In this document: positions 1 to 64,000 of the stretch, in pieces
How the letters are laid out: the number at the start of each line of letters is the position of its first letter
How positions within the stretch are numbered: position 1 is the first letter of the stretch
Source: a phage
DNA: 64,000 nucleotides
Reading direction: 5' to 3' (one strand)
Sequence record: PZ583742.1
Position numbers and translations under genes: made by a program
Notes under the pieces: generated by a model
Seen by the model: the letters and a program-made list of their open reading frames with translations, nothing else
Databases searched by the model: none
Told to the model about the DNA's origin: nothing

Positions 1-372
1 AAGTTATATGACTCATTAACTCCAGAGCAACAAAAATATGCAAAAGACCTGGGAGCTGCGTTAACTCGTGAGATTGAACAAATAGACCCTGCAACGCACT
101 GGATGGCGGAAGCAGCAACATTGGAAGAAGCAATTAAGCGAAATGAATGGATTGTGGATACCAAGATTGGCGCTGATGGTTGCTCTGTTGAGGTGTCAGC
201 TGTAGTTAAAGGTACTCATGGTGAAAAATCATGGGGTTGGCATAATGAGGTAAACAAATATATTGTTCTCTCAACGTCAAAAACTTATGGTCAAAAGGTT
301 CCTGTATCCAAAGCTATTATTAAGCAAGCTCAATGGGAAGCCAATGAAATCTGCCTCGCAAAAATGAAATAA
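1..372 (+). CDS. hypothetical protein, probably 5'-truncated at window edge
   Basis: Frame is open from nt 1 to stop at 372; first in-frame ATG at 103 has no RBS, so gene likely begins upstream. Confidence 0.4.
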   Translation, partial: KLYDSLTPEQQKYAKDLGAALTREIEQIDPATHWMAEAATLEEAIKRNEWIVDTKIGADGCSVEVSAVVKGTHGEKSWGWHNEVNKYIVLSTSKTYGQKVPVSKAIIKQAQWEANEICLAKMK

Positions 373-375
373 AAT

Positions 376-405
376 GTTTACATACCTCTGGGAACATGAT
401 AGTAT
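376..405 (+). promoter_or_regulatory. early promoter-like element (GTTTAC -35, TAGTAT -10) overlapping an inverted repeat
   Basis: GTTTAC at 376-381, TAGTAT about 18 nt downstream; 8-bp inverted repeat gggaacat/atgttccc flanks the -10. Confidence 0.45.
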
Positions 406-447
406 GTTCCCTGGATAATAAAACTTTAACCATCTGAAGGAAATACC

Positions 448-1041
448 ATGAATACTTTAAAGAAAATTGTTGAATTCATCCGCTCCAAACTGGGTACTGC
501 AATGGCAAAAAACCTGTCTATTGAAGACCAATATACTCAAGCGGCTTCTACCCTAATTGACAAGATTACTGAGCTCCAGACTGCCCATGTTAAGTCTGTT
601 AATGAAGAAAAACGCATCCGCGAGTTAGCGAATGAAAAAGACCAGCTTGCTTCTTCTAAAGAACGTGAAATTCGTAAACTGATTGCTGATGGTGCTGATG
701 TTCAAGTTCATGCTAAACTAGGTCTCCTGTATCGTCGCACTGCTAAACAACTTCGTAAGAAGGCAGATGATTATGTTGAAATGCGTAATGAAATTAAATT
801 GAAAGTTAAAGAGCTGGATGACTCTCGTCAGGAACTAGCTGTTAAACTGGAATACATCCGCGAAACCCGTAAGGTGTCTGCACTGGGTATTGCAACCGCA
901 GATGATGTTGTTGAAATCGCTGCATTGACTAAGATTGATATTGAAGACACTCTGATGCGTGTTGAAACCTTCAAAGGTCCACAGGTTGGTGTGGATACCA
1001 CATCCGCTGACATTGAAGAATACATCAATTCACTTAAGTAA
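448..1041 (+). CDS. coiled-coil protein (long amphipathic helices, PspA/IM30-like in character)
   Basis: 197 aa ORF, charged heptad-rich sequence; preceded by early-promoter-like GTTTAC..TAGTAT and RBS GAAGGAAA. Confidence 0.5.
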
Positions 1042-1083
1042 GATAAAGGGGGCTTTGCCCCCTAATTGGGAGAGGAGAATATT

Positions 1084-1638
1084 ATGAGCTTATATAATGA
1101 CCTTATATCAAATGTAGAATGGTTTGGCGGTAGTGGTCTTGCTACTGAAACTAATACAGTTCTTTATAGAATCCGTGGTGACTTGGGTTATTCCAATGAT
1201 TTCTTAAGAAGAACAACAAGTCGCGGCGATACTACCAAATTGCCTTTTATTTTTGCTTTAGCTGAAGACCTTTCTTTCGCAGATGCCTTGGAAATTATTG
1301 ATGTAAATCTGGGTATTCAACGAGTGGAATTCGGTGGGCTGAGTTATTCCGTGTATGCGTTAAATGACCCAGATGATTATAGGCAACTTATTAATGCGAA
1401 CGATGATGACCATTTGGTGTGTTATTTGATGTTGGAAAATGGTGACCACTTTGGAATGGTTGACCGCCGACCAACTTATACTGATATTAAAAATTATGAT
1501 AAAGATGAGCTTCTTGATTTGGCGGCTGAGTATACATTAGAGAGTCGTAAACGGAAACGGAAGCTTAATCGTTTTATTGCTGAATGTCGTGAATACGCTA
1601 AAGGGGTTCAAAATGCGAACGTTATATCTGCCAAGTAA
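1084..1638 (+). CDS. hypothetical protein
   Basis: ORF with RBS GGAGAGGAG 6 nt before ATG 1084; C-terminal FIAEC motif shared with neighbouring genes. Confidence 0.5.
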   Translation: MSLYNDLISNVEWFGGSGLATETNTVLYRIRGDLGYSNDFLRRTTSRGDTTKLPFIFALAEDLSFADALEIIDVNLGIQRVEFGGLSYSVYALNDPDDYRQLINANDDDHLVCYLMLENGDHFGMVDRRPTYTDIKNYDKDELLDLAAEYTLESRKRKRKLNRFIAECREYAKGVQNANVISAK

Positions 1639-1972
1639 ACCAGAAAAATTTGTATACGCAGACAAGATTGATAAAGACCTTATGCCTGCATTTGCAGGCC
1701 TGGTACTGTGTATCGTTGGAATTATAATGATGGTGGTTTGTGGGGATATGAATATTGTTAGTGTTAACATTGCATGGACACTAACAATTTTATCTCCTTT
1801 TATTACAGTCCTGATTATGCTATTGATAAATGTGTGGCATCAAAATCATAAGAATAAAGGATATCGCGGGCGAGTTAAAAAGTGGGAACAAAAATGTGTT
1901 TCCCTGCAAGAAGAGCACAAAATTAAATGTGCTGAAGAATTTATTAAGGAGGTTCGTAATGGAACGGCCTAG
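1613..1972 (+). CDS. small membrane protein
   Basis: ATG 1613 after AAAGGGG; hydrophobic core LVLCIVGIIMMVV..ILSPFITVLIMLLI; C-terminal EEFIKEV tail. Confidence 0.45.
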   Translation: MRTLYLPSKPEKFVYADKIDKDLMPAFAGLVLCIVGIIMMVVCGDMNIVSVNIAWTLTILSPFITVLIMLLINVWHQNHKNKGYRGRVKKWEQKCVSLQEEHKIKCAEEFIKEVRNGTA

Positions 1973-2312
1973 TCTTGCATCACATGTTTATCAATTGGCT
2001 GAATATGATATTGGTGCCAATTTATTATTAGGGATTGTCACCGCCATGCTTGGTGGTTTGGTTGGTCTGGTAATGACCACGGTTATGGCTGCAATCGAGG
2101 GAGTCATGCCTATTGAGATGGGTTTCTTTATGATAATCGCTCCGGCCGTTGTGTCTTATTTTATCCCGGTTGTGTATGATATCTGTCACACAAATGCCGT
2201 GAATGCTCCCAGCCGTAAGAGATATGCTTTGGCAATGGCTGAGTATAATAAGTTCCTAGACAAAACAAAACGTAATGACCTTGAAACCTTTATTAAGGAA
2301 TGTAAATCATGA
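1959..2312 (+). CDS. small membrane protein
   Basis: ATG 1959 after TAAGGAGG; two hydrophobic segments; C-terminal ETFIKEC tail. Confidence 0.45.
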   Translation: MERPSLASHVYQLAEYDIGANLLLGIVTAMLGGLVGLVMTTVMAAIEGVMPIEMGFFMIIAPAVVSYFIPVVYDICHTNAVNAPSRKRYALAMAEYNKFLDKTKRNDLETFIKECKS

Positions 2313-2599
2313 ATAAAATTGAAATTGCTATCCCCAAGTATTATGATGAGAAATCTGCAGAAAAAGCCATCTATTCTCTTCTAAATAAGACCTCTGAAAT
2401 TGAAAAACACTGTGAAGAAATCGCAGATGAATATGGCATCGAATTCAGCACTGGTGATTACGGCAGCGGCCGTACATATCACCCAGTCGGTTATGAATGT
2501 TCCGAATGGTTCGCTCACCATATTGAAAACAACGGCGGGCAAGTTGAAAACGGCATTGTTACTGTTGGTGCCTGGGTTTCATCTTCTGAGGTGTGCTAA
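2309..2599 (+). CDS. small protein, tandem paralogue family member 1 (C-terminal WVSSSEVC)
   Basis: ORF overlapping upstream stop (ATGA); conserved C-terminal G-W-V-S-S-S-x-C tail. Confidence 0.5.
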   Translation: MNKIEIAIPKYYDEKSAEKAIYSLLNKTSEIEKHCEEIADEYGIEFSTGDYGSGRTYHPVGYECSEWFAHHIENNGGQVENGIVTVGAWVSSSEVC

Positions 2600-2600
2600 T

Positions 2601-2882
2601 ATGATGAATGATTACCGTAAAAATAAAGAACTGGCTAACGCAGTAAATGATATCCATAAAGCTATTCGTCGTGCTGAGGAAATTGCAAACAAATATGAGA
2701 CTCATTTTAATATATACCCTGCTCGCGGTATGGGCGGTGACTATTATTCTCCTGGCGCCCTGAAAGCCGACCTTGCTCATTGGGAAGAACATGGCCATCC
2801 TGAATGGGCTATTGTTAATACTCATGACTATACAACTGACCTGGAAAAAGGCGGTTGGGTGTCCTCCTCTTCTGAATGTTAA
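2601..2882 (+). CDS. small protein, tandem paralogue family member 2 (C-terminal WVSSSSEC)
   Basis: ATG 2601 immediately after stop of previous gene; same C-terminal motif. Confidence 0.5.
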   Translation: MMNDYRKNKELANAVNDIHKAIRRAEEIANKYETHFNIYPARGMGGDYYSPGALKADLAHWEEHGHPEWAIVNTHDYTTDLEKGGWVSSSSEC

Positions 2883-2890
2883 GGAATTAT

Positions 2891-3088
2891 ATGTCTCGTG
2901 AATTAGATTGTGCAATCCGTACTGCCGCAGCAGCTATTGAAAACGTTATCCAGATTTGCAAAGAAGAACGCGAAGAAGCTGATATCTATATCGATGGTGT
3001 TCGTGACCTAGACCGACATATTACGCTTTATAATGGTTGTATTACTATTAGTGGTACCTCTTGGGTGTCCTCCTCTTACGAATGCTAA
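2891..3088 (+). CDS. small protein, tandem paralogue family member 3 (C-terminal WVSSSYEC)
   Basis: ATG 2891 preceded by AAGGAA; same C-terminal motif. Confidence 0.45.
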   Translation: MSRELDCAIRTAAAAIENVIQICKEEREEADIYIDGVRDLDRHITLYNGCITISGTSWVSSSYEC

Positions 3089-3097
3089 GGTTATAAA

Positions 3098-3316
3098 ATG
3101 ACTGCTAAAACTGTTAAAGAAATTGAAAAACAAATCCGTGCACTAATCTGTGAAGGTCTGACTGCGGCGGATGAAACCGGCGAACACTTCCACGCTGGCG
3201 GCGAAGAATATATTCCAGCTTCTAGTCCGGAATATAACGATTATGAATGGGTTCGTGACGAATATTGTATTCCAGAAGGTGAAGGTTTCTGGTTTAACTC
3301 CTCTATGTCTTGCTAA
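3098..3316 (+). CDS. small protein, tandem paralogue family member 4 (C-terminal WFNSSMSC)
   Basis: ORF with AAGG RBS; related C-terminal motif. Confidence 0.45.
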   Translation: MTAKTVKEIEKQIRALICEGLTAADETGEHFHAGGEEYIPASSPEYNDYEWVRDEYCIPEGEGFWFNSSMSC

Positions 3317-3325
3317 GGTGATAAA

Positions 3326-3559
3326 ATGACTACTACTGTTGAACATGGTGAATTAGAAAAAGCTGCCCTTGAACTGGCTGCATTGTATAAGAAAGTAAAA
3401 GATATGGCTAACGCTCAAGATTTCGGTATTGAGCTTGACGAATATGATGGCGAGGTTCGTCTCGAAGACTGGTTGTACAGCTCTTGCTACGGTGAAGACG
3501 CTGGTCGCACCTTTGTTGCTCAACCTGACGGTAAAATCTGGTACCCGAGTAGCTGCTAA
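3326..3559 (+). CDS. small protein, tandem paralogue family member 5 (C-terminal WYPSSC)
   Basis: ORF with AAGG RBS; related C-terminal motif. Confidence 0.45.
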   Translation: MTTTVEHGELEKAALELAALYKKVKDMANAQDFGIELDEYDGEVRLEDWLYSSCYGEDAGRTFVAQPDGKIWYPSSC

Positions 3560-3603
3560 AATTATCACAAGGATGTGATAGGAAAACTTATGTGCAGAAA
3601 TTT

Positions 3604-3635
3604 AGTGTACAAGTCTAAAGAAACGGAGTATCATT
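3604..3635 (+). promoter_or_regulatory. early promoter-like element TGTACA-N17-TATCAT
   Basis: One of at least 10 copies of the recurring motif (a)GTGTACA-N16/17-(T/C)AT(A/C/G)AT upstream of gene starts. Confidence 0.45.
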
Positions 3636-3662
3636 ATCTCGTCAACTAATGAGGAAAATATT

Positions 3663-3830
3663 ATGTATAATGTTCTTATTGTTTTTGTCACTCACCCGCA
3701 AGGTGGAGTAAGACAGAATACTTCTCAAGTGGTTCAATTTTCTTCACTAGAGGCCGCCAATCTTGCTGCTTCACGAATTGAAGCGAAAAAATCGGCACTT
3801 GGAAAATATGAAGTAACTCGTCTTTACTAA
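3663..3830 (+). CDS. small hypothetical protein (55 aa)
   Basis: Short ORF flanked by repeated RBS module AATGAGGAAAATATTATG; below ORF-track size cutoff. Confidence 0.3.
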   Translation: MYNVLIVFVTHPQGGVRQNTSQVVQFSSLEAANLAASRIEAKKSALGKYEVTRLY

Positions 3831-3843
3831 TGAGGAAAATATT

Positions 3844-4803
3844 ATGATGTTAGTTATTGGTTCTCGTGCATTACATAACGCTGGTCTGATTGAAAGTCAG
3901 AAAATTGAAAACTCTGATTGGGACTTCATCGCTGACCAGGTCTCATGGAACCACTTTAAAGCACGTATGTTCGGTGCTCATGTTCCTGTGGATAACCCTG
4001 ATGTCCAAGCTTTTAAATGTATGTACAATGGCAAAGAAACCTATTTTGAAGCTTATATTGTCCGTGCCCTGACCAACGTACGAGAAATTACTGGCGAGCT
4101 TCAAGACGAAGATTTCACCTCAAGTTATCGTCTCCTGAAATATGCTGAAAATCATATTAAAAAAGATCGTCTTACAGGTTTTTACTGGGCGACTCCTGAT
4201 ATTTGTCTGGCAATTAAATTGTCTCATCGTTACCTGAAGAACAATCCATTCTTCTTGAAGACCATGAGTCATATTAATTACCTTCGCAATAAGGGTGTTG
4301 TTCTTAATGATGAACTACAAAAAATCATGCTGCAACGTCAGGCAGAAACACTGTCATACAGTCACCCTAAACTAGACGTGGGCAAGAAAACTTTCTTTAA
4401 TGATACAATCTATACCCTTGACCATGACTCCATCCACGAGGCTGTGGCGCTTGCTGATAAGCCTGCATATAAGTTCTATATGAAGGATGATTCAGAAGTC
4501 ATGACCTCGCGTGAAAAATTTGAAGCGCTCCCTGATGTTATTAAACTGGCAGGGGTTTATGAAGAAGCATGTGTGCTCGCTCTGGAGCGTTCGCAGGTTC
4601 CTAATGAGTTCAATATCTCTCCATCTGTGAGCTTCCATATTGCGCTGGAAAAAGTCTGCACCTCCATTACTTCTGGATGGTTCCGTGCCTTCGCATATGA
4701 AAATTACGGCAAAATTATAAGTATGTATAATGCTTTAGGTCATGACGATTATATTAAACGTTTTAAGGCTAACCAACATTTAATTCGTCCTTTCACAAAA
4801 TAA
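3844..4803 (+). CDS. hypothetical protein (319 aa), no T4 counterpart recognised
   Basis: Long ORF with RBS TGAGGAAAA before ATG. Confidence 0.55.
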   Translation: MMLVIGSRALHNAGLIESQKIENSDWDFIADQVSWNHFKARMFGAHVPVDNPDVQAFKCMYNGKETYFEAYIVRALTNVREITGELQDEDFTSSYRLLKYAENHIKKDRLTGFYWATPDICLAIKLSHRYLKNNPFFLKTMSHINYLRNKGVVLNDELQKIMLQRQAETLSYSHPKLDVGKKTFFNDTIYTLDHDSIHEAVALADKPAYKFYMKDDSEVMTSREKFEALPDVIKLAGVYEEACVLALERSQVPNEFNISPSVSFHIALEKVCTSITSGWFRAFAYENYGKIISMYNALGHDDYIKRFKANQHLIRPFTK

Positions 4804-4862
4804 GTGTGTACATCCAAATGAGGCTATGACATAATGGTCCCACAATCAATGAGGAAAATATC

Positions 4863-5549
4863 ATGAATAGTTCTAAAGTGTTTAATAGCCGAGCTCGTGC
4901 CGTAAGTGGTTTTGCTCACGATGTTCAAAACGATCAAATCAAAAATGAACCGATGTTCTTTAACTGTGATTTGAGTTTTGCTTGGGATAAAGGCGGCCCA
5001 ATCACTCGTAGTTTTATTGCCAATCTTCCGATTGATTGGACTAATGAAAATGTCGTATTCGATTCTCGTGTACATATGTTAATGCCTGGTTGGTATCCTG
5101 CTATCCCTGGGTATCACCATGATGATGTACCGCGCCCGGATATTCCGGTTGGTCAACACTTTATTACTGCAGGGCAACCTGATTATGATAATCCTCGTTA
5201 CCATTCTGAACATATTCTCGGTCTTGTTAACGCTGATGTGTGTCCTACTTATTTTGCAACCGGAACTGCCCAATTTAGTCAGATTCCTGAAGGCGAACTT
5301 ATCTATCGCCAGTGGCATAAAGAAGTTCTGGAAAAAATTGAGTCCAATGAATTAACCAAGTGGGATGCTCCTGACCGCACGTTGCTCCAGTTTGATTGGC
5401 AGACATGGCATACAGGTTCTCGTGCAGTAAGTAACGGTTGGCGCTGGTTTGGTCGTGTGTCTCGTAATACCGACCGTGTTAAAAAGATTACAAATGAAAT
5501 CCGCGTTAATGCTCAAGTATATCTGGAATTCCCTATGGAGGGCTGGTAA
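4863..5549 (+). CDS. hypothetical protein (228 aa)
   Basis: Long ORF with RBS TGAGGAAAA; no recognised motif. Confidence 0.55.
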   Translation: MNSSKVFNSRARAVSGFAHDVQNDQIKNEPMFFNCDLSFAWDKGGPITRSFIANLPIDWTNENVVFDSRVHMLMPGWYPAIPGYHHDDVPRPDIPVGQHFITAGQPDYDNPRYHSEHILGLVNADVCPTYFATGTAQFSQIPEGELIYRQWHKEVLEKIESNELTKWDAPDRTLLQFDWQTWHTGSRAVSNGWRWFGRVSRNTDRVKKITNEIRVNAQVYLEFPMEGW

Positions 5550-6136
5550 TGGCCCTTTATGAACCCGGGTGCATGGGTGTTGATGTAAACTTCATCCGCC
5601 GGGCAGAAAATGCGGGTATAATTGTATCAAGAGACGAATTTATGATTACCAAAAAATATTGGGCGAACCTTGATGATGGTGATGAAGGAATCAAGGTGGA
5701 AAATGTTGATTGGTCGCGATGCAATCGTCATGTGAAAGAGCTTTTAATTAAGGAATATAAAATGGGATACATCATTAATGGGCATCAACCAGAACCACTC
5801 AAAGAACAGACACCCGACCCATTAATTTCTTATAGCAAGAAATATGGATTTCGTACCTGGAGTGATGAATTTGATAAATTAATTTGTTCCAGGTTTTATG
5901 CCTGGGCTGGAATCTTATTTTTACCATTCCTGTGGTTTTTCCTGACAGGTAAAAATGAAGCACCTGTAGCTGTAATGGGCGCGTGCTTTTCTACTGCTCT
6001 TGCTGGACTTATTGCATCATTTTTATGGACTATGGTTATTGAAGTGCCTTTTCGTATTTCTAAAGTTAAAAAGGTGTACGACGATATCACTAAGAAAAAT
6101 ACATTGAACTCTTTTATTGAGGAATGCCGTAAATGA
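5549..6136 (+). CDS. membrane protein
   Basis: ATG overlaps upstream stop (TAATG); C-terminal hydrophobic segments; C-terminal SFIEEC tail. Confidence 0.5.
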   Translation: MALYEPGCMGVDVNFIRRAENAGIIVSRDEFMITKKYWANLDDGDEGIKVENVDWSRCNRHVKELLIKEYKMGYIINGHQPEPLKEQTPDPLISYSKKYGFRTWSDEFDKLICSRFYAWAGILFLPFLWFFLTGKNEAPVAVMGACFSTALAGLIASFLWTMVIEVPFRISKVKKVYDDITKKNTLNSFIEECRK

Positions 6137-6369
6137 GTATTGCGATTTATATTAAATCTGAGTCATGTGATTCTTATCTGTATTCCTATGATACAGGCAC
6201 ATCAGAAGAGAAAATCAAAGAAGATTTAGAAAGTGATTTGGATATGTTCCGACCGATTTCTGAATACAGAATTCAAACTTCTGATAGTGAAAGCCCTTCA
6301 TTGGAAAATAGACTTGAATTTTTAATGAGTGATATTTTTAACCAATCATGGAAACGTGACGATGAGTAA
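6133..6369 (+). CDS. small acidic protein
   Basis: ORF overlapping upstream stop; RBS GAGGAA. Confidence 0.4.
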   Translation: MSIAIYIKSESCDSYLYSYDTGTSEEKIKEDLESDLDMFRPISEYRIQTSDSESPSLENRLEFLMSDIFNQSWKRDDE

Positions 6370-6820
6370 GAAAAACAAGGTGAAAGAATTATCGGCTGGC
6401 ATTATTTTCATGACTGAAGATAAAGAGTTATTCATGGGTCGTGTGACCGGTTCTCGTAAACCAGGTATGCCAGCACACAAATGGGACATCCCTAAGGGTC
6501 ATGTGGAAGCTGGTGAATCCCCAATTGAAGCGGCTATTCGTGAAACCGAAGAAGAAACTGGGTTTACCCAATACGACCCGGCATTCTTAAAAGACCTCGG
6601 TGAGTTCCGTTATTCAGATAACAAAAACCTTCACCTGTTTTTGTATACGGTTCCTGTCGAGCATGAGCAATTCAGACACAGTAAATGCTCTGCCTATCAT
6701 ACCTTCCCGGATGGCAGTTCGGTCCCAGAGTTTGATGCATTTGCTCTGATTAAACCGAGCCAATGGCAGTACGTGATGGGCAAATCGATGTACAAGGTAA
6801 TGACTCAAATTTTCGGATAA
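6362..6820 (+). CDS. nudE: Nudix hydrolase
   Basis: Nudix box G-x5-E-x7-RETEEETG (GHVEAGESPIEAAIRETEEETG); position immediately upstream of lysozyme gene as in T4. Confidence 0.8.
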   Translation: MSKKNKVKELSAGIIFMTEDKELFMGRVTGSRKPGMPAHKWDIPKGHVEAGESPIEAAIRETEEETGFTQYDPAFLKDLGEFRYSDNKNLHLFLYTVPVEHEQFRHSKCSAYHTFPDGSSVPEFDAFALIKPSQWQYVMGKSMYKVMTQIFG

Positions 6821-6846
6821 TAAATACTCCTATATAAGGGGGTATT

Positions 6847-7341
6847 ATGAATATATTCGAAATGTTACGTATAGATGAAGGTTGTAAGTTGGATTTGTAT
6901 AAAGATACTGAAGGCTATTGGACCATTGGTATCGGGCAACTGATAACTAAGAACCCATCGAAAGATGTTGCTCGCGCCGAGCTCGACAAGCTTATGGGTC
7001 GCGTCTGTAATGGTCGCATAACCCAGCACGAAGCTGAAACATTGTTTAATCGTTCGGTCGAAAAAGCTAAAGCCGGAATCTTGAGGCATCCTGTCTTAAA
7101 ACCTGTTTATGATGTACTGGATGAAGTTCGTCGTTGTGCGCTCATTAATATGGTATTCCAGATGGGTGTTGCCGGGGTAGCTGGTTTTCCTAAGGGTATG
7201 CGACTGCTGAAGGCTAAATCATGGGAAGCTGCTGCTAAGGAACTGGCTGACTCAAGATGGTATAAAGTCCAGACTCCGAATAGGGCAAAACGAGTTATCG
7301 AAACTTTCCGTACTGGAACTTTTGACGCATACAAAAGGTAA
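6847..7341 (+). CDS. e: T4-type lysozyme (endolysin)
   Basis: [51 protein letters not shown] matches T4 lysozyme along its length. Confidence 0.95.
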
Positions 7342-7344
7342 AAT

Positions 7345-7614
7345 ATGAAAACGTATCAAGAATTTTTGGCTGAATCTGTATTAAATGAATCAGATGAAAG
7401 CCGCATGGCATTTTTAGCTAAGAAAGAAGGCTTTGAGTTTACTTCTATTAAAAAAGTTAATGGAACTTCATTTAAAGTTGGTGATTGGACCTTTGGTAAC
7501 AAAGGAAGTGGCCAGTGGCAAATTGTAGATAAATCTGGTAAAGAAGTGGATTATTTGTTTAATCAGAAATTGGGTGATATCGCTAAACTTATGGGTCAAT
7601 ACTCTAAGAAATGA
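7345..7614 (+). CDS. internal protein (IP) with capsid-targeting sequence
   Basis: N-terminus MKTYQEFLAE matches T4 internal-protein capsid-targeting sequence with L-x-E protease site; sits between e and denV where T4 has ipIII/ipII. Confidence 0.65.
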   Translation: MKTYQEFLAESVLNESDESRMAFLAKKEGFEFTSIKKVNGTSFKVGDWTFGNKGSGQWQIVDKSGKEVDYLFNQKLGDIAKLMGQYSKK

Positions 7615-7645
7615 TGTACATCTCCAAATGATAGGGTTATAATGA
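7613..7645 (+). promoter_or_regulatory. early promoter-like element TGTACA-N17-TATAAT with hairpin around -10, upstream of denV
   Basis: TGTACA 7615-7620, TATAAT 7638-7643; inverted repeat tagggt/acccta brackets the -10. Confidence 0.5.
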
Positions 7646-7669
7646 CCCTATCAACTATGGAGAACAAAC

Positions 7670-8086
7670 ATGACACGTATTAACTTAACCCTGGTATCTG
7701 AACTTGCTGACCAACACCTTATGGCTGAATATCGTGAGCTTCCTCGCGTGTTTGGTGCGGTTCGCAAACATGTACAAAATGGTAAAAAGGTTTCTGACTT
7801 TAAAATCCCATCATCTTTTCTTTTAGGGACTGGTCATGTCACCTTCTTTTATGATAAACTTTTGTTCCTTAAAAACCGCCATCAAGAACTTATTGCGGAA
7901 TGTTTAAAGCGAGGGTTTAACATAAAAGATATTTCTACCCAAGATTTAAATGATATTCCTGATGAATGGAAGAATGATTATCAACCATCAATCTGGTCAA
8001 TTGAAATCAGTCAAGCCAGACTGAATGAGAAAATTTCTCAAAAGCCTACCTGGTACAAATACTATGGGAAAGCAGTGTACGCTTAA
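7670..8086 (+). CDS. denV: endonuclease V (pyrimidine dimer DNA glycosylase)
   Basis: [45 protein letters not shown] matches T4 DenV. Confidence 0.95.
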
Positions 8087-8135
8087 CTAAAAAAGGTTGT
8101 ATACTGATTTTATCAACCAAACAATAGAATATAAA

Positions 8136-8435
8136 ATGTTAACTTATAAAGAATTTATCACAGAAGCTAAAGCTCCTAAAGCATTTCAAATCGGAGTCCA
8201 AGGTAATTTAGACCAACAATATGTTGATGCTATTGTAGCAAGCCTCGGTAAACAGGGCGTGCAAGTGGATTCGGTTGATTTTACTAAAGGCAATACTTTT
8301 AATATTGTTACATCTAAAGGTTCTTTAGCTAAAGTTAAAAAGGCCTTTGGCGTAGCACAAGCATATGAAATTGACCATTCTGAATTAGAAAATAAAGGTC
8401 GCCAGAACACAATTAAAGGTTCTGGTTCTTTCTAA
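8136..8435 (+). CDS. internal-protein-like protein with capsid-targeting-like N-terminus
   Basis: From ATG 8136 the N-terminus is MLTYKEFITEA (CTS-like, I-T-E cleavage motif); the ORF-track start at 8097 is TTG. Confidence 0.5.
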   Translation: MLTYKEFITEAKAPKAFQIGVQGNLDQQYVDAIVASLGKQGVQVDSVDFTKGNTFNIVTSKGSLAKVKKAFGVAQAYEIDHSELENKGRQNTIKGSGSF

Positions 8436-8599
8436 TAAAGGCAAGCCGACCCTCTCCTCATGAACGTCGCGTCCTCTGAGTGATGGACCTTTCCCTACCT
8501 GTAATAAGGTCGAGCCCAAGTGCGGTAAAGGGTTTACATACGGATACATGGACGAATTATGTGCCAAGGAATGGCCCCACCACTTAAAAAGAGACAATT

Positions 8600-9145
8600 A
8601 TGAAAACGTTTTTAACCGGTAGTTACCTATCCCTGATGAATGCTTTTGCAAACCATTCTGATGCTAGAGTAGAACACATTTGTAATAGTGGGTTTTATGT
8701 ACCCGATTCACAAACCTTGTTTAAAGAATGCTGCACCTTAAAACTTGATGGTGGGCGCCAATCTGGTAAAACTAAAGCAGTATCCATTTTTGCTACGGAA
8801 TGGTTAGCTGATGGCGGCTCTATTGTTATTTTGTCTAATAACACGGCATATGCTAATGTTTCGGCTACTGCAATCCGAAAGGAATATTTTAATAACCACA
8901 CAGAAAGTATTAAGCACCGTTTGTACACTGATTCTGTTCGTAGTTTTATTGGTAACACTGCATGCAAATTCCGTGGATTATCACTTTCACGGGTTCTGTA
9001 TATAATTGATGAGCCTGTTAAAACACCTGATATGGATAAGATTTATGATGCCCACATAAAGGTTGTGCATTATTGCTGTCGTGCATCATGTGAAGAAACC
9101 AATCAAACCACACGTCCTCTGTTCTTTGTGATAGGAATGCAATGA
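8600..9145 (+). CDS. hypothetical protein with P-loop-like motif
   Basis: Walker A-like GGRQSGKT and Walker B-like VLYIIDE. Confidence 0.4.
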   Translation: MKTFLTGSYLSLMNAFANHSDARVEHICNSGFYVPDSQTLFKECCTLKLDGGRQSGKTKAVSIFATEWLADGGSIVILSNNTAYANVSATAIRKEYFNNHTESIKHRLYTDSVRSFIGNTACKFRGLSLSRVLYIIDEPVKTPDMDKIYDAHIKVVHYCCRASCEETNQTTRPLFFVIGMQ

Positions 9146-9438
9146 TGACTGATGAAGAACTTTTTGAGTTCTGTTATTTCTCACGTAAGGTCCGAAGAGA
9201 GGACCTTACTACAAATTTCGAATATGCTTATTTCTATCCATTAGAATATGTATTCATGACAGGGCCCTTTAAGGGCTCTCGTTTTAGATGTCATGCACCA
9301 AGCATCCGATTAATGAAACAGGTTCCTTACTTTACTCTGGAATTTATTTCTGGACCGTGTAAGGGTATTATCACTCGCAGTCTCTTAACTTATGACCAAG
9401 AGATTCATATGATTTCTGACTGGAAGAAATATGTCTAA
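9142..9438 (+). CDS. hypothetical protein
   Basis: ORF overlapping upstream stop in the denV-regB interval (T4 vs.3-vs.8 position). Confidence 0.4.
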   Translation: MMTDEELFEFCYFSRKVRREDLTTNFEYAYFYPLEYVFMTGPFKGSRFRCHAPSIRLMKQVPYFTLEFISGPCKGIITRSLLTYDQEIHMISDWKKYV

Positions 9439-9645
9439 ATTGACAATTGAGGGCTCTGATGAAGCTCTGAAGATGTTTGTTGACTGGTTCCACGAACAGG
9501 GCGAACAAGGCTTTATAGAATGTTGGGATGGTGGGCAATGGAACGGTAAAGAAATTGTTTATCCGAGCACATATATCTCTGTTCGTGGTGGATATGATGG
9601 CCTTCGTTTGGTAGAATATGATACTGCATCTGATGAGGAAGTAAA

Positions 9646-9649
<4 letters not shown>
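9431..9649 (+). CDS. hypothetical protein
   Basis: ORF with overlapping start/stop. Confidence 0.4.
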
Positions 9650-10229
<580 letters not shown>

Positions 10230-10285
10230 TGTACAAGCAGGTTGAAATGAGTTATGATTATCCCATCAAACAAAAGGAGATAATC

Positions 10286-10744
10286 ATGACTACTATCGAT
10301 TCAAGTGTTTACATTCGCCGCAATAAACTTCGTCGCATTTTTGAAACGGAGTTCCTCAAAATTAATAATGCTATCAACAAGGCTTGTAAAGAAGCAGGCC
10401 TTGAGGCATTCTTCATTAAGTACAGTCCGCACCTGTTGGACCGTGCAATCCAACGTGAAATTGATGAACAATATGTTTTTGACTTGTTTGGAAAAATCAC
10501 ACCACATGTAAAAGAAATCGTTGAATTCCTGGAGATGAAACCGCTCCCGGAAGTTGAAGCACAAATTGACCCGAATGTGAACTATCGTCCACTTCGTCTG
10601 GAAATCACAGACAAGAACCTATGGTTAGGAATGACAGTTAACCCAGCTCTTCCTGGGAAGTCTCCGACCATGTGTTGTCGTATGGCGTTTGTTAACTCTA
10701 ATCGTCTGGAAGGAAAAATTAGCACAAAAGTGATTTATATCTAA
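10286..10744 (+). CDS. regB: RegB endoribonuclease
   Basis: YIRRNKLRR.FE.EF..HLLDRAIQREIDE.YVF..RP.RLEITD.NLWLG matches T4 RegB; RBS AAAAGGAGA. Confidence 0.85.
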   Translation: MTTIDSSVYIRRNKLRRIFETEFLKINNAINKACKEAGLEAFFIKYSPHLLDRAIQREIDEQYVFDLFGKITPHVKEIVEFLEMKPLPEVEAQIDPNVNYRPLRLEITDKNLWLGMTVNPALPGKSPTMCCRMAFVNSNRLEGKISTKVIYI

Positions 10745-10754
10745 TGGGGAATTC

Positions 10755-11297
10755 ATGAAAAAAGTAATCGCCACCTTACTATTGACAGTTAGTATGTCTG
10801 CCCATAGCGTAGAGCCTACTTTCAGTAATGAACAAATGGGGAACCTCCAATATGCTTATGCGTTTGGAGAACAGTTCCAGAAAAATGGTAAGTACAAAGA
10901 AAATCCGCACCAACATAATGGTTTGGGATATATCATGGCTGGTTTAGCCTGGCAGGAAAGTTCTGCTGGGATTAATACTGGATTAAATAAAGATAAGCAT
11001 CATGCATATGGTATATTCCAAAATTATCTTCCAACCGTGCGCGAACGCGTGAAACAGGTTGGGTGGACAATGACAGATAAAGAAATAATCAAGATGATAA
11101 GCAAGAGAGAGAACAGCGCACGCTGGGCTTATATTGAGCTTTCATACTGGTTGAATATTCATAAGGGGGATATAAGGAAAACACTATCATCATATAACGC
11201 AGGGTGGAATGTGAAAGCTGGTAATACGTATGCTTCACAGGTCCTAGAAAAAGCTAACTACTTAAAATCACGAGGCCTATTAAAAACGGTGGATTAA
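10755..11297 (+). CDS. secreted lytic transglycosylase-like protein (vs.1-like)
   Basis: Signal peptide MKKVIATLLLTVSMSAHS; SLT-like motifs AWQESS and YGIFQ, YNAG; position next to regB as T4 vs.1. Confidence 0.7.
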   Translation: MKKVIATLLLTVSMSAHSVEPTFSNEQMGNLQYAYAFGEQFQKNGKYKENPHQHNGLGYIMAGLAWQESSAGINTGLNKDKHHAYGIFQNYLPTVRERVKQVGWTMTDKEIIKMISKRENSARWAYIELSYWLNIHKGDIRKTLSSYNAGWNVKAGNTYASQVLEKANYLKSRGLLKTVD

Positions 11298-11299
11298 AA

Positions 11300-11659
11300 A
11301 TGGTAAGAGTTATCACTTTAGCCATAGGGTTAGTATTCAGCATGGGAGGAATAGCTTCAGTACAGAGCGATGACAACAACAGCATCATAGAATATGCAAC
11401 GAGGACGGCTAAAGATTATTGCGCAGCAAGCAATGTGGATTGTGTAATCCAGTTCAGTGCCAAGCTCACCGCAGCCTATAAAGATGGCCAAAATGATGTT
11501 GAACATACGCTTTTGAAAAAGAATGTATTATCCAACAAATATGAAAAGAAATTATTTGAAATGGATTGCATTCTATCAAGTGCAAAATATAAGGCGGCCT
11601 GCACCAGTATGGTTGACAGGTTAGTGGATTCATATAATAGAGGATTGAACTCTAAATGA
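11300..11659 (+). CDS. secreted hypothetical protein
   Basis: N-terminal signal-like hydrophobic segment; ORF abuts upstream stop. Confidence 0.4.
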   Translation: MVRVITLAIGLVFSMGGIASVQSDDNNSIIEYATRTAKDYCAASNVDCVIQFSAKLTAAYKDGQNDVEHTLLKKNVLSNKYEKKLFEMDCILSSAKYKAACTSMVDRLVDSYNRGLNSK

Positions 11660-12129
11660 TTACCCAGTATATTAAGGGCGATATCGTCGCCCTCTTTCTT
11701 AGTGGTAAAAACATTGCACATGGTTGCAATTGCTTCCATACAATGGGTTCAGGCGTAGCTGGTCAGTTGGCGAAGGCTTATCCAAGGATTTTAGAAATAG
11801 ACAAAACCTCAACCGACTATGGTTACAGAGGAAAACTCGGTGATATGTCTATTGTTTTTAAACATAAACCTACTGGGTTTGGTATGTGCTATAATTTGTA
11901 CACCCAATATGAACCGGGCCCTAATCTTGATTATGGCGCTTTAGTAAATTGTATGATAGAATTAAATCTACAGGCAGAAATCCTTTTGTTTAAACCGGTA
12001 ATTTATATTCCTCGTATTGGTTGTGGTATTGCTGGCGGCGATTGGGATAAGGTTTCTAAATTAATCGACATGTTTACTCCTGATATTGATTTAATAGTGG
12101 TGGATTATGAGCCAAGCCCGAATTCTTAA
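11656..12129 (+). CDS. macro-domain protein (ADP-ribose binding/processing)
   Basis: Macro-domain-like N-terminal pattern IKGDIV..HGCNCFHTMGSGVAGQL and G-rich loop CGIAGGDW. Confidence 0.6.
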   Translation: MITQYIKGDIVALFLSGKNIAHGCNCFHTMGSGVAGQLAKAYPRILEIDKTSTDYGYRGKLGDMSIVFKHKPTGFGMCYNLYTQYEPGPNLDYGALVNCMIELNLQAEILLFKPVIYIPRIGCGIAGGDWDKVSKLIDMFTPDIDLIVVDYEPSPNS

Positions 12130-12313
12130 AACGGCCAAATGTGAAAAATGTGAATGGCCAGTAATCGCAGCTTTATGCAATGATGAAATGAATTGCGAAT
12201 ATGATTACTGGTGGTACTGTTCTAATAAAGGATGTTCTAATCATAAGGGTGAAGGTTTTCATTCTGGTTATTGCGAACATCCTAAATTTGTGCGATATGG
12301 TGAACCGAAATGA
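12107..12313 (+). CDS. Cys-rich small protein
   Basis: Multiple CxxC-like pairs (CEKCEW, CSNKGC, CEH). Confidence 0.4.
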   Translation: MSQARILKTAKCEKCEWPVIAALCNDEMNCEYDYWWYCSNKGCSNHKGEGFHSGYCEHPKFVRYGEPK

Positions 12314-12495
12314 GTTTAAGCATTAGTCAGAAAAGTAGATTATTTGAGCTTATCCATGAGCTTTTGGATGAGCATACGGAAGCAAACGCCTTTTATGATG
12401 AATATGGTCCGATAGATGCCGAACATCAGGAAGAATTTGCTAATCGATTTGATGCGAAAGAAAACGAATTAATAGCTTATGTGAATACGCTTTAA
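12310..12495 (+). CDS. hypothetical protein
   Basis: ORF overlapping upstream stop. Confidence 0.4.
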   Translation: MSLSISQKSRLFELIHELLDEHTEANAFYDEYGPIDAEHQEEFANRFDAKENELIAYVNTL

Positions 12496-12504
12496 GAAGG
12501 TGAT

Positions 12505-13077
12505 ATGGCGAGTTTAATTTATCATTACGCAGCAATGAATGCAGGCAAAACAGCTTCATTGCTGACTGCAGCTTATTCCTATAAAGAGCGTGGAATGAGT
12601 GTGCTTTTGCTAAAACCTGTTATTGATAATCGGGACTCGGAATCTGAAATCAAATCACGTATTGGTATTAGCCAGGAAGCAAACCTGGTAACGGCCGACA
12701 TGAACCTGTTTGAATTCTATAAATGGGCCGAGTCTCAAAAGGATATCCATTGTGTCCTGGTCGATGAAGCTCAATTTTTGTTACCAGAGCAAATTGACCA
12801 GTTAGCTCAAGTGGTTGATAATTACAATATCCCCGTTATGTGTTACGGGTTAAGAACAGATTTTCGGGGTCAATTATTTCCCGGTTCAGCCAGACTTCTG
12901 GCTATTTCGGATAAACTGGTTGAATTAAAGGGCGTCTGTCATTGCGGCCGGAAAGCAACCATGACCGCGCGAGTAATCGACGGTGCTGCTGTAAAGGACG
13001 GCGAGCAAGTGTTAGTCGGTGGGAATGAATCGTACGTATCTTTATGCAGGAAACATTGGCTCGAATTAACAAGCTGA
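12505..13077 (+). CDS. tk: thymidine kinase
   Basis: P-loop NAGKTASLL, VDEAQF, C-terminal zinc motif CHCGRKA..C; typical TK1-family layout. Confidence 0.9.
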   Translation: MASLIYHYAAMNAGKTASLLTAAYSYKERGMSVLLLKPVIDNRDSESEIKSRIGISQEANLVTADMNLFEFYKWAESQKDIHCVLVDEAQFLLPEQIDQLAQVVDNYNIPVMCYGLRTDFRGQLFPGSARLLAISDKLVELKGVCHCGRKATMTARVIDGAAVKDGEQVLVGGNESYVSLCRKHWLELTS

Positions 13078-13084
13078 GGTTCGC

Positions 13085-13360
13085 ATGATATACAAGGTTT
13101 GGACGTATATCTCTATTTTTGTTATTGCTGGGATTGCATTTATCCCCACACAAACAGATAGCGAGAGATATGAAAGGGAAATTGAAATAGTAGCAAGTAC
13201 GTACCATTCTGTTAATAAAGAATGCCCGAATAAAAATGGAATAAATTTACAAAAATCACATTATATGCTGACTGTTACTAGTCCAGTGCAAAGAATATGG
13301 GTTGATAGACATTTTTCTGATTTATTTGCAATGTATTGTTTCAAATTTAAAAGATTATAA
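13085..13360 (+). CDS. small membrane protein
   Basis: N-terminal TM segment ISIFVIAGIAFIP. Confidence 0.4.
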   Translation: MIYKVWTYISIFVIAGIAFIPTQTDSERYEREIEIVASTYHSVNKECPNKNGINLQKSHYMLTVTSPVQRIWVDRHFSDLFAMYCFKFKRL

Positions 13361-13363
13361 ATA
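13356..13363 (+). promoter_or_regulatory. T4-type late promoter TATAAATA upstream of rI
   Basis: Exact TATAAATA 72 nt upstream of rI ATG. Confidence 0.55.
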
Positions 13364-13434
13364 CAGTTACTAACTAGTATTCCGCTATGTTAAGGCTGCA
13401 AAGCGTAATCATGACCAACAATAAGGAGTCCTTT

Positions 13435-13728
13435 ATGGACCTTATTCGAGGACTTTCTCTAAGTCTATTACTAATGGGCTGTTTAGGCCCAAATATGTCC
13501 TCTGCTACAGATGGTAAATTTACCCAGTATGCAGATAGTGCGATGCAAATCTATTCGCAATTCAAAGAACCCAGCGTCGAGCAGTCCGAACAATTTTGGG
13601 CTTTTATTAAAACTGAATGGAACAATAAGAGTCAATGTGTAAATGAAATCACATGTCAAATTGATGGCCGTGCTGCTGCAGTCGAATACGCTAAATTAAT
13701 GAAGGTAAAATTGGAAGATGAAATTTGA
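13435..13728 (+). CDS. rI: lysis-inhibition regulator RI (antiholin)
   Basis: 97 aa; C-terminal half SVEQSEQFWAFIKTEW..C..AVEYAKLMKVKLEDE resembles T4 RI; exact late promoter TATAAATA at 13356-13363; RBS AAGGAG. Confidence 0.7.
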   Translation: MDLIRGLSLSLLLMGCLGPNMSSATDGKFTQYADSAMQIYSQFKEPSVEQSEQFWAFIKTEWNNKSQCVNEITCQIDGRAAAVEYAKLMKVKLEDEI

Positions 13729-14101
13729 TGATTTCGTAACGGGTCGTGGGTCTGAGGTGGATTCATATATTGGGTGGTTGTTAGTCTCTTTGGCTTATTT
13801 TAAATCCGCCCATCTTGAAACCAAAAGTTACGCCCGCCATAAAGCTTATGATTTCTACTTCACAGAAATCCAAGGTCCACTCGACCAGTTCAGTGAGCAA
13901 TGGTTAGGTTACAGCGGGAAACAATACAAAGCTGCATTACCGTCCGCCTCGGACTTGCCGAAAGATACAATTTTGTTTTTAGATGAAATGATTAAAAGCT
14001 CGGAAAGAGTCTATAAAGTTGTACCTAAGGCTATTCAATCGACTCTGGACGATATCGTTGGAGTTTTCTTTCAGACTAAGTATCTGTTAACACTAGAGTA
14101 A
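13718..14101 (+). CDS. hypothetical protein
   Basis: ORF overlapping rI stop; followed by terminator hairpin. Confidence 0.45.
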   Translation: MKFDDFVTGRGSEVDSYIGWLLVSLAYFKSAHLETKSYARHKAYDFYFTEIQGPLDQFSEQWLGYSGKQYKAALPSASDLPKDTILFLDEMIKSSERVYKVVPKAIQSTLDDIVGVFFQTKYLLTLE

Positions 14102-14107
14102 TTCAAA

Positions 14108-14134
14108 AGGTCTGCCTTCGGGTGGACCTTTTTT
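14108..14134 (+). terminator. rho-independent terminator (UUCG tetraloop hairpin plus T-run)
   Basis: aggtctgcc-ttcg-ggtggacct followed by TTTTTT. Confidence 0.6.
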
Positions 14135-14135
14135 C

Positions 14136-14205
14136 ATTTAGGGGGTTTACATCCTTATAAAAAGGGTGTACTATTATCCCATCAACTACTGAGGAGAATA
14201 CAATG
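14136..14205 (+). repeat. promoter plus RBS-hairpin cassette, copy 1 (PeSL-like)
   Basis: catttagggggtttacatccttataaaaagggtgtactattatcccatcaactactgaggagaatacaatg; about 85% identical to 47341-47412. Confidence 0.6.
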
Positions 14206-14406
14206 AGAATTAAAAATATCAAGATTGATGCAGTTAATACTGGTGATGAGGTTGTTATCTATCTTAATGATTATGCAATCTTTATGGACAGTGCCACTGA
14301 TGAAGAAGTGGTTGAACTCTTGCAGAAAGCTCCATTTGAACTGTGCGAAGAAGATGCTACTCATCTTTCATCAGCAATTTTCTCATTATCATATGTGGTG
14401 GAATAA
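14203..14406 (+). CDS. hypothetical protein
   Basis: First gene after terminator/promoter/RBS cassette; RBS GAGGAGAA. Confidence 0.45.
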   Translation: MRIKNIKIDAVNTGDEVVIYLNDYAIFMDSATDEEVVELLQKAPFELCEEDATHLSSAIFSLSYVVE

Positions 14407-14600
14407 TGATTACTTTAGAACAAGCAAAGAGAATCTCTGCATTAGTTGCAGCAATTCGTGAAGCAGATGATGAAATGGCAGCTTATGCTTGGGCAGCCCC
14501 ATCTGTATCTGGCGGTAAAGAATTAGAAGCAAAAGTTGGCAATGCTCTGGAAGCATTGGATATGTTCCTTGACGAAATTATTGATTACAGGACTGCATAA
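14406..14600 (+). CDS. hypothetical protein
   Basis: ATG overlaps upstream stop (TAATG). Confidence 0.4.
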   Translation: MITLEQAKRISALVAAIREADDEMAAYAWAAPSVSGGKELEAKVGNALEALDMFLDEIIDYRTA

Positions 14601-14782
14601 TGTTAACTACTGAACAGATTGAGAAAATTATCAAACTCGCTTGGCACATTGAAAATGCATCCAATGACCTGGCTGTTGAATATTGTGAAGGTTATTCATA
14701 TTCTGGAATAGAACAGTGTAAGCGTGATTTGAATAGTTCTAAAGAAGAATTAATTGCTTATCTGAATGGGTTGAAAGAATAA
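14600..14782 (+). CDS. hypothetical protein
   Basis: ATG overlaps upstream stop. Confidence 0.4.
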   Translation: MLTTEQIEKIIKLAWHIENASNDLAVEYCEGYSYSGIEQCKRDLNSSKEELIAYLNGLKE

Positions 14783-15039
14783 TGGCTGTTGGATTTGCAA
14801 AAGATGGTGCTGAACAGTTAGAGATGGAAGCGGTTGTACAGGCCGCTATCACCCATGCGAGAGCACAGGTTGCAGTTGAAAGGGAGTCTGCTGAATTCTG
14901 TTTTGACTGCGACGAAAAAATTCCTGAAGCGCGGAGACAAGCGATTAAAGGTGTGATATATTGTGTTGGTTGTCAATCAATGCATGATGAAATTTTTAAA
15001 CGTGAACCAAGAAATTGTTGGCACAGGAGCATGAGATGA
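14782..15039 (+). CDS. DksA/TraR-type C4 zinc-finger protein
   Basis: CFDCDEKIPEARRQAIKGVIYCVGCQ: CxxC-x17-CxxC with IPxxR, characteristic of TraR/DksA family. Confidence 0.5.
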   Translation: MAVGFAKDGAEQLEMEAVVQAAITHARAQVAVERESAEFCFDCDEKIPEARRQAIKGVIYCVGCQSMHDEIFKREPRNCWHRSMR

Positions 15040-15130
15040 TTTATTACTTAGAACCCTGGGCTTGGTCGACAATGATTATAGGTCCTATTTTAATCGGTTT
15101 ATTCTTTTCGTGGTTAGTGAGGAAAATGTA

Positions 15131-15346
15131 ATGTTATATGACCCAAGCGGCAATTCTGAAAATGGTGTGATTGTTCTGGAGCCTGAGCATCCAGTTGGTG
15201 ACGTATACCGCCCAGTTGAAGTATGCGAATGTAATTTTGTTAAAGGTAATACCGGTGGGATTTCCATTGAGCAAGATGATGATGTTATTTACCTGGATGC
15301 AAGCCAAGTAGAAGCACTTTATAGTATTTTAAAACATAACCGTTGA
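15131..15346 (+). CDS. hypothetical protein
   Basis: ATG 15131 after GAGGAAAA. Confidence 0.4.
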   Translation: MLYDPSGNSENGVIVLEPEHPVGDVYRPVEVCECNFVKGNTGGISIEQDDDVIYLDASQVEALYSILKHNR

Positions 15347-15356
15347 GGAACAGAAA

Positions 15357-15917
15357 ATGATTATTGAAACAACTGAATTGTTTGGCGAACTGACCGCTGA
15401 AGTAGTTAATAATGCAATTGAGCTTTGTCAAGAAGACGATAAAATCGTACTGACTATCCAAGATATTAAACCACTTTATGATTTAAAGGTTTTGGATAAA
15501 GACGAATATCTTAGTGGTAGTTTTAGTGGTGTATTTGATATTAACGATGATGTATGTGCTCGCATTTATAAGCACGATGGTGGGTTTAATATTGAAACAG
15601 ATGAAAAATGTCTGAGCATTAGCGATTCTGATAAATTCTTTGATTGTATTTTCAAACTGTTCCAGGAAGAATGTAAGCCAGAAGTTGAATGGAAAGTCCC
15701 AGGTCAAGATGCAGTGATTCGCTCTAGTGAAACCTTTGACGGTGACGAAGAGGAATTGAATTATAATACTGAACTGACTGTTGTTCAGCATGATGGTCGT
15801 GACCAACTATGTATTACCCAAGTACACGATGGTTTTAATGAAGTGGTATTTACTAAGGACGAGCTAAAAGTTTTAGTCTCTTATCTGAACTCTGTTATCC
15901 CAACTATGAACTCTTAA
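15357..15917 (+). CDS. acidic hypothetical protein
   Basis: 186 aa ORF with RBS GAGGAA. Confidence 0.45.
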   Translation: MIIETTELFGELTAEVVNNAIELCQEDDKIVLTIQDIKPLYDLKVLDKDEYLSGSFSGVFDINDDVCARIYKHDGGFNIETDEKCLSISDSDKFFDCIFKLFQEECKPEVEWKVPGQDAVIRSSETFDGDEEELNYNTELTVVQHDGRDQLCITQVHDGFNEVVFTKDELKVLVSYLNSVIPTMNS

Positions 15918-15927
15918 GGAAAATATT

Positions 15928-16380
15928 ATGATTATCAATGCAAACTCTTGGCACGTTAAATTACACGACCGTTTTTATGACCGTCATTCTCGACCACACT
16001 CTTTGTGTGCTTACTTCTGGAAAATGGTTTGGGCTTGTTTTGCTTGTGCTGTTGTTGCAGGTAGTATGCTTTTTGGATTAACTGTTGCAGGAGCTGGTGT
16101 ATTAGAGCATTTCTTTGTATTAAGTACTCCTGTTCTGTTGAGTCTAGGGTTTGTTTTAGGGTTGATTGCAATAGCTCTTATTATTGCGCTATCCATTGGT
16201 TTGGCATTAGGTGCGATGAATTTGCACGCATGGTATGATTTACGTAAAGAAGAAAAGGAATGGCAACGTATTCTAGCCAAACGTGAAGGAAAGGAAACTA
16301 AAGAAAACATCGTTATTCAATACATTAAAGCTCGTAAATCTAAGATGTGTCCTGTAATCCACTTCGAGGGCAAAAAATGA
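15928..16380 (+). CDS. membrane protein (2-3 TM helices, charged C-terminal tail)
   Basis: Hydrophobic segments ACFACAVVAGSMLFGLTVAGAGVL and LSLGFVLGLIAIALIIALSIGLALGA; stop overlaps start of downstream nucleotidyltransferase (ATGA). Confidence 0.5.
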   Translation: MIINANSWHVKLHDRFYDRHSRPHSLCAYFWKMVWACFACAVVAGSMLFGLTVAGAGVLEHFFVLSTPVLLSLGFVLGLIAIALIIALSIGLALGAMNLHAWYDLRKEEKEWQRILAKREGKETKENIVIQYIKARKSKMCPVIHFEGKK

Positions 16381-17387
16381 GAACAGTTATGAAAGGCTAC
16401 TTCGGTAGCCATCTTTATGGAACAAGCACTCCGGAATCTGATGTTGATTTTAAAGAAATCTTTGTTCCTCATCCGCGAGATATCCTGCTCGGAACCGCGA
16501 TGAACCATACAAACCTGAACACGAATAACACGGCTACCAAAAATACAAAAGACGATATTGACCATGAACTTTATAGCCTGAAATATTTCTTTAAACTGGC
16601 AGCCGAAGGCGAAACCGTTGCTCTGGACATGATTCACACCCCGGCTAACCTGGTTGTCAAATCCGATTTACCAGATGTATGGAAGTTTATTCAAGACAAC
16701 CGTTCGCGGTTCTATACAACTAACATGAAAGCCTATTTGGGGTACGTCCGTAAGCAAGCTTCCAAATATGGTGTTAAAGGTTCTCGATTGGCTGCACTGC
16801 GTGGTGTACTGGCAATTGTTAACCAGATTCCTGAACAGTGGGTCGATTATCAAGAAGGAATCCCTGATAGACTTCGTCGTACTAAGGTAGAAGATATCAA
16901 ACACAGACTCCCTGAAAACGAGTTCTGTGAATGGGTATTCCATAACCATGAGAAAACAGGTCCACAAACGTTCTATACTGTTCTCGGACGTAAGTACCAA
17001 ACTACTCTGTCATTAATCGAGCTCAAGCAATCTCTGAATAAACTCGACGCCGAATATGGTGAACGTGCTCGTAAAGCAGAAGCTAACGAAGGTATTGATT
17101 GGAAAGCACTGAGCCATGCTTATCGTGCAGGGTATCAATTGATGGAAATCTACCAAACAGGTGACTTGGTATTCCCATTGCGTGAAGCCTCTATCATTAA
17201 GCTGATTAAAGCTGGTGAATTACCATTTAAAGAAGTTCAAGAACTTCTTGAAGATACTGTCGATTTAGTTGAAGTTCTGGCCATCCAGGCTGCTAAGAAT
17301 GGTATGCCTGATAAGGTAGACATGAAGTTCTGGGACAAGTTTGTTGAAGAGGTATACCTTGACAACCACAATTCCTATTATCGTTAA
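16377..17387 (+). CDS. putative nucleotidyltransferase (Pol-beta superfamily fold)
   Basis: N-terminal GS-x10-DVD signature (GYFGSHLYGTSTPESDVDF) plus downstream DDIDHE; 336 aa. Confidence 0.5.
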   Translation: MRTVMKGYFGSHLYGTSTPESDVDFKEIFVPHPRDILLGTAMNHTNLNTNNTATKNTKDDIDHELYSLKYFFKLAAEGETVALDMIHTPANLVVKSDLPDVWKFIQDNRSRFYTTNMKAYLGYVRKQASKYGVKGSRLAALRGVLAIVNQIPEQWVDYQEGIPDRLRRTKVEDIKHRLPENEFCEWVFHNHEKTGPQTFYTVLGRKYQTTLSLIELKQSLNKLDAEYGERARKAEANEGIDWKALSHAYRAGYQLMEIYQTGDLVFPLREASIIKLIKAGELPFKEVQELLEDTVDLVEVLAIQAAKNGMPDKVDMKFWDKFVEEVYLDNHNSYYR

Positions 17388-17394
17388 TGAAGAA

Positions 17395-17583
17395 ATGAAG
17401 GTCTTCTTATCATACGGAAGACCTAATAAAGGTCGGCGCTGGTATCTCGAAGCAGTCTGTCGGGAAACTGGCAGACGAATCAACAATAAGTACATATGTA
17501 AACCAACTCCCAAACAAACTCGCAGGTTTGTTAACTGGGCTATCAATACTATAAGATTCCATAATTTTTGGAGTGCAATCTAA
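17395..17583 (+). CDS. small basic protein
   Basis: 62 aa ORF rich in R/K; followed by terminator. Confidence 0.35.
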   Translation: MKVFLSYGRPNKGRRWYLEAVCRETGRRINNKYICKPTPKQTRRFVNWAINTIRFHNFWSAI

Positions 17584-17603
17584 GGGCCGGATGGCCCTTT
17601 TTT
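17584..17603 (+). terminator. rho-independent terminator between convergent + genes and minus-strand collagen-like gene
   Basis: gggcc-ggat-ggccc followed by TTTTTT. Confidence 0.6.
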
Positions 17604-17605
17604 GT

Positions 17606-18352
17606 TTATGAAGTCACTGTTTGTTCGGCTACTAACAATGCGGAGGTTATTGTAAAGTTGCCGCCATTTGGCATAACAGTTATAGCTGTACCATTGGTTG
17701 CCATTGCCTCATCTTTATCAATGCTAAAGAACGTTGTAAAAGACAAAATATCTGTAGCATTTTCCGGACGATTCTGTATATAAGTGTTTCCGTTGGTTCC
17801 AACGAAATTTAATGTTATACTTCGAGCTTGCGAGGCTCCTGCAAAATTACCAATAAGGTTGAGTTTAAACATTAGGCTTCTGTCTTGGTTATATGGCCAC
17901 AACTTATCATCAGTGGTTCTAAAAAACGGAGATAGAGTCCCTGCAGTCGGTGGAATCCCCTTTAAAACACTAATTATGTTTGAAGTCGTACCATTAGTTA
18001 ATAGAACGTTTATACCACTCCAAAACACCTCGGATTTTTCCCTCTTTCCTGCTGTATCAGTTAAAAAATCATCAACAGTTCCTGTATTTCCCAAGTCAAG
18101 CCATATCTGATAAGAAGATTTTCCATCCCCACCCGGTTCTCCTTTTGGTCCGGGTACACCCGGTTCTCCTTTGGGACCAGGCGGACCCGGTATCTGAGTT
18201 TCCGAGCTGGACATAGTTTGGAAAAAACGCTCTTTGCTATCTGTAGGGGTATTCGGCAACACCATAGTAGAACCAAACAAATACCAATTATCAGCCAAGG
18301 CAGCCTGGACTTTTTCATTGAGTTCATCAACAGTTCTTCCGGATAAAATCAT
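17606..18352 (-). CDS. collagen-like repeat protein with tail-fibre-type motif and beta-rich C-terminal domain
   Basis: Minus-strand 248 aa ORF with RBS AAAGGAG 8 nt before ATG; seven G-X-Y triplets (GPPGPKGEPGVPGPKGEPGGDG) followed by KSSYQIWLDLGNTGTVDDFL, then N/T/S/G-rich C-terminal domain. Confidence 0.7.
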   Translation of the reverse strand: MILSGRTVDELNEKVQAALADNWYLFGSTMVLPNTPTDSKERFFQTMSSSETQIPGPPGPKGEPGVPGPKGEPGGDGKSSYQIWLDLGNTGTVDDFLTDTAGKREKSEVFWSGINVLLTNGTTSNIISVLKGIPPTAGTLSPFFRTTDDKLWPYNQDRSLMFKLNLIGNFAGASQARSITLNFVGTNGNTYIQNRPENATDILSFTTFFSIDKDEAMATNGTAITVMPNGGNFTITSALLVAEQTVTS

Positions 18353-18397
18353 AAACTTTCTCCTTTATGGTTTTATTAAGTATTTTTATTTAGTATA

Positions 18398-18429
18398 TGT
18401 GTACAACCAGATGGTCATGATGCATAATG
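18398..18429 (+). promoter_or_regulatory. early promoter-like element TGTACA-N17-CATAAT
   Basis: TGTACA 18400-18405, CATAAT 18423-18428; lies in the divergent region between minus-strand collagen-like gene and + strand genes. Confidence 0.45.
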
Positions 18430-18469
18430 ATTCCATACTGAGTTACCAAATAAACAAACGGAGAATAAA

Positions 18470-18676
18470 ATGTTAGAATTAATCAAAGCTGCTGGTGAAA
18501 AAGGTCTGATGGTTAACACTCGTGACCCTGAACAACGTCAAGCATTTGGTGAGTTAAAAGCCAAAGGTCTGGTTAAAGCATCCCTTGGTATTGGTAATGC
18601 TTTGCGTGTGACTTTGACCCCTGCAGGTAAAGCAATGTTCTTCCCTAAACCATTACCAAAACGTCGTCGCAAGTGA
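18470..18676 (+). CDS. small basic protein
   Basis: ORF downstream of TGTACA-N17-CATAAT promoter; RBS GGAGAA. Confidence 0.45.
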   Translation: MLELIKAAGEKGLMVNTRDPEQRQAFGELKAKGLVKASLGIGNALRVTLTPAGKAMFFPKPLPKRRRK

Positions 18677-18682
18677 GGAATT

Positions 18683-18985
18683 ATGAAAAAGTATGAACTT
18701 GACATGATTGAGGCATGTCTGAAATCTGCTGACCATTTTAAGTTGAAAATGCACAAGTTAAGAGGAATGGTCAAAACCCCAGAAGAGAAGAAGCGATATG
18801 CTCTGAAGGAGAAATGTAAAGCTCTTATCATGATGGATAAGTTGCAAATAGTCGCCGCAGAAGCTCACAGGGCACGTAAAGCTGAGGCCCTTGGTGTTTA
18901 TATGGCAGAGCAGCTCCATCGCGCCCAGCAAGCCGTTAAGAGCGTCTGGTTCAGTGGTGAAAATACTGAAAGAACTTTTAATTAA
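18683..18985 (+). CDS. hypothetical protein
   Basis: ORF with RBS GAGGAA. Confidence 0.45.
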   Translation: MKKYELDMIEACLKSADHFKLKMHKLRGMVKTPEEKKRYALKEKCKALIMMDKLQIVAAEAHRARKAEALGVYMAEQLHRAQQAVKSVWFSGENTERTFN

Positions 18986-18986
18986 A

Positions 18987-19018
18987 TGTGTACATGGTAT
19001 GGGGATAGACGTATAATG
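18987..19018 (+). promoter_or_regulatory. early promoter-like element TGTACA-N17-TATAAT
   Basis: TGTACA 18989-18994, TATAAT 19012-19017. Confidence 0.5.
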
Positions 19019-19053
19019 TTCCCATACTGAGTTACCAAATACTGGAGAATAAA

Positions 19054-19578
19054 ATGGAAGCCAAATCAATCTTTAATCTGATTAATTACAATAATGGTAA
19101 TTTTAAATCAGAAGCACAAAGCAAGTTCTTTAATGATGTTGCTTGTGCTGGTGAGATTACAGTATCAGGTGGTCAAACTTATAAAAACACCTGGAACTGG
19201 ATTGTGACTGTTGATTCAGTTGGTATTGTTGATGTGTATAAAAACACCAATAAAAACCGCTCCTTGTTCTGGTCAAGAGAGACTAATGCTGAGTATCAGG
19301 CGACAAGAGCAAAGAAAAATATGCCTACTGAATCTGATGTACAAAACATCAAATCAGATATCCAATATTATGATGGTCTGATTGCTGAACAACAAGTGGT
19401 GCTTGATAAGTTCAATGAAATCAAAGCATGTAAAGAGATTCCTGAATTCATGCGGGAATCAGTTAATGAACAATACAATCTCACTTCAGAGCGTATTGAA
19501 ACCTATACCAAACAAAGAGCAGAGCGCCAGGTACTCCTTCAGAAGTTTGAAGAGCGTTTAAAGACGGTTCTCGCATAA
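19054..19578 (+). CDS. hypothetical protein with C-terminal helical region
   Basis: ORF downstream of TGTACA-N17-TATAAT promoter; RBS TGGAGAA. Confidence 0.5.
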   Translation: MEAKSIFNLINYNNGNFKSEAQSKFFNDVACAGEITVSGGQTYKNTWNWIVTVDSVGIVDVYKNTNKNRSLFWSRETNAEYQATRAKKNMPTESDVQNIKSDIQYYDGLIAEQQVVLDKFNEIKACKEIPEFMRESVNEQYNLTSERIETYTKQRAERQVLLQKFEERLKTVLA

Positions 19579-19641
19579 ACGCTTTATACCAAGGATGGTA
19601 TAATGGTTCTGACCTTTGATTAATCTATTGAGGAAATTATT

Positions 19642-20490
19642 ATGTCACAAGCAATTAATGAAATTCGTTCTGAAGTTAAAAAAGTTGTTAAATTTAACAG
19701 TATTCCAAGCACTAAAGATGTGGTTTTAAATGTTTTATATATGATGTGGAATAAGTTCAATGTTTGTACTAATTCCGCTGAATTCACTAAAATCTTTGAA
19801 AAGACCACTGGTCTTCTTACATTAGAAGACCGAGTCATGAAATCTCTTCATCGTTCAGGTATGTTGTCTCGTGCTAATGCCAAAATTCTACTTAAAAATT
19901 ATAATAAAGGCTATGACCTTTATGGTCGTGCGATTAGCACCATGACGTTTGATGAAGTGGTTAAAGACCTTTGGAAAAACCAGCGCCGTTTATTGGCATT
20001 AGGCGCTCGTTTAGCAAGCGGTCAAGATAAACAAATGACCTTTAAAACCAATAATTCTTTAGATTATAAACTATTTAATGTTATTAAAGGTCAAAAAGAA
20101 GGTGAATACAGTATTTCTTCTTTTAGTGGATGTCAATATGATAATTGGAAATTCCATCTTCGTTTGGCATTGTCTGTACTGGAATGTCACGGCATTCTTA
20201 CCTTTTATGATGTTAAAACTGGAGGCGTCCAGCGTATTAAACTATGTCAAATTAAAGACCAAGTTGAAGTCGAGAGCCCCATTGAACAAGCTCCTAAAAT
20301 GGAACCTGTTCCAGTGCGAAGCAATGAAAAATATTCAGAGCAAATTGAGCTTTTCACTAAACAGATTGAAGAGCTTAACATCACCATCCAGCAGCAAGAT
20401 GATGAAATTTTCCGTCTGTCAGGACTGAATAGCGCAGCGAAAGCCGAACGTCAGAAACTGATGAACGTTATTGAATTGCTTAAGGATTAA
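19642..20490 (+). CDS. hypothetical protein (282 aa) with C-terminal coiled coil
   Basis: ORF with RBS GAGGAAA; C-terminal 50 aa heptad-like. Confidence 0.5.
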   Translation: MSQAINEIRSEVKKVVKFNSIPSTKDVVLNVLYMMWNKFNVCTNSAEFTKIFEKTTGLLTLEDRVMKSLHRSGMLSRANAKILLKNYNKGYDLYGRAISTMTFDEVVKDLWKNQRRLLALGARLASGQDKQMTFKTNNSLDYKLFNVIKGQKEGEYSISSFSGCQYDNWKFHLRLALSVLECHGILTFYDVKTGGVQRIKLCQIKDQVEVESPIEQAPKMEPVPVRSNEKYSEQIELFTKQIEELNITIQQQDDEIFRLSGLNSAAKAERQKLMNVIELLKD

Positions 20491-20574
20491 TTATGGAATG
20501 GCTTGCTGTTCTTGGTTATGCAATCGTTGCCACAGGTATTCTGTGGCTGATATTCTCAAATATTGTAGGTTAAT

Positions 20575-20790
20575 ATGGAAATTGTAGGTTTTATTCTCCT
20601 TTACTTTGTGCTAGGATTCATGACGACCATTATCATTCATAAATCGGGTGATTGGAATCCAATCGAAATTGAATCAAGCTATGATGCAGTATTCATTACA
20701 CTAGTATGGCCTCTGCTTTGGTTTGTTTTGGCAATTATGATGGTGTGTTGGCCTATTGCTAAATTCTATGAAAAATTATTTGGACTATGA
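20575..20790 (+). CDS. small membrane protein
   Basis: Two hydrophobic segments. Confidence 0.4.
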   Translation: MEIVGFILLYFVLGFMTTIIIHKSGDWNPIEIESSYDAVFITLVWPLLWFVLAIMMVCWPIAKFYEKLFGL

Positions 20791-20791
20791 T

Positions 20792-21691
20792 ATGAAAATT
20801 AAAACACGTAAAGAATACGCTAGTAGTTATGAACCACATGACGGTCGTGTGACTCGTCTTATCGCAATGAATTCTTTGGTTAACTTTGGCAAAATCAAAT
20901 CAGGTTCTGCTACCCAGGGGTATGGTCAACGTATTGTAAGAATTAACTCTCTGAATGATTACTGCCGTCGCCCAGCGTTTTTGTTTGGTGCCACGGTTCG
21001 TAAGAGTATCAAGGAAATTCTGGCCGGCGGATTTCGTATTCGCAAAGCTCCGGTTAACATCAAGAACTATAATTTTAACTCTGACAACTTGATTATCAAT
21101 ATTAAGAATGATGGTGTACAGATTAAGTTCAAACCAACTACCAAGGGCGATGTTGCTCTTTGTCATAACTTTAAAGAGGTTATGGGTATTGCGCTGTTTT
21201 ATATGCGCCATGCTGTTGAATCGTACACGTTTGATGAAGATACAAATTATATCCACCAAACGGAAAAATTCCTCAAAACTATAGCCATTGATATTAAATT
21301 GACTAAAGAATATCTTTTATCTTATGCTCCTTATCAAGAGAAAAATGAACCAGAAGATAAAAAGGAACCAGAAATGGAACGTATCCCTACCGCATCATAT
21401 GGCCCAGCATTTGCAGGTCAGTTTAAATCTTACGACCAGACTAAAATTTCACCACTGGAAGTTAAAAATATGTATCAATGGAAAATCCAGCCAAACAGCT
21501 CTCTTGAAATCTTTAACCCACCAATGAAGCCTATTGAGAGCTATCATGCTGATGCTATCCGGGAATCAGTTAACCGCTTAAATGGTCTGATTGAAGATGA
21601 GAAAAAGGGTATCCAGGATGTTCTGAATCGCATCAAGAATATGGAAAAACAACGCAATAAATTGCAAGCGGCAATCAAAGCATTAAAATAA
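20792..21691 (+). CDS. hypothetical protein (300 aa) with C-terminal coiled coil
   Basis: ATG 20792 overlapping upstream stop; ORF-track frame. Confidence 0.5.
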   Translation: MKIKTRKEYASSYEPHDGRVTRLIAMNSLVNFGKIKSGSATQGYGQRIVRINSLNDYCRRPAFLFGATVRKSIKEILAGGFRIRKAPVNIKNYNFNSDNLIINIKNDGVQIKFKPTTKGDVALCHNFKEVMGIALFYMRHAVESYTFDEDTNYIHQTEKFLKTIAIDIKLTKEYLLSYAPYQEKNEPEDKKEPEMERIPTASYGPAFAGQFKSYDQTKISPLEVKNMYQWKIQPNSSLEIFNPPMKPIESYHADAIRESVNRLNGLIEDEKKGIQDVLNRIKNMEKQRNKLQAAIKALK

Positions 21692-21749
21692 TGTTTACTT
21701 CCAGGGATGGAGGGAGTATAATGAATTCCTACTTTATGAGGAGAACACT

Positions 21750-22742
21750 ATGACACGTAACGAATATATCCGGGCCTTTAACACCACTATCGATGCAAAA
21801 GTAAAACCATTAACAGGTGAATCGGCTATCCTTTCGATTATCAATTCCTGGTTAAATCAGATTGATTCGACTATTGTTGCATCTGGTCGCTTTGAAAAAG
21901 ACATCGCGACTATTGCGAGTCGTGCAGGTAAAGATGATATCAAGAAAACTTTTAAAGGTTCCCGAGTCCTGGCATACCTGGTTAATAAAGACCTTCTTAA
22001 TAAGTTTGGCGTTGAATCCAGACATGGTAAAGGTACAATTGGATATCATTGGTTTGGTGATGTTGAAAAATACTACCTTGATAAACAAGGCTATACTGTT
22101 TCTGAATTCGCAAATTGCTGGGCTCGTGAATTCAGAGATAACAAAATGTCTATCATCAAATCAGCGACAAAATTGATGGGTAGCGATTATCGCACTATCT
22201 CCCATTTGGCTGAGCACATGATAAATGTTAAAGAGTCTGGTGAAAACCAGGTAATTATTACAGTTAAGTATGAATTCTTTACGCCGGTAGCTACTCCAGA
22301 AAATGTCAAAAAGTATCTTGATGTCGCGAGCACGCTTACTTCACAGATGCAGTGTGCCCTTAATTATATGCGTACTGTTGAAAAAATTAAAGTAGACCCT
22401 ATCACCAGTACTCATGGTTGGAAAGGTTGGAAAATTGTGGTGACATTGCGTGAAGTTAAATGCGCAAAACAACCAACTGATGCAGAAATTTATAAAAAGA
22501 AAAGTGAGGAAATTATGAATGCTCCGCATGAAGTTACCACCCTTGAAGACCTGATTGATAATCTGAATAATGAGCCAGTGAAACAAAAAGCGCCTGAAAT
22601 TGTTGCCCTGGAAACAGCGTATAATGAAGCTCTTGCTATTAATAAAAAGGCAACTGAAGACTATACCAAAGCCAAGCGACTTTGGGAAGAATCAACTAAT
22701 CGTCTGGATAAACTGGAACAGGCTCTGGAGCTGCTGAAATGA
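21750..22742 (+). CDS. hypothetical protein (330 aa) with C-terminal coiled coil
   Basis: ORF with RBS GAGGAGAA. Confidence 0.5.
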   Translation: MTRNEYIRAFNTTIDAKVKPLTGESAILSIINSWLNQIDSTIVASGRFEKDIATIASRAGKDDIKKTFKGSRVLAYLVNKDLLNKFGVESRHGKGTIGYHWFGDVEKYYLDKQGYTVSEFANCWAREFRDNKMSIIKSATKLMGSDYRTISHLAEHMINVKESGENQVIITVKYEFFTPVATPENVKKYLDVASTLTSQMQCALNYMRTVEKIKVDPITSTHGWKGWKIVVTLREVKCAKQPTDAEIYKKKSEEIMNAPHEVTTLEDLIDNLNNEPVKQKAPEIVALETAYNEALAINKKATEDYTKAKRLWEESTNRLDKLEQALELLK

Positions 22743-23077
22743 AACAACGTTTAGCTGAAGATATTGCAGAAACTGCATTTCCAGAATGGACCCCCGACGC
22801 GGGGCTTAATAAAGGTCTTTTAAAATTTATTGAAAACGCCGAAGGCGAAGACCTTGTGCAATTGGGGAAGATTCATGGGTTTGATGATTATAGTCATGTT
22901 CCTGATTGGGATACGGTAATGGCTATAGTTCGTCGCCGTGAACGTGCTTCTAAACGTGTTCCTAACTGTCCAGAATGTGGAACTGAACAGGTCCAGTTGG
23001 TCCATTGGCAGACTAGTAATCTTCGTTATAAATGCAGACATTGTAAACATAAATTTGAGCGAGAAGAAAATGATTAA
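22739..23077 (+). CDS. zinc-ribbon protein
   Basis: C-terminal CPECG..x17..CRHCKH four-Cys motif. Confidence 0.45.
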   Translation: MKQRLAEDIAETAFPEWTPDAGLNKGLLKFIENAEGEDLVQLGKIHGFDDYSHVPDWDTVMAIVRRRERASKRVPNCPECGTEQVQLVHWQTSNLRYKCRHCKHKFEREEND

Positions 23078-23249
23078 TTTAGATGAATTAAAAAGGCTTA
23101 AAGAAAAGTGTGCTCTTGGTATCGATGACTTTGCAAAACAAATTTGTGAAGTCCAGCCCATGCCAGATAATTTAGTGTCAGACATCCTGGAAGCACTTGA
23201 TGGTAAATCACTTGTAATCAGTCCGCGAGACGAAAATGGCAAAGCGTAA
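23070..23249 (+). CDS. hypothetical protein
   Basis: ATG 23070 overlapping upstream stop. Confidence 0.35.
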
Positions 23250-23481
23250 AGAATATGTTGAGACCGCCGAAAGAGTGGTCCGTGAATTAACTCTGGCCTA
23301 TTATAAAGAACACGGTAAATTTCCGGATAGTTATTCGGTATTGAAATCCGCTTTAACTCGTTCGTATAATAATATCCTTACTGAAGTGCATGATATCAGA
23401 AATGCACACCTTAAAGAAACCGGGACAGAGCTAGACCGCTCTGAAGTATTCAAACAAGTATTAGGAATTCAAGATGTTTAA
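23236..23481 (+). CDS. hypothetical protein
   Basis: ORF overlapping neighbours. Confidence 0.4.
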
Positions 23482-23737
23482 AGTATATGGTTACGATTCA
23501 AACATTCATCGTTGCGTTTTCTGTGACAATGCAAAACGTTTACTTGACGTTAAAAAACAACCTTACGAGTTCATCAATGTTATGCCGGAAAAAGGTGTAT
23601 TTGATGATGAGAAGATTGCTCAACTCCTGGCTGCGCTTGGTCGCGAATCTCAAATTGGTTTGACCATGCCACAGGTATTTGCCCCAGACGGAAGTCATAT
23701 TGGTGGCTTCGACCAACTGCGAGAATATTTTAAATGA
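23474..23737 (+). CDS. nrdC: glutaredoxin/thioredoxin (NrdC)
   Basis: [47 protein letters not shown] is near-identical to T4 NrdC; CxxC active site. Confidence 0.92.
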
Positions 23738-23901
23738 TTGAATTATCGTTGGGTGTTTTGTATCTTATCATCGGTATTGGTTATGCTAAGACCCTAGCTA
23801 AATTAGATGATTTCGGTGCAGGTGACTTTTGTTGGTGGCTGACGTCTATGATTTGTTGGCCTTTATTTCTGGTTGGTGCTTCATTCTGGAACTTTAAATG
23901 A
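23734..23901 (+). CDS. small membrane protein (55 aa)
   Basis: ATG overlaps nrdC stop (ATGA); hydrophobic; below ORF-track size cutoff. Confidence 0.35.
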   Translation: MIELSLGVLYLIIGIGYAKTLAKLDDFGAGDFCWWLTSMICWPLFLVGASFWNFK

Positions 23902-23923
23902 TTGACGAATTTATGGTGGAATT

Positions 23924-24232
23924 ATGAGTGAATTAGACGGACAAACAATTTATCTGGGTGACGGTAAAGAAGACGACCTGGAATATAAACTATACGAATA
24001 CATGGTCGCCCTGGCGAAAGCAGAAGGTATTGACTTTGCTGTGGCTAACCCGTATGGTGAGAACACTGTTGTAATTGGTGGCACTGCTTATGAAGTCCAA
24101 TGGCAATACGTTGGGCTTGAATCTGAAGTATATGAAGAAGATAAGCATGGCGATTGGCATCCGGTTGGTCCTTGGTACTGGGATGACGGCGAGCCCGATT
24201 TTGAAGTAAGTTGTTATTGGTGTGACCGTTAA
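23924..24232 (+). CDS. hypothetical protein
   Basis: ORF-track ORF. Confidence 0.45.
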   Translation: MSELDGQTIYLGDGKEDDLEYKLYEYMVALAKAEGIDFAVANPYGENTVVIGGTAYEVQWQYVGLESEVYEEDKHGDWHPVGPWYWDDGEPDFEVSCYWCDR

Positions 24233-24348
24233 GCCATGGTATACCGCTCGATGGGAAACTGTCGAGCCAGAGGAACCTGTTTACAACGATTCCGAAATAG
24301 ATTATAATGAACCTTCAAACAATGATTTAATTGATATGGAGTTTGGAT

Positions 24349-24522
24349 ATGAGTACCAAAATTGAAGTTGGCCGTCATAAAGGCCGTCTGATTGAGCATT
24401 CGCTTTACGAATTGTCGGATTCTCGTAAGTTACCCGATGAAGAATCTGCTTTAATTTTTGCTGCAGCTGACTACATTCATTGGCTTGAAGCTCAACTCCG
24501 CTTTTCTGATGAGGCCTTTTAA
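24349..24522 (+). CDS. hypothetical protein
   Basis: ATG 24349 in ORF-track frame. Confidence 0.35.
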   Translation: MSTKIEVGRHKGRLIEHSLYELSDSRKLPDEESALIFAAADYIHWLEAQLRFSDEAF

Positions 24523-24794
24523 TGTTTTTAGAAATTGTTAATATTCATGCTGCTGCTCAATCAGGTTTTATGAAAGAGCTTCAAGACGCAGGATTTAAAA
24601 ATGGCGATGTTATCCAGGCGTTAAGACAACGTTTTGACCCTGATGTTGAATGTAATGTTTGGGACGTTGTTGAAACAGATGAATACCTTTTTGATACCAT
24701 AGAAATTGAAGGGTCATGGGCCTGTATCACTGAGTATATGATAATTGATAATGGTAACGTTGACTGCCATTATCCTTGTTTTAGGATTGTTTAA
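24522..24794 (+). CDS. hypothetical protein
   Basis: ORF overlapping upstream stop. Confidence 0.4.
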   Translation: MFLEIVNIHAAAQSGFMKELQDAGFKNGDVIQALRQRFDPDVECNVWDVVETDEYLFDTIEIEGSWACITEYMIIDNGNVDCHYPCFRIV

Positions 24795-24970
24795 TGAAAA
24801 CTGCATTAGTCTATACCGAAAAGTTAAACGGTGGCAAGGTCTGGAAACTCCTTATCAAAGGAAGTCCTACTGACCAGTTTATGGCCACCTGTGTGGGATT
24901 GTATACTCGTCCTACCAAAAAGATGATTCGTCAATTTAAACGGTTACACCGTTCGTTCTATGGGGTCTGA
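24794..24970 (+). CDS. small hypothetical protein (58 aa)
   Basis: ATG overlaps upstream stop; below ORF-track size cutoff. Confidence 0.3.
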   Translation: MKTALVYTEKLNGGKVWKLLIKGSPTDQFMATCVGLYTRPTKKMIRQFKRLHRSFYGV

Positions 24971-25062
24971 TATGGATGCTCTTATTACGGTATTTTGGGC
25001 CGGAGTTGCTTTATTCGGATTGTTGTTAGTGCTAAGTTGCACTGCTAAACTATTAGGATATT

Positions 25063-25096
25063 AATAAATACCCTTATCTAATAATGGTAAGGGTTT
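25063..25096 (+). promoter_or_regulatory. RBS-sequestering hairpin with late-promoter-like AATAAATA upstream of gene 49
   Basis: Inverted repeat accctta (25070-25076) / taagggt (25088-25094) pairs the AAGGG RBS of gene 49; AATAAATA (7/8 of TATAAATA) at 25063-25070. Confidence 0.45.
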
Positions 25097-25099
25097 ATT

Positions 25100-25573
25100 A
25101 TGTTGTTGACTGGCAAATTATACAAAGAAGAAAAACAAAAACTTTATGATGCACAAGCTGGTAAGTGTCCAATTTGCCACCGTGATTTGGACTCTGATGT
25201 TCAGGCTAACCATCTTGACCATGACCACGAATTGAACGGACCAAAAGCCGGTAAGGTTCGCGGGTTACTATGCAATCTGTGCAATGGAACAGAAGGACAA
25301 ATGAAGCATAAGTTCAGCCGTTCGGGTCTAAAAAGTCGCGATGTTGACTACCTGGAATGGTTAGAGAGTTTGCTTGTCTATCTGAAATCTGATTATACCG
25401 AAAACAATATCCACCCTAATTTTGTAACAGACAAAGCCAAAGAGTTTGGTCGTCTGGGGAAAGAAGAAATGATTCGGGAAATGCTTTTGAATGGTATGAC
25501 TTATAATGAATCTGACACCAAAACACAATTAATGGCTTCATTTAAGAAGCAGCTTAGAAAGAGTTTAAAATGA
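25100..25573 (+). CDS. 49: endonuclease VII (Holliday junction resolvase)
   Basis: MLLTGKLYKEEKQK..GKCPICHRDL..HLDHDHELNGPKAGKVRGLLCNLCN..KKQLRKSLK is near-identical to T4 gp49. Confidence 0.95.
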   Translation: MLLTGKLYKEEKQKLYDAQAGKCPICHRDLDSDVQANHLDHDHELNGPKAGKVRGLLCNLCNGTEGQMKHKFSRSGLKSRDVDYLEWLESLLVYLKSDYTENNIHPNFVTDKAKEFGRLGKEEMIREMLLNGMTYNESDTKTQLMASFKKQLRKSLK

Positions 25574-27387
25574 CAATTGAAAACGAAATTGAAGGATTGA
25601 TTCATAAAACTAATAAAGACCTTTTAAACGAGAATGCTAATAAAGATTCTCGTGTTTTTCCAACTCAACGGGACCTTATGGCTGGTATTGTATCTAAACA
25701 CATTGCCAAAAATATGGTCGCGTCTTTTATTATGAAAGCACATGAAAGCGGAATTATTCATTTCCATGATATTGATTATTCCCCTGCTCTTCCATTTACT
25801 AATTGTTGTTTAGTAGATTTAAAAGGAATGCTTGAGAACGGGTTTAAGCTCGGTAACGCACAGATTGAAACTCCTAAATCAATCAGTGTTGCTACTGCAA
25901 TTATGGCACAAATTACTGCGCAGGTTGCTTCCCATCAATATGGCGGAACGACTTTTGCGAATGTGGATAAAGTACTTTCTCCTTATGTTAAACGTACCTA
26001 TGCGAAACATATTGAAGATGCAGAAAAATGGCAAATCACTGATGCATTGAATTATGCCCAATCTAAAACAGAAAAAGACGTATATGATGCATTCCAAGCT
26101 TATGAATATGAAGTAAATACTCTCTTTAGTTCAAACGGACAAACGCCTTTTGTGACAATTACATTTGGCACGGGAACTGACTGGACCGAACGAATGATTC
26201 AGAAAGCAATTCTGAAAAATCGTATTAAAGGTCTTGGTCGTGATGGGATAACTCCTATTTTCCCTAAACTTGTTATGTTTGTTGAAGAAGGTGTTAATCT
26301 TTATAAAGACGACCCGAACTATGATATTAAGCAGCTTGCTTTAGAGTGTGCAAGCAAAAGAATGTATCCTGACATCATTTCGGCTAAGAACAATAAAGCT
26401 ATCACCGGTTCATCTATTCCTGTTTCTCCAATGGGTTGCCGTAGTTTCTTGAGCGTATGGAAAGATTCGACTGGTAATGAAATTCTTGATGGACGTAATA
26501 ATCTTGGTGTTGTAACACTGAATCTTCCTCGCATTGCATTAGATTCTTATATTGGAACACAATTCAATGAACAGAAATTTGATGAATTATTCAATGAGCG
26601 AATGGATTTATGTTTTGAAGCTTTGATGTGTAGAATTAGTTCCTTAAAAGGAGTTAAAGCGACTGTTGCTCCTATTCTTTACCAAGAAGGTGCATTTGGG
26701 GTTCGTCTTAAACCTGATGACGATATAATTGAGTTATTTAAAAATGGCAGAAGTTCAGTGTCTTTAGGATACATCGGTATTCACGAATTGAATATTCTTG
26801 TCGGTCGTGATATTGGACAGGAAATTTTGACTAAAATGAATGCTCGTCTTAAGCAGTGGACCGAAAGAACCGGATTTGCTTTTAGCTTGTATTCTACTCC
26901 TGCTGAAAACCTGTGTTATCGCTTCTGTAAACTCGATGCCGAAAAATATGGAAGTGTAAAAGATGTTACCGATAAAGGCTGGTACACTAACAGTTTCCAC
27001 GTTTCAGTAGAAGAAAATATTACCCCGTTTGAAAAGATTTCTCGTGAAGCCCCATATCATTTCATTGCGACAGGTGGTCACATTTCTTATGTTGAACTTC
27101 CTGATATGAAAAATAACCTAAAAGGTCTTGAGGCTGCATGGGATTATGCTGCACAACATTTAGATTATTTTGGTGTTAATATGCCAGTAGATAAATGTTT
27201 TACGTGTGGAAGTACTCATGAAATGACTCCTACTGAAAACGGATTTGTTTGTTCCATTTGTGGAGAAACTGACCCTAAAAAGATGAACACAATAAGAAGA
27301 ACATGTGGCTATTTGGGAAATCCGAACGAACGCGGGTTTAATCTTGGCAAAAATAAAGAAATCATGCATAGGGTTAAACATCAATGA
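25570..27387 (+). CDS. nrdD: anaerobic ribonucleoside-triphosphate reductase (class III)
   Basis: 605 aa; C-terminal zinc site CFTCGS..CSICG and glycyl-radical motif RRTCGYLG; uninterrupted (no intron). Confidence 0.92.
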   Translation: MTIENEIEGLIHKTNKDLLNENANKDSRVFPTQRDLMAGIVSKHIAKNMVASFIMKAHESGIIHFHDIDYSPALPFTNCCLVDLKGMLENGFKLGNAQIETPKSISVATAIMAQITAQVASHQYGGTTFANVDKVLSPYVKRTYAKHIEDAEKWQITDALNYAQSKTEKDVYDAFQAYEYEVNTLFSSNGQTPFVTITFGTGTDWTERMIQKAILKNRIKGLGRDGITPIFPKLVMFVEEGVNLYKDDPNYDIKQLALECASKRMYPDIISAKNNKAITGSSIPVSPMGCRSFLSVWKDSTGNEILDGRNNLGVVTLNLPRIALDSYIGTQFNEQKFDELFNERMDLCFEALMCRISSLKGVKATVAPILYQEGAFGVRLKPDDDIIELFKNGRSSVSLGYIGIHELNILVGRDIGQEILTKMNARLKQWTERTGFAFSLYSTPAENLCYRFCKLDAEKYGSVKDVTDKGWYTNSFHVSVEENITPFEKISREAPYHFIATGGHISYVELPDMKNNLKGLEAAWDYAAQHLDYFGVNMPVDKCFTCGSTHEMTPTENGFVCSICGETDPKKMNTIRRTCGYLGNPNERGFNLGKNKEIMHRVKHQ

Positions 27388-27854
27388 ATTATGATAGAAT
27401 TTATCCTTGCGATTTTGTGAATGGCCCTGGTTGTAGGGTCGTTCTTTTCGTTACAGGTTGTTTGCATAAATGCGAAGGGTGTTATAATAAATCAACATGG
27501 AATGCTAGAAATGGCGTTCCATTCACTGGTGAAACACTAGAACAATTAATTGAATGTTTGAATAATGATTATATAGAAGGATTAACTATAACTGGAGGAG
27601 ACCCTCTCTATCCTGATAACCGAGATGTTATTCACTCTGTGGTTCAAACTATTAAAAATCTTTATCCCAATAAAAGCATTTGGATGTGGACAGGATATAA
27701 GTTTGAAGATATTAAACAACTAGAAATGCTTAAATATGTTGATGTTATTATTGATGGGAAGTATGAGAAAAATCTTCCGACCAAAAAACTGTGGCGAGGG
27801 TCAGATAATCAGCGACTTTGGTCAAATACCGATGGGGTGTGGAAACATGATTAA
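27384..27854 (+). CDS. nrdG: anaerobic RNR activating enzyme (radical SAM)
   Basis: N-terminal CDFVNGPGCRVVLFVTGCLHKCEGCYN radical-SAM cysteine cluster; start overlaps nrdD stop. Confidence 0.9.
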   Translation: MNYDRIYPCDFVNGPGCRVVLFVTGCLHKCEGCYNKSTWNARNGVPFTGETLEQLIECLNNDYIEGLTITGGDPLYPDNRDVIHSVVQTIKNLYPNKSIWMWTGYKFEDIKQLEMLKYVDVIIDGKYEKNLPTKKLWRGSDNQRLWSNTDGVWKHD

Positions 27855-27968
27855 ATTGAATTACATTATGGGTACTATAAATGATATGATTTTTCATTTT
27901 GGTCCAGAATTTTATTCGCAGTATAGTTTAGTGCTTATCAATGCTTGGTTAATCAATTAAGGGTAAAT

Positions 27969-28184
27969 ATGGATAAATTTAGAAATGCTGCAGCAGATAT
28001 TCTGGCAAACATAACGCTTGTGTTGTTCATCGTTTGTCTGCTTATTCTGGCTATCCCGTTTGGTTTGCTGTTTGTTATCATCGGTTGGTTAAGCACCAAT
28101 CCTGGCCTCGAAAGCTCTGAATTCAACAAACGAATCCAGGCTATCCATAGTACCATTGCAAAAATGATGAAGGTGAAAGAATGA
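27969..28184 (+). CDS. small membrane protein
   Basis: ATG 27969; TM segment LVLFIVCLLILAIPFGLLFVIIGWL. Confidence 0.4.
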   Translation: MDKFRNAAADILANITLVLFIVCLLILAIPFGLLFVIIGWLSTNPGLESSEFNKRIQAIHSTIAKMMKVKE

Positions 28185-28480
28185 AACGTTTTGAAGAATA
28201 TGTAACTACTAATTGGACCGCATGGGACAAGTTCGGTGATGAATGGTACTTCCATGACTGCGACCTGAACCCGGAATTCTTTGTCGGTAAGGAAGAAGAC
28301 CTTAAAGACATCTATGCTCTATCAGAGATTCATGGAATCAAACCGACGGTTTATTTCTCTTTCGATGACACGGGTTTCCTGGTACAGGTTTATGTCCCGT
28401 ACGCAACTGCCAGCGATGAAGAAGTTATTAAAACCTGGAACTACCAAGGAGTGATTTCCTGTGGGCCAAAACTCGACTAA
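28181..28480 (+). CDS. hypothetical protein
   Basis: ORF overlapping upstream stop. Confidence 0.4.
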   Translation: MKRFEEYVTTNWTAWDKFGDEWYFHDCDLNPEFFVGKEEDLKDIYALSEIHGIKPTVYFSFDDTGFLVQVYVPYATASDEEVIKTWNYQGVISCGPKLD

Positions 28481-28778
28481 GATTGAAATCTATGGTATCC
28501 CCGAAGAAGTCGGTCGATGCCCCGGTTGTATGCACGTCAGGAGCCTTCTGGGCTCCTTAAACCTTCCTTATACATTCTATTCAGTCCTTAACAAACAAGG
28601 CTCTGAAATCGCTTATGACAGGCCTTTAATCGTGTCTCTTGCTAAGCGTGCTGGATATCCTACCCTTAACATTCGTTACCCGGTGATTTTTGTCAATGAT
28701 GAAAAAATGACCAATATTCCTGCCTTTAAAACAAAACTGATATCCCTGGGGTATGACCAGGACTTAATTGAAGATTAA
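28461..28778 (+). CDS. glutaredoxin-like redoxin (NrdH-like)
   Basis: GTG start after AAGGAG; KIEIYGIPEEVGRCPGCMHV thioredoxin-fold N-terminus with CPGC motif. Confidence 0.5.
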   Translation: MGQNSTKIEIYGIPEEVGRCPGCMHVRSLLGSLNLPYTFYSVLNKQGSEIAYDRPLIVSLAKRAGYPTLNIRYPVIFVNDEKMTNIPAFKTKLISLGYDQDLIED

Positions 28779-28846
28779 AAAAGGGGTGTACAAGCTCCTT
28801 TGAATGATGTATCATTATCCCATCAACCACTGATGAGGAAAACATA

Positions 28847-29029
28847 ATGACTATTAACGGTAAAGAAATTAAAGTTAACCAGTATTATTCGGTAAATGGC
28901 CATGTGGTCCAAGTAACTCAATTATCAAGTCTGGATGTATGGTATCGCATTTTGGGTTGGCCTGATGCACCCTTGATGGTATGTGACCGTGGTGTATTTT
29001 GTGCAGTGGCAAAGGAAGGTAAAAAATGA
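28847..29029 (+). CDS. hypothetical protein
   Basis: Downstream of promoter/RBS-hairpin module; RBS GAGGAAAA. Confidence 0.4.
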   Translation: MTINGKEIKVNQYYSVNGHVVQVTQLSSLDVWYRILGWPDAPLMVCDRGVFCAVAKEGKK

Positions 29030-29280
29030 GCCTGAAATTACATTCAATGAAAAATGTCGCCACCCTTAATCTTGATGATGAACGTTTGATTTTTATCACC
29101 GTCACTGATAAGAATATTGAAATTGCAAATGGTCCTAAGACTTATTGTTGCCCAGTGAAGAATTGGAAACATGTAACCTTTTTGACCCTGGGTGACCGTC
29201 TGAAAGACCTTAAGTTGGATTTGGATGTCAAAGATATCCAGTACATTAAAAATCTTATTGGATACAAACTGCTGAGGTAA
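29026..29280 (+). CDS. hypothetical protein
   Basis: ORF overlapping upstream stop. Confidence 0.4.
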   Translation: MSLKLHSMKNVATLNLDDERLIFITVTDKNIEIANGPKTYCCPVKNWKHVTFLTLGDRLKDLKLDLDVKDIQYIKNLIGYKLLR

Positions 29281-29282
29281 CT

Positions 29283-29576
29283 ATGGGTAAAACTATTCGT
29301 CGCAAAGAATTGTCTGTAAAAGATTTTTATTATTCAGGGCGTCGTCAGGCACCTGATGGGGTAAGTCAGGAACAAGTTGAAGAAAATATCTTCCGTTCAG
29401 ACAAATGGAAGCGTATGCGTGGTGTTGATTCAGAAGTCAAGAATGAGATGAATCGTCAACTGCGTAAAGAAGTTCGTCAGTTGAAAAAAGATGTATACGT
29501 TGAGGATGATTTTGATTATAATACTTCTCATCGTGTTGCAAAACGTAAATCAAACGAGTGTTATCGTTACAGCTGA
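29283..29576 (+). CDS. basic hypothetical protein
   Basis: ORF-track ORF. Confidence 0.4.
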   Translation: MGKTIRRKELSVKDFYYSGRRQAPDGVSQEQVEENIFRSDKWKRMRGVDSEVKNEMNRQLRKEVRQLKKDVYVEDDFDYNTSHRVAKRKSNECYRYS

Positions 29577-29583
29577 GGAAAAT

Positions 29584-29781
29584 ATGAATCCTGAATCTAA
29601 ATTATCACAGCGAATTGCTGAATCTCGCCGTCAGTTCTTTGAAAATATGATAGCTCAAGGTATTGATGACGAAGTTTTTCTAAACTGGTTTTGGAATCAC
29701 AAATATTCAAGTTGCTCGGGTGCTTTGTTAATTTCCGCCGCAATGATGTATGAAGGTTGGAAAGGCGCTAAAGCGCAGTAA
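29584..29781 (+). CDS. hypothetical protein
   Basis: ATG 29584 after GAGGAAAA. Confidence 0.4.
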   Translation: MNPESKLSQRIAESRRQFFENMIAQGIDDEVFLNWFWNHKYSSCSGALLISAAMMYEGWKGAKAQ

Positions 29782-29853
29782 AAACCAACGGGGTCATGGT
29801 ATAATGACCCCAGGATAATAAAATTTTAATTTAATGAGACTGAGGAATATATC

Positions 29854-30180
29854 ATGACTGCATCTATCACTAACATCATCGCTAATTTCGCATTTGCTAA
29901 AGTCAACACTCTGATGAAATCTGGTTTCGTTACCCCTGAGATTCTGGACCAGTGGGAAGGCGATGTACAGAAGTTGATTATTGCAGAAGGTCAGACAATG
30001 GGTAAAGCGCGTATTCGTGAAAGCCTTGTCCAGTATATCCTGAATGAATTCGATGTAGTAGCGTTTGGTCTGCCGCTTCCACGTGAAAACAAAGAAGTTT
30101 CTGACAAAGCCATCAAGCGTATGAAGTCCCAACGCAAGAAAGGTTTTGTTGACCTGAAAATTGTTAAGGGTGCGAAATGA
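29854..30180 (+). CDS. hypothetical protein
   Basis: ORF downstream of hairpin-embedded TATAAT promoter; RBS GAGGAA. Confidence 0.45.
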   Translation: MTASITNIIANFAFAKVNTLMKSGFVTPEILDQWEGDVQKLIIAEGQTMGKARIRESLVQYILNEFDVVAFGLPLPRENKEVSDKAIKRMKSQRKKGFVDLKIVKGAK

Positions 30181-30425
30181 TTAATTTACCAGAAGGTGTA
30201 GCAGCCATAATTGTCTTTAAAGGTTTATTCGGTTTCCAACGTACAACTATAATGGTTAAAAGCGAAACTATTATAAAAGCTGCAACAAGCCTTGATGTAA
30301 TCAATCGTGATTTCAGAATATTTCCTATAAGCTCTGAGACCACTTATATGGAAATGCCTGAGCCGAAAACAGCATGGAATGAAGGCATGACATTAAATGA
30401 ATTTGAGGATTATCTTAATGATTAA
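30177..30425 (+). CDS. hypothetical protein
   Basis: ORF overlapping upstream stop. Confidence 0.4.
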   Translation: MINLPEGVAAIIVFKGLFGFQRTTIMVKSETIIKAATSLDVINRDFRIFPISSETTYMEMPEPKTAWNEGMTLNEFEDYLND

Positions 30426-30684
30426 AATAAAACTCTCTAATTACGATAAAAACTTGGAAATGATTACTATGAAAGAAGAACTCCTGAATGATGTTCGCTT
30501 TACTGGTTATGCGGTTCAATTTAATGATGTTGGGGTCCTCCAGATTGAAGGTGACCACTTTATTATTGAATATGAATTCCACCAGTATTGGTTGTATGCT
30601 AAAGATGAAGTTGGTGGGATTGATTATGTTGACCAGTTTGATAAGCTTGACGATGTTTTAGAAGCTGCCCAATTGGTGCACTGA
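30418..30684 (+). CDS. hypothetical protein
   Basis: ATG 30418 overlapping upstream stop. Confidence 0.4.
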   Translation: MIKIKLSNYDKNLEMITMKEELLNDVRFTGYAVQFNDVGVLQIEGDHFIIEYEFHQYWLYAKDEVGGIDYVDQFDKLDDVLEAAQLVH

Positions 30685-30950
30685 TGCACATCAATCATAC
30701 AATGATATCCATCCAGGACCTGGGAACGTTTTGGGTGGATGAATTCATGAAAATAACATTCTTCCCACACGCTGAAGGGTATGGCTCTTGGGAGTCCCAT
30801 ATCAGTATGTTGAATGAAGGACAATACCGCAACGAGCATGACCGTCTGATGGAATTCATTAGTGATGCCGAGGTTATCCCTTATATTGACATCCATGAAT
30901 TTAAGGCAATTATGGAGAAGGTCTTCCAGGCTTACTGTTTACTTCGCTAA
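30684..30950 (+). CDS. hypothetical protein
   Basis: ORF overlapping upstream stop. Confidence 0.4.
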   Translation: MHINHTMISIQDLGTFWVDEFMKITFFPHAEGYGSWESHISMLNEGQYRNEHDRLMEFISDAEVIPYIDIHEFKAIMEKVFQAYCLLR

Positions 30951-30976
30951 TGCTTTGTATTAAGGATGATATAATA
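30948..30976 (+). promoter_or_regulatory. middle-promoter-like element (MotA-box-like TGCTTTG plus TATAAT) upstream of gene 55
   Basis: aaTGCTTTg 30949-30957 followed 12-13 nt later by TATAAT 30970-30975. Confidence 0.4.
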
Positions 30977-30998
30977 TTCATATACTAAGTGAGGCGAT

Positions 30999-31556
30999 AT
31001 GAACGAAATTAAATTAACCAAGAATAACTATGTAAATAATAAAGAGCTTTTGAAAGCTATTTCGGAGTGGAAACAGAAGCTGAATGCGAACACCGACCCG
31101 AACAAAATTATTCGCCAGAACGATGTTATTGGTCTGGCGATTATGCTTATAGCCGAAGGTCTTAGCAAACGTTTCAACTTCTCCGGATATACCCAATCCT
31201 GGAAGCAAGAAATGATAGCGGATGGAATTGAGGCCGCAATAAAAGGTCTTCACAACTTCGACGAAACAAAATACGATAATCCACATGCTTACATAACAAT
31301 GGCTTGCTTCAATGCTTTCGTTCAGCGTATCAAAAAAGAACGTAAAGAAATGGCAAAGAAATATAGCTACTTCGTCCATAACGTATATGATTCACGTGAC
31401 GACGATATGGTGGCTCTGGCTGATGAAACATTTATCCAGGACATCTATGACAAAATGACACAGTACGAATCCTCTTTAGTTAAAGCGCCAGGGTCTGATA
31501 AGAGCGCCAAAGATAAAGAAGGTGATTTGGATTTTTTATATGGAACATCAATTTGA
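30999..31556 (+). CDS. 55: late-transcription sigma factor gp55
   Basis: [101 protein letters not shown] is near-identical to T4 gp55. Confidence 0.95.
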
Positions 31557-31773
31557 TATTACCGATTTTTTAGATAAAATCGAGGAAGACTTTACTGCGC
31601 TCCCATATTTCATTAAACTTTATCTGCGAGACATAAAAGGTCTTCCAATTGATATCGACCCTTTAAACGTCCGGAATCTGGAATTTACTTCACCGGATAA
31701 TAACGTTGATTACCGTTATCATGTGGATAATGCTAATCTATATTTTACAATTGAGTTAACTCCCAAGGATTAA
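31540..31773 (+). CDS. hypothetical protein
   Basis: ATG 31540 overlapping end of gene 55. Confidence 0.35.
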
Positions 31774-31774
31774 T

Positions 31775-32086
31775 ATGCAAGCTCCAGATATTTCTCAACT
31801 GACCGATAAGCAGATTGAAGAAGCACAGGAACGTCTCGAAGAAGCGAACGCACTCGAAGCAACCAGTCAAGCAGCGAAGATTCTGAAAAAGAATGCTCGT
31901 GAAATTGCACGACTGAATAAGCATGCTCAAGGCGCAGTGCTGGAAAACAATTTTGAAGCATACAAATATGCTTTAGTTAAACTGCGTGGGATTTACCGCC
32001 AACCCGTTACGGAAGACCTGATTAAGTTGATGTGGGATTCTACTCGCAAACAAATTTGGGAAATCGTAAATGGCATTAGTAAATAA
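31775..32086 (+). CDS. hypothetical protein
   Basis: ORF-track ORF, helical/charged. Confidence 0.4.
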   Translation: MQAPDISQLTDKQIEEAQERLEEANALEATSQAAKILKKNAREIARLNKHAQGAVLENNFEAYKYALVKLRGIYRQPVTEDLIKLMWDSTRKQIWEIVNGISK

Positions 32087-32270
32087 ACCCTTTAAACGGC
32101 TTCTTATTGGAGCCGCTTTCAGACTTCGCTCATATGGTAATATCTGTATCAAACAGACCGAAACCGAATACAAAATGATGGGCCAATATTCTGATGGTAT
32201 TTTTAAGATTGAGCCTGTAGCCAAGGTTTGGGTCGATTCTCATCAACTTAAGAAATGGTGGCAACGATGA
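32070..32270 (+). CDS. hypothetical protein
   Basis: ORF-track ORF. Confidence 0.35.
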   Translation: MALVNKPFKRLLIGAAFRLRSYGNICIKQTETEYKMMGQYSDGIFKIEPVAKVWVDSHQLKKWWQR

Positions 32271-32328
32271 TAACATGGACAGGTGGCTAATGAACGACGA
32301 ACATCCAGATTTTTAAGAGGCTATATGA

Positions 32329-32502
32329 ATGACGAATTCGACGGATTTTGATAAGATTAAATCTGACAAAAATGAGATGATACTTCAATTTGAAGCCGCT
32401 CGCATTAAAGCAGAAAATGAAGGTACTATTACCTATAAGCCTATCAAGTTCAGGTCTTCTCATGAACCTCTGTATGGTGTATTAATTGAAAAGGAAGCCT
32501 AG
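32329..32502 (+). CDS. small hypothetical protein (57 aa)
   Basis: ORF ending inside terminator hairpin; below ORF-track size cutoff. Confidence 0.3.
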   Translation: MTNSTDFDKIKSDKNEMILQFEAARIKAENEGTITYKPIKFRSSHEPLYGVLIEKEA

Positions 32503-32515
32503 TGCTTCCTTTTTT
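32492..32515 (+). terminator. rho-independent terminator
   Basis: aggaagc-ctagt-gcttcct followed by TTTTT. Confidence 0.6.
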
Positions 32516-32539
32516 GCTTTATATTCGGGATGATAAAAT
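32513..32539 (+). promoter_or_regulatory. middle-promoter-like element (MotA box TTTGCTTTA plus TAAAAT) upstream of gene 47
   Basis: TTTGCTTTA 32513-32521, -10 TAAAAT 32534-32539; directly after terminator hairpin. Confidence 0.45.
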
Positions 32540-32559
32540 GAACCAACTGAGGAGAGTAT

Positions 32560-32703
32560 ATGGAATTATTTTTAGGATATGTCGTGCTATTCATGGCATT
32601 CTACACATTCACAAGAGCTTGTTGGATAGGATTCTTTTCTACTCCTGACGGGTTCATTTCAGTAATTTTATTTTGCATTGCGATAACGGTGCTTGGCTTA
32701 TGA
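32560..32703 (+). CDS. small membrane peptide (47 aa)
   Basis: RBS GGAGAG; hydrophobic; overlaps gene 47 start. Confidence 0.3.
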   Translation: MELFLGYVVLFMAFYTFTRACWIGFFSTPDGFISVILFCIAITVLGL

Positions 32704-33719
32704 AAATTTTAAATTTAGGTGATTGGCACTTAGGTGTCAAAGCTGACGACCCATGGGCTCAAAACATTCAACGCGATGGTATTTTACAGGCGATTGCATA
32801 TTCCAAAGCGAATGGGATTAAAGTCTGGATTCAATATGGGGATATTTTTGACGTCCGTAAGGCCGTAACGCATAAGACGATGGAATTCAGCCGTGAGATT
32901 ATGGAACTCCTTCGTGAAGCAGGAATTACTATGCACACGATAGTCGGGAACCATGACATGAATCTGAAGAATAAGATTCATCCTAATGCTATCACTGAAC
33001 TCCTGAATAAGTATGACCATGTTAAAATCTACGATAAGCCAACGACTGTTGATTTTGACGGTTGTCAGATTGATATGATTCCATGGATGTGTGACGAGAA
33101 CGCAACTGACATTCACCAACATATCAAAACTTCTGGGGCTGAATATTGCATCGGTCACTGGGAATTAACCGGGTTTTATTTCTATAAAGGATTGAAATCC
33201 CACGGACTTGAGCCTGATTTCCTTAAGAAGTACAAGCAAGTTTGGTCTGGTCACTTCCACACAATTTCAGAAGCTGCAAACGTTAAGTACATCGGGACAC
33301 CATGGACATTAACAGCAGGTGACGAGAACGACCCACGCGGGTTCTGGGAATTTGATACCGAAACCGAAGAGATGAAATTTATTCCGAATGAAACCACCTG
33401 GCATCGGAAGATTTTCTATCCAAACGAAACTATTAACTACGACGACTTCAAAGACTTATCAGTCCGTGTTATTGTAGAAAAAGTCGATAAAGACCTGACC
33501 AAGTTCGAATCTGAATTAGAAAAGCGTGTGCATGAATTGCGTGTTGTCAATAAGGTTGATAACAGTGTTGACACATCAGACTCTGATGAAGAGTTAGACA
33601 TAAAACGCTTAACAGATATGATGGCAGAATATATCGATGCATTACCTGACGCTAATGAGAAAGAATCAAAAGCTCTCAAAGCATTGGCCAATAAATTATA
33701 TCTTGAGGTGCAACCGTGA
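32700..33719 (+). CDS. 47: recombination endonuclease subunit gp47 (Mre11-like)
   Basis: MKILNLGDWHLGVKADDPW..IQYGDIFD..IVGNHD..GHFH phosphoesterase motifs; adjacent to gene 46 as in T4. Confidence 0.9.
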   Translation: MKILNLGDWHLGVKADDPWAQNIQRDGILQAIAYSKANGIKVWIQYGDIFDVRKAVTHKTMEFSREIMELLREAGITMHTIVGNHDMNLKNKIHPNAITELLNKYDHVKIYDKPTTVDFDGCQIDMIPWMCDENATDIHQHIKTSGAEYCIGHWELTGFYFYKGLKSHGLEPDFLKKYKQVWSGHFHTISEAANVKYIGTPWTLTAGDENDPRGFWEFDTETEEMKFIPNETTWHRKIFYPNETINYDDFKDLSVRVIVEKVDKDLTKFESELEKRVHELRVVNKVDNSVDTSDSDEELDIKRLTDMMAEYIDALPDANEKESKALKALANKLYLEVQP

Positions 33720-33979
33720 GACTTTATGATTTTAATGAAGCGGGTCTTGAACATATCCGCGAATGTGCTGTGGTTGACGACGATAATCAACCGAATACTA
33801 TTAAGTATTGGTTTGAAGCTATCACTGACCGGGAAACTGGTCAACTTATCAAAGTCTATGTAGTCACCGATTGGGCCGTGGAATTTAGCTTTAATGTAAT
33901 GGAAGATGATACTCCAGAGACATTAATTCATATGGCTGAATCATGCATCAAGGATGCTTATTATGATGAAGACTTTTGA
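33716..33979 (+). CDS. hypothetical protein
   Basis: ORF overlapping gene 47 stop. Confidence 0.4.
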   Translation: MRLYDFNEAGLEHIRECAVVDDDNQPNTIKYWFEAITDRETGQLIKVYVVTDWAVEFSFNVMEDDTPETLIHMAESCIKDAYYDEDF

Positions 33980-34172
33980 ATTTAATCTTGATGATGAATT
34001 TGTAGCAAATATTGATTATACCGAAGAAGATTCTAGATATGTCGGAATAATTTATATCACATCAAAAACGGCGCAGGGAGTGGTTTGCATGGCTGAATTT
34101 GATGAATGCTTTTTAGATTATGATGATATGATAGAATGGTCTAAAAGATACATTAAAAGGAATCTTTTGTGA
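33963..34172 (+). CDS. hypothetical protein
   Basis: ATG 33963 in ORF-track frame. Confidence 0.4.
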   Translation: MMKTFEFNLDDEFVANIDYTEEDSRYVGIIYITSKTAQGVVCMAEFDECFLDYDDMIEWSKRYIKRNLL

Positions 34173-35851
34173 AGACTTTTAAGCTTAAGAAAGTTATCTA
34201 TAAAAATATTATGTCGGTTGGTGCTCAACCGATTACTGTTGAACTGGATAAAGTCCAAAAAACTCTGGTCACCGGCAAGAATGGTGCGGGTAAATCTACG
34301 TTCCTTGAAGCGGTTACCTTTGCTATGTTCGGTAAGCCTTTCCGTGATGTAAAGAAAGGCCAGTTGATTAACTCGAGCAACAAAAAAGATATGCTCGTTG
34401 AATTGTGGATGGAATATGATGGAAAAGAATACTATATCAAACGCGGGCAAAAACCCAATGTTTTTGAAATCTCTTGTGGCGGTAAACGTCTTGATGAATC
34501 TGCCAGCAGTAAAGACTTCCAAGCGGAATTTGAACAGCTCATCGGAATGTCCTATGCAAGCTTCAAACAGATTGTCGTACTCGGCACAGCTGGATATACC
34601 CCTTTTATGGGCCTATCCACTCCTGCAAGAAGAAAACTTGTCGAAGACCTTTTAGAGGTTTCTGTACTGGCCGATATGGATAAGCTGAACAAATCTCTTA
34701 TCCGCGAAGTCAATAGTCAAATCCAGGTGATGGATGTGCAGCATGACGGGATTGTTCAACAGATTAAAATCTATCAGGACAACGAAGACCGTCAAAGAAA
34801 ATTATCAGGTGATAATCTGTTGCGGCTGCAAACGATGTATGATGAACTTGCCACAGAAGCACGTGGAATCAAGACAACTATCGAAGAAGCAACAACAAGA
34901 CTGACCGAGATAATCTTGGGAGAAGACCCTGAGCATGAACTCACGAAGCTAAAGCAGGAATCATTTCTGATTAAGTCGAAGATAGACGATTACCGAAAGG
35001 TTGTTGGTCTGTACGAGAAAGGTGGTTGTTGTCAGACTTGTGCCAGTCAGTTGCATCCAGGAGACCCTATTGTCGCCAGGATTGAGTCAAAGATTGAAGA
35101 ATGTAATGCATCAGCTGATAAGCATAAAGCTCGCCAGAATGCTGTTCAAGAGCAATTTGATACGTATTCTGCTGCAAGACAAAACCAGCGTACAATAGCC
35201 CAAGACATTCAAACTAAGAAACAAACCTTAATCCAGACTGTTGAAAAGGCTAAAAAGGTTAAAGCATTAATCGAGCAAGCTAAGTCAGAATTCATTGACC
35301 ATGCAGCAGACATTAAAATGCTTCAAGACCAGCTTGATAAAATAGTCAAACAGAAATCTGACCTTGTGATGGAAAAATATCAACGTGGCATCCTAACGGA
35401 TATGTTGAAAGATTCCGGTATCAAAGGCGCGATTATTAAGAAATATATTCCTATCTTTAATAAGCAGATAAACGCTTACCTTAAAGTTATGGAAGCTGAT
35501 TATAGCTTTACGTTAGATGAAGAGTTCAACGAAACTATTAAATCTCGTGGACGTGAAGACTTCAGCTATGCATCATTTAGCCAGGGTGAAAAAGCTCGTA
35601 TCGATATTGCATTGCTGTTTACATGGCGTGATATTGCTGCGAAAGTATCTGGTGTTAATATTAACACCTTGATTCTGGATGAAGTTTTTGACTCGGCCAC
35701 TGATGTAGAGGGTGTTAAAGCAATTGCTACCATCCTGAACAAATTGGAAGACACCAACATCTTTATTATCAGTCACCGAGACCATGACCCGGAAGCATAC
35801 GGGCAACATCTCCAGATGAAAAAAGTTGGTCGATTCACTGTTATGGAATAA
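34169..35851 (+). CDS. 46: recombination endonuclease subunit gp46 (Rad50/SbcC-like ATPase)
   Basis: GTG start; KNIMSVG..GKNGAGKSTFLEA..FGKPFRDVKKGQLINS; zinc-hook CCQTCAS; SFSQGEKARIDIALLFTWRD and LILDEVFD; near-identical to T4 gp46. Confidence 0.95.
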   Translation: MKTFKLKKVIYKNIMSVGAQPITVELDKVQKTLVTGKNGAGKSTFLEAVTFAMFGKPFRDVKKGQLINSSNKKDMLVELWMEYDGKEYYIKRGQKPNVFEISCGGKRLDESASSKDFQAEFEQLIGMSYASFKQIVVLGTAGYTPFMGLSTPARRKLVEDLLEVSVLADMDKLNKSLIREVNSQIQVMDVQHDGIVQQIKIYQDNEDRQRKLSGDNLLRLQTMYDELATEARGIKTTIEEATTRLTEIILGEDPEHELTKLKQESFLIKSKIDDYRKVVGLYEKGGCCQTCASQLHPGDPIVARIESKIEECNASADKHKARQNAVQEQFDTYSAARQNQRTIAQDIQTKKQTLIQTVEKAKKVKALIEQAKSEFIDHAADIKMLQDQLDKIVKQKSDLVMEKYQRGILTDMLKDSGIKGAIIKKYIPIFNKQINAYLKVMEADYSFTLDEEFNETIKSRGREDFSYASFSQGEKARIDIALLFTWRDIAAKVSGVNINTLILDEVFDSATDVEGVKAIATILNKLEDTNIFIISHRDHDPEAYGQHLQMKKVGRFTVME

Positions 35852-35885
35852 TGCTTTAAACAAGGATGTTATAATAGAGGCTATT

Positions 35886-36077
35886 ATGGCTGACTTCTTA
35901 ACCGGGCAGCATTTACTGGCTGTCCCTGAAATTAAACGGTATGTGTTAGTTAATACCTTTTCGAAAGATGAACACCTTGTTACTGAACGTGACTTACAAA
36001 ACGCTTTCGGTGAAGAATATGTTAAAATAATCGCGAACAGACACAATGCCTGGTTTGCATATGAATACTTTGATTAA
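35886..36077 (+). CDS. small protein (45.2-like by position)
   Basis: 63 aa ORF between 46 and rpbA as T4 45.2. Confidence 0.45.
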   Translation: MADFLTGQHLLAVPEIKRYVLVNTFSKDEHLVTERDLQNAFGEEYVKIIANRHNAWFAYEYFD

Positions 36078-36101
36078 TTGATAATGAATAGAGAGAATAT
36101 T

Positions 36102-36509
36102 ATGAACAACGTAACTGCTAAAGATATCCAAGTTAAAACCATCCGCACCGACGCTAACCCACACAACCAAAACCGCATCCGCAAATCCTGGGTCCTGGCA
36201 TGTGATGAAGCATCTGCTGCCCGTCTGCAGTCTCTGCCGCAAGAAATTAAATTCATGCTGTACGGTGTGATTGATACTGATGTATCTGATAAGTGGATTG
36301 AACTGATGCGTAATCACTACAACGATTCACTGGCTGCTGGTGCTAAACTGGTTATCGACCGTGACGGTTCCGAACGTCTCGAAGATGATTACTGTGTTGA
36401 CTTCGACGACCACCTGGTCCAAGCTGGTTCTATTATTGCTGCGCAACTTCCAGAGTATATTGAATCTCTTCCGGAAGCTATCCGCAAACAAATGGCAGTT
36501 GTTGCGTGA
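36102..36509 (+). CDS. rpbA: RNA polymerase-binding protein RpbA
   Basis: 135 aa ORF between 46/45.2 and 45 as in T4; RBS AGAGAGAA. Confidence 0.6.
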   Translation: MNNVTAKDIQVKTIRTDANPHNQNRIRKSWVLACDEASAARLQSLPQEIKFMLYGVIDTDVSDKWIELMRNHYNDSLAAGAKLVIDRDGSERLEDDYCVDFDDHLVQAGSIIAAQLPEYIESLPEAIRKQMAVVA

Positions 36510-37393
36510 ATTTGATTTATAAAATAACCTTTATAACAAGGGAACAAAATAATGAATTCCCTTGTTATTATATTGGTTCAAAGGTTGATACGACATTTAA
36601 TGGCCAAAATATTCTCGATAAAAATAATAAAATTTATACAGGTTCTCCGAATTCAAAATATACTACGCTGTATAATGAATTAATTGATAGCGGTGACTAT
36701 ATTGTTACTATCATTGGGGAAACAAAACAGGACCCAAGGAAAATAGAAAATATTTTTCAAATGTCAGTTAAAGCTGTAACCAATGAGAAATACTTTAATA
36801 AAACGTATGCACACGACAAAAGCCGCTATGATGCTCCTGGATATGCTCCATACCGAAACTTGAAAACGGGTAAAGTTGTTAAATTACATCCATCTGAACT
36901 TACATCTGATTATGTTGGTGTTCGTAAAGATTGTTCAATTTCAGATAAGCACATTCAAGCAATTAAAGACTTCCAAAAAGAATATTGGACTGACGAAGCT
37001 CGACAAGCAAGGTCTGTTGAAGTCAAAAATCGTTATAAAGATGTTGAGTATGCTTTAAAATTCAAAGCTATAATGAATACATCTGAAGTATATGAAAAAT
37101 ATTTAAAATCAATTACTGAATATTGGAATAATTCAGATAATAGAATAAAGGCTTCAAAACGAGCAACCGAACGAAATGCCAACCCTGAATTTAAAGAAAA
37201 ATTTAGGAAATCTAAAGCAAGAGGAACCTGGTTACAGTATGAAGATGAACTTAAAGCATTGTGGAATGCTTTAGGCCAACCAGGGTATATTAAGTTTAGA
37301 AAACACGCCATTGAACATGGGTTTAATGATGAAAACTATCAGGGTGCAATCCGGTCCTGGTCAAATTATTATGTTAATAGGAAAATGAAATGA
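36506..37393 (+). CDS. GIY-YIG-like homing endonuclease (Seg-like), start uncertain
   Basis: From GTG 36506 the N-terminus is NLIYKITFITREQNNEFPCYYIGSK (GIY..YIG-like); basic C-terminal half; inserted between rpbA and 45, which are adjacent in T4; first in-frame ATG is far downstream. Confidence 0.5.
   Translation: MNLIYKITFITREQNNEFPCYYIGSKVDTTFNGQNILDKNNKIYTGSPNSKYTTLYNELIDSGDYIVTIIGETKQDPRKIENIFQMSVKAVTNEKYFNKTYAHDKSRYDAPGYAPYRNLKTGKVVKLHPSELTSDYVGVRKDCSISDKHIQAIKDFQKEYWTDEARQARSVEVKNRYKDVEYALKFKAIMNTSEVYEKYLKSITEYWNNSDNRIKASKRATERNANPEFKEKFRKSKARGTWLQYEDELKALWNALGQPGYIKFRKHAIEHGFNDENYQGAIRSWSNYYVNRKMK
36535..36566 (+). promoter_or_regulatory. perfect 10-bp inverted repeat (hairpin) inside the 5' end of the Seg-like ORF
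   Basis: aacaagggaa (36535-36544) / ttcccttgtt (36557-36566), 12-nt loop. Confidence 0.5.
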
Positions 37394-38085
37394 AATTTAG
37401 TCGTGACACCATCGCAGTTTTGAAAAACTTCACCTCCATCTACTCTGGCATTATGCTTAAACCAGGCAATACCATCCTAACTCGTTCTGTAACTGGAGCG
37501 TCATATGGTGAATCTGAAATCAATGATACAATCGACTTTGAAGCGGCAATTTATGACCTGAACGGCTTCTTAAGTATCCTGGGCCTGGTAACTGACCAAG
37601 CTGAAGTATCTCTGTCTGAAGATGCATCGAATATCATTATCAAAGACCAACGTTCAACGATTCACTGGCCTGCAGCTGACCCGAGCACTATCGTGTTCCC
37701 TGCTAAGAAGATTCCTTTCCCGGTAGCTAAGGTTATCTTCGACCTGAAAGGCAGTGACCTGCAGCAGCTTCTGCGTGTGGCTGGTGGTTTGTCTCTGGAC
37801 ACTTTTGCAATCACCAACAAAGACGGTAAGATTGTTATCCATGGTTATAACCAGCTCGAAGATAAAGAATTAGCGCGTCCATTGTATTCCCTGGTGTGTG
37901 GCGATTACGAAGGCGATGCAGCGTTTAAATTTATCATTAACAAACTGAATATGAAAATGATTCCGGCTGATTACCGTGTTATGCTTTGGGCGAAAGATGA
38001 TAAATTTGCTACGAAGTTTGAAGGCACACAAGCAAGCTATGTGATTGCAATGGAACAAGGCTCTAGCCACGAATTCCAAGATTAA
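37390..38085 (+). CDS. 45: sliding clamp gp45
   Basis: MKFSRDTIAVLKNFTSIYSGIMLK..IHWPAADPSTIVFPAKKIPFPVA..DLQQLLRV..MLWAK matches T4 gp45. Confidence 0.93.
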   Translation: MKFSRDTIAVLKNFTSIYSGIMLKPGNTILTRSVTGASYGESEINDTIDFEAAIYDLNGFLSILGLVTDQAEVSLSEDASNIIIKDQRSTIHWPAADPSTIVFPAKKIPFPVAKVIFDLKGSDLQQLLRVAGGLSLDTFAITNKDGKIVIHGYNQLEDKELARPLYSLVCGDYEGDAAFKFIINKLNMKMIPADYRVMLWAKDDKFATKFEGTQASYVIAMEQGSSHEFQD

Positions 38086-38090
38086 TAAAT

Positions 38091-38104
38091 GGGGCTTCGG
38101 CCCC
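38091..38104 (+). other. UUCG-tetraloop hairpin between genes 45 and 44 (no T-run; possible RNA processing/stability element)
   Basis: ggggc-ttcg-gcccc without following U-tract. Confidence 0.4.
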
Positions 38105-38143
38105 ATGGAGTACAAAGTAGAAACTAATATGAGGAAAATAATA

Positions 38144-39121
38144 ATGGCAACAGTAATTAACGGTTTGACAGTCAATGAATCCGACTTCATGTGGGAACAA
38201 AAATATCGCCCAGGTACATTATCAGAGTGTATTCTCCCGGCCCATGATAAAGAAACATTAGAGGCGATTGTTAAAAAAGGTTTGATTCCTAACTTGATTC
38301 TGGTCAGTAGTTCCCCTGGTACTGGTAAGACAACAGTTGCAAAAGCTATGTGTGCAGATACGAATTCTGATATGCTGTTTGTTAACGGCTCCGATTGCCG
38401 AATTGACTTTGTGCGTAATGAATTGACTCGCTTTGCATCATCCAAATCAATCGAAGGTCGCCGCAAGGTAATCGTTATCGATGAGTTCGACCGTGCAGGT
38501 CTGGCTGAATCACAACGGCACCTCCGTAGCTTTATGGAAGCTTATTCGAGTAACTGTTCAATCATTATGACCGCGAACAATATCGATGGTATCATCACTC
38601 CGTTGCAGTCTCGTTGTCGCGTCATTAAATTCGGTGAAGCAACTCCGGCTGACCAGACTACCATGATGAAAGAGATGATTCATCGTGCAGTCGCGGTATG
38701 TAAAAACGAAGGCGTTGAAATCGAAGACCTGAAAGTTGTTGCTGCTCTGGTTAAGCATAACTTCCCGGACCTGCGTAAGACAATTAACGAGCTTGACCGT
38801 TACTCTGCAAAGGGTGTTATCGATTCTGGTATTCTGAGTATCGTGACAAACAATCGCACACCAATTGATGATGTGATTGATGCCCTTAAGGACCGTAACT
38901 TTAAAGTTCTCCGTGGCTTGGCTCCTAAGCATGCAAATGATTATTCAAGCTTCATTGCAAAGCTGGCTGATGAAATGTATGGCAAACTGACTGGTGCAAG
39001 TATCATCCGCATGTATGAGATTGTAGGTGAGAATAATCAGTATCATGGCATTGCGGCCAATACCGAAGTACACTTGACTTATCTGTTTGCTCAACTGGCT
39101 GGGGAAATGAAATGGCTGTAA
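38144..39121 (+). CDS. 44: clamp loader large subunit gp44 (AAA+ ATPase)
   Basis: EQKYRPGTLSECILPA..SPGTGKTTVAKA..VIVIDEFDR..SRCRVIKFG..YEIVGENNQYHGIAANTE matches T4 gp44. Confidence 0.93.
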   Translation: MATVINGLTVNESDFMWEQKYRPGTLSECILPAHDKETLEAIVKKGLIPNLILVSSSPGTGKTTVAKAMCADTNSDMLFVNGSDCRIDFVRNELTRFASSKSIEGRRKVIVIDEFDRAGLAESQRHLRSFMEAYSSNCSIIMTANNIDGIITPLQSRCRVIKFGEATPADQTTMMKEMIHRAVAVCKNEGVEIEDLKVVAALVKHNFPDLRKTINELDRYSAKGVIDSGILSIVTNNRTPIDDVIDALKDRNFKVLRGLAPKHANDYSSFIAKLADEMYGKLTGASIIRMYEIVGENNQYHGIAANTEVHLTYLFAQLAGEMKWL

Positions 39122-39690
39122 GTCTCTTTGATGATGACGTTCAATTAAACGAACATGAGGTTGCGTGGAAATCACGCGACTTTAACAAAATTCAGGAATT
39201 GTCCGATTCATACAAAGAGAAAGCAGAAAATGAATTGTTCGCGATTCTTAACGACATAACCGTTAGCAAAAAACCACGGAACCTTATTCAATCAGAAAAC
39301 TACAATAAATTCTGGCTGGATAACGCATTGAGTCAACATGTTGATTGCATCATGCAGGTGAACGTGATGAACTTAATCGGTTCCGGGTTAACAGACCAGC
39401 AGCATTATAATTATTTGTTGCATGCAGTTCCACAAGGCAAGCGTTATGGCAAATGGGCCAAGGCTGAACCGGATGTAGTCAACGTCCAGCTTGTGTTAAA
39501 GCTTTTGATGAAATATTATACAATTAATGCAGATGATGCTTTGATGTATATGGAAACATTGAAAGTCAAAGGTAGTCTTAAAGATGTTTTGAAAAAGACA
39601 AAAGGTCTGGTAACGGATGAATTCTTAAAGACCGTTACCAGTAATGTGAAAGAACAAAAAGAAATTAAAAAACAAATATTGGAATGGTAA
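39112..39690 (+). CDS. 62: clamp loader small subunit gp62
   Basis: 192 aa ORF overlapping gene 44 stop, position between 44 and regA as in T4. Confidence 0.75.
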   Translation: MAVSLFDDDVQLNEHEVAWKSRDFNKIQELSDSYKEKAENELFAILNDITVSKKPRNLIQSENYNKFWLDNALSQHVDCIMQVNVMNLIGSGLTDQQHYNYLLHAVPQGKRYGKWAKAEPDVVNVQLVLKLLMKYYTINADDALMYMETLKVKGSLKDVLKKTKGLVTDEFLKTVTSNVKEQKEIKKQILEW

Positions 39691-39691
39691 A

Positions 39692-40060
39692 ATGATTGAA
39701 ATTACATTAAAGCAACCTGAAGACTTCCTGAAAGTTAAAGAAACTCTGACCCGTATGGGCATCGCAAATAATAAAGACCGTGTACTGTACCAGAGCTGCC
39801 ACATCCTCCAAAAGCAAGGTCGTTACTATATTGTTCACTTCAAAGAAATGCTGCGCATGGATGGTCGTCAGGTGGATATTGACGGCGAAGACTATCAGCG
39901 CCGTGATTCCATTGCTCAACTGCTCGAAGACTGGGGCTTAATTGCTATCAAAGAAGAAGAGCATAATGAATTGTTCGCAGTAACAAACAACTTCCGTGTT
40001 ATCTCATTCAAACAAAAAGACGACTGGAAGCTCGTAGCCAAATATACAATTGGTAATTGA
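39692..40060 (+). CDS. regA: translational repressor RegA
   Basis: MIEITLKQPEDFLKVKETLTRMGIANNKDR.LYQSCHILQK.G.YYIVHFKEML matches T4 RegA. Confidence 0.92.
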   Translation: MIEITLKQPEDFLKVKETLTRMGIANNKDRVLYQSCHILQKQGRYYIVHFKEMLRMDGRQVDIDGEDYQRRDSIAQLLEDWGLIAIKEEEHNELFAVTNNFRVISFKQKDDWKLVAKYTIGN

Positions 40061-40277
40061 TATGAAGCATGAAATTGAAACATGTGAACGCCTTAAAGAA
40101 GTATACGGACTTTCCCCAACTCAAACTATTTTTGACCTTTCCGAAGAACTTCAAATAGAATTTCAAAAGGAACTCAATAAATTATTGCATCCTGGTCAGA
40201 GAGTCTTCCAGGCTATGGTTAGAACTAAAGATGAAAATGGTAATCCGACTATCGAACGTCGTACAATAGAAATTTAA
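40050..40277 (+). CDS. small hypothetical protein
   Basis: 75 aa ORF between regA and 43; followed by UUCG-loop terminator. Confidence 0.4.
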   Translation: MVIDMKHEIETCERLKEVYGLSPTQTIFDLSEELQIEFQKELNKLLHPGQRVFQAMVRTKDENGNPTIERRTIEI

Positions 40278-40282
40278 AGCAA

Positions 40283-40301
40283 AGGGACTTCGGTCCCTTT
40301 T
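40283..40301 (+). terminator. rho-independent terminator upstream of gene 43
   Basis: agggac-ttcg-gtccct followed by TTTT. Confidence 0.6.
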
Positions 40302-40362
40302 GTAGTATAATAGCGTCAAGTCATAAAACAAAAGTCAATCACTCGACTATAAAGGAAACCAA

Positions 40363-43077
40363 ATGCAAGAATTTTATTTAACTATCGAACAAATCGGTGA
40401 CAATCTGCTTGAACGATACATTGACAAGAACGGTCATGAACGTGTTCGTGAAATCCCTTATGCTCCATGCTTGTTTATGCACGCCCGGGAAGGCCAGGCT
40501 GCAAAGTATACAGACATCTATAATAAAGGTTGTGTGAAAAAAGAATTCGATTCCATGCGTGATGCATCCCAGTGGATGAAGCGAATGAATGACATGGGCC
40601 TCGAAGTTATGGGTATGGATGACTTTAAACTCGCATACTTGTCCGACCGTTACCCACACGAAATCAAATATGATTCAAGTAAAATCCGTGTTGCTAACTT
40701 CGATATCGAGGTGACATCTCCTGATGGGTTCCCTGAACCGTCTGAAGCACGTCACCCTATTGATGCCCTGACGCACTATGATTCGGTAGACGATAAATTC
40801 TATGTCTTTGACCTTTTGGGCTCACCATACGCCACTGTGGAGCAATGGTCTATTGATATTGCTGCTAAGCTGCAGGAAGACGGTGGTGATGAAGTCCCTG
40901 AAGAAATCCTGGAAAAAATTGTTTATATGGCTTTCGATTCAGAAGAAGAAATGCTCCAGCAGTATTTGGTATTCTGGAACGAGAAAACTCCGGTTATGTT
41001 AACCGGTTGGAACATCGAGAAGTTTGATATTCCATATATCTACAACCGTCTTAAAAATGTATTTGGTGAAGCTACGGCAAAACGTCTGAGCCCACATCGT
41101 CGTACAAAAGTTAAGGTCATTAACAACGGCTTTGGTGAAGAACAAGAAATCATTCAGATTCTGGGTATCTCTGTTCTGGATTATCTGGACCTGTATAAAA
41201 AGTTCAGCTTCACAAACCAACCGTCTTATTCGTTGGATTATGTTGCGGAATCTGAACTGGGTGTTGGTAAACTCCCGTATGATGGTCCGATTTCTAAACT
41301 GCGTGAATCAAATCACCAGCGGTATATTTCTTATAACATCATCGACGTTTATCGTGTTGTGCAGATTGACCGTAAGCGGCAGTTTATTAACCTGAGTCAG
41401 TCAATGGGTTATTACGCAAAAATGCAGATTCAGTCTGTATTCAGCCCAATCAAAACTTGGGATGCGATTATCTTTAACAGCCTGAAGACTCAAAACAAAG
41501 TCATTCCGGAAACCAAATCGCATGTTCGTCAATCGTTCCCTGGTGCATTTGTTAAGGAACCTATTCCGAACGCGTACAAATATGTGATGAGCTGTGACTT
41601 AACATCTCTGTATCCAAGCATCATCCGACAGATTAATATCAGTCCAGAAACGATTGCCGGTTCATTTGCCCCAGCGCCGATGTATGAATACATCGCAGGA
41701 ACTGCTGACCGTCCATCTGATACATTTAGTTGTGCTCCAAATGGTATGATGTATTTTAAAGATGTTGCGGGTATTATTCCGACAGAAGTCACCAAGGTGT
41801 TTAATCAGCGTAAAGAGCACAAAGGCTATATGCTTGCGGCTCAACGTAATGGTGAACTGATTAAGGAAGCTCTGCGTAATCCAGGAACTGGCACAACCGA
41901 ACCAGAAGTTGATTATCGTCATGACTTTGATGACAATATGAAAACGGCCCTGCATGGTCTGAATCAAACAGTCCTGAATGGTATGTTGTACAAAGCGCAG
42001 ATGGAAGAAGTTGCAGGCATGACCGCACAGATTAACCGTAAACTGCTTATCAACAGTTGTTATGGCGCTCTGGGCAATATCTGGTTCCGTTACTTTGACC
42101 TGCGAAATGCAACCGCGATTACATCTTTCGGACAACTTGCATTGCAGTGGATTGAGCGTAAAGTTAACGAATACTTCGATAGTGTCTGTGGGACAAGCGG
42201 CGAAACTTATGTGTTCTATGGCGATACTGACTCCATTTATATCCAGTGCGATAACCTGATTAAAAAGGTTGGTGGCGAATCTAAATTCCGTGATACAAAC
42301 CACCTGGTTGACTTCATGGACAAGTTTGCGAAAGACCGTCTGGAACCGGCAATCGATAAAGCTTTCCGTGAGCTGGCTGAATACATGAACAACAAACAGC
42401 ACCTTATGTTTATGGACCGTGAAGCGATTGCATGTCCTCCGCTGGGTTCTAAGGGTGTGGGTGGATTCTGGACGGCGAAGAAGCGTTATGCACTGAACGT
42501 GTACGATATGGAAGGCACACGATATGCTGTTCCGAAATTGAAAATCATGGGTCTGGAAACTCAAAAGTCGAGTACTCCAAAGGCATGTCAGAAAGCTCTG
42601 AAAGAATGTATCCGCCGTATGCTGCAAGAAGGTGAAGAATCTCTGCAGACATACTTCAAGGAATTCAATAAGGAATTTAATGAGCTTAACTACATGACCA
42701 TCGCAGGTGTATCATCGGTTAACAACATCCAGAAATATAATGAAGGCGGTTTCCCTGGATTTAAGTGCCCGGCTCATATCAAAGGTGTGCTTGCATATAT
42801 GCGTGCAACTAAAGGTCTGAAGACTGTTCCACAAATCATGGAAGGGGAAAAGGTGTATGTACTTCCTCTTAAAGTCGGTAACCCGTTTGGTGAAACCGTG
42901 ATTGCATGGCCATCTGGGATTGAACTCCCGATTGAAATCCGTGACCAGGTTCTGCAGTGGATGGACTACAACATACTGTTCCAGAAGACTTTTGTTAAGC
43001 CATTAACAGGTTTCTCTGAAGCTGCAAAGGTTGATTACGAAAAGAAAGCAACTCTTTTTGATATGTTTGACTTTTAA
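40363..43077 (+). CDS. 43: DNA polymerase gp43 (family B)
   Basis: 904 aa; N-terminal EFY..IE..G.N..ERYID.NG.ER.RE; exo motifs VANFDIEVT, YNIIDV; polymerase motifs SLYPSII, KLLINSCYGALG, YGDTDS. Confidence 0.97.
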   Translation: MQEFYLTIEQIGDNLLERYIDKNGHERVREIPYAPCLFMHAREGQAAKYTDIYNKGCVKKEFDSMRDASQWMKRMNDMGLEVMGMDDFKLAYLSDRYPHEIKYDSSKIRVANFDIEVTSPDGFPEPSEARHPIDALTHYDSVDDKFYVFDLLGSPYATVEQWSIDIAAKLQEDGGDEVPEEILEKIVYMAFDSEEEMLQQYLVFWNEKTPVMLTGWNIEKFDIPYIYNRLKNVFGEATAKRLSPHRRTKVKVINNGFGEEQEIIQILGISVLDYLDLYKKFSFTNQPSYSLDYVAESELGVGKLPYDGPISKLRESNHQRYISYNIIDVYRVVQIDRKRQFINLSQSMGYYAKMQIQSVFSPIKTWDAIIFNSLKTQNKVIPETKSHVRQSFPGAFVKEPIPNAYKYVMSCDLTSLYPSIIRQINISPETIAGSFAPAPMYEYIAGTADRPSDTFSCAPNGMMYFKDVAGIIPTEVTKVFNQRKEHKGYMLAAQRNGELIKEALRNPGTGTTEPEVDYRHDFDDNMKTALHGLNQTVLNGMLYKAQMEEVAGMTAQINRKLLINSCYGALGNIWFRYFDLRNATAITSFGQLALQWIERKVNEYFDSVCGTSGETYVFYGDTDSIYIQCDNLIKKVGGESKFRDTNHLVDFMDKFAKDRLEPAIDKAFRELAEYMNNKQHLMFMDREAIACPPLGSKGVGGFWTAKKRYALNVYDMEGTRYAVPKLKIMGLETQKSSTPKACQKALKECIRRMLQEGEESLQTYFKEFNKEFNELNYMTIAGVSSVNNIQKYNEGGFPGFKCPAHIKGVLAYMRATKGLKTVPQIMEGEKVYVLPLKVGNPFGETVIAWPSGIELPIEIRDQVLQWMDYNILFQKTFVKPLTGFSEAAKVDYEKKATLFDMFDF

Positions 43078-43146
43078 GTGTTTACAACGGCAATGGATTG
43101 CCGTATGATTACCTCATCAACTGATGAATAACTTAAGGATATTAAA

Positions 43147-43389
43147 ATGGAAACATTAATTGCGGGTACTGTTGTTCTTGGTGCGGGTTCTTTCTTCCTG
43201 GCTGCACTGGCATATTTTCTGCCGTGGATTATCGCGCTGCTGCGTGGTACCAAAAGTAATTGTGGAATCTTCTTTGTTAACCTCCTGTTAGGTTGGACAA
43301 TGGTCGGATGGTTTATTGCATTTATCTGGGCACTCGTTGCTGAACGTAAATCAAACGCACAAGTAATTATCATCAAGGAAGCAAAATGA
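43147..43389 (+). CDS. imm: Imm-like small membrane protein
   Basis: 80 aa, two TM helices; immediately downstream of gene 43 as T4 imm. Confidence 0.5.
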   Translation: METLIAGTVVLGAGSFFLAALAYFLPWIIALLRGTKSNCGIFFVNLLLGWTMVGWFIAFIWALVAERKSNAQVIIIKEAK

Positions 43390-43529
43390 AGATAATTACA
43401 ATTATTGTACTGATTGCATTTTTTAGTATGTCAATCTATTGGGCAATAATGACTCCGCATATGATTCCAACTTTAATTTTGGGTTGGGTATTTTTGGGGC
43501 TCCAAGCCCGCTATGAATGTTTTAATTGA
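43386..43529 (+). CDS. small membrane peptide (47 aa)
   Basis: ATG overlaps upstream stop; hydrophobic. Confidence 0.3.
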   Translation: MKIITIIVLIAFFSMSIYWAIMTPHMIPTLILGWVFLGLQARYECFN

Positions 43530-43539
43530 GGAAAATACA

Positions 43540-44043
43540 ATGAAAAAGTTAGCTATCGCAGCTGTTATGCTGCTATCTGGTTGTGCTTACCAGGGTGATG
43601 TTGTTAATGCCAACGAGATTGGTAAAGCGCGAATTGCTGCAGACCGTCAGGTGCATAATGGTTCCTTTGATTTCAAAGGCGGTACTGGACTTATCTACAA
43701 ACGCGACAACAATCAATGTGGAAACAACTGCGCGAAATATGCTCAACAAGAAATTGAGTACAAACGCGAGCAAGCTGCGAAGCATGACGAAATCATTGCC
43801 AAGCTGGAAGCAGAAACTAAGCGACAAAATGACCTGGATACTGTTAACCAGATTTCACAGGTCTGCATGTCATATATCAATATGCAGATAAACATCATGC
43901 GCGCAGAAGCTTATCAGGCAGCGGAGACGGGTTCTCCAAAAGCTAATGAGTACCGCGATATGTATCAGCGTTCTGCTCAAAACCGTCTGAGCTATATTAA
44001 TAAATGTGTGGCTAAAGAGAAAGCACGCCAAGGTATTAACTGA
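43540..44043 (+). CDS. lipoprotein with coiled-coil region
   Basis: ATG 43540 after GAGGAAAA; signal peptide plus lipobox MKKLAIAAVMLLSGC; occupies the T4 42/beta-gt slot. Confidence 0.6.
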   Translation: MKKLAIAAVMLLSGCAYQGDVVNANEIGKARIAADRQVHNGSFDFKGGTGLIYKRDNNQCGNNCAKYAQQEIEYKREQAAKHDEIIAKLEAETKRQNDLDTVNQISQVCMSYINMQINIMRAEAYQAAETGSPKANEYRDMYQRSAQNRLSYINKCVAKEKARQGIN

Positions 44044-44150
44044 TGTTATTATTACTTCTGATTGTTGTAACAGTAATTGGTTTGTTGCTATTAGAAAAGC
44101 GTAATAAGCATTTGAATGAAGAAAACTGGAAACGTGGTAACGTTTACTAA
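44043..44150 (+). CDS. small membrane peptide (35 aa)
   Basis: ATG overlaps lipoprotein stop (TGATG); hydrophobic N-terminus. Confidence 0.25.
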   Translation: MLLLLLIVVTVIGLLLLEKRNKHLNEENWKRGNVY

Positions 44151-44177
44151 ATTGCTCTGAACTGCGAGAAGAATATT

Positions 44178-44306
44178 ATGATTGGTATGTTATTGATTAG
44201 CCTATGGCTGTTGTCTGCATTTGGTATTGGGTTTATGTACTGGTGGGACAAACGTCAGACCCGGAAGATTGTTGAACGTGCAATTAATCGTGGATTCAAT
44301 CGTTAA
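44178..44306 (+). CDS. small membrane peptide (42 aa)
   Basis: ATG 44178; TM segment LLISLWLLSAFGIGFMYWW. Confidence 0.3.
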   Translation: MIGMLLISLWLLSAFGIGFMYWWDKRQTRKIVERAINRGFNR

Positions 44307-44385
44307 TTGCTCTAAAAATACAGTGATATAATTATCCTATCTTAAACCTGTGAGAAAAATATAATGGTGCCTATGGAAAAAATGA

Positions 44386-45564
44386 ATGTCTATTGCAGAT
44401 TTGAAATCCCGTTTGATTAAAGCTTCTACATCCAAAATGACCGCGACTCTTACCAAGTCCAAGTTTTTTAATGATAAAGATGTAGTTCGTACAAAAATCC
44501 CGATGCTGAACATTGCAATCAGCGGTGCACTAGATGGTGGTATGCAGTCAGGTTTGACTATTTTTGCTGGTCCGTCAAAACACTTTAAATCCAATATGGG
44601 TTTAACGATGGTCTCTGCATATATGAACAAATACCCCGATGCAATCTGTTTGTTCTATGATTCAGAATTTGGTATCACAGAAGCCTATCTTCGTGCAATG
44701 AAAGTTGACCCGGAACGTGTTATCCACACACCAATCCAGTCGGTTGAACAATTGAAAGTTGATATGGTTAACCAGCTTGAAGCAATTGAGCGTGGTGAAA
44801 AAGTCATTATCTTTATTGACTCAATCGGTAACATGGCATCGAAAAAAGAAACAGAAGATGCGATGAACGAAAAAGTCGTTGGCGATATGACTCGTGCTAA
44901 ATCCCTGAAATCTCTGTTCCGTATTGTTACCCCGTATTTTAGTATCAAGGATATTCCTTGTGTCGCGGTTAACCATACAATCGAGACGATTGAGATGTAT
45001 AGCAAAACCGTTATGACCGGTGGCACAGGTGTTATGTATTCCGCGGACACCGTATTCATTATCGGCAAACGTCAGATTAAAGAAACTGGTAAAGAACTTG
45101 AAGGCTTCCAATTTGTTCTGAACGCCGAAAAATCTCGTATGGTCAAAGAGAAAAGTAAATTCTTCATTGATGTAAAATTCGATGGCGGTATTGACCCGTA
45201 TTCTGGCCTGCTTGATATGGCAATGGAAATCGGATTTGTGGTGAAACCAAAAGTTGGTTGGTATAACCGTGAATATCTTGATGTTGAGACCGGTGAAATG
45301 GTCCGCGAAGAAAAATCATGGCGCGCAAAAGATACTAACTGCACCGAATTCTGGGGCCCATTGTTCAAACACGAACCTTTCCGTGACGCAATCAAACGCC
45401 ATTACCAACTGGGTGCAATCGATAGCAATGCTGTTGTTGATGCCGAAGTTGATGCGCTTATTGCCTCCAAGGTTGAAAAATACACTGCTCCTGAAGGTAA
45501 GACAAAACCGTCTGCTGCAGATATTGAAAACGATTTAGATATGATGGAAGACCTTGATGAATGA
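44386..45564 (+). CDS. uvsX: recombinase UvsX (RecA-like)
   Basis: DLKSRLIKASTSK.TA.LT.SKFFN.KDVVRTKIPM.NIA.SG..GGMQSGL..AGPSK.FKSN.GLTMVS.YM..YPDA.CLFYDSEFGIT is near-identical to T4 UvsX. Confidence 0.96.
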   Translation: MSIADLKSRLIKASTSKMTATLTKSKFFNDKDVVRTKIPMLNIAISGALDGGMQSGLTIFAGPSKHFKSNMGLTMVSAYMNKYPDAICLFYDSEFGITEAYLRAMKVDPERVIHTPIQSVEQLKVDMVNQLEAIERGEKVIIFIDSIGNMASKKETEDAMNEKVVGDMTRAKSLKSLFRIVTPYFSIKDIPCVAVNHTIETIEMYSKTVMTGGTGVMYSADTVFIIGKRQIKETGKELEGFQFVLNAEKSRMVKEKSKFFIDVKFDGGIDPYSGLLDMAMEIGFVVKPKVGWYNREYLDVETGEMVREEKSWRAKDTNCTEFWGPLFKHEPFRDAIKRHYQLGAIDSNAVVDAEVDALIASKVEKYTAPEGKTKPSAADIENDLDMMEDLDE

Positions 45565-45898
45565 TATCGATTTATCTGATTTAGATAATTTCGAGAAAGA
45601 TGCGGAGGGAGCTAAGGCTCCTTCTGTACCTTACTACGAAAAAAGTTTGGAGATTATCCGGCAATCCATGGGAACTGTACGACAGGAAATTCTGTTATCA
45701 CTCCCTGATGGGTCCAGTCACATTGTGTACGTAACCGGAATTAAAATTGAACCATCTGGAAAAGTTTCAGTTGATTTCGGCACCCCTTCTGAAGACCGCA
45801 AAGCGGAGCTTGCAGTGCATGTAGAAAAGTGTGTTACAATGCAAATACAAGATGAAATTGATAAGATTAAAATGAAAAAGAGGTGGTGGAAGTGGTAG
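45554..45898 (+). CDS. 40: gp40-like protein
   Basis: 114 aa ORF between uvsX and 41 as T4 gene 40; overlaps both neighbours. Confidence 0.55.
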   Translation: MMNDIDLSDLDNFEKDAEGAKAPSVPYYEKSLEIIRQSMGTVRQEILLSLPDGSSHIVYVTGIKIEPSGKVSVDFGTPSEDRKAELAVHVEKCVTMQIQDEIDKIKMKKRWWKW

Positions 45899-47322
45899 AA
45901 ACTATTTTATCCCAGCTACTCTTTAACAAGGAATATTTTGTTAAAGTCTGGCCATATCTGAATAATACATATTTTGAAAAGGGTCCTGCAAAGACCCTTT
46001 TTAATACGATTAACGAACACGTAAAAGAATATCAAGCGGTACCAACTAAGACTGCACTTGATATCGCGCTCGACAGTTCTGACCTTTCTGAAGTCGAATA
46101 TGAAGGCACAAAGAAACTCTTAGGAGTCCTGGCCGATACTCCAGAAGACCAGGAATGGTTGGTTAAAGAAACCGAGAAGTATGTACAGAAGTCTGCGATG
46201 TTCAATGCCACATCCAGGATTATCGAAATCCAGAGTAATGCCGAACTTCCGAAAGATAAACGTGATAAACGAATCCCGGATATTGGTGCTATCACCGACA
46301 TCATGCGCGATGCATTGTCTATCTGTTTTGACTCTGCTCTGGGCCATGACTGGTTAAACGATTACGAAGCTCGATTCCAGACTTATCTGAACAAATCGAA
46401 GAAGGTTCCGTTCCGTATTAACATCCTGAATAAAATCACAAAGGGTGGGGTTGAGTACGGTACAGAGAACGTTTTACTGGCTGGGACAAACGTCGGCAAA
46501 TCCCTTGGACTTTGTTCGTTAGCGGCTGACTATCTTCAGACTGGTCATAACGTGCTTTATATAAGCATGGAAATGGCTGAAGAAGTATGTGCCAAACGTA
46601 TTGATGCCAACTTGCTGGATGTATCTCTGGATGATATTGATGAAGGTCATGTGTCATGGGCAGAATACAAAAGTAAGATGGAAAAATGGCGCGCAGCCGG
46701 GACTCTTGGGACTCTGAAGATAAAACAATATCCAACTGGTGGTGCTCATGCGGATACCTTCCGTGCATTATTGAATGAATACAAACTGAAACAAGGGTTT
46801 GTGCCGGATGTGATTATTGTTGACTACCTGGCAATCTGTGCAAGCTCAAGATTGAAAACGTTTACCGAAAACAGTTACGGCCTGATTAAAATGGTTGCAG
46901 AAGAACTTCGTGGCCTGGCGGTCGAGAAAAATGTGGTCCTGTGGACTGCAGCACAGACAACCAGGGGCGCGAACGTTGCAGCTGAGATTGATATGGCTGA
47001 CATTGCAGAATCCTTTGGTATTGCTCACACGGCCGATTTTATGTTGGGTGTTGTTGAGACTGAAGAATTCGCTCAAATGGGTCTGCAGTTAATCAAACAG
47101 CTTAAGTCTCGTTATGGTGATAAGAACTACTATAATAAATTCAAGATGGGTGTTAAGAAAGGTAATCAGCGCTGGTATGAGGTTGATGATGATTCGGCTC
47201 CTAAACAAGGCCCTACGGTTAAAGAAGCCACTGGTGAGATGAATCGCCAGGCTGAAATGAATAGACAAACCAGGGTCAACAGGAGCGACCTGGACGACCT
47301 TGCTGCTCAAATGAAATTCTAA
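45892..47322 (+). CDS. 41: replicative DNA helicase gp41 (DnaB-like)
   Basis: From GTG 45892 the N-terminus is MVETILSQLLFNKEYFVKVWPYL (T4 MVEIILSHLIFDQAYFSKVWPYM); Walker A GTNVGKSLG; HNVLYISMEMAEEVCAKRIDAN; ORF-track start is 45883. Confidence 0.95.
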   Translation: MVETILSQLLFNKEYFVKVWPYLNNTYFEKGPAKTLFNTINEHVKEYQAVPTKTALDIALDSSDLSEVEYEGTKKLLGVLADTPEDQEWLVKETEKYVQKSAMFNATSRIIEIQSNAELPKDKRDKRIPDIGAITDIMRDALSICFDSALGHDWLNDYEARFQTYLNKSKKVPFRINILNKITKGGVEYGTENVLLAGTNVGKSLGLCSLAADYLQTGHNVLYISMEMAEEVCAKRIDANLLDVSLDDIDEGHVSWAEYKSKMEKWRAAGTLGTLKIKQYPTGGAHADTFRALLNEYKLKQGFVPDVIIVDYLAICASSRLKTFTENSYGLIKMVAEELRGLAVEKNVVLWTAAQTTRGANVAAEIDMADIAESFGIAHTADFMLGVVETEEFAQMGLQLIKQLKSRYGDKNYYNKFKMGVKKGNQRWYEVDDDSAPKQGPTVKEATGEMNRQAEMNRQTRVNRSDLDDLAAQMKF

Positions 47323-47340
47323 AGACCTTCGGGTCTTTTT
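47323..47340 (+). terminator. rho-independent terminator after gene 41
   Basis: agacc-ttcg-ggtct followed by TTTTT. Confidence 0.6.
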
Positions 47341-47412
47341 CATTTAGAGGTTTACAACACCATAAAAGGGGTGTACCATTATCCCATCAACTACTGATGA
47401 GGATAATAAAAT
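47341..47412 (+). repeat. promoter plus RBS-hairpin cassette, copy 2 (PeSL-like)
   Basis: catttagaggtttacaacaccataaaaggggtgtaccattatcccatcaactactgatgaggataataaaatg. Confidence 0.6.
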
Positions 47413-47659
47413 GTTATTAGTTAATGTGCATTACCAGTTCAAATCTGAAGAAGCTCTCCAAAAGTATGCTGATATTTGTGAGCATAATAAAAGAACAGCT
47501 GCCATTGTTGGTCTGAAGCCTTTTAAAATTTTGGATTGCACCTTGAACAGAGCAAGGCGCTGGTGTAGTGTTGCCTGTCATGCTTCAGTTGAAGGGAATG
47601 ATTATTTTTTCATTACTTTCAATGCACAAGATTTTCATTTAATTAATGAATTAAAATAG
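47411..47659 (+). CDS. hypothetical protein
   Basis: First gene after terminator/promoter/RBS cassette. Confidence 0.45.
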   Translation: MLLVNVHYQFKSEEALQKYADICEHNKRTAAIVGLKPFKILDCTLNRARRWCSVACHASVEGNDYFFITFNAQDFHLINELK

Positions 47660-47689
47660 TGTACAAGCCCCTTGACTTAGGACATAATG
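47658..47689 (+). promoter_or_regulatory. early promoter-like element TGTACA-N17-CATAAT
   Basis: TGTACA 47660-47665, CATAAT 47683-47688. Confidence 0.45.
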
Positions 47690-47738
47690 ATTCCACACTG
47701 AGTTACACAATAAACCAACTGTTAAAAAGGAAAACCAT

Positions 47739-48041
47739 ATGTTTAATCAAACCGACATGAATCGTTACTATTTTGGACAATTCGCTCGCCGTGATGAAAA
47801 CTGTGCCGCTCTTATCGCATCAGGCATTCAAACTGGTAAATTAATAAAGCTCAAAAGCGATGTTCAACCTTCATCTGTTCGCAGCTCTCTTCGTGAGTAT
47901 CTGCTTGCAGGCGGTGAAGTGTACGTCATCGCCGAACCTTTTGTTAACGTGTGTGATGATTACACAATTAGTGTGACTGTTATGCACCCAACTACCGGGA
48001 AAATTCGTTGTCTGACTATGCGCAACTATGAGTTGGTGTAA
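47739..48041 (+). CDS. hypothetical protein
   Basis: Downstream of TGTACA-N17-CATAAT promoter; followed by terminator. Confidence 0.45.
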   Translation: MFNQTDMNRYYFGQFARRDENCAALIASGIQTGKLIKLKSDVQPSSVRSSLREYLLAGGEVYVIAEPFVNVCDDYTISVTVMHPTTGKIRCLTMRNYELV

Positions 48042-48050
48042 GTGAATAAA

Positions 48051-48070
48051 GGGGCTTACAGCCCCTTTTT
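48051..48070 (+). terminator. rho-independent terminator
   Basis: ggggc-ttaca-gcccc followed by TTTTT. Confidence 0.6.
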
Positions 48071-48109
48071 CTTATGTTATAATGACTCTATCAACTACTG
48101 GAGAATAAA

Positions 48110-48427
48110 ATGAAAACCATTGATTGCAAGGCAGAATACAAAGTTTATTATCATGGGTCAAGCTCTAATGCTGGAATCCAAAATATGCTTTGCCCTCCTG
48201 ATGCAACTGGTGTTCTGTCAGAAGTTGGACGTAAGAAAAACCTGAATCGTGTGTTCTTTACTGAAGATATCGGTTTGGCTAAGATTTATGCTGGACGTGC
48301 AGCTCGTTCAGTGGGAGGAGAACCTCGTCTTTATCGTGTAATTGCTCCGGTAGATGTGGTTTGTTTAAATGATACTAAAGGCGCCACGGTTTATCATGCT
48401 GAATGGGCCTTCTGCGAGGAAATCTAA
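48110..48427 (+). CDS. hypothetical protein
   Basis: RBS GGAGAA. Confidence 0.45.
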   Translation: MKTIDCKAEYKVYYHGSSSNAGIQNMLCPPDATGVLSEVGRKKNLNRVFFTEDIGLAKIYAGRAARSVGGEPRLYRVIAPVDVVCLNDTKGATVYHAEWAFCEEI

Positions 48428-48637
48428 ATGGAAGAGTTTGCTAAAGTAGTTTTTATCGGTTGGTTTGAAAATGATAGCATGTTTACCAAAGAAATCCGCA
48501 TGGATATATCAGACAAAGAGCATATCATGTGGGCGACCATGAGTTTTGCTGAAGTAAATAAAGCATTGGTAAAAGCCTTTGTCAACGATGTGAAAGTGTT
48601 TGAATGTGATTGGCGCAACAAGCCTGAGGAAATCTAA
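48428..48637 (+). CDS. hypothetical protein
   Basis: ORF abutting upstream stop; its last 19 nt (ggaaatctaaatg junction) repeat the end of the previous gene. Confidence 0.4.
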   Translation: MEEFAKVVFIGWFENDSMFTKEIRMDISDKEHIMWATMSFAEVNKALVKAFVNDVKVFECDWRNKPEEI

Positions 48638-48877
48638 ATGAATATTACCTTAATGAAACCAACTCCCGGTTCTTTTTGGAACAAATCTTTTGGTAAGCAT
48701 AATATGTTTATCCAACGCACTGTAAGCAACTGGGAACTAGTTCTTTCAGTCGGCCACAACGATTATGAACAAGAATACGTAGAGTTCTTCGATTTTCCTG
48801 TGAAGCCTACTAAGCGTCAGATTCGTCAGACAAAACGTAAATTCCGTAAAATTTATTTGGAAGACGCATTAAAATAG
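48638..48877 (+). CDS. hypothetical protein
   Basis: ORF abutting upstream stop. Confidence 0.4.
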   Translation: MNITLMKPTPGSFWNKSFGKHNMFIQRTVSNWELVLSVGHNDYEQEYVEFFDFPVKPTKRQIRQTKRKFRKIYLEDALK

Positions 48878-48934
48878 TGTACAACAAAGGGATAATGCAG
48901 TATATTATCCCTATCAACTACTGAGGAGATTGAA

Positions 48935-49228
48935 ATGAAAAAGTTATTAATCGCAGCAATTCTTACCGTAGCATCATGTGGTACAGCTCCAGTTACTGCT
49001 GGACTTGATAAAGACCTTTGTGAGTGGTCTATGACTGCGGACCAGACTGATGTTGAACATCAGATTTATGCCGATATCATGAATATTACTAAACGTGACC
49101 GCCCAGATATGGTTAAAGAAGTATCTGACCAATTGACTTCTGGTGACGTTATGCAGTATAACTATGTTCTGTATTGCGATGCTTCATTTGACAACAGCAA
49201 GATTGTTCAATGGGTTACAGGTGAATAA
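48935..49228 (+). CDS. lipoprotein
   Basis: Signal peptide plus lipobox MKKLLIAAILTVASCG; RBS GAGGAGA. Confidence 0.5.
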   Translation: MKKLLIAAILTVASCGTAPVTAGLDKDLCEWSMTADQTDVEHQIYADIMNITKRDRPDMVKEVSDQLTSGDVMQYNYVLYCDASFDNSKIVQWVTGE

Positions 49229-49229
49229 A

Positions 49230-49667
49230 ATGATTAACAGAAATTTAGTTATCAAAAAACTTCGTTGTAAAAATCCAAATGCACAAGCATACAGGGCGTT
49301 TTGGAGCGACGACCATCAATACCTGGGTTATTTTCTTGTTGATAGTGATGATAGAATTACGTTTGCTCATAAACTTCTTAACAAAGAATTAAACCATTGG
49401 AAAGAACTTATTGCGGTCAAGTCCAAATTATTTTCTTGCAATACAATGCACCAATTGGTTTATTTTTTCGCTGATGGTATTCCTGACAAGGTTGAGTTTG
49501 ACGGGTTTGAATTTAAAGACATCAACCCTGATAATGAATTGAATGACAGTATTGTTAATATGGGTATCCCTGGCAAGTACATCAAAAACAGTCTTTTGAA
49601 AATTCTGGAAACCCCTGTTTATTCAGTTGACGACCAGATTTTTAATGCTTTCATGAAGCGAGATTAA
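49230..49667 (+). CDS. hypothetical protein
   Basis: ATG 49230; C-terminal 13 residues identical to next gene (SVDDQIFNAFMKR). Confidence 0.45.
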   Translation: MINRNLVIKKLRCKNPNAQAYRAFWSDDHQYLGYFLVDSDDRITFAHKLLNKELNHWKELIAVKSKLFSCNTMHQLVYFFADGIPDKVEFDGFEFKDINPDNELNDSIVNMGIPGKYIKNSLLKILETPVYSVDDQIFNAFMKRD

Positions 49668-49671
49668 TATG
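49629..49671 (+). repeat. 43-bp direct repeat, copy A (gene 3' end plus next start)
   Basis: gacgaccagatttttaatgcTttcatgaagcgagAttaatatg; 41/43 identical to copy B. Confidence 0.8.
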
Positions 49672-50019
49672 AATGATTACAATTTTCTGAATTTTGAACT
49701 GGCGAGCAATAATGATGGTAATGCTCATTATGAATTCCGCGACCCTCGGTTTAATCAGGCGATTGGTTATATTATCGTTAAAGATGATATTATCATAAAG
49801 GCTCGCTCATTCCTGGTAATGAAAGGACCTTATGAAGATACTCGCGGTTATCCGTTTGATAAAAAGAATGTGCGTGATTGCGCCGCCTGGATAACGGGAA
49901 ATCCCAAAATTGGAGTCATGTTATCTGATGAAGCGAACGACATTTTGAATGGGGTAGGCAAAGCTCAAGAACAGTCTGTCGACGACCAGATTTTTAATGC
50001 CTTCATGAAGCGAGGTTAA
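49669..50019 (+). CDS. hypothetical protein flanked by 43-bp direct repeats
   Basis: ORF whose start and stop each sit inside a copy of a 43-bp direct repeat. Confidence 0.45.
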   Translation: MNDYNFLNFELASNNDGNAHYEFRDPRFNQAIGYIIVKDDIIIKARSFLVMKGPYEDTRGYPFDKKNVRDCAAWITGNPKIGVMLSDEANDILNGVGKAQEQSVDDQIFNAFMKRG

Positions 50020-50023
50020 TATG
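49981..50023 (+). repeat. 43-bp direct repeat, copy B
   Basis: gacgaccagatttttaatgcCttcatgaagcgagGttaatatg; 352 bp downstream of copy A. Confidence 0.8.
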
Positions 50024-50242
50024 TTTGTTTTGACCCAATTCTCTAAAGCAATATATAGTTACTCTTGTCAATGGGAAGTCTTTATTGACACTCCGTCTCC
50101 CAAGTACGGAGTTTTTGGACGAGTAACTACTCAAGCTTACGTTGCTCGACCAACTAAACGCCAGATTCGTAAACTTAAAAAGGCACATCGTCAACTGATT
50201 AAAAGAAGGGAACAATATGAGTGCAATGTGTACGGGCTCTAA
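50021..50242 (+). CDS. hypothetical protein
   Basis: ORF-track ORF. Confidence 0.4.
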   Translation: MFVLTQFSKAIYSYSCQWEVFIDTPSPKYGVFGRVTTQAYVARPTKRQIRKLKKAHRQLIKRREQYECNVYGL

Positions 50243-50408
50243 GATTTCTGTCTTCCAGATTTTTGAAGAATATGAAATCGTATCGCAAGACCAAGAAGCA
50301 ATCCATGTTATCGCTGATGATGGTGTTACCTGGATTATTCCGTTGTATCATGAAGACACTTATGAAGTGACTGATGCAAATGGTGATAAAGCTATCTTCG
50401 TTGTATAA
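50217..50408 (+). CDS. hypothetical protein
   Basis: ORF overlapping upstream end. Confidence 0.4.
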   Translation: MSAMCTGSKISVFQIFEEYEIVSQDQEAIHVIADDGVTWIIPLYHEDTYEVTDANGDKAIFVV

Positions 50409-50411
50409 ATA
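50404..50411 (+). promoter_or_regulatory. T4-type late promoter TATAAATA upstream of CTS-bearing small gene
   Basis: Exact TATAAATA 17 nt upstream of ATG 50428. Confidence 0.55.
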
Positions 50412-50427
50412 GCGGAAAGGGGGTGTT

Positions 50428-50595
50428 ATGAAAACATTCAAAGATTTTATCAACGAAAATATGGTTGCCGGTGATGCGGGTGGAAACCCAACTAATATCG
50501 CAACAGGTACCACTTCCGGGGCAGTTGTCAATAAAGGCCCTGAACAAATCCCATCAAAAAAGCGTAAGAACAAAGACGATAAACCTACAGTATAA
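50428..50595 (+). CDS. small internal-protein-like protein with capsid-targeting sequence (55 aa)
   Basis: N-terminus MKTFKDFINE (CTS-like, I-N-E protease site); exact late promoter TATAAATA at 50404-50411; RBS AAAGGGGG; below ORF-track size cutoff. Confidence 0.55.
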   Translation: MKTFKDFINENMVAGDAGGNPTNIATGTTSGAVVNKGPEQIPSKKRKNKDDKPTV

Positions 50596-50627
50596 TGGTC
50601 CTTCGGGGCCATTGAAATGAGGAAACT

Positions 50628-51656
50628 ATGTCATATATTGATAAAGAATTTGCAGTCAGAGCTTTATCGTATCAACCACGTTATAGAGAAGTCACCGGGA
50701 GCACATTTAAAGCAAACTGTCGTTGCAAGGTTTGTGGGGACTCCCAGAAAGATTCACACAAGGCTCGATTCTGGGCGTATACTAATCCGACTGATGGCGC
50801 GGTTTACGTGAAATGTTTTAACTGTGACTACTCCACGCATATAAGCAAATACATAAAAGAGTTTGAGCCGGATTTACACCGGGAATATATGGTTGAGAAG
50901 TATAAGGAGAATGCATTTGGGCGACAACGCACTGAAGTTGCAGAAGCTCCGAAAGAACCAGAAAAAACTCCGGTTATTGAGCAGCTTGCTTTTTGTGAAA
51001 GACTCGATACTTTACCAGAAGCACATCCGATAATTAAGTATGTAAAAAGTCGGTGTATTCCGAGCAATGTTTGGAACCGGTTATGGTTTACAAACAAATG
51101 GCCTGCATTAGTTAACTCCGTTAATCCTGGGACGTATAAGAATGAAACGAATGAACCACGCTTGGTTATTCCTATCTTCAACGGCAAAAAAGAAATCGAA
51201 TCTTTCCAAGGACGAGCTCTTCGCAAAGATGCACCACAAAAATATATCACAATCAAAGCTCACCCAGAAGCTTCCAAAGTCTATGGCGTAGACAAGATTG
51301 ATGAGCGTAAACGCGTATGGGTAATGGAAGGTCCAATTGATAGTTTGTTTATCCCTAACAGCATTGCGATAACCGGTGGAACATTAGCATTGGAAGCTGT
51401 TCCTTACCCAGAAACCAGAGTATGGGTGATGGATTCAGAAGCAAGACATCCTGATACGATTAAACGTATGAAGAAATTAGTCGATGCAGGAGAAGCTGTT
51501 ATGTTCTGGGACAACGCACCGTGGCATACGAAAGATATAAATGAAATGATTAAATCGGAAGGAGCAACGCCTGAGCAAATTGAAGCCTATATGAATGATA
51601 ATATTGCACAAGGTTTAATGGCAAAACTTCGATTATCCAAATATGCAAAAATATGA
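50628..51656 (+). CDS. 61: DNA primase gp61
   Basis: N-terminal zinc ribbon CRCKVCGDS..x..CFNCDYS; TOPRIM-like VWVMEGPIDSLF; size and neighbourhood as T4 gp61. Confidence 0.9.
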   Translation: MSYIDKEFAVRALSYQPRYREVTGSTFKANCRCKVCGDSQKDSHKARFWAYTNPTDGAVYVKCFNCDYSTHISKYIKEFEPDLHREYMVEKYKENAFGRQRTEVAEAPKEPEKTPVIEQLAFCERLDTLPEAHPIIKYVKSRCIPSNVWNRLWFTNKWPALVNSVNPGTYKNETNEPRLVIPIFNGKKEIESFQGRALRKDAPQKYITIKAHPEASKVYGVDKIDERKRVWVMEGPIDSLFIPNSIAITGGTLALEAVPYPETRVWVMDSEARHPDTIKRMKKLVDAGEAVMFWDNAPWHTKDINEMIKSEGATPEQIEAYMNDNIAQGLMAKLRLSKYAKI

Positions 51657-52420
51657 ATTATCTAAAATTATATAATAAATTAATAGACAAAGGCCTCGCA
51701 AGGGGCCTAAACAAAAAGAATATCCCATTTTATACGGAGTCCCATCATATACTACCAAGGTGTTTGGGTGGACCTGACACCGAAGATAATTTGGTATTGT
51801 TATCAGCAAGAGAACATTTTATTGCACATTTGTTACTTTTTAAAATTTATCGACTTTCTAAATTAATGTTTGCTATACACCGGATGTGCGGTGACAAATT
51901 TGATAGCGCAAAATATGAATGGATGCGAAAAGAACATAGTAAAGCCGTTAGTGAACATATGTCAAACTTATGGAGTCAATCCGAGTTTAAAGACAAAATG
52001 TTAATTGCTTTACACAAGCGACATAACGACCACCCTGTGTCTGATAAAACCAAAAGTAAAATAGCTAACTCATTAAAATTGTATTATCAAAATAATCCAG
52101 TTACTGATGAACAACGGCAAAAGAATCGCGATGCACAAATGAGAAGATTTAAAGAAAATCCGCAAACCGAAGAAACGAAAAAGTTGCGGCGAGAAGCATG
52201 CCGAAAGGCAACTGGAACACCGGTTTGTAGATGCGATGAATTTGGTAATATACTTGAAAAGTATAATTCGGGAGCTGAGGCAAAGGAATTATTACAATTG
52301 GCGGGCAATACTCAAAATATATACACAGCTTGTAAAAGAAATAAAAAGACAGGCCGAATGTATAGGTCAAACGGCCATTTTTGGAAGTATCAAGACGAGG
52401 AAGGGATTCCGGTAAAGTAA
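51653..52420 (+). CDS. HNH homing endonuclease (Mob-like)
   Basis: HNH motif ESHHILPRCLGGPDTEDNLVLLSAREHFIAH; start overlaps gene 61 stop (ATGA); basic repeat-containing C-terminal half. Confidence 0.75.
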   Translation: MNYLKLYNKLIDKGLARGLNKKNIPFYTESHHILPRCLGGPDTEDNLVLLSAREHFIAHLLLFKIYRLSKLMFAIHRMCGDKFDSAKYEWMRKEHSKAVSEHMSNLWSQSEFKDKMLIALHKRHNDHPVSDKTKSKIANSLKLYYQNNPVTDEQRQKNRDAQMRRFKENPQTEETKKLRREACRKATGTPVCRCDEFGNILEKYNSGAEAKELLQLAGNTQNIYTACKRNKKTGRMYRSNGHFWKYQDEEGIPVK

Positions 52421-52596
52421 CCGATGATGGAATGGATATGTTCCATTGTGACCTGGGGTAAGTGTACCCCTTGTGTTGCAGCGATAGGCACAACCAGTAA
52501 GTTCCACAGGAAAACATCAAGAGCTAAAAAGCCCATGATGAGCTTCTTGTCTTTCTTACTGGTTAATTTCCAAATCTGATAGAATAATGTTCCCAT
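52390..52596 (-). CDS. small membrane protein, minus strand (paralogue of 52605..52802)
   Basis: Minus-strand ORF with RBS AGGTGG 7 nt before ATG; TM segment similar to neighbour (FLWNLLVVPIAATQGVHLP vs LLWNFIVAPVAMAHGVILP). Confidence 0.5.
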   Translation of the reverse strand: MGTLFYQIWKLTSKKDKKLIMGFLALDVFLWNLLVVPIAATQGVHLPQVTMEHIHSIIGYFTGIPSSS

Positions 52597-52604
52597 AGTT
52601 CCAC

Positions 52605-52802
52605 CTATATAAGGCCGATTAATGCCAGTGAAACATCTACAACTGATTCGAGCGCGACGACTGGTAATATAACACCATGTGCCATTGCAACTGGAGCAAC
52701 AATGAAGTTCCAGAGTAGAACTAAACAGAGTACCGAAAGGACCAGAATCGTTCGCTTACGACTGCCTTTGATGGCTTGAATTAGACTAGATAGTTTTAGC
52801 AT
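52605..52802 (-). CDS. small membrane protein, minus strand
   Basis: Minus-strand ORF with RBS AAGAAAGGGGG before ATG; late-promoter-like CATAAATA upstream on minus strand. Confidence 0.5.
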   Translation of the reverse strand: MLKLSSLIQAIKGSRKRTILVLSVLCLVLLWNFIVAPVAMAHGVILPVVALESVVDVSLALIGLI

Positions 52803-52886
52803 ACATCCCCCTTTCTTGTATTTATGCTTTAAACCAATACGATATAATTAACATACAAACAACATGAATTGATAAGGAAAAATATA

Positions 52887-53405
52887 ATGGCTCATTTTAA
52901 TGAATGTTCTCAACTGATTGCTGGTGTTGATAAAGCTCAGGGCGCTTATGATAATGCAATTTTTGAAGGCACTGACCCACTGCAAGTTATGCTTGATATG
53001 CAGAAATCATTGCAGGTTCGTCTGGCTAAAGAAAAACCAGAATATAACGAACATCCTGATAACCTGGCGACTGCTGGTGAAGTTGTTACCTGGCTCCGCA
53101 ACCAGAAAGATTATATTGATGATGAATTCCGTGAACTGATTACTGCATTAGGTGGCATGTCCAATGGCGAGAAAGCTGCCTCGGCCGTATGGAAACCATG
53201 GAAAGCACAACATGGCGAAATGCAGCAAACCCTGATTAATGATTTATCTCCTGAAGACCAGCTCGAAATTAAATTTGAGATGATTGATATCCTGCACTTT
53301 GTCCTGAACATGTTCCACGGTCTTGGACTGACTGCAGAAGAAATCTTTAAATTGTATTATCTGAAAAATGCCGAAAACTTTGCTCGTCAAGACCGAGGTT
53401 ATTAA
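52887..53405 (+). CDS. 56: dCTPase/dUTPase gp56
   Basis: MAHFNEC..L..GVDKAQ; DPLQVMLDMQ; IDDEFRELI; SPEDQLEIKFE..D..HFVLNMF.GLG..AEEIFKLYYLKN.ENFARQDRGY is near-identical to T4 gp56. Confidence 0.93.
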   Translation: MAHFNECSQLIAGVDKAQGAYDNAIFEGTDPLQVMLDMQKSLQVRLAKEKPEYNEHPDNLATAGEVVTWLRNQKDYIDDEFRELITALGGMSNGEKAASAVWKPWKAQHGEMQQTLINDLSPEDQLEIKFEMIDILHFVLNMFHGLGLTAEEIFKLYYLKNAENFARQDRGY

Positions 53406-53686
53406 TGGCTCGATTAAATAAACGTCAGCTTAAGAAAGCTCGCAAGAAATATATTAACGATATAATTGAAAATGTTAATACCGAAATCTTCGTAGAACTC
53501 TTATCTAATCAACTAAAACATTTATCTAAACATGAAATTGATACGAATACTGAAAATGCTAAAAATGTAATTGAAACTCATAATGCTTTTGCTAATGCAA
53601 CAGCAGAATGGATGGCGAATCCTACTGCTGAAAATCTAGCTAAAATGACTGAAGCCAATAAAGCAGTTCAAGCCATCAAATTGTAA
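53405..53686 (+). CDS. hypothetical protein
   Basis: ORF abutting gene 56 stop. Confidence 0.4.
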   Translation: MARLNKRQLKKARKKYINDIIENVNTEIFVELLSNQLKHLSKHEIDTNTENAKNVIETHNAFANATAEWMANPTAENLAKMTEANKAVQAIKL

Positions 53687-53688
53687 GT

Positions 53689-53696
53689 TATAAATA
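53689..53696 (+). promoter_or_regulatory. T4-type late promoter TATAAATA upstream of soc
   Basis: Exact TATAAATA 32 nt upstream of soc ATG; soc is a late gene in T4. Confidence 0.6.
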
Positions 53697-53727
53697 CGCC
53701 TGTAATTAAACAACAAAGGAGTTAATT

Positions 53728-53961
53728 ATGGGTGGTTTCGTTAATATCAAAACCTTCACGCATCCAGCTGGTGAAGGTAAAGAAGTTAAAGGTGTTGAAG
53801 TATCTGTTCCGTTTGAAATCTATTCGAACGAGCACCGTATTGCTAATGCACACTATCAGACTTTTCCTTCCGAAAAGGCCGCTTATGTCACCGTAGCGTC
53901 TAGTGCAGCTGATTGGCGAACTAAGAACGCGGCGATGTTTACGCCTACCCCAGTAGTTTAA
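53728..53961 (+). CDS. soc: small outer capsid protein Soc
   Basis: VNIKTF; SGAHYQTFPSEKAAY-type core (ours ANAHYQTFPSEKAAYVTV) matches T4 Soc; exact late promoter TATAAATA at 53689-53696; RBS AAGGAG. Confidence 0.85.
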   Translation: MGGFVNIKTFTHPAGEGKEVKGVEVSVPFEIYSNEHRIANAHYQTFPSEKAAYVTVASSAADWRTKNAAMFTPTPVV

Positions 53962-53966
53962 TTATA

Positions 53967-53989
53967 GGGAACCTTCGGGTTCCCTTTTT
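53967..53989 (+). terminator. rho-independent terminator after soc
   Basis: gggaacc-ttcg-ggttccc followed by TTTTT. Confidence 0.65.
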
Positions 53990-54013
53990 GCTTTTAATAG
54001 AAGCGGTATAATT
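53987..54013 (+). promoter_or_regulatory. middle-promoter-like element (MotA-box-like TTGCTTTTA plus TATAAT)
   Basis: TTGCTTTTA 53988-53996, TATAAT 54007-54012; directly after terminator hairpin. Confidence 0.45.
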
Positions 54014-54037
54014 ATTTCAATTACAGAGGAGAATACT

Positions 54038-54235
54038 ATGTTAAACCGTTGGATTAAACCGAACAAAGTTTTAGATGAAGTTATTGCTCATGATGTCCAT
54101 TTTAAGTATGGATTGGGTGTGTTTGATGAGGTTATCGTACATTCATTCATGATGCATGACGATGACTCTTTAGAATTCAATATTGAAATCCGTTGTGATG
54201 ATGGTAAAGTTGAATTTAAACGAGGTTTCCTATGA
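54038..54235 (+). CDS. hypothetical protein
   Basis: Downstream of terminator plus MotA-box-like promoter; RBS AGAGGAGAA. Confidence 0.45.
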   Translation: MLNRWIKPNKVLDEVIAHDVHFKYGLGVFDEVIVHSFMMHDDDSLEFNIEIRCDDGKVEFKRGFL

Positions 54236-54570
54236 TTAGTTGGCTCAAGAATTTATTCAAGACTAAACCGGGTGAAGGTGTGGTTCCTGTTAGCCTACCA
54301 GATGTTAAACTAAGAGAATATGTTTACATGGGTGATGGTATGATGGAAGAAGTTCGTCGACGACCAGAAAAAGCCGGTAATGTCGGACCAGGCGCATTAC
54401 CATTGAATTCGAAACAGTTAAAAGAGCATCTGGATTCAAGACGTTCTACAAGCCATGTCGATATGACTCCGATTGTAGTCGCTGCTGCCGTCAGTTCGTG
54501 GACTGGTGATTCGTCTTATTCCTCCTATGATTCAGGAAGCTGCGATTCGTCTTCCAGCTCGTGTGATTAA
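54232..54570 (+). CDS. hypothetical protein with Ser-rich C-terminus
   Basis: ORF overlapping upstream stop. Confidence 0.4.
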   Translation: MISWLKNLFKTKPGEGVVPVSLPDVKLREYVYMGDGMMEEVRRRPEKAGNVGPGALPLNSKQLKEHLDSRRSTSHVDMTPIVVAAAVSSWTGDSSYSSYDSGSCDSSSSSCD

Positions 54571-54765
54571 ATGAGAATTACAAGTTGGCTTAAAGATTGG
54601 TTGGTTACCCCAGGGATTGATGATTCCTGGGTGGCCAGAGCCGAGGAAGAAATGCAGCGCGAAGCTGAAGAATGGGCTGCTACAGGGCTTAAAGCCATGC
54701 AGGAAAAGAAGACCGAACGAGCTGCGCTTAAACTGCTGCGTGATATCTACGGGGATAAATCATGA
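54571..54765 (+). CDS. hypothetical protein
   Basis: ORF abutting upstream stop. Confidence 0.4.
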
Positions 54766-54911
54766 CACAAGAAGAAGCCGAACGCCAGGCAAAAGAAGCA
54801 CTGGATTTGCTTTTGAAAATTGGCAGTAAAATGATGGAAGAAAATGAAAAGTACATCAAGGAAAATAAAGTTCCTGATGGTCCATTAGTTGGTAAGAGGA
54901 AATCATTATGA
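54762..54911 (+). CDS. small hypothetical protein (49 aa)
   Basis: ATG overlaps upstream stop; below ORF-track size cutoff. Confidence 0.3.
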
Positions 54912-55390
54912 AAGTATACGAATTAGAATTCTATGTCCGTGATTCGGCTGGGCAAACACGACCTTACTATGCAACAGCCTGTCTTATCTTTGCATATAAT
55001 GGCATGGATTCGGTTACTGAGTTGGAAACAAAATTAATGAACCTGACGATGCCAGAAAACGTTATGCTGAAGGTATTTCATAGAAAAAACGTTAATGTGG
55101 CTGAAGGGTGTCCATTTACTGTTTCCGAAGCTCTGCATATCAAAGGCTATCGCCACCCGGACCTTTATGGCGAAGATACCATTTTCTATAAAGATAGAGA
55201 TAAAATGGCCACTGAACGTCTTCAAGGTCGCACATATCTGATTTCCACTACCGACGACCTTGCTGAAGTTGAACGTCAGATTTGGAAGCACTTTGATATC
55301 GGCTTGCGCTTTACTTTAACAGAAGAAGCTATTCAAGATACTAAAATGCGTGCTCGTATGTATGGTTACGGTCCTATCGGTGGCTACTAA
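54908..55390 (+). CDS. hypothetical protein
   Basis: 160 aa ORF with RBS AGAGGAAA. Confidence 0.45.
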
Positions 55391-55569
55391 TGGATTTATT
55401 TGAACTTTTTGAAGAGCCTAAAGCTCCTACGGAAGCCCGTGTGGACCTAGTTGACGAACTTGATGCGATTATACAGAAGCATGGTTTTAGTCTCCCAATA
55501 GAAGTTCTGCGCGACCTGGCCTCATATTACGACGACCCACCTCCATGGGCACCATGGGTGAAACGATGA
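55390..55569 (+). CDS. small acidic protein (59 aa)
   Basis: ATG overlaps upstream stop; below ORF-track size cutoff. Confidence 0.3.
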   Translation: MDLFELFEEPKAPTEARVDLVDELDAIIQKHGFSLPIEVLRDLASYYDDPPPWAPWVKR

Positions 55570-55799
55570 ACTGGTTAACAAATATTCCCACATCGGCGCT
55601 GGATATCGACCGTAAACAGGCTCATAAGGAAATTGAGCAACAAAAAATTAATCGCTTACAAAGGCTTAAGACTGAATCCGAGACAATTAAAGTCAAACGC
55701 CCGACAGAATCGAAAAGTTCTTACTCATCATATCAATCTCCGATTGGCATGGCCGTAGACATTGCAGTCTTTGGCGTCCCACTTGGAGTATTTAAGTAG
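55566..55799 (+). CDS. hypothetical protein
   Basis: ATG 55566 overlaps upstream stop (ATGA). Confidence 0.4.
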   Translation: MNWLTNIPTSALDIDRKQAHKEIEQQKINRLQRLKTESETIKVKRPTESKSSYSSYQSPIGMAVDIAVFGVPLGVFK

Positions 55800-55855
55800 T
55801 TTACTTACTCCCCTCCTAATGACATAATGGCCTTTCTTACAACAGAGAGGCCATT

Positions 55856-56416
55856 ATGAACATCATCAAATCTGATACCGAACCCAACCAGTTAAAATTT
55901 AGTGAAATGGAGATAGCTTCATTATTTGAGTGTCGCACATCAAAGGTTGATAAGACCTTGCATTCAAACGTTAACTCAATCATCAAGTCAAGGTTATCTG
56001 TACCTGATACAGTCTTGTATCGTGGGGTTACCCAGCAAGAGATTGATTTGTTAGATGAAGCAAAAGAATCAATGCAACCTTTTGAATTTGGAAGGATAAC
56101 CTCCTTTACAGAAGACTATGGTATTGCCAGGGATTTTGCTGCAATGGAATATGTGTCAAGGACTATCATCAGATTGAATCATACAAAAGCTTTTTGTTAC
56201 CATGATGCGATGCGCAAAATCGCGCTTGACGTTCCACTGGAATTCTTCAATACTGCTTCTGGTTCCGAACAGGCAGCAACGTTAAGACGTGAAGAATACA
56301 TGGACATGATTGATTCTGAGCTTGAATGGTTTGTTCCAGTTGACCAGAAATTCGTGGTGGTTGATGCTGGATTTGTTGGTGATTATTATGTTCTTGACTG
56401 TGTACAAGAGCAATAA
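55856..56416 (+). CDS. ADP-ribosyltransferase-like protein (ModB-like by position)
   Basis: R-S-E pattern: LYRGV, SFTEDYGIARDFA, ELEWFVP; paralogue of next gene; sits between 56/soc and dda where T4 has modA/modB. Confidence 0.5.
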   Translation: MNIIKSDTEPNQLKFSEMEIASLFECRTSKVDKTLHSNVNSIIKSRLSVPDTVLYRGVTQQEIDLLDEAKESMQPFEFGRITSFTEDYGIARDFAAMEYVSRTIIRLNHTKAFCYHDAMRKIALDVPLEFFNTASGSEQAATLRREEYMDMIDSELEWFVPVDQKFVVVDAGFVGDYYVLDCVQEQ

Positions 56417-56460
56417 GACACGTTAAGATGTTCCTATCAACTACTGATGAGGATAATAAA

Positions 56461-57075
56461 ATGCTGTACACAAGTCACCAATTAGCAGAGTACATCAATG
56501 CAGTTAAATGTGAATATTTTCGTGAAAATACCCAGATTGAAATTGATGAAATTTACTCTGAGTTGGAACAGAGTACACTCTGGCAGTGTATGGAAAATAA
56601 GCCAGACACTATCCAGGAAACTTTGAACAAAATTATTCGTAAGAATTTGACTTCTGCTGTGCCTGGTAAGTTATATCGCGGGATTTCTAAGAAAACTTTG
56701 GCATATCTTGAAACCGTAGGATGTGTTGGTGCTACGATTGAGTTTGACCGTGTAATGAGTTTCTCCAAAGATTTCAGTGTTGCGCGTAACTTTGCTTCCT
56801 TTAGCTTCTATGGAACCAAAAATATTTTCTGTATTAATGATGCACCATTCGCATTTGATTATCAGGAAGCGATTTTTAAAATGATTTGTGCGGCACCTCC
56901 TGAAGAGTTCAACGGACTATATCCTGAAATAACTCGTTCTTCAAACTTGCAATTAGTAAATGATGAAGATGAGATGATGTTCCCTGCGGGAACTACGCTA
57001 CGCGTGGACTCTATTGAGAGCATTTATAGATGGGAAGACTATAAATTATGGAATCTTTCTGTTCTTTCTTACTGA
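56461..57075 (+). CDS. ADP-ribosyltransferase-like protein (ModA-like by position)
   Basis: LYRGIS, SFSKDFSVARNFA, EDEMMFPAG; paralogue of 55856..56416. Confidence 0.5.
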   Translation: MLYTSHQLAEYINAVKCEYFRENTQIEIDEIYSELEQSTLWQCMENKPDTIQETLNKIIRKNLTSAVPGKLYRGISKKTLAYLETVGCVGATIEFDRVMSFSKDFSVARNFASFSFYGTKNIFCINDAPFAFDYQEAIFKMICAAPPEEFNGLYPEITRSSNLQLVNDEDEMMFPAGTTLRVDSIESIYRWEDYKLWNLSVLSY

Positions 57076-57155
57076 AGTATTCTGGGTTAACAAAAGGCCA
57101 AAAACCTTAGAACCATTATACACAGTAAAAATAAAAGCGTTAAAGGTGAAAAAGT

Positions 57156-57186
57156 AGTGTACATAAAAGATGAATAGTGTATAATG
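57156..57186 (+). promoter_or_regulatory. early promoter-like element TGTACA-N16-TATAAT
   Basis: TGTACA 57158-57163, TATAAT 57180-57185. Confidence 0.5.
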
Positions 57187-57231
57187 ATTTCATACTGAGT
57201 TTTCAATCGTCCGTAAGATGAGAAAAATATC

Positions 57232-57978
57232 ATGACTTTATCAAAAACCAAAACGCTGAAAGTTAAACGTCGTCTGGAACACACTCAAGCTTCCGCTAAA
57301 CGTCGCGGTAAAGACTTTAACCTGGATTTTAATTATCTGGTTAACATTCTTGACCAAAAAGTTTGTGCTTATTCTGGTGAAGCATTTAACAACTCTATTG
57401 AAGGTGAGAAGTTATCATTAGAGCGTTTTAACAATGATATTGGTTATATCAAGGGTAATGTTATTCCTGTTAAAAAGAAATACAATACCATGCGTTCTGA
57501 TTGGTCCCTGGATGAGCTTAAACAACGTCGCGATGATGTTGCTGTAAAAATTGCTCGCCCGTCCGTCAAGAAGATTGAAAAGTTAAATCTGACAGCAGAG
57601 AAATGGGAACAGATTAAAAAGTCGTATACCCATATTAAGAACATCCAACACAAACGTGATAATCGCGTTAAGCATTATGCTCAAATGAGTAAATCAGAGC
57701 AGTCCAAAGAAAACCAATTAAAAATGATTGCTCTGAAGGCTCGCATTGATGGTTCCCGTGTTGCAGAAGGTCATGAGCTTACTAAATTGAATGTCCTGCT
57801 CAAAGGTAATGACTGGAAGGTTACCAAGAAATTAACTAATGCTGAAACGCTTTTTGATTGCTATGATAAAATCATTCAAGGTCTTGAGCGTTTTGAGAAG
57901 ATTGGTTTTATTGGTAAATTAAAACTGAAACGTGGTCTACCTTTGAACGCGTCAATTTTTAAACTGATTAGAGGTTAA
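57232..57978 (+). CDS. Srd-like protein (assigned by synteny and size only)
   Basis: 248 aa ORF between mod-like genes and dda; downstream of TGTACA-N16-TATAAT promoter. Confidence 0.35.
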   Translation: MTLSKTKTLKVKRRLEHTQASAKRRGKDFNLDFNYLVNILDQKVCAYSGEAFNNSIEGEKLSLERFNNDIGYIKGNVIPVKKKYNTMRSDWSLDELKQRRDDVAVKIARPSVKKIEKLNLTAEKWEQIKKSYTHIKNIQHKRDNRVKHYAQMSKSEQSKENQLKMIALKARIDGSRVAEGHELTKLNVLLKGNDWKVTKKLTNAETLFDCYDKIIQGLERFEKIGFIGKLKLKRGLPLNASIFKLIRG

Positions 57979-57982
57979 TGTG

Positions 57983-58279
57983 ATGTACTACGCATATGTG
58001 CTGGTTCACAAAGATAAAGATGGTTTTGAACGCCCATTGGAATACAATGGAAAGGTTACCTTATACACCACAAAAGCGGGTGCAGAATATGAACTTGCCA
58101 ACTATTCATATACCACAAACCGATATTTAAGTATGGGGCGTATTGAAACCATTTACATTCCTAGGAAGTGGTGGTTTGATAAGCGTGAAACAAAAACAGT
58201 TTTTCCTACTGAAGAACACGCACGAGAATTGAAACAGGTTTTATATACTTTATATGTTAAGCGAGTAAAATTGGCATGA
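57983..58279 (+). CDS. hypothetical protein
   Basis: ATG 57983 (GTG 57980 also possible). Confidence 0.4.
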   Translation: MYYAYVLVHKDKDGFERPLEYNGKVTLYTTKAGAEYELANYSYTTNRYLSMGRIETIYIPRKWWFDKRETKTVFPTEEHARELKQVLYTLYVKRVKLA

Positions 58280-59604
58280 TTAAATTTGAAGACTTGAACA
58301 CAGGACAAAAAGAAGCTTTTGATTATATCACCGAAGCTATTCAACGACGTTCAGGGGAATGTATTACTCTGAATGGTCCAGCTGGTACAGGTAAAACTAC
58401 TCTGACAAAATTTGTCATTGACCATCTGGTGCGTAATGGAGTTATGGGAATTGTGCTTGCCGCACCAACTCACCAGGCAAAAAAAGTTCTATCTAAATTG
58501 TCTGGTCAAACGGCGAATACAATCCATAGTATTCTGAAGATTAACCCGACCACATATGAAGACCAAAACGTTTTTGAACAGCGCGAAATGCCTGACATGT
58601 CAAAATGTAATGTTCTGGTTTGTGATGAAGCAAGTATGTATGACGGGTCTCTGTTTAAGATTATTCTTAACTCTGTTCCTGAATGGTGTACTATTCTTGG
58701 GATTGGTGATATGCACCAGCTGCAGCCAGTTGACCCAGGAAGCACACAACAAAAGATAAGCCCATTCTTTACGCATCCTAAGTTCAAACAGATTCATCTG
58801 ACTGAGGTTATGCGAAGCAATGCTCCTATCATTGAAGTAGCGACAGAAATTCGTAACGGGGGTTGGTTCCGCGACTGTATGTATGATGGTCATGGTGTAC
58901 AGGGTTTCACCTCACAAACCGCTTTAAAGGATTTCATGATAAACTATTTTGGTATTGTAAAAGATGCTGATATGTTGATGGAAAACAGGATGTATGCGTA
59001 CACGAATAAATCAGTTGAAAAACTGAACAATATTATTCGTCGCAAGCTCTATGAAACGGATAAAGCATTTTTACCGTATGAAGTCCTAGTTATGCAAGAG
59101 CCACACATGAAAGAGCTGGAATTTGAAGGCAAGAAATTCAGCGAAACCATTTTTAATAATGGTCAGTTGGTTCGCATCAAGGATTGCAAATACACTTCCA
59201 CAATTCTCCGTTGTAAAGGTGAATCACACCAGTTAGTGATTAATTACTGGGACCTGGAAGTTGAGTCAATTGATGAAGATGAAGAATATCAGGTTGACCG
59301 CATCAAAGTTTTACCTGAAGACCAGCAACCAAAATTCCAGGCATATCTGGCTAAAGTTGCTGACACATACAAACAGATGAAAGCCGCTGGTAAACGTCCA
59401 GAGTGGAAAGACTTCTGGAAAGCCCGCCGGACCTTCTTGAAAGTTCGTGCTCTTCCGGTTAGTACAATCCACAAGGCCCAGGGCGTTTCAGTAGACAAGG
59501 CATTCATCTATACTCCATGCATCCATATGGCCGAAGCTTCATTAGCGAGCCAGTTGGCTTATGTAGGAATCACACGAGCGAGGTACGACGCATATTATGT
59601 ATAA
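58276..59604 (+). CDS. dda: DNA helicase Dda (SF1B)
   Basis: GQK.AF; INGPAGTGKTTLTKF; ILAAPTH.AKK.LSKLSG..A.TIHSILKINP; TEV.RSNAPII; STIHKAQG.SVD.AFIYTPCIH matches T4 Dda. Confidence 0.95.
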   Translation: MIKFEDLNTGQKEAFDYITEAIQRRSGECITLNGPAGTGKTTLTKFVIDHLVRNGVMGIVLAAPTHQAKKVLSKLSGQTANTIHSILKINPTTYEDQNVFEQREMPDMSKCNVLVCDEASMYDGSLFKIILNSVPEWCTILGIGDMHQLQPVDPGSTQQKISPFFTHPKFKQIHLTEVMRSNAPIIEVATEIRNGGWFRDCMYDGHGVQGFTSQTALKDFMINYFGIVKDADMLMENRMYAYTNKSVEKLNNIIRRKLYETDKAFLPYEVLVMQEPHMKELEFEGKKFSETIFNNGQLVRIKDCKYTSTILRCKGESHQLVINYWDLEVESIDEDEEYQVDRIKVLPEDQQPKFQAYLAKVADTYKQMKAAGKRPEWKDFWKARRTFLKVRALPVSTIHKAQGVSVDKAFIYTPCIHMAEASLASQLAYVGITRARYDAYYV

Positions 59605-59836
59605 AGTACATAAAGAAGATTTAGATACTCTTATCTATGGTATTCAGGACGCGGTTGAATTTTTCGAAGATAATCCGACTATCGTCCAACAGGGTAATTA
59701 CGTTTTACTGGAACTGAGTCTTATTCAGAAACGTATGGCCGCGATTGAATATTTTAACAATGAAGAGCCAGGAATTTTTATCTCCGACTATGTTGCTGGT
59801 GAAATTCAGAAATTAAAAGAGATGTGCGATGATTGA
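59597..59836 (+). CDS. hypothetical protein (dda.1 position)
   Basis: ORF overlapping dda stop. Confidence 0.4.
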   Translation: MYKVHKEDLDTLIYGIQDAVEFFEDNPTIVQQGNYVLLELSLIQKRMAAIEYFNNEEPGIFISDYVAGEIQKLKEMCDD

Positions 59837-60548
59837 TGCTATTATTGACTTTGAAACTCTGGGAAACGGCTCGAAGGGAGCCGTTATTGACTTGGCCCTG
59901 ATTACATTCGAATCTGACCCTGCTATTGTGGAATCATTCGAAACCCTGGTTAATCGCGGCAAACGTATTAAGTTCAGTCTCGAATACCAAAAAGGAAAAC
60001 GTCTGTTTGACACAACAACCATGGGTTGGTGGAAAAAACAATCAGCAGAAGCACGTGTTAACCTGGCCCCTTCTGCACATGATGTTGATACTCTGACCGG
60101 TATCCAACAGGCGATTGACTATCTGAATGGCAATGGAATTAACAAATACGAAAGCCTTATGTGGTGCCGTGGAATGTCTTTTGACTTCCCGTTGTTTGTT
60201 GACCTTATCCGTGACCTGCAGCGCAATGAGGGTATCCCTGAGCGTGAATTGAATACCTATGACCTGGAGCCGGTTGTATTCTGGAACCAGCGAGATATCA
60301 GGACGGCAATCGAAGCCTTGTCACTCGTCCGTAAGATGTGTGAAACCCCATTACCGAAAGGGACTTTAGATGGATTTGTGGCGCACGATTCAGTGCATGA
60401 CTGCGCGAAAGATATTCTTATGCTGAAGTATGCCCAGCGCTATGCTCTTGGTTTAGATGAAGTTCCTTCCGAAGAAGATGCAGACCCGTTATCTTTACCA
60501 AAAAAAAACGATAAAAGTAGTGTACAAGGCCAATGGAAAGAGACATAA
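59829..60548 (+). CDS. dexA: exonuclease A (DnaQ-like 3'-5' exonuclease)
   Basis: MIDAIIDFETLG exo I motif; position after dda as in T4. Confidence 0.85.
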   Translation: MIDAIIDFETLGNGSKGAVIDLALITFESDPAIVESFETLVNRGKRIKFSLEYQKGKRLFDTTTMGWWKKQSAEARVNLAPSAHDVDTLTGIQQAIDYLNGNGINKYESLMWCRGMSFDFPLFVDLIRDLQRNEGIPERELNTYDLEPVVFWNQRDIRTAIEALSLVRKMCETPLPKGTLDGFVAHDSVHDCAKDILMLKYAQRYALGLDEVPSEEDADPLSLPKKNDKSSVQGQWKET

Positions 60549-60580
60549 TTATCTCATCAACTACTGATGAGGATAACAAA

Positions 60581-60838
60581 ATGATTACTTCTTTTGAAAT
60601 TGGCCAACAATATGAAATGTCCGCTCTTCAAGCTGCTGAAGCAGGTCTGACCGAAGCGTTTGAATGTGCATTTACAAATATTCGTGGTAAAATCTTTACT
60701 GTCAATAAAATTGCGGTATATGATAAAGAAACAGACATGAACAAAGGCATCTACTTGAACGTGTCAAACGCAAAAGGTCGTCGTGAAATTATGGTTGTAC
60801 AACCTAATCAACTGGCGATGTTCAATAAGGTTGCATAA
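60581..60838 (+). CDS. hypothetical protein
   Basis: Preceded by promoter/RBS-hairpin module embedded in dexA 3' end. Confidence 0.45.
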   Translation: MITSFEIGQQYEMSALQAAEAGLTEAFECAFTNIRGKIFTVNKIAVYDKETDMNKGIYLNVSNAKGRREIMVVQPNQLAMFNKVA

Positions 60839-61590
60839 TGAAACCAGAATTTATTGACTTTGATGTTGTAAGTATGTATGTTCGCCCAATTAAACCATTA
60901 AAACTTGAGAAACAAAATATGACTATTGAAATTAACAAAACTTATCAACTGATTGAACCTATTATTCAAAACGCAGCTATGGTTTCTGGGTATAATACTC
61001 TGACTGATGCTTTAGGTGAAGGTGAATTTATTGTTGAAACTTTTGTAAAAAGTAACTGGTTTGATAAAGCATATATTCTACATGCACGTCGCCTTGATAC
61101 AAATAAAGTAGAAAAAATTATGGTTTATGAAGCTGAGATTGAACTCTTCAAAGAAGTTGAAGAAACTCCTATCAAAGTTGACAAAACCTATCAACTTGTT
61201 GGATATGGTGATTTTGATAATACTAATGCATTGAATGCCGGTTGGCGGGTGCTGAAAGGTATTTTTGGATTTGCTCCATTTACCGTTAAAACAGTTAAGT
61301 ACCACAATCACCAAAGCATCTTTGAATTTACTGCGGTCAATGAATCAGGTGACAATCTTGAAGCTATCCTTTATCCACGTGAATCTGTACTGCTGGAAGA
61401 AGTTAGCGAACTGGGTGACCCTATTGACTTGCTGTGTAAACCAGTTCAAATCAAACGCCCATTTAACAGTTCCATTTGTGGTTGGGTAACAGACCAGTGG
61501 ATTGAAGAGAGTGTTGAACTCCTGAACGTTGTCCATGCTGGTGAATTTACTGTTGTACCACGTTCCATGGTTGTTGAAATTTTTAATTAA
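60838..61590 (+). CDS. hypothetical protein with internal repeats; paralogue of 61670..62230
   Basis: Internal repeats INKTYQLIEP / VDKTYQLVGYGDF; C-terminus VTDQWIEESVELLNVVHAGEFTVVPRSMVVE similar to next gene. Confidence 0.5.
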   Translation: MKPEFIDFDVVSMYVRPIKPLKLEKQNMTIEINKTYQLIEPIIQNAAMVSGYNTLTDALGEGEFIVETFVKSNWFDKAYILHARRLDTNKVEKIMVYEAEIELFKEVEETPIKVDKTYQLVGYGDFDNTNALNAGWRVLKGIFGFAPFTVKTVKYHNHQSIFEFTAVNESGDNLEAILYPRESVLLEEVSELGDPIDLLCKPVQIKRPFNSSICGWVTDQWIEESVELLNVVHAGEFTVVPRSMVVEIFN

Positions 61591-61597
61591 ATTTAAA

Positions 61598-61628
61598 GTG
61601 TACAAACTCTTGGGGTCAGAGTATAATG
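61598..61628 (+). promoter_or_regulatory. early promoter-like element TGTACA-N17-TATAAT with hairpin around -10
   Basis: TGTACA 61599-61604, TATAAT 61622-61627; inverted repeat ggggtca/tgacccc brackets the -10. Confidence 0.5.
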
Positions 61629-61669
61629 ACCCCACTGGAGAATAAACTTATTAACCAAGAGAGAAAATT

Positions 61670-62230
61670 ATGAAAGTTGAAGCTGGCGAAATCGTTCGCG
61701 TATCCAAAAAATCTCGTTCAAGAGCCGCTGGACGTTTTGTTGAGGTTGTCAGTATTCGTGCTGATATTTTTGTTGACCATCCTGATAATGAAGTAAAGGT
61801 GCGTATCATTCCCAAAAATGGTCAGACTGAAACTCAATTCGCTTATGTTCGTGCTAAATTCCTGGAATCAACTGCTATTACTGCCGCCAACCTCCCTGTG
61901 GTTGAAGAAGTTGAATCCCATGATGGATATGTGTGCGAAAGCAATGATATCCGTGGCGTAATTGCTCAAGACGTTGAAACCATTGACCAGTCTCATGTTG
62001 GGGTTGATTTTAAATGGAAATTGGGCAAAGGTGTCTTTTTTGTTTCACCTAAACCGTTTGAATATGTTGACGAACCTTTTGGTACTTATGAAACCACTAG
62101 CATGTCTGGTTACATCACAGACCAGTGGGTTGAAGAAGGCGTTAAGCTCTATAACATCGTGTTCCTTGGAACCTTTAAGGTGGTTCCTGAAAGCTTTATC
62201 GTTGAGTATGCTGATATTCATCGTGCCTAA
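61670..62230 (+). CDS. hypothetical protein, paralogue of 60838..61590
   Basis: C-terminus ITDQWVEEGVKLYNIVFLGTFKVVPESFIVE; downstream of TGTACA-N17-TATAAT promoter. Confidence 0.5.
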   Translation: MKVEAGEIVRVSKKSRSRAAGRFVEVVSIRADIFVDHPDNEVKVRIIPKNGQTETQFAYVRAKFLESTAITAANLPVVEEVESHDGYVCESNDIRGVIAQDVETIDQSHVGVDFKWKLGKGVFFVSPKPFEYVDEPFGTYETTSMSGYITDQWVEEGVKLYNIVFLGTFKVVPESFIVEYADIHRA

Positions 62231-62278
62231 ATTATAAAAATGATAGGGTAAAATTACCCTATCAATGAGGAGAATATT

Positions 62279-62509
62279 ATGTTTAATGAAAATTGTGTGA
62301 CCACTTCCCTGACTGCTGAAGAGTTCTGGGACACTGCTGAAAGTGATAAAGTGATTGTGAAGAAAAACATCAATGAATTTCTTTGTACCACTGACATCAT
62401 TTATGTGTACGCAGATAAAGATGCAGAACTACCTAGCTATGCGCTGTTCCGCGAAGAATCAGAAGATGGCACAGATTTTTGGAAGGAGACTTATCATGTT
62501 GAAATTTGA
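62279..62509 (+). CDS. hypothetical protein
   Basis: RBS GAGGAGAA. Confidence 0.4.
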   Translation: MFNENCVTTSLTAEEFWDTAESDKVIVKKNINEFLCTTDIIYVYADKDAELPSYALFREESEDGTDFWKETYHVEI

Positions 62510-62870
62510 AACTGATAAATGGTATTATTTTAAAGATAATGTTGCTGAAAGCAGATTTCGTTTGTTATGCTCTGATAATGATAATATAGCTGATGCTATA
62601 ATCAATGGTGAAGGATTTAGACCAGTCGGAATTGAAGGTGGTGATGTATATCGGATAGAATTTTCGACCGGTGGAATAGAGAGAATATTCATAAAGGAAG
62701 ATGAGCGTCGTTTCTTTGAAGAAGAAAAAGATGACGATACTGAAGATGAATGCGAAGACGCTGATGAAGCATTTGAACCAAGCGAATTCCCTTTGACTAA
62801 AATCACCATTTCTAATAACTCTGAAGCCTGGACCGTTTACCAGATGTTGAAAGCACACTTTAAGGAATAA
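62496..62870 (+). CDS. acidic hypothetical protein
   Basis: ATG 62496 after GGAAGGAGA. Confidence 0.4.
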   Translation: MLKFETDKWYYFKDNVAESRFRLLCSDNDNIADAIINGEGFRPVGIEGGDVYRIEFSTGGIERIFIKEDERRFFEEEKDDDTEDECEDADEAFEPSEFPLTKITISNNSEAWTVYQMLKAHFKE

Positions 62871-62871
62871 C

Positions 62872-63045
62872 ATGCCACTTTATGATTACAAATGTCAATC
62901 CAATGACTGCGCGAAAGAATACGAAAAAATCAAGAAAATCTCTGAAAGAGATAATGATGTTTGTCCTGATTGCCATCGGCTGGCTGTTCGGTTAGTCTCG
63001 GCTCCTAAACATGTTAATGGCGGTTTTTACGACCTTTTGAAGTGA
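62872..63045 (+). CDS. FmdB-like zinc-ribbon protein (57 aa)
   Basis: MPLYDYKCQSNDC..x..CPDCH: N-terminal MP.Y.Y.C..C plus second CxxC, typical of FmdB-family zinc ribbons; below ORF-track size cutoff. Confidence 0.45.
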   Translation: MPLYDYKCQSNDCAKEYEKIKKISERDNDVCPDCHRLAVRLVSAPKHVNGGFYDLLK

Positions 63046-63051
63046 GGATAT

Positions 63052-63312
63052 ATGAAATACATTAATCGTTCTATTGCAGCACTGGTACTGGCGGTTTCAT
63101 TGGCTAGTTGTACTGATGCAGATAATGCCATTCGTGTATTAGATGCAAACGGCTATGAACAAATCCAAATCACCGGTTATAACTGGTTGGGTTGCTCTGA
63201 AGATGATTTCCAACACACAGGCTTTACGGCCGTAGGGCCAACTGGTAAGAAAGTTAAAGGAACTGTTTGTTCTGGATTGCTGTTTAAGAATTCAACCATT
63301 CGATTTGAATAA
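63052..63312 (+). CDS. lipoprotein
   Basis: Signal peptide plus lipobox MKYINRSIAALVLAVSLASC; followed by UUCG-loop terminator. Confidence 0.5.
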   Translation: MKYINRSIAALVLAVSLASCTDADNAIRVLDANGYEQIQITGYNWLGCSEDDFQHTGFTAVGPTGKKVKGTVCSGLLFKNSTIRFE

Positions 63313-63329
63313 GGCCTTCGGGCCTTTTT
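63313..63329 (+). terminator. rho-independent terminator
   Basis: ggcc-ttcg-ggcc followed by TTTTT. Confidence 0.6.
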
Positions 63330-63354
63330 GCTTTAAAATATGTGACTTATAATA
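63327..63354 (+). promoter_or_regulatory. middle-promoter-like element (MotA box TTTGCTTTA plus TATAAT)
   Basis: TTTGCTTTA 63327-63335, TATAAT 63348-63353; directly after terminator hairpin. Confidence 0.45.
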
Positions 63355-63359
63355 CCTCC

Positions 63360-64000
63360 ATGAACTTAAAACAATTTATTGAAGAAAATCTTTTAACTAA
63401 GAACCCGAATCGTCTTAACGGTAATTTGTTCAAAAATGATTTAGAATTTGCCAAGAAATTCTGGGAAAAATATCCAGAAGAAGCAAATGTCTTTAGAACA
63501 GAAGCACTGCATTGTCAAGGAGGTAAAAGAGACCAACATCCGTACAATGAGGTCTGCTACCGTATTTTACATGATATAAAAGGAAAAGTCTTATGTAAGT
63601 GTGGTAAACCTGTTAACTATCATACATTTGCTACTGGCTACCATGAATTTTGTTCCGTTAAATGTCAGGGTGGTGGTATATTTGAAGAAGAGCGTATTTG
63701 TCCTGTTTGCGATACTAAGTATATGGCTACGAATAGGACTCAAAAATATTGTTCAGATTCCTGTGGTAAAGAAGCAAGAGATACTCAATCACTGGACTTG
63801 CCATATAGTCATTCCATAAAGATGAAAAAGCGCGACGTTTTGAAGTTAATTGAGGATACTCCGTATTGTGAAATTTGTAAAATAAAACTAACAAACAATT
63901 CGACTTCTTTATCAAAAAGCACTTGGTTCAATGTAGACCATTGCCACTCGACTGGTAAAGTCCGAGGTATTTTATGTTCAAAATGCAACATAGGCCTAGG
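63360..64000 (+). CDS. zinc-ribbon / endonuclease VII-like His-Me finger protein, 3'-truncated at window edge
   Basis: Frame is open from ATG 63360 to the window end (not in ORF track because no stop); several CxxC pairs; C-terminal VDHCHSTGKVRGILCSKCN parallels the gp49 HLDHDHELNGPKAGKVRGLLCNLCN motif. Confidence 0.55.
   Translation, partial: MNLKQFIEENLLTKNPNRLNGNLFKNDLEFAKKFWEKYPEEANVFRTEALHCQGGKRDQHPYNEVCYRILHDIKGKVLCKCGKPVNYHTFATGYHEFCSVKCQGGGIFEEERICPVCDTKYMATNRTQKYCSDSCGKEARDTQSLDLPYSHSIKMKKRDVLKLIEDTPYCEICKIKLTNNSTSLSKSTWFNVDHCHSTGKVRGILCSKCNIGL

Follow-up and report, generated by a model that had tools for sequence, protein, structure and literature searches.

In phage T4 the genes rpbA and 45 are neighbours, and a preliminary description of the DNA considered here was correct in calling them adjacent as far as gene order goes, with a spacer of 55 nt between them. 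In the window (the whole 64,000-nt stretch of phage DNA analysed, from sequence record PZ583742.1), an open reading frame (ORF) of 888 nt, stop codon included, lies between the two genes. The arrangement is as follows:

36102..36509, + strand: rpbA, for the RNA polymerase-binding protein; host gene upstream of the insert, identified from the annotated syntenic genes of VR26, SP18 and DK-13
36506..36509, + strand: GTGA overlap of the GTG start with the rpbA TGA stop, a putative translational coupling site
36506..37393, + strand: probable free-standing homing endonuclease gene, 295 aa, GTG start
37390..38085, + strand: gene 45 (sliding clamp)

The coordinates, reading frame and overlap with the rpbA stop that had been described for the ORF all hold. 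It runs on the + strand from 36506 to 37393 (295 codons), its GTG at 36506-36508 shares bases with the rpbA TGA at 36507-36509 (GTGA), and at the 3' end its own TGA overlaps the gene 45 ATG at 37390 (ATGA). The GC content of the gene is 31.8%, as against 43-47% in the flanking genes. Whereas rpbA ends in GCG TGA here, it ends in GCT TAA in phages without the endonuclease gene, and the compared junctions show only two differences, 36506 T>G and 36508 A>G, which are exactly those that make the GTG.

That the ORF is an insertion is borne out by about 30 sister Gapriverviruses, which have a 30-bp spacer at its position. Of roughly 30 sister phages only 2 have the gene (3 of 34 Gaprivervirus records); VR26, TH15 and one metagenome contig possess it and the remainder lack it. 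By these comparisons, close relatives differ sporadically in whether this one fixed intergenic site contains the gene. The rpbA/45 site is occupied in four T4-like lineages, including some Mosigvirus, Tequatrovirus and fourth-lineage genomes, and holds no endonuclease gene in T4 or RB69. The orthologues at this site (VR26 gp053, TH15, FL31, AV109, vB_Eco-B1.1, GiZh and the metagenome proteins P0001-P0004) are of equal length and 52-97% identical over their full length; those of EC121 and AV115 are frameshifted copies. None has been characterised, and all are annotated as "hypothetical protein" except that of VR26, a truncated "putative DNA endonuclease" of 210 aa.

The encoded protein

The ORF product is very probably a 295-aa free-standing GIY-YIG homing endonuclease of the SegG type, whose gene has replaced the short rpbA-45 spacer. 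Two regions can be distinguished within it:

36506..36820, + strand: predicted GIY-YIG catalytic domain, aa 1-105, with the family-invariant residues Y5, Y22, G24, K26, Y44, S47, E81 and N98
36941..37390, + strand: basic, all-helical C-terminal region, aa 146-295, the presumed DNA-binding domain by its AF2 model and its likeness to RB32 ORF093c

Read from the GTG, the N-terminus is (M)NLIYKITFITREQNNEFPCYYIGSK. The GIY motif takes the form LIY (Y5) and the YIG motif is represented by Y22 and G24, with both tyrosines invariant in 91 family members; the two motifs are spaced by 17 residues, against the usual 10-11, and SegG is spaced likewise. The assignment to Seg-like GIY-YIG enzymes made in the preliminary description is upheld by a match to PHROG 7504 ("homing endonuclease") over aa 1-103 (E 4e-14), by 34% identity to T4 SegG across aa 1-102, by motif residues that are unchanged across 91 relatives, and by GIY-YIG domains as the best structural matches, at a Foldseek E-value that is not significant. 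The model has the GIY-YIG alpha/beta fold, a three-stranded sheet flanked by helices. Moreover, E81, in the helix that follows strand 3, and N98, within YFN, are invariant in the 91 sequences and occur in canonical order, as expected of the metal-binding Glu (I-TevI E75) and the conserved Asn (N90). No Pfam (PF01541 / PF19835) or NCBIfam model matched the protein, and PF19835 (SegE_GIY-YIG) was matched, weakly, by only 4 of the 91 relatives.

The C-terminal half is indeed basic, as had been noted (pI 9.6; 31 K+R against 21 D+E), and AF2 secondary structure makes it all-helical. It is 32% identical over 142 aa to the seg-like ORF093c of RB32 and aligns weakly, in a NUMOD3-like manner, with the DNA-binding domain of I-TevI. 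A PDB search with the 91-sequence profile recovered only the NUMOD3 part of that domain and not the I-TevI catalytic domain, and hhalign of the same profile against I-TevI aligned the NUMOD3 helix alone (probability 47%). I-TevI, from T4 td, differs in other respects as well, since it is intron-encoded, which the window gene is not, and identity is only about 18%. Its R27 has no evident counterpart: among the 91 relatives no invariant Arg follows YIG, and an invariant Lys26 lies nearby. The post-YIG region is occupied by the invariant K26, Y44 and S47 and is modelled as an inserted beta-hairpin (aa 27-50), which replaces the first helix.

The likeness to T4 SegG extends from the homologous catalytic domain, beginning at Met1 (34% over 102 aa), and the extended GIY-YIG spacing to genomic context. 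Both genes are free-standing and lie just upstream of an essential replication gene; the segG ORF contains promoters for that downstream gene (PMC2988022), and the window ORF also has predicted ones. The two differ in site (32/59 for SegG, rpbA/45 here), in length (210 aa against 295 aa) and in their C-terminal halves, which are unrelated, the window's resembling RB32 ORF093c. They differ too in that the window gene starts at a GTG overlapping the upstream stop.

Translation from the GTG codon

The earliest in-frame ATG of the ORF is codon 86 (36761), 255 nt downstream of the GTG. Comparative evidence supports the GTG inside the rpbA stop as the real start, and the earlier preference for it over the downstream ATG is sustained on two counts. 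Orthologues at the same site in three other lineages (Mosigvirus, Tequatrovirus and the fourth lineage) have ATG as the homologous first codon, and codons 1-85 differ from those of VR26 by 12 synonymous and 2 non-synonymous changes, which points to purifying selection on this stretch.

There is no Shine-Dalgarno sequence before the window GTG, nor before the start of the Tequatrovirus, fourth-lineage or Mosigvirus orthologues, whose junctions with the upstream gene read ATGA, TAATG and an ATG 5 nt past the stop, respectively. Because such a sequence is lacking and start and stop share bases in GTGA, initiation at the GTG may well occur by termination-reinitiation, carried out by ribosomes finishing rpbA. 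Termination-reinitiation would keep the level of the nuclease low. A similar layout is found in T4 mobE, whose start codon overlaps or adjoins the stop before it and in which the essential gene that follows is served by a downstream middle promoter (PMC2988022); mobE and segF both resemble the window gene in this start/stop arrangement and in having no ribosome-binding site, though mobE encodes an HNH enzyme. Masking of the GTG by long-range pairing was considered and rejected: such pairing is predicted in VR26 and TH15, and in the window the A29T codon change disrupts it. In all lineages the initiation region has an ordinary probability of being unpaired (0.37-0.45).

The hairpin in the 5' coding region

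A short distance into the gene lies an inverted repeat:

36533..36568, + strand: hairpin of a perfect 12-bp stem and a 12-nt loop, spanning coding positions +28 to +63 (residues 10-21), between GIY and YIG

The repeat had been described as perfect and as lying inside the motif-coding region, both of which are confirmed; its length is 12 bp (arms 36533-36544 and 36557-36568) and not the 10 bp first given. It is directly followed on the 3' side by UAUAUUGGUU. The hairpin is real and unlikely to have arisen by chance, with a dG of -14.3 kcal/mol, a z of -3.6 against dinucleotide shuffles and, when the codons of the first 99 nt are shuffled synonymously, a p of about 0.013. Between 35800 and 38300 an Rfam scan with an E cutoff of 1 gave no matches. 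An out-of-frame ATG in the loop (36552) was set aside, being ACG in VR26 and TH15. As the hairpin begins 27 nt past the start codon, it cannot mask the initiation site, and in this it differs from the hairpin that regulates I-TevI by sequestering the ribosome-binding site (PMC3014915).

What the hairpin does, if anything, may be suggested by T4 mobE and segF, whose coding regions contain intrinsic terminators near the 5' end (PMC2988022). In all three genes a stable hairpin lies some 30-45 nt into the coding region (mobE +33, segF +46, window +28), and by this resemblance the 12-bp hairpin at +28 to +63 would act on RNA to limit expression of the endonuclease. Candidate roles are those of a weak terminator or pause site, or of an element that stabilises the 3' end of the rpbA message. 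The earlier suggestion of an rpbA terminator or attenuator is best taken as a hypothesis, for which mobE and segF provide a direct published precedent. The known hairpins are GC-rich with tetraloops, whereas that of the window is AU-rich, has a 12-nt loop and obtains a lower terminator score.

A serious alternative, though one we consider somewhat improbable, is that the hairpin has no function and arises incidentally from the codons of conserved residues, with extension by chance. Its GGGAA/TTCCC core pairs Arg-Glu with Phe-Pro codons, which are conserved for protein reasons. The structure is not conserved base for base in the orthologues: 3 of the 4 rpbA/45 lineages have a 5' hairpin, each with different pairing partners and register, and the Mosigvirus orthologue has none (z of about 0). 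The arms are identical in three close relatives (VR26, TH15 and L059), so compensatory changes cannot be scored there. Across the family, enrichment for such hairpins is modest and only suggestive (5/21 vs 6/105; Fisher p 0.02, Mann-Whitney p 0.08). Against this, codon shuffles that preserve the protein are rarely as stable in three of the four lineages (p 0.013, 0.007 and 0.007; combined p 3e-4), and the perfect 12-bp stem belongs to the four strongest stem-loops with separated arms that the 64-kb window contains, the only ones of at least 11 bp. Related members of the family that split uvsX have far stronger 5' hairpins (z -3.3 to -7), and one of these shows a compensatory C-G to U-A change.

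We think it unlikely that the hairpin is a rho-independent terminator that ends rpbA transcripts and leaves gene 45 to the promoters embedded downstream of it. Precedent exists in mobE, with about 30% termination, and segF (PMC2988022), at a similar distance from the start codon, and the stem is extended by an A-rich 5' flank and a U-rich 3' flank. That said, it has no contiguous U-tract, a 12-nt loop and only 4 G-C pairs in an AU-rich stem; its d-score of -32 to -43 falls below those of mobE (-27) and segF (-19); a consensus terminator scan did not report it; and the hairpin tails of the orthologues, AAAUAUUUUU or AUUUAUCC, are poor too. A broader proposal, which we regard as doubtful but worth stating, is that SegG-type endonuclease genes recurrently have, as a control element that arose independently in different lineages, a stable hairpin 20-100 nt inside the coding sequence, neither a canonical terminator nor an RBS-masking structure. 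The role of such hairpins may be to gate termination-reinitiation, to make transcription pause, or to cap the host mRNA upstream.

Gene 45: predicted promoters, likely target and proposed homing

The mapped T4 middle-promoter start P45 (32626) falls within the 55-nt rpbA-45 spacer, which the insert replaces. With the MotA consensus and spacing taken from PMC2988021, two middle-promoter matches are found within the endonuclease gene:

37051..37074, + strand: P1, MotA-type match, TGCTTTA-N11-TATAAT
37267..37291, + strand: P2, MotA-type match, TGCTTTA-N12-TATATT, about 100 nt before the gene 45 ATG

The 64-kb window contains 8 such matches against 0.89 expected, and these two lie in a gene of only 888 nt. 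P1 is kept in VR26, TH15, L059 and FL31 and is degenerate in B1.1 and L056. The boxes of P2 are identical at 13 of 13 positions in the Mosigvirus and fourth-lineage orthologues, despite overall identities of only 60-67%, and at 10 of 13 in Tequatrovirus. From this we infer that P2 replaces the displaced middle promoter of gene 45; together, the two MotA-box promoters in the 3' half of the endonuclease gene would restore middle-mode transcription of this essential gene. A late promoter starting inside the hairpin, as at I-TevI, is not indicated, there being no TATAAATA in the region; the nearest candidate, TATAAAATA at 36522, is one base too long and is not conserved.

The start of gene 45 itself is altered next to the insert:

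37398..37410, + strand: recoded patch, gene 45 codons 3-7, TTT AGT CGT GAC ACC

In all sister phages without the endonuclease gene these codons read TTC TCT AAA GAC ACT. When genomes with and without the gene (HEG+ and HEG-) are compared in three genera, the first 30 nt of gene 45 contain 7/30, 11/30 and 13/30 mismatches, while later 30-nt bins contain 0-3. The Tequatrovirus HEG+ allele keeps TCTAAAGAC and its differences sit further downstream; the recoded patch is therefore not identical between lineages. The recoded start is a putative immunity and co-conversion patch that marks the likely target, though it could instead be a recombination scar. On the former reading, in a mixed infection the enzyme would make its cut in HEG-less genomes at, or close to, the conserved 5' end of gene 45, and repair off the HEG+ genome would copy in the endonuclease gene plus the recoded patch.

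It is very improbable that the gene is a decaying or domesticated remnant, with an inactive nuclease or with only the DNA-binding part from Met86 onward being made: the GTG without a Shine-Dalgarno sequence, the VR26 annotation from the downstream ATG, the frameshifted EC121 and AV115 copies, the missing canonical Arg and the lack of a Pfam match could be read that way, but the frame is intact in four lineages, the homologous first codon is ATG elsewhere, every family-invariant residue is kept, changes in codons 1-85 are 12:2 synonymous to non-synonymous, and Met86 has no preceding Shine-Dalgarno sequence either.

The gene is, then, an ordinary further example of the known mobile, selfish GIY-YIG homing endonucleases. 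The main value of the analysis lies in correcting the records, as the gene of VR26, the closest deposited relative, has been called from an internal ATG and so loses the whole catalytic domain. It also adds rpbA/45 as a new insertion site to the catalogue of T-even free-standing endonucleases, and the start of the sliding-clamp gene as a probable new endonuclease target. If the enzyme is active, it could be used as a site-specific nuclease, and would bias the inheritance of markers around genes 45 and 44 in mixed infections. The cassette illustrates how such a gene can fit into an essential replication operon, with a coupled start that has no ribosome-binding site, promoter-like sites that apparently replace the displaced one, and a 5' hairpin.

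Layout, start codon and protein of the rpbA/45 endonuclease gene

The window is DNA of a T4-like phage in the genus Gaprivervirus (VR7/SP18 group); the neighbouring genes are 46, 45.2, rpbA, 45, 44 and 62. The open reading frame proposed in the preliminary description, running from a GTG that overlaps the rpbA stop, is present and is flanked by overlaps on both sides:

36506-37393, + strand: endonuclease ORF, 888 nt with stop, 295 codons
36506-36508, + strand: GTG start codon of the ORF
36507-36509, + strand: rpbA stop TGA, overlapping the ORF start as GTGA
37390, + strand: gene 45 ATG, overlapping the endonuclease TGA as ATGA

Translation from the GTG gives the N-terminus (M)NLIYKITFITREQNNEFPCYYIGSK. 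The earliest in-frame ATG is indeed distant (codon 86, at 36761), and a protein begun at Met86 would lose the catalytic motif as had been anticipated, dropping Y5, Y22, K26, Y44 and E81. Four lines of evidence support the GTG at 36506 as the start. The homologous codon is ATG in the Mosigvirus, Tequatrovirus and fourth-lineage (metagenome) orthologues, followed in all three by the same N-L-(I/V)-Y, and the annotated ATG of family members generally opens M-(N/H)-x-V-Y. Codons 1-85 carry 12 synonymous and 2 non-synonymous codon differences between the window and VR26, against 19:7 in the remainder of the gene, and so are at least as constrained. Lastly, the end of rpbA changes from GCT TAA in genomes without the insert (HEG-) to GCG TGA in those with it (HEG+), the only two differences being exactly the bases that make the GTG. 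For VR26, the deposited annotation begins the orthologue at the internal ATG (KP007362.1 30166-30798, L001 2261-2893 in our numbering of that locus, equivalent to window 36761-37393) and so gives a 210-aa "putative DNA endonuclease" with none of the GIY-YIG catalytic domain; most of the remaining orthologues carry the label "hypothetical protein".

No Shine-Dalgarno sequence precedes the start in any of the four lineages, and each start either overlaps the rpbA stop or sits no more than 5 nt away from it (GTGA, ATGA, TAATG, TGAtaattATG). The same layout in T4 mobE (UAAUGA) has been read as translational coupling that holds endonuclease levels low (PMC2988022), and the present start would likewise be coupled to rpbA, with the same effect.

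The identification as a Seg-like GIY-YIG endonuclease has held up well. PHROG 7504 ("homing endonuclease") matches residues 1-103 from profile position 1 (E 4e-14), and T4 SegG, an experimentally characterised homing endonuclease of this class given as active (PMC2988022), aligns Met1 to Met1 with 34% identity over 102 residues. An exhaustive HMMER search returned 132 representative clusters, nearly all aligning their own residue 1 to query residue 1. Among the 91 of these used for the conservation alignment, Y5, Y22, G24, K26, Y44, S47, E81 and N98 are invariant, a set that includes the tyrosines of both the GIY and YIG motifs, the YIG glycine, and the active-site Glu and Asn in canonical order. 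An AlphaFold2 model built from this alignment has a mean pLDDT of 89 and places 1ln0_A at the top of the Foldseek ranking, with an E-value that is not significant; curated Pfam and NCBIfam models gave no match to the protein. There is no clear counterpart of the canonical Arg (I-TevI R27), and its region is occupied, in alignment and model, by an inserted beta-hairpin with the invariant K26, Y44 and S47.

The C-terminal half is basic, as described (pI 9.6), and the last 150 residues are predicted to be all-helical in the AlphaFold2 model. NUMOD3 motifs, also found in the I-TevI DNA-binding domain, occur in the C-terminal part of 66 of the 91 family members, whereas the tail of the window protein differs, resembling the C-terminus of the seg-like RB32 ORF093c (32% identity over 142 aa). 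Given this resemblance and the NUMOD3 motifs of most relatives, the protein is a homing endonuclease of typical modular build, in which a nuclease head of the SegG type is joined to a different, presumed DNA-binding tail.

Distribution of the insert and the recoded start of gene 45

Among 34 closely related records, the ORF is confined to those of VR26 (two) and TH15; the rest align as two segments, one on either side of it. Their rpbA-gene 45 spacer is 30 bp in SP18, DK-13, P479 and VR7 and 27 bp in vB_YenM_P8. The insert is 31.8% GC, compared with 46.9% for rpbA and 43.4% for gene 45. Orthologues with 52-63% identity across the full length fill the same site in three further lineages:

Orthologues at the rpbA/45 site
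Mosigvirus (some genomes): FL31, AV109, AV115
Tequatrovirus (some genomes): vB_Eco-B1.1, GiZh, EC121, others
Fourth T4-like lineage (metagenome only): P0004, a metagenome protein

The gene is absent from the rpbA-45 region of both T4 and RB69; in T4 the two genes are adjacent, as stated in the preliminary description, with a 55-nt spacer. Two orthologues are frameshifted and are decaying copies of the element: EC121 has a surplus base in codon 19-20 (L006, its locus, about 1200-1210), and in AV115 the gene is broken into two ORFs (L007, its locus, 1733-1740). Patchy presence at one constant site, together with foreign composition and the occasional decayed copy, is how a free-standing homing endonuclease gene typically shows itself in a population. 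A literature search found no paper on an endonuclease gene at rpbA/45, which is not among the endonuclease sites given for T4 (PMC2988022). Another annotated homing endonuclease gene lies on the opposite strand just upstream of 45.2 in P479, vB_YenM_P8 and FL31 (locus coordinates L013 1-46, L015 1-46 and L004 1-497), ending about 40 bp from 45.2 in the first two; the window lacks this insert, gene 46 ending at 35851, about 36 bp before 45.2.

Gene 45 opens ATGAAATTTAGTCGTGACACC in every HEG+ Gaprivervirus and ATGAAATTCTCTAAAGACACT in every HEG- one, with 7 differences in the first 30 nt and 0-3 in each later 30-nt bin. Differences are concentrated at the gene 45 start independently in two other genus pairs, the first 30 nt showing 11/30 mismatches between T4 and B1.1 and 13/30 between RB69 and FL31, and an AGY CGT GA recoding is common to the window, FL31 and the fourth lineage. 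Because the same localised differences recur in three genus pairs and this recoding is shared, the comparison suggests that the recoded segment moves with the endonuclease gene as a co-conversion tract, though the patch may in part be a recombination scar. We infer that recognition or cleavage takes place where gene 45 opens with conserved sequence, TCTAAAGAYACTAYYGC in the HEG- phages. In Tequatrovirus the HEG+ allele retains TCTAAAGAC, its differences beginning a few bases further on, so target specificity may differ between lineages.

Hairpins early in the coding sequence

The inverted repeat noticed in the 5' end of the gene is real and perfect, but longer than the 10 bp first reported:

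36533-36544 and 36557-36568, + strand: hairpin arms ATAACAAGGGAA and TTCCCTTGTTAT, 12 bp, 12 nt between arms

Only three other stem-loops in the 64-kb window have separated arms of at least 11 bp, and as RNA the repeat folds at -14.3 kcal/mol (z = -3.6 against dinucleotide shuffles). In T4, mobE and segF each carry an intrinsic terminator within the 5' coding region, and termination in mobE was measured at about 30% (PMC2988022). Those hairpins are located at +33 and +46, and the window hairpin at +28 to +63; it has a lower classical terminator index than either, being AU-rich with a 12-nt loop and no U-tract, and a consensus terminator scan did not report it. The hairpin cannot act by masking the start codon. 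The initiation region is predicted to be about as accessible as usual. Our preferred reading, held with modest confidence, is that the hairpin exerts a weak negative control on the endonuclease at the RNA level, which might work by partial termination or pausing, or with the hairpin as a stabilising 3' cap for the rpbA message.

The null hypothesis, that the hairpin is a by-product of conserved codons, is a possibility we hold only slightly more tentatively. The hairpin covers the codons for residues 10-21, which form the long loop joining the GIY and YIG strands; its arms do not vary among VR26, TH15 and the metagenome contig L059, which leaves no covariation to score. The Tequatrovirus orthologue forms a 10-bp hairpin of its own (+20 to +44, z about -3) and the fourth-lineage orthologue an 8-bp one (+24 to +48, z -2.7); folding the Mosigvirus orthologue gave no such 5' hairpin. 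In all three hairpins GGGAA (Arg-Glu or Gly-Asn codons) pairs with TTCCC or TTTCC (Phe-Pro codons), with pairing partners that differ among them. Synonymous-codon shuffles that keep the protein gave p = 0.013, 0.007, 0.007 and 0.64 in the four lineages (combined p = 3e-4). Across 21 non-redundant family members, z fell below -2 in the first 99 nt of 5, compared with 6 of 105 later 99-nt windows (Fisher p 0.02, Mann-Whitney p 0.08). The strongest 5' hairpins belong to uvsX-splitting relatives, HY03, a TG1-like phage and PspYZU05 (z -6.9, -3.3 and -5.1, synonymous shuffles), within the first 100 coding nt:

L009 663-697, L018 2063-2097 and L021 about 2029-2098 (locus coordinates): hairpins of the uvsX-splitting genes

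Between the stems of HY03 and the TG1-like phage there are two changes, a compensatory one from C-G to U-A and another from C-G to U-G. Selection on RNA structure early in these genes is thus plausible, but not universal, on the shuffles, the family counts and the compensatory change; that such hairpins are a convergent regulatory device of the SegG-type family seems rather unlikely. A separate GC-rich hairpin with a UUCG tetraloop (AUGGGGCUUCGGCCCCAU, 38089-38106) lies directly 3' of the gene 45 stop, before gene 44; its + strand has no following U-tract, and the terminator scan flagged only the minus-strand reading.

Candidate middle promoters embedded in the endonuclease gene

The consensus T4 middle promoter pairs a TAtaaT -10 element with a MotA box, (a/t)(a/t)(a/t)TGCTTtA, at a spacing of 12 +/- 1 bp (PMC2988021). 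Scanning the window for TGCTTTA-N11-13-TANNNT gave 8 matches where 0.89 would be expected by chance, including:

35852-35875: MotA-type match TGCTTTA-N11-TATAAT upstream of gene 45.2
37051-37074, + (coding) strand: P1, MotA-type match inside the endonuclease gene
37267-37291, + (coding) strand: P2, MotA-type match inside the endonuclease gene

The first is the positional counterpart of the mapped T4 promoter P45.2, and occurs in HEG+ and HEG- relatives alike. P1 and P2 are both kept in VR26, TH15, L059 and the Mosigvirus orthologue. The P2 boxes are identical at 13/13 positions in the Mosigvirus and fourth-lineage genes, which are 60-67% identical overall, and at 10/13 in Tequatrovirus. Middle promoter P45 of T4 has its mapped start (32626) within the rpbA-45 spacer, which contains TTGCTTTA...TATAAA; by sequence comparison, this P45-bearing spacer is the DNA that the insert replaces. 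P2, and perhaps P1, would now drive gene 45. Endonuclease ORFs that embed the promoters of the downstream gene are known from segG/gene 32 and others (PMC2988022), the same solution as candidate P1 and P2 offer upstream of gene 45.

An antisense match (37234-37258, - strand, TGCTTTA-N12-TACTGT) also lies inside the gene and has a poor -10 element. Lineages share 70-85% identity over the final ~180 nt of the gene (37214-37393), the part with P2 and the ribosome-binding region of gene 45, versus 60-67% elsewhere; either a constraint imposed by the expression of gene 45 or an exchange of later date could account for this.

[quoted passage not shown] What is new here is the rpbA/45 site; the database orthologues are uncharacterised, and the one in VR26 is mis-started.

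Follow-up and report, generated by a model that had tools for sequence, protein, structure and literature searches.

The 64,000-nt stretch of record PZ583742.1 analysed here (the window) derives from a Gaprivervirus, a T4 relative similar to VR7, and is 96–98% identical to phages TH44, 212 and RZ. The slot under study lies between gene 43 (40363–43077) and uvsX (44386–45564); near-identical copies of it are already in GenBank. Five small open reading frames (ORFs) had been listed for it in a preliminary description, and all were found, on the + strand, at the positions given below. Codons variable among six or seven Gaprivervirus genomes were counted as synonymous-only or amino-acid-changing, and were mostly synonymous-only in imm (20 : 12), the 47-aa ORF (6 : 2), the lipoprotein gene (65 : 39) and the 42-aa ORF (5 : 1), with four of each kind in the 35-aa ORF. 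Because of these counts, and because three of the five ORFs matched a PHROG at E ≤ 1e-26, the ORFs are, judged from sequence, more than chance reading frames; the codon counts point to purifying selection, weakly so for the 35-aa ORF.

Directly after the gene 43 stop codon, an early-type sigma-70 promoter (GTTTACA-N17-TATGAT; 43080–43109, + strand) was matched at 10 of 12 scanned positions, and its −35 element, GTTTACA, has the T4 early form. A 7-bp hairpin at 43087–43104 lies between the hexamers (−9.3 kcal/mol; z = −1.45, not statistically unusual), and the two together are reminiscent of the promoter-early stem-loop cassettes seen in T4-type phages. Promoter function is predicted from the consensus; the element would drive the tightly packed gene run past gene 43. 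Late (TATAAATA) and MotA-box promoters were sought inside the slot and none was found, and an Rfam search of 42800–44600 returned no meaningful match.

The first ORF (43147–43389, + strand, 80 aa) is imm. Its product has two hydrophobic segments (residues 3–34 and 40–65), matches Pfam PF14373 Imm_superinfect over residues 23–63 (64.2 bits, the cutoff being 27.9; E 1e-17) and phrog_1039, 'immunity to superinfection' (E 1.9e-30), and aligns with T4 Imm over its full length (52% identity over 83 columns, E 3e-24). Annotations of VR7, SP18 and others give the same gene the name imm. By these matches, what had been described as an Imm-like protein with two transmembrane segments is a true Imm homologue, sharing with T4 Imm the family, the length class, the two hydrophobic segments and the early-gene position beside gene 43. 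Given this homology, it probably blocks DNA entry of superinfecting phage: Imm, placed in the inner membrane, would keep the DNA of later-arriving T-even-type phages out of the cytoplasm. Superinfection exclusion in T4 is brought about by Imm and Spackle together (PMC7677548). Outside the slot, the window also carries sp, the second known T4 exclusion gene (48935–49228, + strand; phrog_1586 'spackle periplasmic', E 3.4e-43), its product being 71% identical to Mosigvirus Sp.

The second ORF (43386–43529, + strand), whose start codon overlaps the imm stop codon (ATGA), codes for a small Y02C-family membrane protein of 47 aa, hydrophobic at its N-terminus and termed '42.1' in VR7. It matched phrog_3610 over its full length (E 7.6e-27) and has homologues in RB69 (ORF054c), JS98 (orf44), CHI14 (gp044) and EcS1 (ORF042), as well as in T4, where an ORF between imm and 42, unannotated in RefSeq, was matched by tblastn (E 1e-9). 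T4 Y02C, RB69 ORF054c and VR7 gp42.1 match it throughout, share the conserved tail MIPTL-GW-LQ-K(Y/F)(E/Q)CFN and show no notable difference. Corresponding ORFs on metagenome contigs bear the precomputed label PF26865 Phage_T4_Y02C; Pfam and NCBIfam searches of the peptide itself gave no match, and the PF26865 model may be missing from the Pfam copy searched. The link of Y02C to Imm may be only positional, because several genera carry Y02C within an arabinose cassette.

A 167-aa lipoprotein, treated in the next section, follows at 43540–44043, and after it come two single-pass membrane peptides, each of them hydrophobic in a single N-terminal segment and basic in its tail. The 35-aa peptide (44043–44150, + strand) has a start codon that overlaps the lipoprotein stop codon (TGATG) and was found in 12 phage records, all Gaprivervirus, being missing from VR7, DK-13 and EAWsc9. 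The 42-aa peptide (44178–44306, + strand), with the tail RKIVERAINRG, was found in 17 records at ≥95% identity and is missing from EAWsc9 and VR25; in JS98 and further Dhakavirus genomes a 43-aa homologue, lacking annotation, immediately precedes uvsX. Neither peptide matched PHROGs, Pfam or NCBIfam. A junction repeat stands right after the 35-aa ORF (AATTGCTCTGAA, 44150–44161, + strand) and again at 44305–44316 (+ strand; AATTGCTCTAAA), where it is followed by the invariant uvsX leader and is itself invariant in all seven aligned genomes. The same motif trails the last ORF before uvsX in every slot variant. Within the genus the two peptide ORFs are present or absent independently of each other, as cassettes flanked by the AATTGCTCT repeat, and would be shuffled in and out at these junctions.

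The lipoprotein and T4 Imm.1

The lipoprotein gene (+ strand) starts at ATG 43540, preceded by GAGGAA; relatives do not share the alternative ATG further upstream, at 43513. The product has a signal peptide with lipobox LSGC, the lipid-bearing Cys15 and four further cysteines, with no Asp at +2, and matched phrog_1754 over residues 1–161 (E 6.6e-47). The mature protein comprises a beta-hairpin (GTGLIY), an NQCGNNC motif and a helical hairpin of about 10 nm; in the AlphaFold2 model (mean pLDDT 80) a 69-residue helix (61–129) and two return helices form the antiparallel hairpin, which is probably stapled by a disulfide; going by the helical register, this would join C109 to C156. By the +2 rule, a consensus-based prediction, the protein would be lipid-anchored in the outer membrane, with its hairpin reaching into the periplasm. 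The family was counted by exhaustive search of 1.84 billion representatives, among which it forms 17 clusters; it is present in 122 phage records. A word-indexed protein search with the lipoprotein found close relatives only, and its matches in Pfam and NCBIfam were all below threshold.

T4 Imm.1 matched the same phrog_1754 profile (E 6.1e-43). Direct similarity between the two proteins was confined to residues 1–31, both by BLASTP and by hhalign (96% probability), the motif aligned by hhalign running past the signal peptide. Profile–profile comparison with Imm.1 alone, and with Imm.1 plus a Mosigvirus relative, aligned only the same N-terminal 31 residues in each case. Common to both are the leader, a G-x-V-V-N-x-x-(D/E)-(V/I)-G-K motif just past the lipid cysteine, and four mature cysteines, the second and third of which are 45 residues apart in each; both genes also adjoin imm and gene 43. 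They differ in length (167 aa in the window, 125 aa in T4) and in order, imm preceding the lipoprotein gene in the window whereas T4 imm comes after imm.1, and their C-terminal domains could not be aligned. Pfam PF17578 DUF5481 scored 239 bits with Imm.1 and gave no match to the window lipoprotein at E ≤ 1. Fold searches gave no cross-matches between the two, the Imm.1 model, built from a single sequence, being poor (pLDDT 61); a BFVD search with that low-confidence model returned Imm.1 relatives only. By its position, the lipoprotein is the counterpart of T4 Imm.1, with homology demonstrable over residues 1–31 only.

Slot architecture and the absent modification cassette

The T4 slot was correctly given in the preliminary description as 43, imm.1, imm, 42 and b-gt, and also contains segA and a 48-aa ORF that lacks annotation. 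The 64-kb window yielded neither gp42 nor b-gt nor an RB69-type hydroxymethylase, and tblastn searches of the window and VR7 with T4 gp42 and b-gt, RB69 ORF045c–053c and JS98 orf42 gave no match, which bears out the reported absence of DNA-modification genes from the slot. Td alone was matched, weakly (E 0.003). Relocation of gene 42 was considered and rejected, none being present in VR7 at 1–28.5 kb or 68–169 kb or, for the remainder, in the window.

The closest arrangement is that of Dhakavirus (JS98, VR5), in which gene 43 is followed by imm, Y02C, the lipoprotein gene, a 4.3-kb hydroxymethylase/arabinose cassette, a 42-aa-type ORF and uvsX. The left part is the same as in the window (imm, Y02C and lipoprotein at about 50% identity), as is the 42-aa-type ORF before uvsX. 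The approximately 4.3 kb found only in Dhakavirus encode a nucleotidyltransferase fusion, a sugar isomerase, an RB69-type dCMP hydroxymethylase and an RB69 ORF045c-like product (labelled 'thymidylate kinase' in RefSeq), among others, and are absent from the window. When the window was aligned with the JS98 slot, only the two ends aligned, and none of the cassette proteins had a counterpart in VR7 and the window taken together. Since Dhakavirus carries the imm–Y02C–lipoprotein trio and then the cassette, the Gaprivervirus slot is the Dhakavirus arrangement minus the cassette, with no substitution. The trio would have been inherited from a common ancestor with Dhakavirus and the adjacent 4.3-kb cassette lost in Gaprivervirus, a history in which the cassette was never gained being less parsimonious. 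Remnants of 42 or b-gt, named beforehand as a sign against the view of the slot as an envelope module, were not found, there being no residual DNA or protein similarity; descent of the 35-aa ORF from the Dhakavirus cassette was likewise rejected, no similarity being detected.

In Karamvirus, Winklervirus, Kagamiyamavirus, PEi20 and PM2 the order is 43, lipoprotein, further genes, hydroxymethylase and uvsX. The lipoprotein gene adjoins gene 43 in all loci examined, and occurs in at least six Tevenvirinae genera. Karamvirus, Winklervirus and Kagamiyamavirus have it without an adjacent imm, so that there is no strict dependence on a neighbouring Imm. In Mosigvirus an Imm.1-type lipoprotein gene and imm have been relocated together beside sp, a joint move that argues for a functional link of Imm with its lipoprotein neighbour.

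The slot pinpoints the deficit of Gaprivervirus: the hydroxymethylase and sugar cassette is missing in its entirety, has left no remnant and is not duplicated at another site. Gaprivervirus retains dCTPase, Alc and DenB, and has been described as lacking a known hmC synthase (PMC8056088, PMC12115623). The absence of the cassette fits published data in which VR7 DNA is unglycosylated and BREX-sensitive, while VR5, a Dhakavirus, is glycosylated and resists BREX (PMC6326788). It also sharpens a question from that literature, namely which cytosine modification, if any, Gaprivervirus carries, and which enzyme makes it.

Possible roles of the slot genes

The interval is likely to be the conserved early 'envelope' edge of the Tevenvirinae 43–uvsX slot, without the usual DNA-modification cassette. 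Imm would act in the inner membrane as in T4, and the lipoprotein and peptides would aid exclusion at the level of the envelope, or resistance to lysis from without; of the steps in the proposal, this contribution is the weakest.

For the two smallest peptides a more modest explanation deserves some, if limited, credence: the 35-aa ORF, and with lower probability the 42-aa ORF, may be non-functional, as a by-product of shuffling at the AATTGCTCT junctions or as a selfish or toxic mini-gene. Such a status would suit their patchy presence in one genus, their lack of a family match and the 4 : 4 codon count of the 35-aa ORF, but it sits poorly with the 5 : 1 count of the 42-aa ORF and its Dhakavirus homologue at the same position, and for both ORFs translation is plausible, by way of a ribosome-binding site or of coupling.

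It is rather improbable that Imm, Y02C and the outer-membrane hairpin lipoprotein form one trans-envelope exclusion device, with the lipoprotein as a third component beside Imm and Spackle and the optional peptides tuning its specificity. In such a device, Imm.1-type lipoproteins, so far overlooked as a part of T-even exclusion, might act in the periplasm by getting in the way of the tail tube or the DNA conduit.

Somewhat less probable still is that the lipoprotein acts alone, masking a receptor or porin in the manner of T5 Llp/Cor and blocking adsorption or channel opening. A predicted outer-membrane location, predicted early expression and occurrence in three genera with no imm next to it would all suit such a role, and Llp/Cor, too, are early phage lipoproteins whose predicted destination is the outer membrane. 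Llp has been described as a small FhuA-binding lipoprotein located in the inner leaflet of that membrane (bioRxiv 10.64898/2026.03.26.714494). Llp/Cor are, however, small globular FhuA binders, whereas the window lipoprotein forms an elongated helical hairpin and shares no homology with them in sequence or fold: the match to the Cor PHROG covered signal-peptide residues 1–17 only (E 0.022), and fold searches of BFVD and the PDB with the lipoprotein returned nothing relevant to Llp/Cor. T-even-infected cells, moreover, go on adsorbing secondary phage, and lysis inhibition needs them to do so, which speaks against a block of adsorption.

The preliminary description had suggested an exclusion or envelope-modifying module in place of gene 42 and the beta-glucosyltransferase gene, the set then being a dedicated acquisition that now occupies their position. 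The envelope part of that claim stands, in that the slot holds only membrane or periplasmic proteins, one of them a true Imm homologue, and no modification genes. The replacement part does not: imm, Y02C and the lipoprotein gene, which make up three of the five, occur in the slots of T4 or of modification-carrying relatives, where they co-exist with modification genes (T4, Dhakavirus, Karamvirus and other genera), and what is specific to this slot amounts to only 77 codons, optional within the genus. Acquisition as a substitute is accordingly very unlikely, and as a module the set carries little weight, being what T4-like phages ordinarily have around imm.

Least probable of all, and rejected, is a lysis function as an o-spanin or unimolecular spanin, the case named at the outset as counting against an envelope module: the lipobox and helical periplasmic domain would suit it, but the lipoprotein has no C-terminal membrane segment, its neighbours are peptides of 35–47 aa with no N-anchored partner bearing a long periplasmic domain, its gene lies in an early transcription unit amid replication genes, and the T4 spanin genes pseT.2 and pseT.3, whose periplasm-spanning products (PseT.2 with a lipobox) come from separate genes and are unlike the window lipoprotein in architecture and timing, are kept elsewhere in VR7.

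The lipoprotein and Y02C are widely conserved beside gene 43 and presumably expressed early, and the joint relocation in Mosigvirus offers a testable case for parts of T-even exclusion beyond Imm and Spackle.

Gene order between gene 43 and uvsX

Region 42900-44500 shared 96-98% identity along its whole length with Escherichia phages TH44, 212, pEC-M719-6WT.2, RZ, TH40 and MN01, and 94-98%, interrupted by internal gaps, with VR7, VR20, VR26, SP18 and others; these phages are members of Gaprivervirus (Straboviridae, Tevenvirinae). The flanking order (45, 44, 62, regA, 43, five ORFs, uvsX, 40, 41) is that of T4. An ORF check of the window recovered the five ORFs as reported in the preliminary description: imm (43147-43389), with two hydrophobic segments, a 47-aa ORF (43386-43529), a lipoprotein gene (43540-44043), and ORFs of 35 aa (44043-44150) and 42 aa (44178-44306), each with a single hydrophobic stretch at the N-terminus and a basic tail. 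Packing is tight, with the 47-aa ORF start overlapping the imm stop (ATGA) and the 35-aa ORF start overlapping the lipoprotein stop (TGATG). A Shine-Dalgarno-like sequence stands upstream of imm, of the 47-aa ORF and of the lipoprotein start codon (ATG at 43540); the longer reading from 43513 is not kept in DK-13 or VR7. A promoter-like GTTTACA-N17-TATGAT at 43080-43109, directly 3' of gene 43, was predicted from the consensus only, and a motif search of the slot returned no late-promoter or MotA-box matches. In a comparison of six or seven Gaprivervirus genomes, the codons that varied were mainly synonymous (synonymous-only : amino-acid-changing) in imm (20 : 12), the 47-aa ORF (6 : 2), the lipoprotein gene (65 : 39) and the 42-aa ORF (5 : 1). 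The ratio was only 4 : 4 in the 35-aa ORF, which may be non-functional.

These genes had been read as an exclusion or envelope-modifying module replacing T4 gene 42 and β-gt. The gene content stands and that reading is partly supported, but its replacement element was rejected on synteny: imm, the 47-aa ORF family (Y02C) and a lipoprotein gene are ordinary neighbours in this slot in phages that carry modification genes. The T4 order is 43, imm.1, imm, Y02C ORF, 42, β-gt, segA, uvsX. JS98, five other Dhakavirus genomes and a metagenome contig have 43, imm, Y02C and lipoprotein, followed by genes for a nucleotidyltransferase fusion and a sugar isomerase, an RB69 ORF045c-like gene, a hydroxymethylase gene of the RB69 type and two others. 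In most of these genomes an unannotated 43-aa ORF, homologous to the 42-aa ORF, comes next, and then uvsX. The order in Karamvirus is 43, a 74-aa ORF, lipoprotein, 42, two glucosyltransferases, uvsX, and in RB69 it is 43, isomerase, Y02C, cassette, uvsX. Winklervirus, Kagamiyamavirus, PEi20, PM2 and two uncultivated genomes have 43, lipoprotein, arabinose-5-P isomerase (where annotated), Y02C, RB69-type cassette and uvsX, and imm is missing from their slot. The neighbourhood is thus ordinary and already sequenced, and what makes it look odd is likely the loss, in Gaprivervirus, of the DNA-modification cassette next to it.

Absence of the DNA-modification cassette

Among lipoprotein loci in the viral contig collection, the hydroxymethylase cassette lay in the same slot in 13/13 from outside Gaprivervirus and was absent only in the three Gaprivervirus loci. 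The window aligned with the JS98 slot at its left end (68% identity over 825 nt, from imm to the first half of the lipoprotein gene) and at its right end (85% over the final 136 nt running up to and into uvsX), and nothing aligned between; the absence from the slot is clean. A genome-wide search, using VR7 1-28.5 kb and 68-169 kb with the window for the remainder, gave no protein match to the T4 set (gp42, β-gt) or the RB69/JS98 set, the sole signal being a weak thymidylate-synthase-family match to Td. The Gaprivervirus genome, as covered by the window and VR7 loci, has no T4- or RB69-type dCMP hydroxymethylase, glycosyltransferase or arabinose-pathway gene. This agrees with reports that no hmC synthase is known in Gaprivervirus, which nevertheless keeps dCTPase, Alc, DenA and DenB (PMC8056088, PMC12115623); the gp56-type dCTPase (pyrophosphohydrolase) was confirmed at 52869-53405, and VR7 encodes alc, denA and denB. 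It also fits the BREX experiment in which VR5 (Dhakavirus), with glycosylated DNA, escaped and VR7, its DNA described as unglycosylated with modified cytosines, was restricted >10^11-fold (PMC6326788).

Imm, Y02C and the lipoprotein

By sequence, the first ORF is a genuine homologue of Imm (Pfam Imm_superinfect well over threshold, a phrog_1039 match and 52% identity to T4 Imm). T4 Imm, in the inner membrane, and periplasmic Spackle make the infected cell refractory to DNA entry by secondary T-even-type phages (PMC7677548); by homology, the window Imm would be an inner-membrane protein acting in the same way with the Spackle encoded at 48935-49228. The 47-aa ORF matched phrog_3610 over its full length and is homologous to RB69 ORF054c, JS98 orf44, CHI14 gp044 and EcS1 ORF042, to metagenome-contig proteins with the precomputed label PF26865 Phage_T4_Y02C, and to a 48-aa ORF between T4 imm and 42. 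The latter, unannotated in RefSeq NC_000866 (approx. 5728-5874, minus strand), overlaps the stop codon of imm and lies ahead of gene 42. In the same record Imm.1 carries the label 'iduronate sulfatase', apparently an annotation error.

The lipoprotein has the lipobox L-S-G-C (Cys15) and four further cysteines. Asp is absent at +2, as in every lipobox-bearing family member. Lipoproteins lacking Asp at +2 are sorted to the outer membrane by the Lol pathway, and this destination is therefore predicted here. An AlphaFold2 model (19 family sequences as input; mean pLDDT 80) comprised a disordered leader, a short helix, a β-hairpin at the conserved GTGLIY, a 69-residue helix (61-129) and two return helices, which makes the 'coiled coil' of the preliminary description reasonable. 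From the model, a length of about 10 nm and, from helix register, a C109-C156 staple may be inferred. The family is small (122 phage records; 17 clusters among 1.84 billion representatives) and phage-borne in every context examined; both readable metagenome contexts (2/2) were T4-like, a third contig being too short to judge.

Both the lipoprotein (E 6.6e-47) and T4 Imm.1 (6.1e-43) matched phrog_1754 over their full length. Direct similarity is weaker than the common PHROG suggests: only residues 1-31 align (tblastn, BLASTP and hhalign; 96% probability), comprising signal peptide, lipobox and about 14 mature residues (G-D-V-V-N-A-N-E-I-G-K versus G-P-V-V-N-Q-S-D-V-G-K). Pfam DUF5481, the T4 Imm.1 model, did not match the lipoprotein, and fold searches in both directions gave no cross-link between the families, the Imm.1 model being of low confidence. 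Each protein has four mature cysteines, the second and third lying 45 residues apart. The lipoprotein is therefore the positional counterpart and probably a distant relative of Imm.1, not a demonstrated DUF5481 member.

As a tentative best guess, the lipoprotein could serve in the envelope as an accessory factor that aids exclusion or helps the cell to resist lysis from without. Such a role is supported by Mosigvirus, where an Imm.1-type lipoprotein and imm have moved together to a site directly upstream of spackle, and weakened by three genera in which the lipoprotein lacks an adjacent imm. Llp/Cor-like receptor masking is possible, but no similarity of any kind supports it. A spanin was ruled out, since pseT.2 and pseT.3 are present (VR7) and the architecture is wrong. 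In E. coli O157 typing phage 3 (Mosigvirus), the Imm.1-type lipoprotein, imm and spackle are consecutive at 1341-2376, near dmd and away from gene 43; the exclusion-related genes of Mosigvirus are therefore all clustered.

Optional peptides and other elements

Among 33 Gaprivervirus records covering the slot, both small peptides were present in 7, the 42-aa ORF alone in 9, the 35-aa ORF alone in 4 and neither in 13. AATTGCTCT(A/G)AA and an invariant uvsX leader come after whichever ORF is the final one. This direct repeat (44150-44161 and 44305-44316), one copy of which lies between the two peptides, bounds the optional cassettes in all slot variants. The repeat and presence pattern are as expected of small cassettes shuffling at short repeats, and may be likened to the promoter-early stem-loop shuffling described in T4-type phages. 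In phage DCP80 (PQ671644.1, a 141-kb 'complete genome'), the gene 32 region runs straight into the lipoprotein gene at its 3' end, through either a large deletion or misassembly.

A 295-aa ORF (36506-37393, plus strand) lies between rpbA and gene 45, its first 100 residues resembling homing-endonuclease PHROG 7504 (E 3.9e-14). A mobile insertion is probable, because pEC-M719-6WT.2, a close relative, carries no ORF of comparable size in that interval, only a 192-bp ORF upstream of rpbA. A 255-aa homing-endonuclease-like ORF (51653-52420, plus strand; phrog_655, E 6e-45; Pfam HNH sub-threshold) lies directly 3' of primase gene 61. Antisense within the early nrdC-like region, a 248-aa ORF (17606-18352, minus strand) encodes a tail-needle-knob domain of the Sf6 type (Pfam Phage_tail_NK 2.4e-31, phrog_1030 3e-66).

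Follow-up and report, generated by a model that had tools for sequence, protein, structure and literature searches.

What does it mean for a phage gene to be bracketed, to the base, by two near-identical copies of a short sequence, and do these copies take part in the gain and loss of the gene between them? The question is raised by ORF B (49669..50019, + strand; 116 aa, phrog_4122), a gene gained or lost among relatives, in a 64,000-nt stretch of phage DNA (sequence record PZ583742.1, hereafter the window). The window belongs to a T4-like phage, and its closest records are VR20, DK-13 and RZ (approximately 96% identity), all members of the genus Gaprivervirus. Its gene order leads from helicase 41 to phrog_2110, dmd (48428..48637), a first DUF7279 gene (48638..48877), sp (spackle, 48935..49228), ORF A (49230..49667, with its ATG at 49230; 145 aa, phrog_8539), ORF B, a second DUF7279 gene (50021..50242) and a phrog_3249 gene (50217..50408), all of those with coordinates on the + strand, followed by 61.1 (50428-50595), the primase gene gp61 (50628-51656) and, directly after it, an HNH endonuclease ORF (51653-52420). 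The counterpart stretch of T4 reads dmd, 61.4 (tifA), sp, 61.2 (adfA), 61.1 and 61. This locus has been termed the anti-TA island, a name that reflects the neutralisation of a host toxin by each of Dmd, TifA and AdfA; TifA is the name given to T4 gp61.4 by Srikant et al. (10.1101/2022.04.14.488369). In the window, dmd and the first DUF7279 gene are the part of the anti-toxin island upstream of sp, which borders the AdfA slot on its upstream side in every genus examined. ORF A holds the position that AdfA has in T4, and in the annotations of relatives the second DUF7279 gene is likened to T4 gp61.4.

The repeat framing ORF B has a 43-nt core, located at 49629-49671 and again at 49981-50023, with 41 of the 43 positions identical. 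This is the direct repeat that the initial annotation had described, and not one match to its core with up to three mismatches was obtained in 100 dinucleotide-preserving shuffles of the window. In a repeat search, the pair grows to 56 nt (49623-49678 and 49975-50030, + strand), with 88% identity and a spacing of 352 nt. Copy 1 contains the final 13 codons of ORF A (SVDDQIFNAFMKRD), a TAA stop and the ATG of ORF B, while copy 2 contains the final 13 codons of ORF B (SVDDQIFNAFMKRG), a TAA stop, the Shine-Dalgarno (SD) sequence GAGG and the ATG of the second DUF7279 gene, its downstream partner. In copy 1 the SD is weakened to GAGA. The coordinates agree with the earlier description of each copy as a gene end with the ribosome-binding site and ATG of the next gene, by which ORF B is precisely flanked. 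The 352-nt indel unit (49672..50023, + strand) comprises the body of ORF B plus one repeat copy, its register being arbitrary within the repeat.

Codons of the upstream gene account for 39 of the 43 core bases. At the 11 degenerate positions, the two copies use the same codon nine times, compared to 5.1 times expected from the codon usage of the phage (P = 0.018; P = 0.006 when conditioned on copy 1), and the minority codons GAC, AAG and CGA are among those common to both copies. The nucleotide identity of the copies is modestly above the level given by the common peptide alone. Outside the tail, the DNA of ORF A and ORF B is alike at the level of shuffled controls (211 identical positions vs 206 ± 4.5).

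The nature of the repeat is apparent from the genes that occupy the same slot in other T-even genera. Every gene found in the slot after sp ends in the tail [VI]DDQIFNAFM[KN][RK][GD], followed by a stop codon and the (T/A)ATG of the next gene. This tail is carried by ORF A and ORF B of Gapriverviruses and Dhakaviruses, by AdfA of T4, RB51 and L030 (208-210 aa), by the B-like gene of T2, L026, RB51 and L030 (108-119 aa; annotated as RB32ORF033c, 'similar to gp61.2') and by AdfA of the Mosigviruses (216 aa); an IMG/VR motif scan yielded 14 loci, including the metagenomic contig L030. The gene downstream of the tail varies and can be ORF B, a DUF7279 gene, 61.1 or the phrog_3249 gene, the last of which directly follows the tail in Mosigviruses and in phage EAWsc9, in place of DUF7279. 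Between genera, the tail varies at synonymous sites (GAT/GAC, CAA/CAG, GCT/GCC/GCA and AGA/CGA), which indicates selection on the peptide, and we infer that the tail is maintained by selection on the protein. In the most divergent relative of ORF A, P0036 (34% identity), the final 30 residues are almost unchanged, and in the Dhakavirus phage C6 the tail is the sole megablast match to the AdfA+B region of RB51 (42 nt at 97.6%). What is repeated is a conserved 3' terminus that two related genes have in common, an AdfA-type tail that is older than the indel events. Because all genes of the slot end in this tail, a tandem pair has a direct repeat of 43-56 nt that brackets the downstream gene. In the upstream copy, the SD serving ORF B has a G-to-A change and reads, in place of GAGG, GAGA in Gapriverviruses and AAGG in Tequatroviruses.

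Comparison with related genomes, which the initial annotation had suggested for the 352-bp unit, finds this unit polymorphic with base-exact boundaries. In VR26 and MX01 the junction occurs once and precisely the 352-nt unit is missing, and a single junction copy without ORF B is characteristic of the JS98/MX01-type Dhakaviruses. A census was performed with the deleted junction of VR26 as query, for which 60 of 83 matching records were listed. Among the matches listed, 22 records (19 different Gapriverviruses) match in two pieces separated by approximately 805-823 nt and contain ORF B, and the other 38, comprising VR26 and Dhakaviruses such as JS98, IME08, WG01, QL01, MX01 and VR5, match in one piece and lack it. 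For most Dhakaviruses the direction of this difference is not polarisable, and their single copy could be either ancestral or the product of a deletion.

The direction can be read in VR26, a Gaprivervirus. Its flanks are 95-100% identical to those of VR7 on both sides of the slot, and the gene downstream of the junction is 98.6% VR7-like; a mosaic patch inside its ORF A resembles VR20 and the window, unlike the VR7-like flanks. The tail of VR26 is the A tail of VR7, which is of a KRD type that is absent from Dhakaviruses. Given this KRD tail and the VR7-like flanks, VR26 did not import a segment from an ORF-B-less Dhakavirus but lost ORF B, and it represents a polarised loss, an intra-lineage deletion within an ORF-B-bearing genus. 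Furthermore, VR26 is of the A type at all five sites that separate the two tails of VR7, which places the crossover in the final 8 nt, TTAATATG. With at most 8 nt of identity at the edge of the repeat, this deletion may have been a microhomology event for which the full repeat was not needed.

The opposite direction is encountered in UGJNEcP3, a phage filed as a Dhakavirus. Upstream and downstream of the gene, it shares 90-100% identity with L013, a Dhakavirus that lacks ORF B, and 59-92% with the window; for ORF B itself, identity with the gene of the window is 95-99%. Between 49978 and 50004, inside repeat copy 2, the informative sites of UGJNEcP3 change from the window type to 19 consecutive sites of the Dhakavirus type, and its B tail differs from the single tail of L013 at one of 46 nt. 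The left boundary of the transferred segment is diffuse and lies within 49437-49611, in the 3' half of ORF A; L013 is not the exact parent. On this pattern of sites, UGJNEcP3 is a polarised gain, in which ORF B was acquired on a Dhakavirus backbone, probably through a homologous exchange whose right-hand arm was the tail.

The same slot is variable in Tequatroviruses and Mosigviruses. RB51 and L030 contain sp, AdfA (tail ending in NKG), a B-like gene (tail ending in NRG) and 61.1, with the two tails 358-361 nt apart. AdfA alone is found in T4 and in L019, L020 and L029, and the B-like gene alone in T2 and L026. The AdfA tail of T4 is identical to the B tail of RB51 (0 of 46 positions differ) and differs from the AdfA tail of RB51 at three sites. 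It matches the expected product of a deletion with an early crossover and is consistent with such an event, although the single copy could also be ancestral. Among 635 Tequatrovirus and Mosigvirus records matching the AdfA+B region of RB51, 158 cover at least 80% of the query and therefore hold both genes. An evenly spaced sample of 60 of the 635 falls into approximate quarters: records with both genes, with Mosigvirus-type AdfA only, of the T4 type and with the B-like gene only. PNJ-6 is a Mosigvirus without ORF B. T2 has been stated to lack an adfA homologue (PMC11257639). Despite this description, gp61.2 of T2 corresponds to the C-terminal half of AdfA, and T4, T2 and RB51 represent three states of one cassette locus. 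Taken over the genera, the endpoints of the indels coincide with the direct repeat and one copy is left in the shorter form, both for VR26 and MX01 compared to the window and for T4 compared to RB51.

The A and B tails of a single genome are separated by 1-5 differences over 46 nt (three in the window, two in VR20, five in VR7 and three between AdfA and B of RB51), whereas the B tails of Gapriverviruses and Tequatroviruses, which are expected to be orthologous, differ at 6-8 of 46 nt. The tails thus seem to cluster by phage lineage rather than by gene, a pattern that, over very few variable sites, fits tail-tail exchange. Other boundaries are also found at this junction. Around the slot, the window and VR20 are 96-99% identical except for a patch at 49789-49958, which has 29 mismatched positions and stops immediately short of copy 2. 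In EAWsc9, ORF A and ORF B are present and the second DUF7279 gene is absent, with a deletion junction at the microhomology AATATG (window positions 50018-50023 and 50214-50219).

At the protein level, the reference for the slot is T4 gp61.2, which corresponds to the Pfam family AdfA (PF23813, anti-DarT factor A; E = 1e-135, 450 bits). AdfA is described, in the part of the work of LeRoux et al. that is relayed in PMC11257639, as a small DarT1-binding protein with no known fold, in which residue 164 controls DarT1 binding. Against a Pfam gathering cut-off of 27 bits, ORF B scores 19.8 bits, below this threshold, with its residues 32-116 aligned to profile positions 131-211 in the C-terminal half, while gp61.2 of T2 scores 32.2 bits, above it, also on the C-terminal half. 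Together, these two proteins cover profile positions of approximately 126-211, the half that contains residue 164. ORF A has no Pfam matches and is found only in Dhakaviruses and Gapriverviruses, whereas ORF B is annotated elsewhere as DUF2528, gp61.2-like or RB32ORF033c. Both proteins share with AdfA the slot after sp, the C-terminal tail with its junction and the size class of small proteins for which no fold is known, but they are approximately half the length of AdfA and neither reaches the Pfam cut-off. The kinship of ORF B with AdfA is suggested by the slot, the tail and the sub-threshold Pfam match.

Similarity between the protein bodies is faint. BLASTP alignments of ORF A with ORF B and with T4 AdfA are confined to the tail. 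Profile comparisons with hhalign of the tail-less bodies of A, B and AdfA, and of the N- and C-terminal halves of AdfA, are weak, with probabilities of 1-13%; for tail-less A versus B, the probability is 1.3% with an E-value of 0.04, on the same core motif. In the alignment of ORF A with the C-terminal half of AdfA, consulted for a His at the position equivalent to RB69 residue 164 but too weak to be relied upon, Q75 of ORF A is positioned opposite the His of ...NIINHIAS.... T4 AdfA might conceivably have arisen by internal duplication or fusion of two such domains, but the comparison of its halves is among these weak alignments (probability 1-13%). The homologue families are narrow, with 36 proteins for ORF A and eight for ORF B, and the alignments used for structure prediction are shallow. 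The AlphaFold models of ORF A and ORF B nevertheless have the same order of elements, five strands-helix-strand, with moderate to good confidence in the core, a pLDDT of approximately 35-55 in the tail and low confidence over the final ~45 residues of ORF A. In both models, the tail is predicted without packing on the core. In Foldseek searches with the tails included, the strongest match to ORF A beyond its own family comes from the B family (E 1e-4). ORF B in turn retrieves ORF A of VR25 (E 8e-4) and a protein about as long as AdfA (212 aa); these reciprocal matches have E-values of about 1e-4 to 1e-3 and TM scores of 0.44-0.57. No solved structure and no PDB fold turned up in searches for AdfA and ORF B, and PADLOC gave no match. 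With moderate confidence, ORF A and ORF B are probably diverged tandem paralogues of an AdfA-related family.

These relationships bear on how the repeat is to be understood. It could be merely a by-product of paralogy and protein-level constraint that has no part in gene gain and loss, both genes having kept an essential C-terminal peptide and a tight coupling of stop, RBS and start. In agreement with this, the tail peptide is near-invariant in four genera while synonymous sites vary, it is kept even in P0036 at 34% identity to ORF A, and the cores of A and B have the same secondary-structure order and find one another in fold searches. However, such constraint leaves unexplained that the indel boundaries lie at the repeat in three genera, that the crossover of UGJNEcP3 falls inside the repeat, that the AdfA tail of T4 equals the B-type tail of RB51 and that the copies have excess codon identity. 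Protein constraint explains why the repeat exists but not the events that occurred there, and as it is largely complementary to recombination between the copies, it is improbable as the whole account. Where the initial annotation had allowed for a repeat that is not conserved, an absence of polymorphism and an identity due to protein constraint alone, the tail is found in four genera and indels are present among relatives. It is also all but excluded that the repeat is an artefact of assembly or annotation, or a recent tandem duplication in progress. Mis-assembly can yield short direct repeats, but the two-copy arrangement is present in dozens of independently sequenced genomes of two genera, and the gene bodies have no DNA similarity above shuffled controls, so that a duplication would not be recent.

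Two further explanations would assign the mobility of ORF B to other elements, and both are very unlikely. In one, ORF B was moved by an endonuclease, either by homing or by co-conversion of markers from a nearby cut, with the repeats being incidental. T-even homing endonucleases cause co-conversion of flanking markers, the HNH ORF of the window is located directly after the primase gene, and in UGJNEcP3, too, a homing endonuclease is annotated downstream of the primase. However, ORF B is the sole coding content of the 352-nt unit, and in UGJNEcP3 approximately 1.3 kb from ORF B to the end of the primase gene is of the Dhakavirus type, so that the imported tract is discontinuous with the endonuclease site. 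Furthermore, VR26, VR20 and VR7 have no endonuclease annotated at the position after the primase, and endonuclease-driven co-conversion of ORF B is unlikely. The other, which merits as little credence, is that the repeat is a mobile regulatory cassette of the PeSL type, or another structured or regulatory element flanking an ORFan. The tail of T4 and T2 contains TAATGCTTTT, followed after 12 nt by TAATAT, which resembles a MotA box with a -10 element. In the hyperplastic regions of T4-type phages, PeSLs flank variable genes and mediate insertions, deletions and mini-circles (PMC2839356). Yet no sigma-70-like promoter or terminator-like hairpin is found in 49623-49678 or 49975-50029, the nearest promoter-like match starting at 50030, and RNA folds of four versions of the junction are no better than those of shuffles (z from -0.60 to +1.06). 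PeSLs are intergenic, whereas the repeat is inside coding sequence, and the RefSeq record of T4 has no regulatory feature at the tail. In addition, the MotA-box-like TGCTT varies as a synonymous site, reading TGCCT in copy 2 and in the majority of Gaprivervirus and Dhakavirus tails. A PeSL was rejected, as promoter, terminator stem-loop and intergenic location were each tested and none was found, and a MotA-type middle promoter was rejected for the window on account of the synonymous variation of the box.

We therefore return to recombination between the two tail copies, which is likely to delete ORF B or to introduce or replace it between phages. Both copies are located in the AdfA slot, between sp and 61.1/primase in the anti-toxin island of T-even phages, where they would be available to the T4-type recombination machinery, which acts on short homologies. 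A crossover between the copies, within a genome or between sister genomes, would remove ORF B and leave one tail, which would sometimes be chimeric. In a mixed infection, the tail could serve as one homology arm, by which ORF B from another phage would be inserted or would replace the resident copy. That a homologous or short-homology pathway lies behind the events is suggested by the biology of T4 and by experiments at the same locus of T4. Gene gain and loss by recombination between junction homologies, as proposed in the initial annotation, is supported by the loss in VR26, the gain in UGJNEcP3 and the recurrence in Tequatroviruses, all of them read from comparisons of finished genomes. Its word 'scar' does not fit, as the repeat was not created by an insertion and the tails are older than the events.

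The closest parallel is found in the dmd-tifA locus of T4, where segments are amplified and deleted at flanking homologies of 6-10 bp with one copy left at the junction (10.1101/2022.04.14.488369). Those events took place in the same island, where direct repeats likewise flank a counter-defence gene, one copy remains and phage recombination is the presumed driver; the junction of VR26 (8 nt) and the AATATG of EAWsc9 are of the same microhomology size. However, the events of Srikant et al. arose under laboratory selection at arbitrary microhomologies, whereas a long (43-56 nt), conserved repeat of coding sequence plus junction is present here, and the events described above are natural, recur across genera and include a gain between phages. 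The tails resemble PeSLs in being conserved repeats of approximately 50 nt that bracket non-essential genes of hyperplastic regions and in offering homologous sites for excision, insertion and replacement with the neighbours undamaged (PMC2839356; PMC4122927). They differ in that a PeSL lies between genes and combines a sigma-70-like promoter with a terminator hairpin, whereas the tail repeat contains no such promoter or hairpin, is embedded in an operon and is built from a protein tail and a translational junction. Unequal crossing-over and gene conversion of tandem paralogues share with the tails a common segment, changes of copy number via crossover and a greater likeness of the segment within a lineage. 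Unlike in concerted evolution in general, homology is confined to the final ~45 nt and the junction, the gene bodies having diverged beyond DNA recognition. In the open-access papers searched, no account was found in which the AdfA-type tail acts as a recombination joint or in which T4, T2 and RB51 figure as three states of one cassette locus. Tail-mediated exchange is a case of the homology-mediated modular shuffling known in T4-type phages, here via conserved gene ends.

A further-reaching idea, which we consider possible but rather doubtful, is that the tail is a dual-purpose 'plug', both a flexible docking peptide and a standard DNA connector for swapping, stacking or dropping anti-toxin 'heads'. 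As a peptide, the tail, which is of low confidence and unpacked in both models, would connect differently specialised heads (AdfA, the B-like protein and ORF A) with a single partner or fate that they have in common. As DNA, the tail with its fixed stop, SD and ATG would keep the heads in frame and in the operon, with the neighbours undisturbed, across T-even genera. If this were true, the slot would be a counter-defence cassette system in which a coding tail acts like attC or PeSL sites without a dedicated recombinase.

For T-even phages, the locus provides a sequence-resolved example of natural change in counter-defence gene content. A slot gene can be dropped or acquired cleanly, in frame and in the operon, because a tail-plus-junction of approximately 45 nt is common to every gene of the slot. 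The 13-residue C-terminal motif, occurring in four genera and three protein families, is likely a functional element of these anti-toxin proteins.

The 3' half of ORF B (49669-50019) is a mosaic patch (window 49789-49958), across which the window is only 85.6% identical to VR20, although VR20 is the closest genome overall, and 94.8% identical to UGJNEcP3. Downstream of the patch, identity to VR20 is back at 97–98% at the tail. The middle of ORF A (window 49382-49581) occurs as two very different alleles with 61–69% nucleotide identity, one in VR7 and VR25 (sequences L005 and L016) and the other in the window, VR20 and VR26. As this divergent middle lies between flanks that are 95–100% identical, ORF A, too, is subject to internal allelic replacement. 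In UGJNEcP3 (sequence L004), both tails (2345-2360 and 2697-2712) carry a TGA stop, as in its Dhakavirus relatives, while the upstream tail is, apart from the stop, of the Gaprivervirus type (KRD). At this single site, the TGA shared by both tails may record a conversion of one copy by the other that followed the acquisition.

A junction bracket of the same kind as the tail repeat around ORF B surrounds dmd (window 48428-48637), which is flanked by an exact 15-nt direct repeat, GAGGAAATCTAAATG, at 48416-48430 and 48626-48640, with a spacing of 210 nt. Each copy contains the final codons (...EEI) and stop of one gene, followed by the ATG of the next. In VR26, the position of dmd is occupied by a different gene.

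The island also holds two DUF7279 paralogues (window 48638-48877 and 50021-50242; Pfam E-values of 2e-19 and 3e-20), belonging to a family that is annotated in relatives as similar to T4 gp61.4 (TifA). A 21-nt stretch encoding PTKRQIR is common to both copies with 86% identity. The region of the first copy is very variable across relatives, with 51–63% identity between the window and VR20, which has a 342-nt gene there. The second copy is absent from the Gaprivervirus EAWsc9, in which the ORF B tail is directly joined to the phrog_3249 gene (L034 2630-2650). This junction falls within a 6-nt microhomology, AATATG (window 50018-50023 and 50214-50219), delimiting a 196-nt unit. Beyond these genes, an ORF of 255 aa encoding an HNH-type endonuclease (window 51653-52420) overlaps the primase stop codon. 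As none of the three annotations compared (VR20, VR7 and VR26) has a gene at this position after the primase, the ORF has probably been inserted as a mobile element.

An exact 17-nt repeat, ATTAAAATAGTGTACAA, is found at window 47650-47666 and 48868-48884, 1218 nt apart and each time after a gene end, and each copy is overlapped by a sigma-70-like promoter match (TGTACA-17-CATAAT and TGTACA-17-TATATT). Together with a 23-nt repeat at 48078-48100 and 48901-48923, this pair looks like repeated early-promoter cassettes, which could be PeSL-like.

The literature states that T2 naturally lacks adfA. The 108-aa gp61.2 of T2 (L006 1974-2300) matches positions 126-211 of the Pfam AdfA model with 32.2 bits, above threshold, and ends in the same tail as the other AdfA-slot genes. 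By this partial match and the shared tail, T2 has the C-terminal-half (B-like) form.
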